Shown in pieces: positions 1 to 22,975 of a stretch of DNA of 22,975 bases. This DNA comes from a virus. Position 1 is the first letter of the stretch. Every line of letters starts with the position of its first letter. The stretch lies in IMG/VR virus record IMGVR_UViG_3300019375_000023; one strand, given 5' to 3'. The position numbers and the translations under genes are program-made. A model generated the notes under the pieces. The model was not told the DNA's origin. It ran no database searches and worked only from the letters and a program-made list of their open reading frames with translations.

Positions 1-2725
1 TAATAATACCATTAACAAAACCTGAAGCAGCATTAATTGCTGCACTTACAATTTGACCTGCCCATTGGAAGACAAAATTAATAATCATTGTTAAAATTGT
101 CATATATGCAGTCAAAATCAAATTCCAGATCATATTCAACATTTGAGGTAAAGTAATTTGACCACTAAGAAATGCCTGGAAAATATTAATAAGCTGAGAT
201 ACTGCATTCCAGATTACCAATAATATATTACTGAGTAAATCCCATGCAGGCATAAACATTTCAACAAGATACGTTACTATTTCCACAAAAATATCAATTA
301 AAGGCCTAATAGATTCCACAATAGGTGAAATAATACCACCAATAAATCCTGCAATAGCATTGAATACTTCCTGAAATACTTCCCAAGTTCTTTGTAATGC
401 TGGAACAATACCTGGACTACAACCGAGCAATATACATACAATTTTTCTTAATAATTCCCATACAAAGATTATTGGAGAGGCCATAGTAGCTAAAAATCCT
501 CCGAAAGCACCAAATTTACTTTGAGCAGTCTGCACTGCTGAAGCAACAGATTGAAACACAGGTATTAAAAATTGTATAATGCTAATTACAGTACGGATAG
601 GCATAGTTATTACTTGCCATGCAACGCCAATTCCTTCGATAATAGCATGAACAACATCAAATTCCCCATTAATATGAATACCAAAGAACTCTTCAACTTT
701 ACTTATTACCCATCCTATAGCAGAAACAAGACTATTCCAAGCAGTAACTAAAACTCCAATCACTGCTTTAACATCAGGATGATTAATAAATGCATTCCAC
801 ATCCTTTGTATTCCTGACCAAACCGCTGCAAGTAATGTTGGAATATCTTTCCACCATCCAAATGCTTTACCTACTTCATAAACAGCAACAGCCAAAGCAA
901 CTAATGCTACAACAATCCATGTAATAGGGTTAGACAATAATGCAGTAGTCATTCCCCATAAAGCACCAGTTAAAGTAGTTGTTCCACCAGCAGCAGTTAC
1001 AGCAGCAGCACCTTCAGCAGTCATAGCAACAGCACTTCCTGCATGGGCAGCCGCAGCAGCAATTTCTTCAGCAGTTAAACCTGCTTCAGCAGCACCAAGA
1101 GCCACCTCTTCAGCAGTTAACTCAGCTGTTGTAACGCCTTTTGCTGCTTTTGCAATAGCATTTGCTTTCTCAGCTATAGTATTCGCTAAAGTAGAAGCTG
1201 TTAAAGCACCCTCTTCTGCTTTTAATAAACCAAAGAACGTTAATAATGCCTTACCTTTACCCATTAAACTATCAAATGCTGTCAACATTGGCGCTAACAT
1301 TGGTGCAATACTGACAAAACCAGATATGCCTCCTGCAACCATGATTAACCCTTGATAAAGTTGAGGGCATTTTTCATATAAACCATGTAAAGCAAGAGCT
1401 GCTTGATCAATATATGGAGTAAACATTTCACCTACTGTACGGCCTGCAACACGGAAATCCTTTTTCACACGTTCAATATGACCAACGGTAGTATTCATCA
1501 TGTCATTCATGTTACCTGACTGGTTTAAATACTTCATAAGAGCATCTGTATACCCTTCTATATCGTCAGCAGCACCTTTCCAACCAAGATCTTCAAGTTT
1601 TTCTTTAGTAACTCCAAAGTTGTATTTTAAAGTCATGAAGTTACCATTTAATCCTGTTGCTGCTGCTTGCATGAGGGTTAATGCTTCATCACCTGATTTT
1701 CCCATGAGTATTGCTCTTTGACCAATATCATTGAGCAATGGTGCTACGTATGCTAATTGGTCATTAGTTGCACCAGTGGCCATTTTAAAATTAGACATTG
1801 CTTGACCTAGATCATCCAGACTGACTAAACTTTTGTTAGTCATTTCATCTAGACCCTCAAACATGTGAGTAGCAGTGCCATCAACATTTTTAAAAGTATA
1901 ATTCAGATTTTCATATCCTTTAATAAGATCATTTGTCGCTTCTTTGCTTCCTGTTGTGGCTTGCATTAATGCAGTCATTCTTTCACGACCCATTGCCAAA
2001 CCAATAGTCATGTCAGTGATGCTAGCCATTCCAAGACCACCTATAGCAGAAGCGATAAACCCCCCTAAGCCATTAAAAGCATTGCTTAAATTATCAATAT
2101 GGGAACGTACAGTCTGTAATGCGCTAGATAAATGTGTTTTTATGTAGTCTCCAAAAACAGTTACTTTATTTTTAACTAAATCCCATTTGGCACCAACATA
2201 TTCTTGGATAGTTGAGCCTACAACCTGTATTTTTCCTTTTAAAGAATCTACATCAGTCCCCATTAGAGACATTTTAGTTCTTGTAAACTCGAAAGTATTG
2301 CCCCATGTTTGAGTTTCTCTCTGTAAAGCGTTGAATTTATTAATAGCTAACTGAACATCATCAGCTAAAAAACCAAAGGCTGCTTTGCCTTGACTGTCTA
2401 GTTGACTCCAATATGTAAGTAATCTTTGTGATGATTCATCTAATCTATTAAAGTTTACAATGGCTCTTTGAGTTGATTCGCCCATGTTGTTAAATGACTT
2501 TGCACCGTTTTCTCCTACTCTCGTAGCAGCTTGTGCGACACGATTTATGTTAGTAACACTCTGATTATACTTTTTATTAACGTCATCCACAGCCAAAGCT
2601 GTTTTTTTATTTGATTGTTGTGCTGTATTACCTAATTTACTAATAGCTTGATCTGCTTTTTGAGCCATTTGGGTGGCTTGGTCTTCCATTTTTAATATAA
2701 TTTTAACAATATTTTCAGAAACCAT
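1..2725 (-). CDS. Tail tape measure protein (partial, runs off the window start; absent from the ORF track)
   Basis: ATG at 2725 with GGTGG SD. Frame is open at the spot-checked segments: MVSENIVKIILKMEDQATQMAQK..., ...ALLSNPITWIVVALVALAVAVYEVGKAFGWW..., ...GQIVSAAINAASGFVNGII. Ala/Gly-rich helical sequence with periodic Trp, directly after the tail chaperone. Confidence 0.92.
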   Translation of the reverse strand, partial: MVSENIVKIILKMEDQATQMAQKADQAISKLGNTAQQSNKKTALAVDDVNKKYNQSVTNINRVAQAATRVGENGAKSFNNMGESTQRAIVNFNRLDESSQRLLTYWSQLDSQGKAAFGFLADDVQLAINKFNALQRETQTWGNTFEFTRTKMSLMGTDVDSLKGKIQVVGSTIQEYVGAKWDLVKNKVTVFGDYIKTHLSSALQTVRSHIDNLSNAFNGLGGFIASAIGGLGMASITDMTIGLAMGRERMTALMQATTGSKEATNDLIKGYENLNYTFKNVDGTATHMFEGLDEMTNKSLVSLDDLGQAMSNFKMATGATNDQLAYVAPLLNDIGQRAILMGKSGDEALTLMQAAATGLNGNFMTLKYNFGVTKEKLEDLGWKGAADDIEGYTDALMKYLNQSGNMNDMMNTTVGHIERVKKDFRVAGRTVGEMFTPYIDQAALALHGLYEKCPQLYQGLIMVAGGISGFVSIAPMLAPMLTAFDSLMGKGKALLTFFGLLKAEEGALTASTLANTIAEKANAIAKAAKGVTTAELTAEEVALGAAEAGLTAEEIAAAAAHAGSAVAMTAEGAAAVTAAGGTTTLTGALWGMTTALLSNPITWIVVALVALAVAVYEVGKAFGWWKDIPTLLAAVWSGIQRMWNAFINHPDVKAVIGVLVTAWNSLVSAIGWVISKVEEFFGIHINGEFDVVHAIIEGIGVAWQVITMPIRTVISIIQFLIPVFQSVASAVQTAQSKFGAFGGFLATMASPIIFVWELLRKIVCILLGCSPGIVPALQRTWEVFQEVFNAIAGFIGGIISPIVESIRPLIDIFVEIVTYLVEMFMPAWDLLSNILLVIWNAVSQLINIFQAFLSGQITLPQMLNMIWNLILTAYMTILTMIINFVFQWAGQIVSAAINAASGFVNGII

Positions 2726-2738
2726 TGAAAACCACCAT

Positions 2739-2898
2739 TTATTTTTTTACTTCATTCATTTTTTTATGTAATTCAGCACGCCCTTTACTAATAAAATAAG
2801 ATTGAATGTAAGTTAAATCACTGCTACGCTCACATAAATGGTATCCGCAGTAATCTAACCAGATTATGTCTTGCCCTTCATCACTCTTCAGGAAATTT
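2739..2898 (-). CDS. Tail assembly chaperone C-terminal extension (gpT-like), reachable only by a +1 frameshift
   Basis: Open frame ...NFLKSDEGQDIIWLDYCGYHLCERSSDLTYIQSYFISKGRAELHKKMNEVKK* fills the chaperone-TMP gap. It has no usable start codon, is bounded upstream by TAG, and is +1 relative to the chaperone frame. Confidence 0.7.
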
Positions 2899-3309
2899 AT
2901 CTATATCTCCTTTTGTAACCTCAAGGCCAGATAATTCATTAATTGCATCAACGATTTCATTTACTGCATCACGCGGTAATTTTCCAATGTCCTCTTCAGT
3001 CCATGGATCATCCGCATTTTTAGGATTGTCAAGACTCATTTCTATTTTACGATCACGTGCTTTTGCACCATTAACAGTTGCTAAATGAACGTTTATTTTT
3101 CCTTTGGCAACGGTTTCCCCTTGTATTCTACCACGAGATTTACTGTTTGTTTCGTAGGATTCCATTCCTTTAGCTTCGATTTTATCAAGTTCATCTAACT
3201 CTGAATTAGATAATGGTCTTAACCAGAGTTCACCATCTAATGCTTCAATGTGTATTTTTTTAGGGTCGTTGATACCTTGTAAAATTTGTGATTTTTTTAA
3301 TATTGCCAT
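2881..3309 (-). CDS. Tail assembly chaperone (gpG-like)
   Basis: Lies between tail tube and TMP. The ...IGKLPRDAVNEIVDAINELSGL C-terminus is typical of chaperones. GGAGG SD favours ATG 3309 over 3324. Confidence 0.75.
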   Translation of the reverse strand: MAILKKSQILQGINDPKKIHIEALDGELWLRPLSNSELDELDKIEAKGMESYETNSKSRGRIQGETVAKGKINVHLATVNGAKARDRKIEMSLDNPKNADDPWTEEDIGKLPRDAVNEIVDAINELSGLEVTKGDIDKFPEE

Positions 3310-3368
3310 TTTAAATGCCTCCATTCTTTATAATTTTGAAAAATAATAAAAGTTTTTAGCCTCATTCT

Positions 3369-3378
3369 AAAAAAAAAA
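3369..3378 (-). terminator. Oligo(T)10 tract, candidate archaeal intrinsic terminator
   Basis: T10 on the coding strand 13 nt after the stop of the PEGA-like ORF. Archaeal RNAP is known to terminate at oligo(dT), but such runs are common in this AT-rich DNA. Confidence 0.35.
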
Positions 3379-3391
3379 TATTATAATAGGT

Positions 3392-3640
3392 TTATTGAGG
3401 CTCTAAAGTAATATCTAAAGTTTCAGTGCTAGAAGTAATTGTTACTTCCTGACTGTAAGTTACGTAACCGGTTTTAGTTGCTGTTACAGTAACCGTGCCT
3501 ACAGGAACATCATGCAAGGTACATCCACCTTGACTACCAGTAGTGCCTGTGATTTCTCCTATTGCAACTTCAACTTGACTTACAGGATTTGTTCCATCAG
3601 TTACGCTTATTGCTAAATCATCAATAGTTTCAGGATTCAC
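3392..3640 (-). CDS. PEGA / carboxypeptidase-regulatory-like (Ig-like beta-sandwich) domain, probably fused to the tail tube protein by frameshift
   Basis: LAISVTDG.NPV..VEV.IG...G.T...G...L.DVPVGTVTVTATKTGY..YSQEVTI pattern. The GTG start is 1 nt after the tail tube stop and has no separate SD. Confidence 0.75.
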   Translation of the reverse strand: MNPETIDDLAISVTDGTNPVSQVEVAIGEITGTTGSQGGCTLHDVPVGTVTVTATKTGYVTYSQEVTITSSTETLDITLEPQ

Positions 3641-3641
3641 C

Positions 3642-4673
3642 TCAGATGCTGGGAGCTATCTTAGGTTGTTTATTGACTAATTTAACATACATATCTGTTT
3701 TCTTAGTAGTTCCATCGGCTAATGTAACCTCTTCAGAACCTAATGTAGCCATGTTTAATGTTGCTTCCACATCATCAATACCACTACTGTCGAATTCAGC
3801 TAAGAGAGTACATTTAGGGAATAAAATAGTTAATCCTAGGCCAGGATATTCACATAATTCAACATCAATTTGTAATGGGACCTGTAATATTTTACATTTT
3901 GCAGGTTCAAGAAGGTCTACATCACCGTATCTTGCATCTAATATTGCTCTTACAGTTTCTTGAGTAAGTGTAGTTACAATGCTGATACTGTTTTCTCTTT
4001 TTCCTGCTTTTGCTTGTCCTTGCGGATGTCTGTAACCAAAGCCTATCGTTTTGTCAACGTCATGATTGTTACTTCCTTCGAAGGTAAAACTTGTCTGCAC
4101 GCCGGCAGGGTCATTACCATTGAGTTTTAACATGACATCGTAAAACATTATGAATAAATCATCTTCTAGTTCTTCGGCTCTTTCGTAATCGTTTTCACCG
4201 GCTAAAATTTCAGAGAACTCTGTTTTATAAATGAAGTCAGTTCCAAGAGTCATGTCTTCTGAAGATACTTCGAGTTTCATTGAATCGACGATTAAACCCA
4301 TTAAGTAGAAAATTAAATCGTCGTTAACTGCTTTTCCTCTGAAACTTTTTAATAATTTAGATTCACCACCCCAGAACTCATGGGTGTTTTTACCATTTTG
4401 GCCTGCTGTGAACTTATAATTATCTAAGAATCCGTAAAAGTAAGCTCCTAATATTTGGAGGTTTGCTGAAGTTTCTATACTACCTGTTGGTTTGATTACT
4501 CCAGCTCTTGCTTTTTGATTCATTCTTGAACCGAAACTTTTGGTTACCGGTTCGTCATTGAGTTTAAAATCCATGCTGTCTACATCATGGTCAAAAAGTA
4601 AGTGAAAATCATCTTTGTCTACTTCCTCACCATAGGCAGCTTCTGGTTCTAAACCAAATACTCTACAACTCAT
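3642..4673 (-). CDS. Major tail (tube) protein
   Basis: 343 aa, acidic and beta-rich, starting MSCRVFGLEPEAAYG. Positioned after the tail terminator and before the chaperone. GGTGA SD. Confidence 0.75.
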   Translation of the reverse strand: MSCRVFGLEPEAAYGEEVDKDDFHLLFDHDVDSMDFKLNDEPVTKSFGSRMNQKARAGVIKPTGSIETSANLQILGAYFYGFLDNYKFTAGQNGKNTHEFWGGESKLLKSFRGKAVNDDLIFYLMGLIVDSMKLEVSSEDMTLGTDFIYKTEFSEILAGENDYERAEELEDDLFIMFYDVMLKLNGNDPAGVQTSFTFEGSNNHDVDKTIGFGYRHPQGQAKAGKRENSISIVTTLTQETVRAILDARYGDVDLLEPAKCKILQVPLQIDVELCEYPGLGLTILFPKCTLLAEFDSSGIDDVEATLNMATLGSEEVTLADGTTKKTDMYVKLVNKQPKIAPSI

Positions 4674-4675
4674 TT

Positions 4676-5215
4676 TTAATCACCATCATCATTATCATCA
4701 TTATTATTTTCGTTATTTTTTCGTTTACAACAGTTTAACCAGTCAATATTATGTTTTACGCTTATAACAATGCTAGTAGCAGGTACTTTTTCACGTTTAC
4801 CTCTAATCTCAATTTCTCCAACAGGATAGAAGGCTACAAAATAGATATTGTTTATAACACGTACCCCATACTCTTTTTGTATATGTTGTAAGTTTTTCAT
4901 GACTGCTAAACATGCACGGCTTGCAAGGTTTTGACCTTTTAACTCAGCAATTTCAGGGTCAGGATCATATTCAATACATACAAATTCAAAAGTAGTAATT
5001 AAATCAATATCACGTGATAATCTTGTTTTCGCATTATCATAGGGTATTGTTGGATGTTGACGAATCCATATAGCTGGTTCATCAATACCTTCCTCATTAT
5101 TGGCAACAGTTATTACTGAAAGCACATCATTTAACATTCCTTCTGGAGTGTTTTCTGATGTTATGCATTCTTTTATGATTTGGCTAACTGCTTCGAAGCC
5201 TGTGATTATGTTCAT
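4676..5215 (-). CDS. Tail terminator / tail completion protein (putative)
   Basis: 179 aa immediately upstream of the tail tube gene. Alternating alpha/beta pattern. ATGA overlap with the upstream gene. Confidence 0.55.
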   Translation of the reverse strand: MNIITGFEAVSQIIKECITSENTPEGMLNDVLSVITVANNEEGIDEPAIWIRQHPTIPYDNAKTRLSRDIDLITTFEFVCIEYDPDPEIAELKGQNLASRACLAVMKNLQHIQKEYGVRVINNIYFVAFYPVGEIEIRGKREKVPATSIVISVKHNIDWLNCCKRKNNENNNDDNDDGD

Positions 5216-5673
5216 TGTATCACTTCATTTACTGATTTTATAAATATCTCCTGTATTTTTCCTTGAGTTTGTTTAATGCTTTTTTCAACGAAATGTTGGC
5301 CTTTTTGACCTTTACTATATTTTAGGAAGGCATATCCATCTTTGTTTACAGGACCTTTCCATTTTTTACCTGGTTTGAAGGCTAATGCTTTCCCTTTTTT
5401 AGGTTTTATTACACTTCCACCGTTGTAGATTCCTGTCCCATCATTTGGAAAAATAGCATATTTTGCTGGAGTTCGGATTTCTATCTGTTCAGGTGAGGTA
5501 CTAGCAAAGAACCATTGTCTGAGTAATCCATGATCAACAGGACTATTCAAACCTAGGTTTCTTAACATGTCTTGACCTGTTAATTTTAATCCTCTTTGTT
5601 TGATTTGTGGTAGTTTATCACTAATACGCTGGTATTGTGAATCATCTACGTTTATGATAACTTTTACCATCAT
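5212..5673 (-). CDS. HK97 gp10-like neck / tail completion protein
   Basis: SPVDHGLLRQW...TPAKYAIFPNDGTG...KGQKGQHFVEKSI resembles the HK97-gp10-like family pattern (PV.TG.LR, YA..v..GT, g..FL). Confidence 0.7.
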   Translation of the reverse strand: MMVKVIINVDDSQYQRISDKLPQIKQRGLKLTGQDMLRNLGLNSPVDHGLLRQWFFASTSPEQIEIRTPAKYAIFPNDGTGIYNGGSVIKPKKGKALAFKPGKKWKGPVNKDGYAFLKYSKGQKGQHFVEKSIKQTQGKIQEIFIKSVNEVIQ

Positions 5674-6070
5674 CCTCTCCTGTTATTGCAAAGAATTCTA
5701 TTTTATCTGATTTACGGGATTTGTCTATTACATATGGTGCAAGGTCGTCTTTAAGGTCATTGCTGAATACACGCATGTTTACAATGTTTACTTGCCAATC
5801 ATTGACCTGTGTTATTGGTGTATCCCTTCTGGCTGTGGCTAATGCAACCATATTGCCGGTTAATCTGATGCATACATTTTGCACTGCTTCTGGTATATTT
5901 TCACCATACTTTTTGAAGTCATTATTACAGTAGTCTTTAATTAAAGAAGTGGATTGTTTAATCCAATTCTCGACAATATCCTCCAATTTGCTTTCATCAT
6001 CTGTTGATAAATTTAAATGCTTTGGTTTCAAACCAGTAAAATCTATTACTTCATCTACAGTACAAAACAT
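5642..6070 (-). CDS. Head-tail adaptor (gp6/gp15-like connector)
   Basis: MFCTVDEV...LEDIVENWIKQSTSLIKDYC...IPEAVQNVCIRL is a typical adaptor helical pattern. Position follows the MCP. Confidence 0.7.
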   Translation of the reverse strand: MFCTVDEVIDFTGLKPKHLNLSTDDESKLEDIVENWIKQSTSLIKDYCNNDFKKYGENIPEAVQNVCIRLTGNMVALATARRDTPITQVNDWQVNIVNMRVFSNDLKDDLAPYVIDKSRKSDKIEFFAITGEDDGKSYHKRR

Positions 6071-6086
6071 AAAATCACCATCTCTT

Positions 6087-6503
6087 TTAGTTTGCAGTAA
6101 TAGTTACAAAAATCTCCGCTGAAGTAGTACCAGCATCAGTGAATAACTCATAAACAGTTCCATCAGTCTTAGCAGAAGAAATAATATAATACTTATTACC
6201 AACGAAACCATCAACAGAGTTAGTTTTCACTTCAACCTCAGTATATCCATTAGATTCTACACCAGTTGTTTCTACAGTTCCAGTACCCCATTCAGTAGTT
6301 TTTTCAGCATCACTATAAGAAGTGAAAGCATAAACTACAGGAGTAAATTCAGGTTCTGGATCAGGAGTAGGTGTAGGGTCTGGAGTCTCTCCTTCAGCTT
6401 GAGCACGTAATCTCTCATAAGCTTTATGAGGATTACGTATAAAACCCTTGCGGATTTTACGTTTCTCTGTAAGAGTTAAATCATTCCAAGATTCTAAAGC
6501 CAT
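6087..6503 (-). CDS. Putative capsid decoration / head fibre protein
   Basis: Basic N-terminal helix, ETPDPTPTPDPEPE linker and Thr/Gly/Tyr-rich beta C-terminal domain, directly after the MCP. GGTGG SD supports ATG 6503. Confidence 0.55.
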   Translation of the reverse strand: MALESWNDLTLTEKRKIRKGFIRNPHKAYERLRAQAEGETPDPTPTPDPEPEFTPVVYAFTSYSDAEKTTEWGTGTVETTGVESNGYTEVEVKTNSVDGFVGNKYYIISSAKTDGTVYELFTDAGTTSAEIFVTITAN

Positions 6504-6512
6504 AAATACCAC

Positions 6513-7580
6513 CTATGCTTTGGCTTCATCTTGGATTTCAGCTAACTCCTCTAAGGTTAATTTTCCAACAATTAAGCTGCTGAATACTTCAAGTCCAGCA
6601 TCTCCTTTCATACGATACCAGAAGTTAGTTTGTTCATCACCAGCTTTACGTTCCATTTCCATGCTGATGTCTTTGTAAACACCCCATCTCATTAAGTCTG
6701 GGAATCCTCCAAGACATGTTGCAGTGTTATCTAATGCTTTACAATCTTCAGCATCCAATTCTGGAGCATATTTAACATTCCAACGTTTGTATTTTAAAGG
6801 AGCATCACCGACTTGCATACTGTCCCCAAGTGCAGTATTACGTGATTTTAAAAGATTCCTATAAGCATCTTCAACTTCAAAAGGAACATAAATATTAAAT
6901 CTATTCATAAGATTTGATTGTCTTACTCTTGCAGGTACCGCTGCAATTAATGCATCAAATAAAGCTTCAATAGTATCTTCATGAACATTAAATGCTTTTT
7001 CTGCATTAGTAGAACCTAATTCACTTGATTTTAAAGTAGTAGTTGCTTGTTTAACCCATCCATCGAAAGTATGGAACAAAAGTTCTTCATCATAATCTAA
7101 ATCAGTGTCCCCGAATACAGCAATAGCAGCTAAGTCTTCACCCATTGCTGCACCCATCATGGATTGTAGGGTAGATTCAAATTGTGTTCCTTCGATGTTG
7201 TCATCAAGATCATCATCAAGAATGGAAGTTTTTGCTTTTAATTTTTTAGCGTTTAATTCAGCAGAACCAAAACCGATTTTAGCTTCTTTTAAGTCGCTTT
7301 TGGTTGTTCTACTTTCTTTTAAACGTCCGTCTTGCAATACTCTTCCTTCGATTCTAGCACCTGAAGTTACTTCAGATTCTCTTGTCATTCTTTTGAATGC
7401 TGCATCGTTAAGAATAACGCTGTTGATTTGCATTTCACGTACAAAAGTGTTATATTGTTTTCTATCCAATATACCAGCGTTTGCAAACATTGCATCGTAC
7501 ATTGTCTCATCTTCTTTCATAGCACCATCTTTTCCGGCAGCAGCTACAACTTTAGTGAGCACATTATTCATATTCACCAT
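6513..7580 (-). CDS. Major capsid protein (HK97 fold)
   Basis: 355 aa after the protease/scaffold. AGILDRKQYNTFVREM N-arm, ELNAKKLKAKTSILDDDLDDNIEG, and AIAVFGD...FDGWVKQA motifs. Strong AGGTGAT SD. Confidence 0.88.
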   Translation of the reverse strand: MVNMNNVLTKVVAAAGKDGAMKEDETMYDAMFANAGILDRKQYNTFVREMQINSVILNDAAFKRMTRESEVTSGARIEGRVLQDGRLKESRTTKSDLKEAKIGFGSAELNAKKLKAKTSILDDDLDDNIEGTQFESTLQSMMGAAMGEDLAAIAVFGDTDLDYDEELLFHTFDGWVKQATTTLKSSELGSTNAEKAFNVHEDTIEALFDALIAAVPARVRQSNLMNRFNIYVPFEVEDAYRNLLKSRNTALGDSMQVGDAPLKYKRWNVKYAPELDAEDCKALDNTATCLGGFPDLMRWGVYKDISMEMERKAGDEQTNFWYRMKGDAGLEVFSSLIVGKLTLEELAEIQDEAKA

Positions 7581-7622
7581 TACTAATCACCTATCACTTT
7601 TTTTGATTAATTTGAATAAAAA

Positions 7623-8672
7623 TTAAATATTTTTACTTGTACCATCTGGGTTTCTTCCAAGGAACGCATAAGTGTCTAAATCTTCAGTATTATTGGATTT
7701 AGTTGCTCCATTATGTACTTTTCCTTGTTTAGAACCATCTTTTTTAGGTTTTTTAGATTTTTTCTTAAGTTCCTCATCGTCGTCATCATCAGGGTTTGGT
7801 TTTGAGTCATTACCATCAGTATCTGCTGGTTTATTGTCACCAGAACCACCCTTATCATCATCGTCATTATCAGGTTCTTTTTTAGATTTAATAGCACCAA
7901 CTTCACTAAAAGCCTCTTTAATAGCATCACTTATAGTAGTGCCCATTTCTTCAGCTGCTGACTTCATAGCCGCAGCATTTTCCTCTTTAATTTCTTTAGC
8001 TAATGCATCCAAATCAGATTTAGTAGCATATCCTGGGTTATCCATACCAAGAGCTTCTCTGATTTTATCAAGTGTCTTTTTGTCATCACTCATAACATCA
8101 CTTCCATTTAATTTACATTGTTTAGATCCACTTTGACAAGGTTTTTTTACAATGCTCACAGTGATTGCATTAGGATTTGGTATATCATGAATTAACTGAC
8201 CACCACTAGCTTTAGTAGCCATGTATTTCTTGATTAATCGTCCAATATCTTCACGATGCACTGATAGACTATAACCAGTTAATATACCATCTTCAATTTC
8301 TTGTTGTGTAGTTGGATCTGTTACATCTGAAGTTAACATCCAAGTACCCGCAGGATAAGTTTCTGTACCACCATTAACGAGTTTGTAAGTAGTTTCTTCA
8401 TCGAGGATGAAACTATTTACAGGGTCTCCAACCATTTGGTCTTTAATGCTTTTAGCACTCCCTAACTCCTTGAATACTTGATGATTCTTATCAATGATTT
8501 GATAATCCTGAAATGATTCTTTAAAGAATCGTATTTCTTCTGCTGTGAATGTTCCCTCTCCCCTTTCATAATCACAATCTGGTTTGTCTGGTATCATTAC
8601 GGGAGCAGTGAATAAGAACTGATCATCACTTTTCACAGCCATGTTTTTTATTTGAATAGTTAATACCCCCAT
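7623..8672 (-). CDS. Prohead protease (XkdF-like) fused to scaffolding protein
   Basis: N-terminal domain FTAPVMIPD..D..TAEEI...HQ...GTWML...IEDGILTGYSLS...VSIVKKP, then a coiled-coil and Asp/Lys low-complexity scaffold. Alternative start at ATG 8642. Confidence 0.8.
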   Translation of the reverse strand: MGVLTIQIKNMAVKSDDQFLFTAPVMIPDKPDCDYERGEGTFTAEEIRFFKESFQDYQIIDKNHQVFKELGSAKSIKDQMVGDPVNSFILDEETTYKLVNGGTETYPAGTWMLTSDVTDPTTQQEIEDGILTGYSLSVHREDIGRLIKKYMATKASGGQLIHDIPNPNAITVSIVKKPCQSGSKQCKLNGSDVMSDDKKTLDKIREALGMDNPGYATKSDLDALAKEIKEENAAAMKSAAEEMGTTISDAIKEAFSEVGAIKSKKEPDNDDDDKGGSGDNKPADTDGNDSKPNPDDDDDEELKKKSKKPKKDGSKQGKVHNGATKSNNTEDLDTYAFLGRNPDGTSKNI

Positions 8673-8851
8673 TTTTGGGTTAAAATTAGTTTATTAAGAA
8701 GAAATTATAGAGTATTAAATTTTTTTTATGAGTATAGAAGTCGTACCATACCAATTTTAAAATTTAACTATGTATACTCGTGTTTTTTAGAAAAAAAATG
8801 TTAATACTCTTTTTTCCTATATGTTCAAAATTTTGAAGAAAAAAATATCTT

Positions 8852-8881
8852 TCTTCATTATACACTCTCATAAAAATAAAA
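8852..8881 (-). promoter_or_regulatory. 30-bp motif copy 1 (TTTTATTTTTATGAGAGTGTATAATGAAGA), candidate late promoter
   Basis: Exact duplicate of 18615-18644. Intergenic, about 180 nt upstream of the protease gene. Function inferred. Confidence 0.5.
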
Positions 8882-9178
8882 CCTGCTTTTTTAAGGGTAT
8901 TTTTTGAACATTATTACAGTTTTTTAAAAAAATATTAAACACGAAAAATGAAAATACGGGGTTTTAATTTTTCCAAATGAACAGTTACCCGAATAAAAAA
9001 ATAAATCTTAAACAAAAATAAAAAATAAGCATGGAAAACCAGTTAATCACAGAAAACAAAATATTTTCCTCAACAACAACATCCAGTGTTATTTTGCTTT
9101 TTTGAAGGTTTTCCGTTAAAAAAAGTTTAAAGAAGCAAGGAGCATGCCCTATTTGTGAACACAAAAAATTATTGTTAA

Positions 9179-9262
9179 TGGTAGAAGCAGGATTTGAACC
9201 TGCGGACCTACTAAAGGAATGAGTCCTAAGCACATCGTCTTTGACCACTTGACTATTCTACC
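9179..9262 (-). tRNA. tRNA-Leu(UAG), type II
   Basis: Acceptor GGTAGAA/TTCTACC plus A73. D arm GTC-AAGTGGTCAAA-GAC. Anticodon arm ATGTG-CTTAGGA-CTCAT (one T-T mismatch). Long variable arm. T arm GCAGG-TTCAAAT-CCTGC. No encoded CCA. Confidence 0.92.
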
Positions 9263-9276
9263 CAAAAAAAGTTGTA

Positions 9277-9348
9277 TAGTCCTATCAGGAGTCGAACCTG
9301 AGTCAGCGGGACCAAAACCCACCATGATTGCCATTACACCATAGGACT
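9277..9348 (-). tRNA. tRNA-Gln(UUG), archaeal type
   Basis: Acceptor AGTCCTA/TAGGACT (A1-U72) plus A73. Anticodon arm GTGGG-TTTTGGT-CCCGC. T arm TCAGG-TTCGACT-CCTGA. 72 nt, no encoded CCA. Confidence 0.93.
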
Positions 9349-9356
9349 AAAAAAAA

Positions 9357-9875
9357 TTAAACAAACTCTGATAAATAACATGCTAATAAAGAAGCCCCAT
9401 ATTTATTAAAAATAGCATCAATTTTTTTAAAATCAGGAAACATTCTATTAGAATCATCTTTATGAATAACATCATTACGATATTCATATTTTGCTATAAT
9501 TTGTTCTTCAGAAGCAAATTTGAATTGAGATAAAAGATCAATAAACTCAATAAAATCATTATTATTTTTCATCATTTGATACTTTTCCCAGAATTCCCCA
9601 GCTATTATTCCTTCAAATTCAGGATGACAATCTAACCATTCAATGATAATACTATTCCTTATCATAATTGGATTTTTTGAAAGTTTACATTTTTCATCCA
9701 ATAATTGATCTATCTTATGTATAGTTTCTAATAAATTTTTAGATTTTAAGAATCTATCACGTTCATTTTGCTTATCATAATAACTAAATAATATTTCTGG
9801 TACATAGTCTTCCAAATGAACTAATTCATCCATATGATCATTGATGAAATGTGAATCAAATTGAAGTACTTTCAT
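9357..9875 (-). CDS. Hypothetical protein (candidate immunity protein)
   Basis: 172 aa from ATG 9875 (ATGA overlap, GGTGA SD). Acidic and helical. No recognisable family. Confidence 0.6.
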   Translation of the reverse strand: MKVLQFDSHFINDHMDELVHLEDYVPEILFSYYDKQNERDRFLKSKNLLETIHKIDQLLDEKCKLSKNPIMIRNSIIIEWLDCHPEFEGIIAGEFWEKYQMMKNNNDFIEFIDLLSQFKFASEEQIIAKYEYRNDVIHKDDSNRMFPDFKKIDAIFNKYGASLLACYLSEFV

Positions 9876-10192
9876 TCTTTCACCTCTTTCCATATGAATA
9901 AATCCCAGTGGCCAGTGGCTTCACAATATTCTCTGACTATGCGGTCTTGAGCTTCGTCCCATGTTTCACCAGGGTTAATCCAAGGATCACCTCTACCGAA
10001 AATATACCAATTGCCACTTTCTCTTTGATGTTTTTGATACATACGATCCCAAATATCCTGCAACTGCTCACCATCATCAGAACATTTGGATCTACGCCAC
10101 AACCATTGAGGAAATAGAACAGTAGTGTTATTTATAATATCTTCAGCATGATCAATCAAATAGTTTATATTAATAATTTCTGCTCTTTTCAT
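9872..10192 (-). CDS. Hypothetical Trp-rich protein (candidate immunity protein)
   Basis: 106 aa starting 4 nt after the MuF-ART stop. No recognisable family. Confidence 0.6.
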   Translation of the reverse strand: MKRAEIININYLIDHAEDIINNTTVLFPQWLWRRSKCSDDGEQLQDIWDRMYQKHQRESGNWYIFGRGDPWINPGETWDEAQDRIVREYCEATGHWDLFIWKEVKE

Positions 10193-10196
10193 TTTA

Positions 10197-13100
10197 TCAT
10201 CCCACTATTCTTAACAGTATATGTTTTAATTTTTCACCATTAGCACCTTTAACAGTTTTATCCTCGAATTTAACCAACTCTACTTTAGATTTTTTTAATA
10301 AAAATTCCATTTCATTCGCATATTTCTCTCCTACGAAAGGAGATGTTGGATTTATTATTTCTCCTTGTTTTATTGGAGCTAAATATGCTCCTTTAGTACC
10401 TGCTGGAGCCTCAATTTCAATTAAATAATTCATCTCTTTAGCGTTAGTTTTACTGAACCATAATGCCCCTTCTTTGGAAATAGCTGTAGATCTGAAATTA
10501 GGGAAATCCATAACCTCACCAATCGTGGTGGAACTTAAATTATGATTCTCTTGTACACGCCATAATGTCATACCTTCTTTCAATTGATTATTTAATATAT
10601 CATCTAAAACAGGCACATCATGAGCAATAGATTCTGCTAATTTTTTAGCTTCAGATTTTGATATTCTACCTGTTCTCCTGGTTATTTCATCATAATAATA
10701 CTGATAATATTTTAATGAATTGTCTTCTTTGTATGCTTTGGCCATGTCATAAATCCATTTCTCGAATTTCTTAACATCACGCCCACAATCCACTTCAAAG
10801 TTAGTGAATGCTTTATAATCCGAACCCAACCATCTATCCGCTACTTTTTGTTCACGTATGGTCATTTCACGTGCATCTTTAGTGAAATACTTTTCTAAGG
10901 ATTCACCATTCGGGAGTAAACCTTCCTCATTAGTGCCTTTAAATGTTTTTAAATTCTTAGGATTTTTATCTAAAGAAATTTTAGATTCATACCCTGTTAA
11001 AGGTTGCTCTAAAACACTTTTATCTAATTTAAGTTTTGTTTTTAATGATTTATATAATTTTTTAAACTCAATAGTAGCATCATAATCTAAACCTTTTTCT
11101 GTTTGATTAATATTATTCAAGTAAATGAATCTTTGTTGATTATGTAATTCATCCATTGTTTTTAATTCATTTGAAGTTAATTTTCGTCCGTATAATTGTT
11201 TTTTCTCTAATTCATATAATTTATCTGCTTCTTTTTTAGTAAGTTTAAATTCTGTAGCATTCTTATAATAATCATATGAAATAAATGATTTTTGTTGTGT
11301 AGTGAATTTTAAATCAAGGGATAATTCAGGTAAATTCCATTGTTTTCGATATCGAGAATACAATTCAACATATGTTTTAGATTTAGTTTCACTCAAACCG
11401 TTTCCAATCAATTCTTGATGTTTTTGATGGAGTTGTAATTTAGTTGATAATTGAGAGTAGTATTCTTTTTCATCCGTTGACAAGCTACCTTTGTTCTTTT
11501 TAAGTTTTTTGTATGCTTGTTTTTCTTCAGATGTTAATTTGAATGCATCTTTATCTTTAAAAATAGTTTTTTTGTTAATTTGTATTGGTTTTATTTCAAT
11601 GTCGCCTTTTGGAGTCCAATCTTTGAATTTTTTCATTAATTTTTCATATCTTACACCCTCTCCCCCAGATAGCTCCATTACATCATTAGGATTTCCTCCT
11701 TCACGTAATATTTTATTCCATAATGAGTTGAATTCTTTTCTATCTGCCAATTCCTTATAACTACGTTTTTCTATCATACCTAATGAATCTTTTTCAGCTT
11801 CTAATTTTGCTAATGTTTTTTCTTCAACCGATGTCAAAGCATATTTATTATAGTCTTTATTATTAATTGGTGTTGAATGTCTTTTAACACCAGTTAACTC
11901 TTCAAAACTTCTTTTATCTACTTTTAATTCTTTTTTACTTATTGTTTTAATAGATTTTGGATTTATTTCTGTATGCATTACTCTTTTTACTTTTAATCCT
12001 TTGATATTTGATGTATATTCAAGTATTGCATCACCTAATTCTTTATTATGTTTGTCTAAGAATTCATTTGCAACATATTTTTCAAATTCTTTTTGAGCGG
12101 ATTGTCTTTTAACAGGGTCTTTAATCTTATTAATTTTAAGTGATGACTTACGATATTCATCGGTTAACTTTTTTAATTGTTTTTGTTCTAATCTATCAAT
12201 ATCTACAGTTATTTTATTAATTTCTTTAGAAGTTAATTTGCCTTCATTTTTTATGAACCATGATTCTTTTCTTGAGATATTTATTCCTACACGTTCATTT
12301 TTTGAGTTTAAGAATTCAAAGAAATCTCCTGAAGATGTAGGTCTAAAACCCTCATCAGTATGGTAGTGTATTGTACTATATTTTCCATTTGGTTTGGTTA
12401 ATACTATATCATTACTAGCTCCTTTAAATTCTTTAGATAAGAATTTACCGTTTTTCTCATTGAATACTACACCATATTCTATATCAGAGCCAATTCTACG
12501 TTTAGTATATCTTTGAATTGTTTCCATTCCTTTTTCAGTTATTCCAAATTCTGATAAATCTTCATTAGGTATTGAGAATTTAGAATCAATTAATTTAGGA
12601 TTAATAATGTCTAAGTCAAAAGATGATGATTGTTTTGGTATTGCTGAGACTTCATCTTGGAATTGTGTTAATAAGTCTCCACCGGTTCCTAATGTTCCTA
12701 AAGGTAATAAATCAGACTCCCTAAAATTAGACATACCCACAGGCACCATCATACCAGGAGGACAAAACCACGGTAAAACACCACAACGACAATTAATCCA
12801 CTCACTAATCGGACCATTTGTATCTCCAGGATACCTTAAACCATTACTGAAAACACCGTTCCAGGGTATGATTTCACCGTCTAATGCTGCATGTGTGTCA
12901 CGTGTACGGTTGTCATGTGCTGCTCCCCATTGTAAGTATTCTACGCCCATGTCTTCATATGAGTTCATTACTCCTTGCATATGTGACCCGTGTATTTCGG
13001 TTCTTGCTATGCGTCGTGCTTCCCATGTTTCTAGCTGGTTGAAACGGGTTTCTATCTTGTTAGCTACATCGTTTATACCCCATCCATCACGGTAGCCATC

Positions 13101-13622
13101 TGTGATTATGCCGTTAATATCTTTATCTACACGTGCTAAGGTGTTTTCACTTGCAACAAATGTCTTGTCACGCATTTGTTCAGCACTGTAGTCTGAAGTA
13201 GCAAATAATTCATCTTTCTTGATTATGCTATTCATAGGAACATTAATCGTGTCCTCTTTAACAGCACCACCATAATAAGCTTTACTGTATTGTTTGGCGT
13301 ACTGTTTAGCACGTGCAATTAATCTTTTTCCTTGAACACGTCCTTTTCTATGCTCTTTGAGCTTGTATTTCATTATGGTGTCATAGTATTGTTTGTGATG
13401 CTCATGTATGGGTGCTAATATTAAATCCATGTGTGCATTAAACAGCACATCACCGTAATACTCTTCAAGATTCTTGAGTATTTCTGTACGGATACTATGG
13501 AATATTCCAGCTACACTTGTTTTTAATTCCTCTTCATACATGTATTGTATGATATTTTCCATTTTAGCAGCAAATAAACTATTATTAATATGTTTAATCT
13601 GTTTCTCCAATTCCTGTGTCAT
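10197..13622 (-). CDS. MuF/SPP1 gp7-like minor head protein fused to a JAB/MPN-like domain, helical repeats and a C-terminal ADP-ribosyltransferase
   Basis: MuF motifs ARRIARTE, HDNRTRDTH, YPGD...INCRC. JAB-like E382..H419-x-H421..S430..D433. ART motifs R1022 (LWRV), S1045-T-A and E1104-x-E1106 (NEMEFLL). Confidence 0.88.
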   Translation of the reverse strand: MTQELEKQIKHINNSLFAAKMENIIQYMYEEELKTSVAGIFHSIRTEILKNLEEYYGDVLFNAHMDLILAPIHEHHKQYYDTIMKYKLKEHRKGRVQGKRLIARAKQYAKQYSKAYYGGAVKEDTINVPMNSIIKKDELFATSDYSAEQMRDKTFVASENTLARVDKDINGIITDGYRDGWGINDVANKIETRFNQLETWEARRIARTEIHGSHMQGVMNSYEDMGVEYLQWGAAHDNRTRDTHAALDGEIIPWNGVFSNGLRYPGDTNGPISEWINCRCGVLPWFCPPGMMVPVGMSNFRESDLLPLGTLGTGGDLLTQFQDEVSAIPKQSSSFDLDIINPKLIDSKFSIPNEDLSEFGITEKGMETIQRYTKRRIGSDIEYGVVFNEKNGKFLSKEFKGASNDIVLTKPNGKYSTIHYHTDEGFRPTSSGDFFEFLNSKNERVGINISRKESWFIKNEGKLTSKEINKITVDIDRLEQKQLKKLTDEYRKSSLKINKIKDPVKRQSAQKEFEKYVANEFLDKHNKELGDAILEYTSNIKGLKVKRVMHTEINPKSIKTISKKELKVDKRSFEELTGVKRHSTPINNKDYNKYALTSVEEKTLAKLEAEKDSLGMIEKRSYKELADRKEFNSLWNKILREGGNPNDVMELSGGEGVRYEKLMKKFKDWTPKGDIEIKPIQINKKTIFKDKDAFKLTSEEKQAYKKLKKNKGSLSTDEKEYYSQLSTKLQLHQKHQELIGNGLSETKSKTYVELYSRYRKQWNLPELSLDLKFTTQQKSFISYDYYKNATEFKLTKKEADKLYELEKKQLYGRKLTSNELKTMDELHNQQRFIYLNNINQTEKGLDYDATIEFKKLYKSLKTKLKLDKSVLEQPLTGYESKISLDKNPKNLKTFKGTNEEGLLPNGESLEKYFTKDAREMTIREQKVADRWLGSDYKAFTNFEVDCGRDVKKFEKWIYDMAKAYKEDNSLKYYQYYYDEITRRTGRISKSEAKKLAESIAHDVPVLDDILNNQLKEGMTLWRVQENHNLSSTTIGEVMDFPNFRSTAISKEGALWFSKTNAKEMNYLIEIEAPAGTKGAYLAPIKQGEIINPTSPFVGEKYANEMEFLLKKSKVELVKFEDKTVKGANGEKLKHILLRIVG

Positions 13623-15201
13623 TGTTAACTCCTAAAAAATCATCATCCTCTTCAGAGTCTTGCCAGAGATTACCATCCAAAGCCTTCAAAATACTCTTTT
13701 CTTCCAAGTAACTATTCTGTTCTGATTGATTGAAAACTTGCTCCAACGGGATATTATTAATGAATCTACTGTTCAAATAAGGGTCATTTGGGTCATCAAC
13801 AGCCAAACCGAATTCATCACCAAAATTATTAATCAGATCCATAATAGTCATTGCACCACGTGCAAATAAAAAATCAGCTAAATCTTTACGTGGGCTATGG
13901 TCAATTGGATCCACATCATTAATAACAAATTTCCAACTAGTCACTTTTAATTCAGCTGCTATCTGATTTATCATAGATTCAACTTCAGTTTTAATTGGTG
14001 CAATAGTACCATACTTATAGGATGCTTTAGTGACTTCAGAATTAGTACCATTTAAATTGCCACTGTCAAAAATACCTAAACGTGAAGGGTCAACCTGGTG
14101 AGCGTGTATTACTTCATCACGTATGTCTTTTTTCATCATTCTGAAAGAGCCTTCTTTAACGTCAACACTTAATTGAGTGATTTTAATTTCTACATCTCCG
14201 TCTACTCCTTCAGATGGTACTGTAATACAAATAGCTGAATGTGGATTGCGTATTACTTCTTTTACTTGCTGTGATATTTGGTATCTTAAAGTTTGCTTTT
14301 CATCATAATCGGGATTGAGAATTTCACGTCCATCATCGTCTTTTATATATTTCTCTTCCTCGTAATCTTGGAAATCTCCAGTTACTGTGACTGCGAATGC
14401 TGGCATACCATAATTCTGGAAAAAAGTAGTATTATAACGTACCGCAGCTAAATCAGATTGTATGGATGGTAATGTAGCTATAATTGGTGGTCTACCATAA
14501 TAATTTGTTCCTGGAGCATACTCCATAGTCCATAATAATTCATTAGCTTTTTCTTCCATGCTTAAACTATTATATGGATGGAATTCACCTGTCTTCATAT
14601 GAACATCAACTGGATTTCCATCATCATCGTAATTTTTACCATATAGCACATACCAGACTTTTTTTCCTGTGTCATCTGTGTATAATACTCTTTTCATGTC
14701 TGTATGACGGCGTAATGTGTGTGATGGTATGTGTTTTAAACGTGTTATAGGTGATTTACTAGTGGATTCTCTTATTACTTCCATTGCACCATAGCCTATG
14801 CTTCTACGGTCATAAATCATACGGTGAATGTGAATATTAATTGAAGGTTTACTATTATCTAATATTTCTGTGAATCTTATTTTCTCACTTTCAACTTCAT
14901 CTTTTCCTTCAATAGGTTTCAATGTATAATCTACACCACTGGCGTCTGTTGCAACAGCATCAACACAATCAGCATGATAACTATACAAATCTAATAATTC
15001 AATTAAATTATAAGGATTATATTTCGGGTCAATAACTGTTATTCCATGAGCATAATGATCACTAGGTGTTTGTTTACTCCCCGTAGTAGGGTCAACATCT
15101 GCTTTTATAGCATATTTGCCCATTTCAATTTCGCTTATAACATCTTTAACGTCACCAGTAGTTTCGTCTACTGTTACTATCCATGATTCTGATTTAACCA
15201 T
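13594..15201 (-). CDS. Portal protein (PBSX / psiM2-like)
   Basis: 535 aa after TerL. YYGRPP, FFQNYGMPAFAV, IHAHQVDPSRLGI and TIMDLIN motifs typical of portal proteins. Confidence 0.9.
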   Translation of the reverse strand: MVKSESWIVTVDETTGDVKDVISEIEMGKYAIKADVDPTTGSKQTPSDHYAHGITVIDPKYNPYNLIELLDLYSYHADCVDAVATDASGVDYTLKPIEGKDEVESEKIRFTEILDNSKPSINIHIHRMIYDRRSIGYGAMEVIRESTSKSPITRLKHIPSHTLRRHTDMKRVLYTDDTGKKVWYVLYGKNYDDDGNPVDVHMKTGEFHPYNSLSMEEKANELLWTMEYAPGTNYYGRPPIIATLPSIQSDLAAVRYNTTFFQNYGMPAFAVTVTGDFQDYEEEKYIKDDDGREILNPDYDEKQTLRYQISQQVKEVIRNPHSAICITVPSEGVDGDVEIKITQLSVDVKEGSFRMMKKDIRDEVIHAHQVDPSRLGIFDSGNLNGTNSEVTKASYKYGTIAPIKTEVESMINQIAAELKVTSWKFVINDVDPIDHSPRKDLADFLFARGAMTIMDLINNFGDEFGLAVDDPNDPYLNSRFINNIPLEQVFNQSEQNSYLEEKSILKALDGNLWQDSEEDDDFLGVNNDTGIGETD

Positions 15202-15228
15202 CGTTTATTCATCTCCTATTTAAATTAA

Positions 15229-16698
15229 TTATGCGTGTATTTTAGCTCGTCTACGCTTCCAATGGCGGGCAGAACCAGTTGCTACATCTGTGATATTGTC
15301 CTGGCCTCCTTCCTCACCAGTGAATTCAACTAATTCATCAACCACCATGTCAAAAATATCTTCTGAAATACGTACTTTATCAGCCTCTGCTAATGCCTGC
15401 AAGTCAAAACTACGTGTTAATTTATCACCATAATCCCTTACTCTATCCGGCCTTATACTATAACCTTTGAATTCTTTTCTACGTGCTAAGTTATTGATTA
15501 AAACTTTAGGTGATGCACCAGGTTCTTGCTCTATTTTAACACGTGTACTTTTACCATCACGTAGAGTAGTGTCTAGGAAGTATTTTTCAACCTGTAATGG
15601 GGTTAATCCTTTATGTAAGAGTTTTCTCATGTACATATATTCACCATCCCATGCAGTGTACAGGGCTGCTGTTGGATCTCCATCCTCACCTGAAGCTCCA
15701 AGATCCCAGTATCGTAATGTAGGTAATTTAACAATGAGCTTATCCATTTCTTTAGGTGACATTTTACTGTTACGAAACCATTTACGGAAAAATACATTAC
15801 CTTCAGGTTCACGTGGGTTTCCTTGATATACTGCGTTGAATCTGAAACTACCCATTTCAGTTTTAATGTGTTGGAGTTCTTCTAATGGTTTTTGTTCTGG
15901 CCATAATGGCTCTCCAGGAGCTCTTCCTAACGGGTCATTTTCTTCAGCTATAGCAGGTAAGTTTAAGATTACCCATGTTCCATAAGGTACATCCTCGTTT
16001 TCTTCCTCTATTATTCTCATAGCCTCTTGATAGGTTATGTGAGGTTCATTTGGTACACGTTTGTCTCCTTCTTTTTTGTATAATATTTGACCGGCTAAAT
16101 CGTCTATGTTAAGTCTTTGCCATATTCCTATTACCCATGGTTTACTTCCACCTTCAATATCTGCATTTAAACGGGTTTTAGCTTCTGTAAACCACCAATC
16201 GTTTAGTTCTTTTTGATGTGTTTTACTTCTTGCTTTTTTGAAACCTTTAGTTGGATCATCTATGATGAAACCATTTGCACCCTCACCCAGAATAGATCCA
16301 CCAACACCTGCTGTGACAAGACCGCCTTTATGGTCTTTAATGTTCCAGGTATGAGCAGCTTTACTGTCTTCAGCCAGTACTATAGGAACTTCAAATGCAT
16401 CTTTTCCTATGTATTCTAGAAGGTTACGTACTCTACGACCCCATTTACGACTGAAATTAGCGCTATGAGTAGTGAGTATTACCTGTTTATCAGGAAAACA
16501 CCCTAGGAACCATGTTAAAAAATAGTAACTTATTAGCTCAGATTTACCATGTCTTGGAGGCATGAATACCATTAAACGTGATATGCGACCTTCTATTACA
16601 TAATGTAATAGCTTAACCACTAGTAATAAGTGTATGAATGGTTTCCAAGCTCCTCTGCTTACTAATTGTGCGAATTCATCAATAGTTAAGGGTTCCAT
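15229..16698 (-). CDS. terL: Terminase large subunit
   Basis: Walker A MPPRHGKS, Walker B FIIDD, coupling motif region WQR, and RNase H-like nuclease residues WDLG and QDNITD. Confidence 0.95.
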   Translation of the reverse strand: MEPLTIDEFAQLVSRGAWKPFIHLLLVVKLLHYVIEGRISRLMVFMPPRHGKSELISYYFLTWFLGCFPDKQVILTTHSANFSRKWGRRVRNLLEYIGKDAFEVPIVLAEDSKAAHTWNIKDHKGGLVTAGVGGSILGEGANGFIIDDPTKGFKKARSKTHQKELNDWWFTEAKTRLNADIEGGSKPWVIGIWQRLNIDDLAGQILYKKEGDKRVPNEPHITYQEAMRIIEEENEDVPYGTWVILNLPAIAEENDPLGRAPGEPLWPEQKPLEELQHIKTEMGSFRFNAVYQGNPREPEGNVFFRKWFRNSKMSPKEMDKLIVKLPTLRYWDLGASGEDGDPTAALYTAWDGEYMYMRKLLHKGLTPLQVEKYFLDTTLRDGKSTRVKIEQEPGASPKVLINNLARRKEFKGYSIRPDRVRDYGDKLTRSFDLQALAEADKVRISEDIFDMVVDELVEFTGEEGGQDNITDVATGSARHWKRRRAKIHA

Positions 16699-16702
16699 TG
16701 CT

Positions 16703-17416
16703 CTAGTCTTCTTTGGCTAATTTTTGGTTTATTCTTTCAGAGAGTTTTCCGGATAATATTTTTTCCTGGAATTCATCCATGTCCCTTTGAAAATCAGTTT
16801 TCACTTCAGCTTCAGCATCCACTTTAGCATCCATAGAAACTTCTTGTTTTTTAGGAGCATCATCAAAACCAGCTAAAGTACGGAAGCTATTTATCTCCAT
16901 GCTTTTAGCTTTTGAATTTGATTCTGCCTTAGCAGATGTGAACTTCCCCTCCATTTTTTCAGTTTTAGCAATTTGTGTAGCATTGTTAAAACCTTCTTTT
17001 ACTCCTTTAATCATGGTCGGGATAAAATCAACATACTCCGCAGCAGCAGCTAGTGTAGCTTCATGTGCTACTGCTTTTCTAAAAGAAATTCTACGTTCAG
17101 CCCACGTGTGTTTAATAGTAGCTTTACAATTAGAACCATTTGACCAGTGTTGCAACTGAATTTCGCTAGGAGGCTTATTTTTCTTAATATCATCCTTATG
17201 AAAATTAATAGGATGATTTTCTAAGAAATCATCATAGGGTCTGCATCTATTCGGCATATCTTCTGCATATTGTTTTTTAAATGCATAATCTAATAATTTA
17301 GAATAATCTCTTAAACTTCCATTAAACCACATAAAAGGTTCTAAATAGCACCATTCCCTTAATACTTCGCCTTCTTGCAGTTCGTGTATGTTTTCCGACC
17401 ATTCTGTTATTGCCAT
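16703..17416 (-). CDS. Terminase small subunit (putative)
   Basis: Directly upstream of terL. Helical, with a W..RR pattern (KHTWAERR) and a C-terminal coiled segment. Confidence 0.6.
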   Translation of the reverse strand: MAITEWSENIHELQEGEVLREWCYLEPFMWFNGSLRDYSKLLDYAFKKQYAEDMPNRCRPYDDFLENHPINFHKDDIKKNKPPSEIQLQHWSNGSNCKATIKHTWAERRISFRKAVAHEATLAAAAEYVDFIPTMIKGVKEGFNNATQIAKTEKMEGKFTSAKAESNSKAKSMEINSFRTLAGFDDAPKKQEVSMDAKVDAEAEVKTDFQRDMDEFQEKILSGKLSERINQKLAKED

Positions 17417-17419
17417 GAG

Positions 17420-17764
17420 TTATCCCTTTTCTAGTTCGTTTAAGTGTTTTAGCACTAGTTCTTCTGCTATTTCTTCGGCTTTTTCGTTTATTGTTTTATC
17501 GATTGTTTCTAGTTCTTCTTTTTTCTTTTTTTCAGCCCATTTGTCTATTATTATTACGATTATTATTTCTATTATTATGCTTAGTACTCCTAGTTGTAGT
17601 TCTACGTCGCTGAATCCTCGATTAGTCATTCTAGTGTTTAGGCCTGTTATGATTAATCCGATTCCGCTGCTGACTAGGGTTGTTGTTGTGACTGTTTTTG
17701 CGAAGTTTTTTATCCATATTGTTTTTCGGTATGGTATTTTTTCTGTGAGTTTAGGTGATGTCAT
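17420..17764 (-). CDS. Two-TM membrane protein with C-terminal coiled coil (holin / lysis accessory candidate)
   Basis: 114 aa from ATG 17764 (GGTGA SD). Hydrophobic segments TTTTLVSSGIGLIITGL and LGVLSIIIEIIIVIIID, then a charged tail. Confidence 0.65.
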   Translation of the reverse strand: MTSPKLTEKIPYRKTIWIKNFAKTVTTTTLVSSGIGLIITGLNTRMTNRGFSDVELQLGVLSIIIEIIIVIIIDKWAEKKKKEELETIDKTINEKAEEIAEELVLKHLNELEKG

Positions 17765-18092
17765 CGTTATCACCACATTTGCAGTCTTCACAATCACTTT
17801 CTACAGATATTGGTTGTAGGCCAAAGTGTTTTATTCCATAGGTTATGTAGTCTTCGATTGTGATTTGATTTTTTTTAAAGAAGTTGTTTGTGTACTTCAT
17901 ATCTACATATGATAGAATAATTCCTATGATTACTCCTAGACCTTGCATTATTTCAGTTGCTTGTCCTGTTAAATCAATACCACAATACAACAATAGTATT
18001 TTTATTAACCATGGAGTAGTGTATCCTGCAATCAATAATCCTATTGTTTTAAAAATAGAACTTCCATTTCCAATATAATTTGTATCACTCAT
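17751..18092 (-). CDS. Holin-like two-TM membrane protein
   Basis: 113 aa with hydrophobic segments IFKTIGLLIAGYTTPWLIKILLL and IMQGLGVIIGIILSYV. AGGTGA SD. Confidence 0.6.
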   Translation of the reverse strand: MSDTNYIGNGSSIFKTIGLLIAGYTTPWLIKILLLYCGIDLTGQATEIMQGLGVIIGIILSYVDMKYTNNFFKKNQITIEDYITYGIKHFGLQPISVESDCEDCKCGDNDDIT

Positions 18093-18135
18093 TCTAAATC
18101 ACCTAAAAAAATTATTTTTTCCTTTTTTTTGGGAT

Positions 18136-18243
18136 TGGAGATGAAGGGATTCAAACCCTCAATGATGAAAGACTTATAAACATCACATCAAAAATGTAAC
18201 ACAATGACCTGAAAAAATAAATGTCTTCTTTTTAAACATCTCC
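18136..18243 (-). ncRNA. tRNA-like element (acceptor stem plus T arm, non-canonical middle)
   Basis: GGAGATG (18243-18237) pairs with CATCTCC (18143-18137) plus A. T arm GAGGG-TTTGAAT-CCCTT. 108 nt total, with no canonical D arm. Confidence 0.5.
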
Positions 18244-18449
18244 ACAACTTAAGTTTATGAAAAAAAGATGAAAATGTGTATAAATCACAATCAAATAGAA
18301 ATTTTTTAATTTAATTCAATATGGGAGCAAAATTTTTTTTATGATTCTATTATGGCTGTCTAAACTACTTTTATAACAGACAAAGCTTGTTAACGTGTAA
18401 ACATATTTGACTTAAAAAAAAACGTCAAGTTTTTTTTGTTTTTTTACTT

Positions 18450-18572
18450 TTAAAAATTTAACCAGAAATAATTCATGCGTAAGACCTTCCCACAATGACG
18501 GCAGAAAACTTCATCATGGACATGATCATATAACGCATCGTGTTCTTCGCATTCTCTGCAATAAATTTCCAT
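18450..18572 (-). CDS. TFIIB/TFB-type Zn-ribbon microprotein (40 aa; 52 aa if started at ATG 18608)
   Basis: MEIYCRECEEHDALYDHVHDEVFCRHCGKVLRMNYFWLNF* matches the CxxC-x6-YD-x4-E-x2-CxxCG-x-V pattern of TFB N-terminal Zn ribbons. Below the ORF-track size cutoff. Confidence 0.75.
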   Translation of the reverse strand: MEIYCRECEEHDALYDHVHDEVFCRHCGKVLRMNYFWLNF

Positions 18573-18614
18573 GGATTTAAAATTTTTATATTTGTCATGA
18601 TTACACATTTTTCA

Positions 18615-18644
18615 TCTTCATTATACACTCTCATAAAAATAAAA
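18615..18644 (-). promoter_or_regulatory. 30-bp motif copy 2, candidate late promoter
   Basis: Identical to 8852-8881. Intergenic, upstream of the Zn-ribbon, membrane and packaging genes. Confidence 0.5.
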
Positions 18645-18650
18645 AAAAGA

Positions 18651-18917
18651 TTAAGATTTCAAACGTAAACGTTCCATTTCACGTTTGATAGTTTCTTTCT
18701 CACAATTAAAATCAGTATTAGCATGAGGACCTAAAGTACCAGTACCTACACCATAACGTTTAATAGGACCCCATTCTTTTTTATGCTTGTGATAATGCCT
18801 GTGGGAAGCATTACGCCATTGCTGCTTTAAAGCCACTTCCCTACAGTCATCACAACAATATTTCTCAGTCTTATAATTTTTAGTAAATTCTTTCCCACAC
18901 GCTTTACATACTGCCAT
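18651..18917 (-). CDS. Zn-finger protein (CxxC...YCCxxC), basic, putative nucleic-acid binding
   Basis: MAVCKACGKEF...KYCCDDCRE followed by a basic helix. Confidence 0.7.
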   Translation of the reverse strand: MAVCKACGKEFTKNYKTEKYCCDDCREVALKQQWRNASHRHYHKHKKEWGPIKRYGVGTGTLGPHANTDFNCEKETIKREMERLRLKS

Positions 18918-19212
18918 TCATTCCTGCCTTTACCTTTTCAAATTCATCTAAATGCTCACATACATACTCAAAAGCAATAGTAGAAAAAACATCAACACTA
19001 AATTTAAACCTACCAATAGGCTCATAGAACACATTAGTGTATGGATCATAATGCGTATCCTCTAATAAGTATTCAATATACCTTTTCAAAACGGTTACAC
19101 GTACACTTATTCCTGCATCATCCAATAAGTTTAATGTTTTTGCTAGTATTTTACTTTTCCATGAGTTCAATACACTTTGCTTATCATAAAATCTCATATT
19201 TTTAAATAACAT
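18904..19212 (-). CDS. Hypothetical protein
   Basis: 102 aa, GGAG SD, overlaps the downstream gene. Confidence 0.6.
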   Translation of the reverse strand: MLFKNMRFYDKQSVLNSWKSKILAKTLNLLDDAGISVRVTVLKRYIEYLLEDTHYDPYTNVFYEPIGRFKFSVDVFSTIAFEYVCEHLDEFEKVKAGMNGSM

Positions 19213-19214
19213 TT

Positions 19215-19304
19215 TTAGGGCAACTCCATATTCATTAAATATTCAACAATGTAAATTATCACAAGTATTGCTAGGCCAATCATAAGGATTCTAATTAGAG
19301 TCAT
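19215..19304 (-). CDS. 29-aa single-TM microprotein
   Basis: MTLIRILMIGLAILVIIYIVEYLMNMELP*. ATGA overlap with the upstream stop, and it exactly fills the gap to the next gene. Confidence 0.6.
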   Translation of the reverse strand: MTLIRILMIGLAILVIIYIVEYLMNMELP

Positions 19305-19618
19305 TCTACCTCACCATCAATTTTAACATCACCTGCAATCTCATTAACTAACTGGTAATGCATTTTATAAAATTTATCTAACAATTCAAATGCACCCTCT
19401 CTTTCACATGCTTCAGCAGTTCCAGAACAAATACTTTTATCCCATTTTTGCTGGCAATGTGTTCCTATGTTAAATAGTTCACCCGCACAATGTTGTAGTT
19501 GGTTTAATTGTTCCTGGGTAATAGTATAACCAAATACTTTATCTAAAGCTTCTTTTGCTGCTTTTTCTCCAAGGTTTTTATTCCTGTTTTGTTCAAGTAA
19601 CTCTTCCATTATAGTCAT
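19301..19618 (-). CDS. Hypothetical protein
   Basis: 105 aa, abuts both neighbours. Confidence 0.6.
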   Translation of the reverse strand: MTIMEELLEQNRNKNLGEKAAKEALDKVFGYTITQEQLNQLQHCAGELFNIGTHCQQKWDKSICSGTAEACEREGAFELLDKFYKMHYQLVNEIAGDVKIDGEVE

Positions 19619-19858
19619 TCAACACACCCCATAACTTTCATGCTCCACATATTTCTCTTGATGATCTAATTCTTTTTTCAATTGAACATTCTTTTCAGAC
19701 AATCTCATTAATGCACGACTCAATTTCCTATTCTCTTCATTATAATTATTCAATAGTTCTTCACATGAAAAAATATCATGTACTACCCCAGTACGATTAT
19801 CTCTTACAAAATCATGGTTATAGCCAATATGTGCCTCATAACGCTTTTCTTTAGTCAT
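19619..19858 (-). CDS. Hypothetical coiled-coil protein (paralog of 19859-20110)
   Basis: 79 aa. RDNRTG...D..SC.E.LN followed by a heptad pattern. Confidence 0.6.
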   Translation of the reverse strand: MTKEKRYEAHIGYNHDFVRDNRTGVVHDIFSCEELLNNYNEENRKLSRALMRLSEKNVQLKKELDHQEKYVEHESYGVC

Positions 19859-20110
19859 TCATTCATCACCATTTAAACTTGTTTTTGTACATGTTCTTGC
19901 CCTTGTTGGCATTTGTTCCCATACTGTATTTTCTCTTATCCATTTTAGGTCATCTAATTCCATTACTCTTTGTTTTAACTGCTCATTCTCTTTTTTAACT
20001 TGATTAATAGACATCTGTTGCTCATTTAATACCCCACATGCCTTTTTCAAATCTAAATACTCTCCAGTCTCCTCATTTTGAATATAATATTCATTCACGA
20101 CTTTGAACAT
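19859..20110 (-). CDS. Hypothetical coiled-coil protein (paralog of 19619-19858)
   Basis: 83 aa. QNEETG...D...AC..LN followed by a heptad pattern. Confidence 0.6.
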   Translation of the reverse strand: MFKVVNEYYIQNEETGEYLDLKKACGVLNEQQMSINQVKKENEQLKQRVMELDDLKWIRENTVWEQMPTRARTCTKTSLNGDE

Positions 20111-20116
20111 TATAAT

Positions 20117-20449
20117 TTACTCCATTGTTTCAGTAAAACCATCAACTTCAAAACGGTAAAAATAAAACCTATCCCAAGGCTGAATATTAGGATAGATTTG
20201 TAATAAACACATTTTCAAATCATGTAAAGATCCAAAACCTTCAAGCTTTGCATCTTCAACATTTAGTGTTTTCCACATTTTGTAACCCACATCAGTAATA
20301 GTGACGAATATTTTTTCAGGACAATCCTCAAAAACACATACTGCAAAGTCACCAGGAACTACATCCAATCTACGCCTTCTTAAAGTTTGAGTTTTAACTC
20401 CATTTTTAATAGGTTTAAAAAATTCTTTTTTAAATTTAATCGCCGTCAT
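20117..20449 (-). CDS. ASCH domain protein, YqfB-like
   Basis: IKFKKEFFKPIKNGVKTQTLR, PGD, EDAKLEGF, L.QIYP and FY..RF give the ASCH GxKxxTxR signature and YqfB-like C-terminus. Confidence 0.85.
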   Translation of the reverse strand: MTAIKFKKEFFKPIKNGVKTQTLRRRRLDVVPGDFAVCVFEDCPEKIFVTITDVGYKMWKTLNVEDAKLEGFGSLHDLKMCLLQIYPNIQPWDRFYFYRFEVDGFTETME

Positions 20450-20675
20450 TTTTTATCACCACATACTCCCTCAAAGAAATTTTTAATGAATACTCTACAT
20501 CACCAACATCACCATTGAACTTTCGATACAGCTGATCAGCATTCACATAACAACTATCTACTACTCCTTTGTAAGTGATATCATTCATTTTATCTTTCAC
20601 AATAACAACCATAGTCTTAATATCAAAACTAATTATTTCAACATCTTTTCCACAGCGCCCATACAATTCTAACAT
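20436..20675 (-). CDS. Hypothetical protein
   Basis: GGTGA SD supports ATG 20675. Overlaps the ASCH gene by 14 nt. Confidence 0.6.
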   Translation of the reverse strand: MLELYGRCGKDVEIISFDIKTMVVIVKDKMNDITYKGVVDSCYVNADQLYRKFNGDVGDVEYSLKISLREYVVIKNDGD

Positions 20676-20676
20676 T

Positions 20677-20919
20677 TTAATCACCATCTTCAGTAGTTTC
20701 TGGTTCTAATGGAATAAATTCATTACAAGCATCAATACAAGCTTTTGCAATAAATAAATTCAACTCACCAAGGGCAGTATCTATTTTTACTATTGAATGA
20801 CTTGTTTCACGATTATAAATACGCAAAGTGGTTACTTCTACATTTATATCTTCAATAGTATCAACTACATTTCCAGCCATATCTAGTATTACATATTTTT
20901 CAATCATTTTCTTTGTCAT
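20677..20919 (-). CDS. Hypothetical protein
   Basis: 80 aa, abuts the upstream stop, acidic. Confidence 0.6.
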   Translation of the reverse strand: MTKKMIEKYVILDMAGNVVDTIEDINVEVTTLRIYNRETSHSIVKIDTALGELNLFIAKACIDACNEFIPLEPETTEDGD

Positions 20920-21132
20920 TCATTTCATCTCCTTTAACCCATACCCTTTTAATGTTTCTTCAATTCCTTTAATCAAATCATTATACATTTTCTCATTCGT
21001 TGCCACCATTATTGGAGCATCTTTTATAATTTTATTTAGTAATGATAATGCATTCAATTTGTTCTGTATCTGCAATTCTTTTAGAATCTCAGATAATACT
21101 TTTTCCAGTCTGTTAAATTCAGCATTGTTCAT
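20920..21132 (-). CDS. Hypothetical helical protein
   Basis: 70 aa, ATGA overlap with 21129-21299. Confidence 0.6.
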   Translation of the reverse strand: MNNAEFNRLEKVLSEILKELQIQNKLNALSLLNKIIKDAPIMVATNEKMYNDLIKGIEETLKGYGLKEMK

Positions 21133-21299
21133 TCTATAATCCCCATTCCTAACATCAAAATATAACTTACTAAATCTTTTTCAGTTAACTCCTCATCATT
21201 ATTCATTTTTCTAACAACAGGAATATCCTCCATAGTTGCTGTTCCTTCCTTTTGTTTTTGAAAAAAATCATCAATGTATTCATCTGTTTTATCACTCAT
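21129..21299 (-). CDS. Hypothetical 56-aa acidic protein (missed by the ORF track)
   Basis: MSDKTDEYIDDFFQKQKEGTATMEDIPVVRKMNNDEELTEKDLVSYILMLGMGIIE*. ATGA overlaps at both ends. Confidence 0.65.
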   Translation of the reverse strand: MSDKTDEYIDDFFQKQKEGTATMEDIPVVRKMNNDEELTEKDLVSYILMLGMGIIE

Positions 21300-21490
21300 A
21301 ATTTCACCACCTTTTTCTTACATTCTGGACAAATCTGAAACTCCTGCAAACATCTAAAAAACACAGGTTCATAAAACCAATAATTACTAAGCTTTGCACC
21401 ACAAAAAGGACATCTGGGCCTAACAGCTTCCCTTATTTTTTCAGCAAACCAATTATTGATTTCTTCTAATCGTTTATCAGATTCATTCAT
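21296..21490 (-). CDS. Zn-ribbon protein (CPFCG...CPEC)
   Basis: Two CxxC pairs and ATGA overlaps. Confidence 0.7.
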   Translation of the reverse strand: MNESDKRLEEINNWFAEKIREAVRPRCPFCGAKLSNYWFYEPVFFRCLQEFQICPECKKKVVKL

Positions 21491-21591
21491 TCCACATCAC
21501 ACTCATTATTTTCATGATATTGCAATACACATTCTAAACACTCATTGCAATAACCCTCACCAAGAACACACCAATTAAAATCATTTTCCAT
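21487..21591 (-). CDS. 34-aa Cys-rich microprotein
   Basis: MENDFNWCVLGEGYCNECLECVLQYHENNECDVE*. GGAGG SD 9 nt upstream of ATG 21591. Confidence 0.5.
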   Translation of the reverse strand: MENDFNWCVLGEGYCNECLECVLQYHENNECDVE

Positions 21592-21700
21592 CTGGATCAT
21601 CCTCCTTATTTTTATTATACTCTTCCTGCAAATCAGCCATGACTCGTAGGAATTCATCCGCATCTGGGAAAATATACACACCATTATTATTTTCATCCAT
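21581..21700 (-). CDS. 39-aa acidic microprotein (missed by the ORF track)
   Basis: MDENNNGVYIFPDADEFLRVMADLQEEYNKNKEDDPDGK*. GTGGGG SD, and it starts 2 nt after the upstream stop. Confidence 0.6.
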   Translation of the reverse strand: MDENNNGVYIFPDADEFLRVMADLQEEYNKNKEDDPDGK

Positions 21701-21702
21701 CT

Positions 21703-21891
21703 TTAATACCCCACTTTTCTATGAAACTTCTTTTTAAACCTCACCATATCTGTTTTCTTAAGTTTCGGAAGTAGCCTATCCACAAATCGTTCACACCAAC
21801 GATAGTAATTCATATGGCCCGTCATTGGCGTGTTAGCATAAGGATTAGATCTCCATTGAAAAATATACTTGAACCTAATTTTATTTTTCAT
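21703..21891 (-). CDS. Hypothetical basic protein
   Basis: 62 aa, Lys/Arg-rich, abuts the upstream stop. Confidence 0.6.
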   Translation of the reverse strand: MKNKIRFKYIFQWRSNPYANTPMTGHMNYYRWCERFVDRLLPKLKKTDMVRFKKKFHRKVGY

Positions 21892-22158
21892 TTAATACCC
21901 CACTTCTAAAACTTCCAGGACCTTTGCTGATGCATAAACAATGCCATCCTGAGCAGGTTCTTCATTTAATATTTCCACTTGTACACGGGCACATCTTGGA
22001 ATATCATTCATGAAACAACCACACATACAGTCATATTCCCTGTCTGATGTGGTTAAGAAAATTACGTTTCCTTTTTTTAATTGTTGTATGTTTTCTGCCC
22101 AGACAGTGTATTCACCGTCTGTGAATGTTTTTTCTGTGAAATCATCTAACGTACACAT
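21892..22158 (-). CDS. Hypothetical protein
   Basis: 88 aa, beta-rich, with a CMCGC motif. Confidence 0.6.
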   Translation of the reverse strand: MCTLDDFTEKTFTDGEYTVWAENIQQLKKGNVIFLTTSDREYDCMCGCFMNDIPRCARVQVEILNEEPAQDGIVYASAKVLEVLEVGY

Positions 22159-22434
22159 TTACAACACCTGAGTCTTTGGTTTAATACATAAGTCAATAGT
22201 TAAAACATGATTTAAATTAATAAACATAGCGTAATCTTTTTTAGAGATTATGACTATTGAATCTTCAAAAAATAGAATCTCTTTACTGAGAGCTAGATCT
22301 ATTGTATCGTCTTGACCTTTCATGTCCCATATGTTCAACAGGTATTCTGTATATTTTTTAGTCATACCGTCTGTTAATATGTGGTAAATCGGTTCGGATT
22401 TGCCTAATTTTTCTGTTTTTTTGTTTAAAATCAT
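22159..22434 (-). CDS. Hypothetical protein
   Basis: 91 aa, GGAAGTGA SD-like motif upstream. Confidence 0.6.
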   Translation of the reverse strand: MILNKKTEKLGKSEPIYHILTDGMTKKYTEYLLNIWDMKGQDDTIDLALSKEILFFEDSIVIISKKDYAMFINLNHVLTIDLCIKPKTQVL

Positions 22435-22553
22435 TTTTAATCACTTCCGGTTAAAATATTAACATTGTTATATTTTATCATTGTTTGATAAAGTAATAAT
22501 AAATAAATAATAAATAATAATAATTTTCTCTCTAAAAAAACGAATAATAAGTC

Positions 22554-22683
22554 AAGTATGTATTTGTATGTATAATACAGATAAATACATACTCTACTTA
22601 CGGGAGCCCCGTGAGTTACACTTGAAACACTTGCACTGTTTCTTAATGCAACAATATCACATAATACATACTTATACATACAA
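22554..22683. repeat. Array of five GTATGTAT octamers flanking a GC-rich hairpin
   Basis: GTATGTAT at 22556 and 22566. Inverted copies ATACATAC at 22585, 22664 and 22674. Hairpin ACTTACGGG-AGC-CCCGTGAGT at 22596-22616. Confidence 0.8.
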
Positions 22684-22975
22684 CTATGCAAAATTGACAA
22701 AAGCAACATCCTCCTGCTCCAAAATATTCTTAATCTTACTAAAAGAAACTTTCTTCTTTTTACACTCACGCTCCAACATATTCAAACCCAACACGCCTTT
22801 ACGCTCATAAATGTTCCTGGCCCAGGATAAAACCTCCTTAATATTAGAAGCATCACCTTCCAAAGCAGAACGTTTCTTACGAATATCACATAACTTATCT
22901 TCCTTAATCTCCAATTCATCATGTAATTTCGCAATCTCCTTCATAAGCTTAGACTCTTCCGTTTCAGCATGCAAA
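22684..22975 (-). CDS. Coiled-coil protein with a possible C-terminal HTH (5'-truncated by the window edge)
   Basis: Heptad-rich N-terminal part, then short helices (KGVLGLNMLERECKKKKVSFSKIKNILE). The frame is open to the window end. Confidence 0.6.
   Translation of the reverse strand, partial: LHAETEESKLMKEIAKLHDELEIKEDKLCDIRKKRSALEGDASNIKEVLSWARNIYERKGVLGLNMLERECKKKKVSFSKIKNILEQEDVAFVNFA

Follow-up and report, generated by a model that had tools for sequence, protein, structure and literature searches.

The tail tube gene of the virus sequence analysed here (IMG/VR record IMGVR_UViG_3300019375_000023, 22,975 nucleotides, referred to in its whole length as the window) very probably carries a programmed +1 frameshift site at CCC_A, of the kind known from SPP1 and the Listeria phages. 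This assessment is based on the comparison of related sequences; our confidence in frameshifting is high for the virus family as a whole and somewhat lower for the window's own site, at which CCC is followed by a sense codon. According to the proposed mechanism (Table 1) most ribosomes would read GCT CCC AGC ATC TGA in the zero frame and release a tube protein of 343 residues. In a fraction of the ribosomes the peptidyl-tRNA-Pro would slip by +1 on the rare CCC codon and re-pair on the overlapping CCA (3652-3650), slow peptidyl transfer from proline giving it the time to do so. Reading would then continue with GCA TCT GAG GTG AAT and yield a product of 426 residues with the junction ...KIAP-ASEVNPET..., in which the slip peptide would span ...QPKIAPASEVNPE.... 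In this long form a short linker and a transthyretin-like β-sandwich of 80 residues would hang from the C-terminus of the tube protein. With both forms entering the tail, part of the tube surface would bear the domain, whose role may be the binding of glycans or cell surfaces, by analogy with what has been proposed for Ig-like decorations.

Table 1. Features of the tail tube locus and of the window.
Feature	Position	Strand	Description
Tail tube gene	3642-4673	minus	zero frame, 343 codons plus TGA; product of 38.1 kDa
+1-frame extension (putative)	3392-3649	minus	85 codons (ASEVNPET...LEPQ) plus TAA; short linker, then predicted β-sandwich
Proposed +1 slip site CCC_A	3650-3653	minus	CCC 3653-3651, A 3650; peptidyl-tRNA-Pro would re-pair from CCC to CCA
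Zero-frame stop TGA	3642-3644	minus	3' limit of the permitted shift stretch
TAG closing the +1 frame upstream	3656-3658	minus	5' limit of the permitted shift stretch
SD-like heptamer GAGGTGA	3637-3643	minus	7 nt 3' of CCC; contains GTG 3640
Gene order of the window		minus	packaging, large MuF-type head protein, protease, capsid, neck proteins, tube, chaperone, tape measure

The genes of the window are all encoded on the minus strand and follow the usual siphovirus order, and the window represents a Methanobrevibacter-type siphovirus or provirus, the host of which is a methanogenic archaeon. The tube gene is located between a neck/tail-completion gene on one side and the chaperone and tape measure genes on the other, in agreement with the synteny of siphovirus tail tubes. 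In a profile search its product covered positions 1-342 of the 434 positions of phrog_35581 (E 9e-110), and with 26.9 bits it fell 0.1 bit short of the cut-off of 27 for the Pfam family Phage_tube_2. For structure prediction the tube part and the extension were folded separately. A Foldseek search with the AlphaFold model of the tube part (pLDDT 76.8) retrieved the tube chains of T5 (pb6), DT57C and P74-26 with E values of 2e-9 to 1e-7; the TM scores against T5 pb6 and P74-26 were 0.5-0.6 at a sequence identity of just 10-13%. Judged from this model, the part of 343 residues adopts the double-domain tube fold of the T5 pb6/P74-26 type. T5 pb6 carries a C-terminal Ig-like decoration, which is fused in frame. 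Elsewhere in the window, a readthrough of the capsid gene into the reading frame at 6087-6512 was considered and rejected: the listing of open reading frames begins this frame, by artefact, at the GTG behind the capsid stop, and its true start is an ATG about 9 nt beyond that GTG, preceded by AGGTGG.

Re-reading of the minus strand confirmed the sequence statements of the first-pass annotation on the end of the tube gene, on the +1 open reading frame and on the TAG that closes this frame upstream. The tube gene ends with AAG ATA GCT CCC AGC ATC TGA, and 3' of the stop follows G and then, in the +1 frame, GTG (3640-3638) AAT CCT GAA. The frame of the extension overlaps the end of the tube gene by 11 nt, with the closing TAG just before CTC CCA. 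A shift is thus permitted within a stretch of 14 nt (3655-3642), in which CCC is the sole codon that allows re-pairing. CCC and AGC had been described as unexpected codons at this place, and both are uncommon here: CCC accounts for 10 of the 214 proline codons (4.7%) in the open reading frames of the window and occurs once in the tube gene, and AGC accounts for 10.6% of the serine codons.

The extension passed the cut-off of the Pfam family CarboxypepD_reg (PF13620; 34.9 bits, cut-off 32.3, E 2e-8) and, over residues 42-86 only, that of PEGA (PF08308; 22.3 bits, cut-off 20.8). The PEGA match lies beneath the stronger CarboxypepD_reg match, the two families being related. The AlphaFold model of the extension (pLDDT 89.5) comprises seven strands, and Foldseek matched it to the transthyretin-like domains of carboxypeptidases D, N and M and to the SusC NTE domain (E 4e-5 to 7e-4). 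No Ig or FN3 family was matched in Pfam, and the fold search was led by transthyretin-like domains. The PEGA/Ig-like label given at first therefore stands as far as PEGA is concerned and does not hold in the strict sense of Ig/FN3: according to the model the extension is a transthyretin-like/CarboxypepD_reg (PEGA-like) β-sandwich, which resembles the Ig/FN3 decorations of phages in size and position only. Between the extension of the window and those of three related loci dN/dS amounted to 0.08 (L009), 0.10 (L018) and 0.29 (L011) at dS values of 0.30-0.76, and these ratios indicate purifying selection. Across 15 genes of the window we counted 473 stop-free runs in the +1 frame, with a mean of 10.5 codons; the longest comprised 84 codons and none reached 86, so that the open frame of the extension is not a matter of chance.

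That the domain belongs on the tube protein is evident from the sequences of in-frame relatives. The extension matches positions 378-427 of phrog_35581, the same profile whose positions 1-342 are filled by the tube part. In the Methanobrevibacter gottschalkii virus vir075 both parts form one protein of 442 residues that is annotated as tail tube protein, and three Methanobrevibacter genomes (G008, G006 and G011) encode in-frame fusions of 444-450 residues. The product of one slip, computed with a single four-base step at CCCA, comprises 426 residues with 46.6 kDa (38.1 kDa without the shift), in accordance with the junction KIAP-ASEVNPET and the two forms of about 38 and 47 kDa that had been predicted from the sequence of the window. 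Its residues 4-426 align with the G008 fusion (E 4e-146), and it covers positions 1-427 of phrog_35581 in a single stretch.

In order to compare the junctions, 105 related loci were gathered from genomes of the genus, IMG/VR and metagenomes and sorted according to whether tube and domain share a reading frame. In 16 loci the domain is shifted by +1 against the tube, in 15 it continues in the tube frame, and no locus has it in -1; the other tubes have no domain. In each of the 16 shifted loci an in-frame CCC occupies the very position of the alignment at which the two frames have to meet; the conservation of CCC at out-of-frame domains, a check proposed in the first-pass annotation, was thereby verified. 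The junction reads CCC AGC ATC TGA in the window, L003, L011, L024 and L027, CCC AGT AAC TGA in L009 and L018-L021, CCC AGT AGC TGA in L030, CCC AGT ... CCC TGA in L004, CCC TAA in L010 and CCC TGA in L012, L015 and L026. Altogether the shifted loci fall into eight junction types, and CCC is the only element common to all eight. Among the 12 distinct shifted tube reading frames CCC occurs almost exclusively at or beside the junction, with one exception near the start of L018. The four loci with a junction identical to that of the window stem from independent assemblies and are 76-99% identical elsewhere; since the same junction recurs in assemblies that differ by up to 24% elsewhere, it is not a sequencing error.

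At the corresponding position CCT stands in L023, the closest in-frame relative of the window (70% identical), and CCA in the in-frame loci L076-L082 and L100. Other in-frame relatives retain the junction CCC: L001 and L005-L007 (clade I) read CCC ATA GG, where the +1 reading CCA TAG would stop at once, and L013 has kept CCC_A with a +1 stop four codons on. In a quick tree of the tube part, the only tree used and one from which L015 and L030 are absent, the shifted state is spread over at least three lineages, namely the clade of the window, L004, and L012, which is nested among in-frame genes. L015 represents a further diverged shifted case. Taken together, the shifted junctions are found in at least three or four tube lineages.

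The extension might instead be a separate gene, with termination at the TGA and a restart at GTG 3640 that would release a free domain of 82 residues. Such a domain would bind to the virion non-covalently or act elsewhere, and it could also be made alongside the frameshift product. The arrangement TGA-G-GTG has a typical coupling distance, the GTG is kept throughout the clade of the window and in each of the 13 loci with a CCC_AGY or CCC_TAA junction, and the in-frame relative L013 encodes the same valine as GTA. However, GTG 3640 has no Shine-Dalgarno sequence, as had been noted at the outset: the 18 nt upstream of it pair with the anti-SD at only -2.7 kcal/mol, compared with -6 to -11.5 kcal/mol for most genes of the operon. 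Furthermore, L012, L015 and L026 lack ATG, GTG and TTG throughout the 78-91 codons of their extensions, so that in these loci frameshifting is the only route of expression. The domain is covalently fused to the tube in 15 relatives, and a separate gene would need no CCC, yet this rare codon is kept exactly where the frames must join. Taken together, we consider expression as a separate gene improbable as the explanation of the extension.

The programmed +1 shift could also take place elsewhere in the stretch of 14 nt, by out-of-frame reading of GAG in the A site at ATC_TGA_G in the manner of Ty3 or antizyme and without a slip of tRNA-Pro. The zero-frame stop follows only two codons past CCC, the product (...IAPSI-EVNPE...) would have the same length, and TGA G is constant while the last sense codon varies between ATC, AAC and AGC. 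However, none of these three codons can re-pair in the +1 frame, and it is CCC, not the stop context, that all eight junction types share. In four of the eight types, represented by L012, L015 and L026 (CCC_TGA) and by L010 (CCC_TAA), the stop directly follows CCC and fixes the site there. A shift at the stop codon is accordingly very unlikely. That a one-base insertion in the run of C or an assembly error has split an in-frame fusion, the domain no longer being made, is scarcely credible, for although removal of one C from CCC restores the fusion and in-frame relatives exist, the 16 loci with this layout come from isolate genomes, viral contigs and metagenomes and are not copies of one assembly (76-99% identity in the clade of the window, about 48-54% in others), the extension has dN/dS values of 0.08-0.29, and it stays open over 78-113 codons in these loci against a mean stop-free run of 10.5.

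With the slip of tRNA-Pro on CCC as the preferred reading, we searched for elements that could drive or stimulate it. At the junction of the window a sense codon, AGC, comes directly after CCC in place of a stop, so that the slow stop codon in the A site is lacking; in L010, L012, L015, L026 and, at its second CCC, L004 a stop stands directly after CCC. No 3' stimulatory RNA structure rose above shuffled controls in the 80 nt after CCC of nine loci or in an RNAalifold analysis of 11 loci, both confined to pseudoknot-free folds; the z-scores of the single-sequence minimum free energies ranged from -1.2 to +1.6, and the RNAalifold consensus contained only a stem of 3 bp. A consistently placed SD-like element upstream of CCC was not found in the shifted loci. 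L010, L026 and L004 (second CCC) have SD-like runs 1 to 13 nt from CCC, and an RF2-like upstream SD stimulator was rejected, its spacing from CCC being variable and the window having none. Downstream, a RAGG motif, part of the SD-like heptamer in the window, is found at the identical distance of 7 nt 3' of CCC in all shifted loci; it may merely encode conserved Glu-Val/Glu-Glu residues. Transcriptional slippage was rejected as well, a run of three C being too short for it.

The set of host tRNAs was derived from G001, a draft genome and the nearest relative among the genomes compared, which carries a provirus 99% identical to the window, and not from the window's own assembly. Among its 61 tRNA hits tRNA-Pro(UGG) is the only proline tRNA, and every other four-codon box also has a tRNA with G34. 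Two Rfam hits that were missed by ARAGORN were inspected for a hidden tRNA-Pro(GGG); neither is one, the first being an intron-bearing tRNA-Met and the second a tRNA-like element that lacks a D arm and has UCU in its loop. G001 furthermore contains three tRNA-Ser(GCU) genes, so that AGC in the A site is probably not slow to decode, and a hungry AGC/AGT codon was rejected as the driver. The UGG isoacceptor of E. coli pairs weakly with CCC and shifts toward a more stable pairing (PMC4519876). If tRNA-Pro(UGG) is the sole proline tRNA of the host of the window as well, the step from CCC to CCA is one from wobble to cognate pairing, and we infer that the slip is driven by this single tRNA, which would form a U-C wobble on CCC and a cognate pair on CCA.

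In-frame CCC_A is present in two other genes of the window, at 13412 and 21418, from which it follows that the site is not highly shift-prone on its own without cost. Given these two sites, an A-site codon that is probably not slow and the lack of an RNA structure in the folds analysed, the efficiency of the slip in the window may be low, and a low efficiency would be in keeping with a sparse decoration.

The chaperone gene, which belongs to the operon of the tube gene, likewise needs a +1 shift. Of 37 related loci, 36 show this layout, among them Methanobacterium virus Drs3, and the overlap reads TTT CCT GA (TTT CTT GA in L013). The count of two +1 sites in one tail operon, made in the first-pass annotation, is corroborated by the conservation of this TTT_C site. 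The chaperone layout and the sole tRNA-Pro(UGG) of G001 lend some support to the further suggestion made there, of a host in which +1 slips are favoured. Tentatively, and with more doubt than confidence, one may go further and regard +1 frameshifting as a general, stimulator-free device of these methanogen viruses that rests on the sparse tRNA set of the host. At both sites of the tail operon a single isoacceptor would move from wobble to Watson-Crick pairing (from CCC to CCA with tRNA-Pro(UGG) in the tube gene, from TTT to TTC with tRNA-Phe(GAA) in the chaperone gene), and CCC_A could moreover determine the proportion of short and long forms in either direction. If this were true, shifted genes would make mostly short tubes and few long ones, and in-frame relatives that keep CCC_A (L001, L005-L007 and L013) mostly long tubes and few short ones.

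To our knowledge very few archaeal +1 frameshifts have experimental support. The present case would carry the device by which bacterial phages decorate their tubes through a +1 slip at CCC over to archaeal translation. For annotation it would mean that the small 'hypothetical' reading frame that follows the tube gene in this virus group encodes the C-terminal part of the tube protein. In addition, CCC_TGA, CCC_TAA, CCC_AGY and in-frame versions of one and the same junction offer a natural series for measuring the requirements of a slip by an archaeal ribosome.

The precedents named in the first-pass annotation are as described there: in Bacillus phage SPP1 gp17.1 and gp17.1* are produced by a +1 frameshift at CCC_UAA (PMC6316719), and in the Listeria phages A118, A500 and PSA the long form of Tsh arises by +1 at CCC_UGA (PMC5009743). 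The window shares with SPP1 a rare CCC shortly before the tube gene ends, the slip to an overlapping proline codon, the two tube forms (here predicted) and a C-terminal β-sandwich decoration, which in SPP1 comprises about 87 residues; the relative L010 has exactly CCC_TAA. In contrast to SPP1 the host is archaeal, CCC is followed by the sense codon AGC, the slip would land on CCA rather than on CCU, the added domain is predicted to be transthyretin-like instead of FN3, and the tube is, on the model, of the double-domain T5/P74-26 type. As in the Listeria phages, the host has a low GC content, CCC makes up about 5% of the proline codons (4.7% here) and tRNA-Pro would slip in the P site; the relatives L012, L015 and L026 have the CCC_TGA of these phages. 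A sense codon after CCC is also known from PSA, where the +1 shift that yields Cps takes place at ACA_CCC_UCC and a 3' pseudoknot accompanies the site (PMC5009743). Unlike PSA cps, the locus studied here has an archaeal host and showed no 3' hairpin in our search, the scope of which was pseudoknot-free structures.

In our literature search no CCC +1 slip that decorates the tail tube was found reported for an archaeal virus. The closest case with respect to the host is that of the MSTV1-like Methanobrevibacter viruses, in which the major capsid protein acquires an Ig-like domain through a -1 frameshift at A_AAG_GAA (PMC11375127). That report does not describe a tube frameshift, and 'tail tube' appears in it only once, in the list of abbreviations of a legend. 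The MSTV1-like viruses differ from the window in that the decorated protein is the capsid and not the tail tube, the shift is -1 and not +1, and the slippery sequence is another one. They infect the same host genus and are the virus group of the relative vir075, and the logic is alike: a fraction of a structural protein is decorated (in the window by prediction), with one relative that has a direct fusion instead. A tube bearing the extension in part of its subunits would fit a proposal in the literature according to which gut-associated methanogen viruses bear adhesion-type domains as decorations on their virions (PMC11375127).

The tube gene and its transthyretin-like domain are fused directly, without a change of frame, in one clade of related tubes (L001, which is the MSTV1-like Methanobrevibacter virus vir075, and L005, L006, L007 and L013), and in all of these loci the linker retains CCC_A together with a stop codon in the +1 frame. 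For L001 and L005-L007 this stop follows immediately, CCC ATA GG being read as CCA TAG when slipped, and for L013 it lies four codons past CCC_A. A +1 slip at these loci would yield a short tube without the domain, which is the logic of the window in reverse. In the relatives whose domain lies in the +1 frame, as in the window, the position of the Shine-Dalgarno-like motif 3' of the proposed window slip site (see the table below) was analyzed as well, and RAGG was present there in every one of them. The GAG and GTG codons contained in this motif are an uncommon choice given the AT-rich genome.

A longer tube variant (499-aa ORF), whose 3' end reads TCC CCC AGT AGT CCA TAG, was observed in the related loci L060 and L062. 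Past CCC_A the +1 frame is open for a highly acidic tail of 50 residues, which may represent a further use of the same slip site. Furthermore, the domain-less relatives L016, L031 and L052 carry a short, Glu-rich acidic ORF of 35-60 aa in the -1 frame, starting right past the tube stop and ahead of the chaperone.

Positions of features related to probable recoding, and of tRNA genes
Feature	Location	Strand	Remark
GAGGTGA, Shine-Dalgarno-like	window 3637-3643	(-)	exactly 7 nt 3' of CCC
CCC_A junction of in-frame tube fusion	L001 5067-5075		
Tail assembly chaperone T part, motif WLDYCGY	window 2739-2910	(-)	+1 frame relative to G part
Virus-encoded tRNA-Leu(UAG) and tRNA-Gln(UUG)	window 9179-9349	(-)	ARAGORN; within head module
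CUA-anticodon tRNA	L131 1498-1574		'Pyl' per ARAGORN; in G001:C97 tRNA array
Second transthyretin-like domain copy	L001 (vir075) 2320-2607		overlaps capsid gene end, other frame

Besides the virus-borne tRNA genes, about 20 tRNA genes, many of them duplicated, are densely clustered at ~8.9-15.2 kb of contig G001:C97 from the nearest genome. The cluster may be a mobile or viral array with an amber-reading tRNA.

The capsid gene of the window (6513-7580) is without a domain extension comparable to that of vir075. The capsid-linked copy in vir075, which is 39% identical to the tube-linked domain of the window, is the counterpart of the -1 frameshift described for the capsid gene of MSTV1-like viruses (PMC11375127).

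For the tail assembly chaperone, 36 of the 37 related loci (within L001-L103), Drs3, a Methanobacterium virus, and vir075 among them, have the T part shifted to the +1 frame relative to the G part, and the G/T overlap reads TTT CCT GA in all 36 except L013 (TTT CTT GA). The usual G/GT chaperone frameshift is -1; the layout of these sequences is instead consistent with a conserved +1 slip from TTT to TTC.

What the first reader, a model, noticed from the sequence alone, without database searches (positions are those of the whole stretch)
10197..13622. Virion-packaged multi-effector MuF protein (MuF + JAB + repeats + ADP-ribosyltransferase) in an archaeal virus
Seen: the MuF core (about aa 1-285) carries ~850 extra residues. 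These end in an R-S-E ART with all catalytic motifs: R1022, S1045-T-A and E1104-M-E1106 (the ExE form is typical of Arg-specific enzymes). Established: MuF/gp7 proteins bind portal and DNA and are ejected with the genome. T4 Alt is a virion-carried ART that modifies host RNAP. MuF-toxin fusions are known from bacterial prophages, usually with one toxin domain. Inference: a methanogen virus injects two enzymes at entry, an ART acting on host transcription, translation or defence proteins and a JAB metallo-enzyme. I know of no characterised archaeal equivalent.
Basis: partly seen in the sequence, partly recalled or inferred. Interest (0 to 1): 0.86.

Follow-up and report, generated by a model that had tools for sequence, protein, structure and literature searches.

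The report
Methanogen-virus head protein carrying two toxin-like enzymes
A virus of gut or rumen methanogens (Methanobrevibacter) fuses its MuF head protein to a JAB-type metalloenzyme and an ADP-ribosylating toxin domain and follows it with small antidote-like genes, which extends the bacterial "MuF toxin plus immunity" system to archaeal viruses, where I found no description of it.

Summary
A 1141-aa minus-strand ORF (10197-13622) lies directly after terminase and portal. It contains:
- a MuF domain (Pfam E 3e-13);
- a JAB/MPN-like domain (aa ~345-480; motif E382, H419-x-H421, S430-xx-D433; best fold matches Z 6-7.7 are almost all JAB/MPN; sub-threshold hit to DUF4329 = Tox-JAB-2);
- two clear ~100-aa repeats plus a weak third;
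- a C-terminal R-S-E ADP-ribosyltransferase (Pfam ADPrib_exo_Tox above cut-off; AF2 pLDDT 86; top 50 PDB fold hits all Certhrax/iota/CDTa/VIP2/C3; R1022 and E1106 invariant in 49 homologues).

The carrier genomes are methanogens (mcrA present; homologues are named Methanobrevibacter in NCBI).

New here: this gene belongs to a large polymorphic MuF family, in which a conserved head module carries swappable C-terminal cassettes. Every close ART copy is followed within a few bases by a co-diverging homologue of the 106-aa ORF. A complex model supports binding between that ORF and the ART domain (score 0.74, best control 0.00). The 178-aa ORF tracks the JAB module. Antidote-like genes also occur without the toxin.

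The best reading is an archaeal-virus MuF polymorphic toxin-immunity cassette, closest to Bxa/Bsi of a Bacteroides prophage. Packaging, injection and targets are inferred, not shown. Earlier notes of this scan report MuF-ART fusions on other DNA, mostly bacterial.

The parts
10197..13622 (-). Whole MuF-JAB-repeat-ART fusion gene (1141 aa plus stop)
   Evidence: Single open frame. 17 clusters at 90% identity share the same full architecture.
12705..13622 (-). MuF (SPP1 gp7-like) head module, aa 1-306. It ends in the conserved junction G-M-S-x-F-R-E-S-D-L.
   Evidence: Pfam Phage_Mu_F E 2.9e-13 and PHROG head morphogenesis. F300 is invariant and R301, E302, D304, L305 are at least 90% conserved in 40 homologues. 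Homologues diverge after about aa 306-342.
12183..12590 (-). JAB/MPN+-like metalloenzyme module, aa 345-480 (E382; H419-x-H421; S430-xx-D433 at nt 12324-12368)
   Evidence: Sub-threshold DUF4329/Tox-JAB-2 hit. AF2 pLDDT 82.8. VIA Z 7.7 to PfJAMM1, 7.5 to Cap3 and 6.5 to RadC. Motif conserved.
11871..12182 (-). Lys-rich helical linker, aa 481-584. It travels with the JAB module.
   Evidence: The start of this stretch (to about aa 499) is modelled as one long helix that begins inside the JAB module. Homologues with MuF+JAB+link but no ART exist.
10881..11870 (-). Pre-toxin repeat region, aa 585-914. There are two significant ~100-aa repeats and a weak third. It always precedes this ART clade.
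   Evidence: Repeat statistics are. The region plus ART moves as one unit (q~590-1141) in 28 homologues that lack JAB. The same repeat motif stands before non-MuF ART copies.
10200..10880 (-). R-S-E ADP-ribosyltransferase domain, aa 915-1141 (R1022 nt 10557-10559; S1045-T-A nt 10482-10490; E1104-M-E1106 nt 10305-10313)
   Evidence: Pfam, PDB profile, AF2 model, fold search and residue conservation.
9872..10192 (-). orf106: candidate cognate immunity protein of the ART domain. It starts 4 nt after the ART stop.
   Evidence: It lies directly downstream of all 11 ART copies with at least 45% identity and co-diverges with them (74-77% beside ARTs of 71-80% identity; 45-47% beside ARTs of 53%). It is a conserved protein with 25 invariant columns in 16 sequences. 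ORFs downstream of diverged ARTs are remote homologues (hhalign E 1e-5). The complex model scores 0.74 against a best control of 0.00.
9357..9893 (-). orf178: second small gene, overlapping the end of orf106. Candidate partner or immunity protein of the JAB module.
   Evidence: Present after the three JAB-bearing copies with full context (L027-L029). Absent after JAB-less copies L031, L033, L034 and L035. No Pfam family. Binding was not tested.

Best explanation
This is the polymorphic-toxin (effector) cassette of a tailed virus or provirus of Methanobrevibacter-type methanogens.

Proposed mechanism:
1. The conserved N-terminal MuF module (aa 1-306) is the head-targeting part. By analogy with SPP1 gp7 it binds the portal and is packed in a few copies per capsid.
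2. It drags along a swappable C-terminal cargo. In this virus the cargo is two enzyme modules: a toxin-type JAB metalloenzyme, and an arginine-type (ExE) mono-ADP-ribosyltransferase of the C2/C3/VIP2/Certhrax clade preceded by its own repeat region.
3. During late gene expression in the producing cell, the ART is held inactive by the product of the next gene, orf106, which binds the ART domain close to the S-T-A motif. orf178 probably serves the JAB module in the same way.
4. After ejection into a cell that lacks these small proteins, the ART uses NAD+ to modify host proteins and the JAB domain cleaves an unknown substrate. This harms or reprogrammes the recipient.

Shown here: domain identities, catalytic residues, cassette exchange, toxin-partner genetic linkage, and a predicted complex.
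Inferred: packaging, ejection, toxicity, targets and JAB activity.
For: Gene order. Terminase, portal, MuF fusion, two small ORFs, two tRNAs, XkdF-type protease, major capsid protein, tail genes, all on one strand.

Domains. MuF, ART and JAB assignments rest.

Polymorphism. Among the 119 best homologues the MuF module is constant. 17 have MuF+JAB+linker+repeat+ART, 28 have MuF+repeat+ART, 21 have MuF+JAB without ART, and 45 have other C-termini. Pfam names only ADPrib_exo_Tox among the C-termini of the 40 representatives scanned.

Cassette and backbone evolve independently.
- In L027 the backbone is 92-99% identical (MuF 92, portal 94, protease 97, MCP 99) but the cassette is only 60-82%.
- In L028 the backbone is 39-57% identical but JAB is 81% and ART 80%.

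Partner linkage.
- 11 of 11 ART copies with at least 45% identity are followed within about 6-40 nt by an orf106 homologue, including MuF genes without JAB and a 320-aa ART ORF left by a frameshift.
- ARTs of 25-37% identity are followed by other small ORFs instead. In L046 and L043 these are remote orf106 relatives. In L041 the ORFs were not compared by profile.
- Orphan orf106(+orf178) copies sit beside ART C-terminal stubs (L037, L040) or with no ART at all (L036).

Complex model (ART + orf106). Score 0.74, best of 3 controls 0.00. That mark was reached by 58 of 80 solved complexes and 2 of 110 mismatched pairs. Partner pLDDT is at least 78, and two of three runs were high. The interface includes ART residue 131 (= S1045) and the invariant F-G-R-G-D loop of orf106.

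Precedent. Bxa (MuF-ART, Arg-specific, immunity proteins Bsi and BAH), Apk2 and EFV (PMC11699363, PMC5576092).
Against: There are no virion proteomics and no activity data.

One of the three complex runs scored 0.00, and the runs agree in 0% of contacts by the tool's lower bound.

The loci compared are related, so the 11/11 and 3/3 against 0/4 counts are not independent events.

JAB fold matches (Z below 8) lie within the range that unrelated models can reach (note). No significant sequence hit to any JAB family was obtained. The HxH-to-Ser spacing is one residue longer than canonical.

orf178-like genes also occur in genomes with no detected JAB hit (G198, G242).

No ADP-ribosyl-hydrolase-type immunity gene is present.

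The prohead protease could remove the cargo before DNA packaging.
Confidence: 0.7

Rival explanations
1. Alt-like host-takeover effector. The injected ART modifies a specific host machine, such as RNA polymerase, translation factors or a defence protein, to favour the virus. It is not a growth-arresting toxin. orf106 would be a chaperone or timing inhibitor rather than an immunity protein.
For: MuF-ART fusions of the Alt/VIP2 family are read this way by Iyer et al. 2022 (PMC9503650). The ExE form fits Arg-specific enzymes such as Alt. The gene sits in the late head module.
Against: Toxin-less orphan copies of orf106/orf178 in other genomes, sometimes beside ART stubs, fit protection against an incoming harmful enzyme better than they fit a chaperone. 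The cassette is exchanged and diversifies independently of the backbone, as in conflict systems. The two readings are not mutually exclusive.
Confidence: 0.2
2. The JAB domain is not a second effector but a releasing or processing peptidase. It would cut the ART cargo from the MuF anchor after ejection, as HINT, ZU5 or PVC-metallopeptidase modules do in bacterial polymorphic toxins.
For: It lies between the anchor and the terminal toxin, which is the usual place of releasing peptidases (PMC3482391). The fold resembles JAMM isopeptidases.
Against: 28 homologues carry the same repeat+ART module directly on MuF without any JAB. 12 carry a JAB-like module as the only recognised cargo, and in several of these it lies near the C-terminus. 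The presence of orf178 tracks the JAB module. The nearest sequence families are terminal toxin domains, Tox-JAB-2 and Toxin-JAB1.
Confidence: 0.12
3. The cargo is not delivered by injection at all. The fusion is released on lysis and acts outside or on neighbouring cells, or the C-terminal part is clipped off by the prohead protease and acts only inside the producing cell.
For: Bxa, the best-studied MuF-ART, acts on epithelial cells after release (PMC11699363). An XkdF-type protease gene lies about 1.2 kb downstream. No proteomic data exist.
Against: A cytoplasmic enzyme that needs NAD+ has no obvious route into a pseudomurein-walled neighbour other than the virion. The MuF anchor is conserved in every family member, which argues that head targeting matters.
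Confidence: 0.1

Closest known systems
Bxa-Bsi-BAH of the Bacteroides stercoris prophage PhiBxa (MuF-ART polymorphic toxin; PMC11699363)
   Same: N-terminal MuF domain in the head-morphogenesis module. C-terminal Arg-type ADP-ribosyltransferase. Small adjacent ORFs, one of which (Bsi) neutralises the toxin by binding. The MuF part is fused to different toxins in relatives.
   Different: The host is an archaeon. The ART has only remote sequence relatives among bacterial toxins (best solved-structure profile hit E 2.8e-9). There is no ADP-ribosyl-hydrolase immunity gene. orf106 has no Pfam family. An extra JAB module and a repeat region lie between anchor and toxin. No experiments exist.
MuF polymorphic toxins of temperate phages (Jamet et al. 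2017, PMC5576092), including the EFV toxin of Enterococcus faecalis V583
   Same: Conserved MuF, variable C-terminal toxin, downstream immunity-like genes, residence in proviruses. 14% of their 191 MuF toxins are putative ARTs.
   Different: That paper's text does not mention archaea ('archaea' occurs 0 times). Here there are two enzyme modules in one protein, and a family-specific junction motif (F-R-E-S-D-L).
T4 Alt and the Alt/VIP2 family of head-packaged ARTs (Iyer et al. 2022, PMC9503650)
   Same: R-S-E ART of the same broad family, proposed to be packed in the head and ejected with the DNA.
   Different: Alt is not a MuF fusion and has a defined target (RNAP alpha). No target is known here, and an immunity-like partner is present.
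Tox-JAB-2 (Pfam DUF4329) toxin domains of polymorphic toxins (Zhang et al. 2012, PMC3482391)
   Same: E, H-x-H, S, D motif on a JAB/deaminase-like fold, used as a toxin module with a dedicated immunity protein. Also seen in caudoviruses.
   Different: The match is below the Pfam cut-off (22.6 against 28.6 bits). The module is internal, not terminal. The partner candidate orf178 gave no Pfam match at E <= 0.01, so it is not recognisably an Imm-NTF2-type protein.
Polyvalent or multi-enzyme MuF proteins of bacterial phages (kinase + ART), as reported in earlier notes of this scan
   Same: More than one enzyme on a MuF anchor, with small co-varying partner genes.
   Different: The enzyme pair (JAB + ART) and the host domain differ.

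Membership tests
MuF / SPP1 gp7 minor head protein (Pfam PF04233) | Significant match to the family model | tested here: met
   51 bits against a cut-off of 29.6, E 2.9e-13, aa 168-282. PHROG head morphogenesis E 4e-32.
MuF / SPP1 gp7 minor head protein (Pfam PF04233) | Gene lies next to portal and terminase in the head module | tested here: met
   TerL at 15229-16698 and portal at 13594-15201, which overlaps the start of this gene.
MuF / SPP1 gp7 minor head protein (Pfam PF04233) | Present in virions and ejected with the DNA | not testable with these tools
   No proteomic data. Inferred from SPP1 gp7.
R-S-E ADP-ribosyltransferases, C2/C3/VIP2/Alt group (Pfam PF03496) | Match to the family model above the curated cut-off | tested here: met
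   The domain alone scores 35.2 bits against 23.4, E 1e-8. It is not reported on the full-length protein. 5 of 40 relatives also pass.
R-S-E ADP-ribosyltransferases, C2/C3/VIP2/Alt group (Pfam PF03496) | Catalytic Arg, S-T-S-type motif and [E/Q]-x-E | tested here: met
   R1022 49/49, S1045 43/49, E1104 E45/Q4, E1106 49/49.
R-S-E ADP-ribosyltransferases, C2/C3/VIP2/Alt group (Pfam PF03496) | ART fold | tested here: met
   AF2 pLDDT 86. The top 50 Foldseek PDB hits are all ART toxins, E down to 5e-9 and probability 1.0.
R-S-E ADP-ribosyltransferases, C2/C3/VIP2/Alt group (Pfam PF03496) | NAD+-dependent ADP-ribosylation of a protein target | not testable with these tools
   Needs a biochemical assay.
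MuF polymorphic toxin-immunity systems (Jamet 2017; Bxa, Apk2) | Conserved N-terminal MuF with variable C-terminal modules among close relatives | tested here: met
   13 C-terminal groups among 120 family members, with breakpoints at aa ~306-342 and ~590.
MuF polymorphic toxin-immunity systems (Jamet 2017; Bxa, Apk2) | Cognate immunity gene directly downstream that varies with the toxin | tested here: met
   11/11 linkage with co-divergence. Orphan copies exist. The complex model scores 0.74 against a control of 0.00. This is genetic and in-silico evidence only.
MuF polymorphic toxin-immunity systems (Jamet 2017; Bxa, Apk2) | Toxicity of the C-terminal domain, neutralised by the partner | not testable with these tools
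   Needs expression tests.
JAB/MPN+ (JAMM) metalloenzymes, including Tox-JAB-2 (DUF4329) | E ... H-x-H-x7-S-x-x-D metal-binding motif | tested here: inconclusive
   All four elements are present (E382, H419, H421, S430, D433), but with 8 rather than 7 residues between the second His and the Ser. The Asp is replaced by Asn in most chromosomal relatives.
JAB/MPN+ (JAMM) metalloenzymes, including Tox-JAB-2 (DUF4329) | Significant sequence match to a JAB family model | tested here: not met
   DUF4329 scores 22.6 bits against a cut-off of 28.6. 5 of 24 relatives give sub-threshold hits and Toxin-JAB1 gives 1 of 24. The profile search against PDB sequences found nothing.
JAB/MPN+ (JAMM) metalloenzymes, including Tox-JAB-2 (DUF4329) | JAB/MPN fold | tested here: inconclusive
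   VIA Z is 7.7 (rmsd 3.0 over 101 residues) to PfJAMM1, 7.5 to Cap3 and 6.5 to RadC. JAB/MPN proteins dominate the top rows, but Z is below 8. Foldseek was not significant.

The most novel reading that the evidence does not exclude
Tailed viruses of methanogens run a full polymorphic toxin-immunity arms race through their capsids, and this cassette delivers a pair of enzymes that act together on archaea-specific targets. For example, the ART could ADP-ribosylate an archaeal transcription or translation factor, while the JAB enzyme strips SAMP/Ubl-type modifications or disables a Ubl-dependent defence. orf106 and orf178 would then be founding members of new archaeal immunity families that hosts capture as stand-alone defences against incoming virions.
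Probability: 0.15. Interest if true: 0.8.

Novelty: new variant of a known kind. Interest (0 to 1): 0.55.

Why it matters
MuF-anchored toxins with immunity genes have been described and tested only in bacterial prophages (EFV, Apk2, Bxa). Zhang et al. 2012 state that polymorphic toxin systems are generally rare in archaea.

This gene shows that Methanobrevibacter viruses hold a large family of such cassettes. 222 relatives passed E <= 0.001 among the candidates scored, and at least 13 C-terminal types occur among the best 120. Most of these C-termini have no Pfam assignment in the 40 representatives scanned, and public records name the proteins only as 'phage minor head protein'.

If the ART and JAB modules are active, they would be the first virion-borne enzymes known to act on methanogens. 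The family would give candidate tools, and candidate targets, for manipulating the main methane producers of gut and rumen. It would also supply a set of new immunity proteins and unexplored effector domains.

Mechanistically it extends a known principle rather than introducing a new one.

Tried and rejected
The gene is on the minus strand.
- Pfam on the full-length protein misses the ART. It appears only when the domain is scanned alone.
- phmmer of the ART domain against PDB sequences gave only Lmo0066 at E 0.088. The profile search was needed.
- A scan of IMG/VR with JAB-domain peptides found no relative.
- Foldseek of the JAB model against PDB gave no match with E <= 0.001. The JAB profile against PDB sequences gave nothing meaningful.
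- The ESM Atlas feature search with the repeat region (aa 585-915) gave no usable hit. Pfam gave nothing for aa 492-914. The role of the repeat region stays unknown.
- Tandem Repeats Finder found no DNA repeat in the gene. The third protein repeat is not significant.
- orf106, orf178 and their neighbours have no Pfam family.
- The window's own assembly is not held. mcrA was not found in the nearest genome G001 but was found in G218 and G183.
- The compendium paper on methanogen viruses (Nat Microbiol 2023) is not in the library.
- I considered reading the stand-alone ~245-aa JAB-like ORFs as viral. They lie among housekeeping genes (ribosomal L15e, FmdE, a KH protein), so they are host genes.
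- Only one complex job was allowed, so JAB with orf178 was not modelled.


Full report
**What is there**

The coordinates 10197-13622 hold one open frame of 1141 codons on the minus strand. The plus strand is full of stops. The gene overlaps the end of a portal gene (13594-15201), which follows a large terminase gene (15229-16698). Downstream on the same strand lie:
- two small ORFs (9872-10192, 106 aa; 9357-9893, 178 aa);
- tRNA-Gln(UUG) and tRNA-Leu(UAG);
- an XkdF-type prohead protease, a major capsid protein, tail genes and a tape-measure gene.

This is the late structural module of a siphovirus-type tailed virus.

**Host**

- The best match in the phage collection is the MuF gene of Methanobacterium virus Drs3, at 36% identity over aa 30-303.
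- NCBI names several homologues 'phage minor head protein [Methanobrevibacter sp.]'.
- The identical protein is recorded on contigs of up to 219.7 kb.
- Sister copies lie in chromosomal contigs of genomes that encode McrA (G218, G183).

The element is therefore a virus, most likely a provirus, of Methanobrevibacter-type methanogens.

**Domains**

- *MuF.* Pfam Phage_Mu_F is clearly met at aa 168-282, E 2.9e-13.
- *ART.* The last 227 residues alone pass the curated cut-off of ADPrib_exo_Tox, 35.2 against 23.4 bits. A profile of 14 relatives finds Certhrax (2.8e-9), CDTa, iota Ia, Lmo0066, a 212-aa ADP-ribosyltransferase (1ojq) and Vip2 among solved structures. An AlphaFold2 model (pLDDT 86.3) matches only ADP-ribosylating toxins of this group in its first 50 Foldseek hits.
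They are conserved in 49 homologous modules: Arg 49/49, last Glu 49/49, Ser 43/49, and Glu (45) or Gln (4) at the first ExE position. An E/Q alternation at this position is, from general knowledge, the known specificity switch of the family.
- *JAB.* A 161-residue stretch (aa 340-500) spanning the JAB module (aa 345-480) was modelled at pLDDT 82.8. In an exhaustive structural comparison it is closest to P. furiosus JAMM1 (Z 7.7), Cap3 (7.5), RadC (6.5) and AF2198 (6.2), with JAB/MPN proteins filling nearly all rows above Z 5. It carries E382, H419-x-H421 and S430-x-x-D433. The Glu, the first His and the Ser are at least 90% conserved in 24 relatives.
- *Limits of the JAB call.* No sequence model is met. 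DUF4329 is the only recurrent sub-threshold hit. Zhang et al. 2012 equate DUF4329 with the toxin domain Tox-JAB-2 and suggest it may be a nuclease rather than an isopeptidase. I regard the JAB fold as likely and its activity as open.
- *Repeats.* Between JAB and ART lie a Lys-rich linker whose start is modelled as one long helix, and a repeat region. Two ~100-aa units are significantly alike (z 8.3). A third shares only a short motif. There is no repeat at DNA level.

**The family**

A search of 5.8 billion proteins returned 222 relatives at E <= 0.001 among the candidates scored, and the best 120 were listed. The relatives share the MuF module up to a conserved F-R-E-S-D-L junction and then diverge. 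Three breakpoint-delimited modules recur:
- MuF (aa 1-306);
- JAB plus linker (aa ~345-590);
- repeats plus ART (aa ~590-1141).

Among 119 relatives:

| Architecture | Count |
|---|---|
| MuF + JAB + linker + repeats + ART (as here) | 17 |
| MuF + repeats + ART, no JAB | 28 |
| MuF + JAB, no ART | 21 |
| MuF + other C-termini | 45 |

Pfam scanning of 40 representatives named only ADPrib_exo_Tox among the cargo.

The ART clade itself is narrow. Only 46 representatives out of 1.84 billion reach E <= 0.001, and several of the best are the MuF-fusion relatives already found in the first search.

**Cassette behaviour**

- In the nearest genome (L027) the virus backbone is almost identical to the window (portal 94%, protease 97%, capsid 99%), yet the cargo and the two small genes are only 60-82% identical.
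- In L028 the backbone is distant (capsid 39%, portal 57%), yet JAB and ART are 80-81% identical.

Cargo and backbone therefore have different histories. This is the signature of polymorphic toxin loci.

**The small genes**

- Across 314 genomes of the family, every ART copy with at least 45% identity (11 loci) is followed within about 6-40 nt by a homologue of orf106. This holds for MuF genes without JAB and for a 320-aa ART ORF left by a frameshift.
- The partner diverges in step with the ART. It is 64-77% identical (74-77% in L027-L030) beside ARTs of 71-80% identity, and 45-47% beside ARTs of 53%.
- ARTs of 25-37% identity are followed by other small ORFs. Two of these are remote orf106 relatives by profile comparison, E about 1e-5.
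- orf106-type genes also occur without a toxin. They are found beside a 40-residue ART stub (L037, L040) or alone with orf178 (L036).
- orf106 is a well-conserved protein, with 25 invariant columns in 16 sequences.
- orf178 follows the three JAB-bearing genes with full context and is missing after four JAB-less ones. That sample is small and the loci are related.

**Complex prediction**

The model supports binding but does not show it.
- Score 0.74, best of 3 controls 0.00. That mark was reached by 58 of 80 solved complexes and 2 of 110 mismatched pairs.
- Partner pLDDT is at least 78.
- Agreement between runs is at least 0% of contacts, and one of the three runs scored 0.00.
- The confident interface joins the invariant F-G-R-G-D loop of orf106 to the N-terminal helices of the ART domain and to residue 131, which is S1045.

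**Interpretation**

The best-supported reading (confidence about 0.7) is a MuF polymorphic toxin-immunity cassette of an archaeal virus. It is mechanistically parallel to Bxa/Bsi/BAH, Apk2 and EFV of bacterial prophages.

- *What differs from those systems:* the archaeal host, the extra JAB module with its own candidate partner, the repeat region that belongs to the ART module, and immunity-like proteins with no known family.
- *What stays inferred:* that the cargo is packaged and ejected, that it is toxic, what it modifies, and whether the JAB domain is active.

The orphan partner genes and the cassette exchange argue for a conflict system. The idea that JAB merely releases the toxin is unlikely, because the same ART module is attached to MuF without JAB in 28 relatives, and JAB-like modules are the only recognised cargo in 12 relatives.

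**Novelty**

Literature searches found MuF-ART fusions and MuF toxins only for bacterial phages. Nothing was found on MuF toxins or ARTs in archaeal or methanogen viruses. One relevant paper could not be read.

Earlier notes of this scan describe many bacterial MuF-ART cassettes, some with two enzymes. They also include two unverified first-reader notes on other archaeal viruses.

I therefore class this as a new variant of a known kind, of moderate interest.

Noticed in passing
L005:1324-2061 (-), L010:1318-2052 (+), and about 15 further loci: Methanobacteriaceae chromosomes encode a conserved ~245-aa protein with a JAB-like domain (H-N-H-P ... S-P-P-S-x-x-N). It is 21-33% identical to the viral module and lies among housekeeping genes (ribosomal L15e, FmdE, a KH-domain protein). 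It may be the cellular relative or source of the viral JAB module. Its Asp is mostly replaced by Asn.
   Followed up: partly
L037:3621-4728, L040:2536-3481, L036:4091-4918: Toxin-less copies of orf106 (+orf178) occur in other genomes. Two sit next to a stub that encodes only the last ~40 residues of the ART domain. This resembles the orphan immunity genes and displaced toxin tips of bacterial polymorphic toxin loci.
   Followed up: partly
window 9179-9349 (-): tRNA-Leu(UAG) and tRNA-Gln(UUG) sit between the cassette and the protease gene. In sister viruses (L035, L041, L046, L047) a conserved ~105-aa gene occupies the corresponding stretch between the cassette and the protease gene instead. 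The 87-aa ORF at 8985-9248 overlaps tRNA-Leu and is probably not a gene.
   Followed up: partly
proteins P0034, P0043, P0064, P0098, P0114 and others: 45 of 119 MuF relatives carry C-terminal modules of 300-1100 aa that match none of this gene's cargo modules. They fall into at least 8 groups. A Pfam scan of 40 representatives named only ADPrib_exo_Tox and one DUF4295 hit among the C-termini. This is a pool of unexplored candidate effectors of methanogen viruses.
   Followed up: partly
L041:3249-7361 (-) (P0022, 1370 aa): This relative has about 218 further residues after its ART domain. Three small ORFs (82, 105 and 105 aa) lie downstream instead of an orf106/orf178 pair.
   Followed up: no
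L035:1195-4718 (+) (G176): Here the MuF-repeat-ART gene is interrupted by a frameshift in the repeat region. This leaves a 320-aa ART ORF (P0121) that is still followed by orf106. In G014 the ART is broken into fragments with many stop codons.
   Followed up: partly
P0155 (7004 aa), P0123 (1837 aa), P0147 (1876 aa); Distant relatives of this ART domain sit inside giant proteins. A member of P0155's cluster is named by JGI as NUDIX / DNA polymerase III epsilon-like. These may be polyvalent proteins of other mobile elements.
   Followed up: no
window 12705-12737 (-), aa 296-306: The motif G-M-S-x-F-R-E-S-D-L at the end of the MuF module is nearly invariant across 40 relatives and lies just before the recombination breakpoints. 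It may be a pre-toxin junction or a processing site.
   Followed up: no
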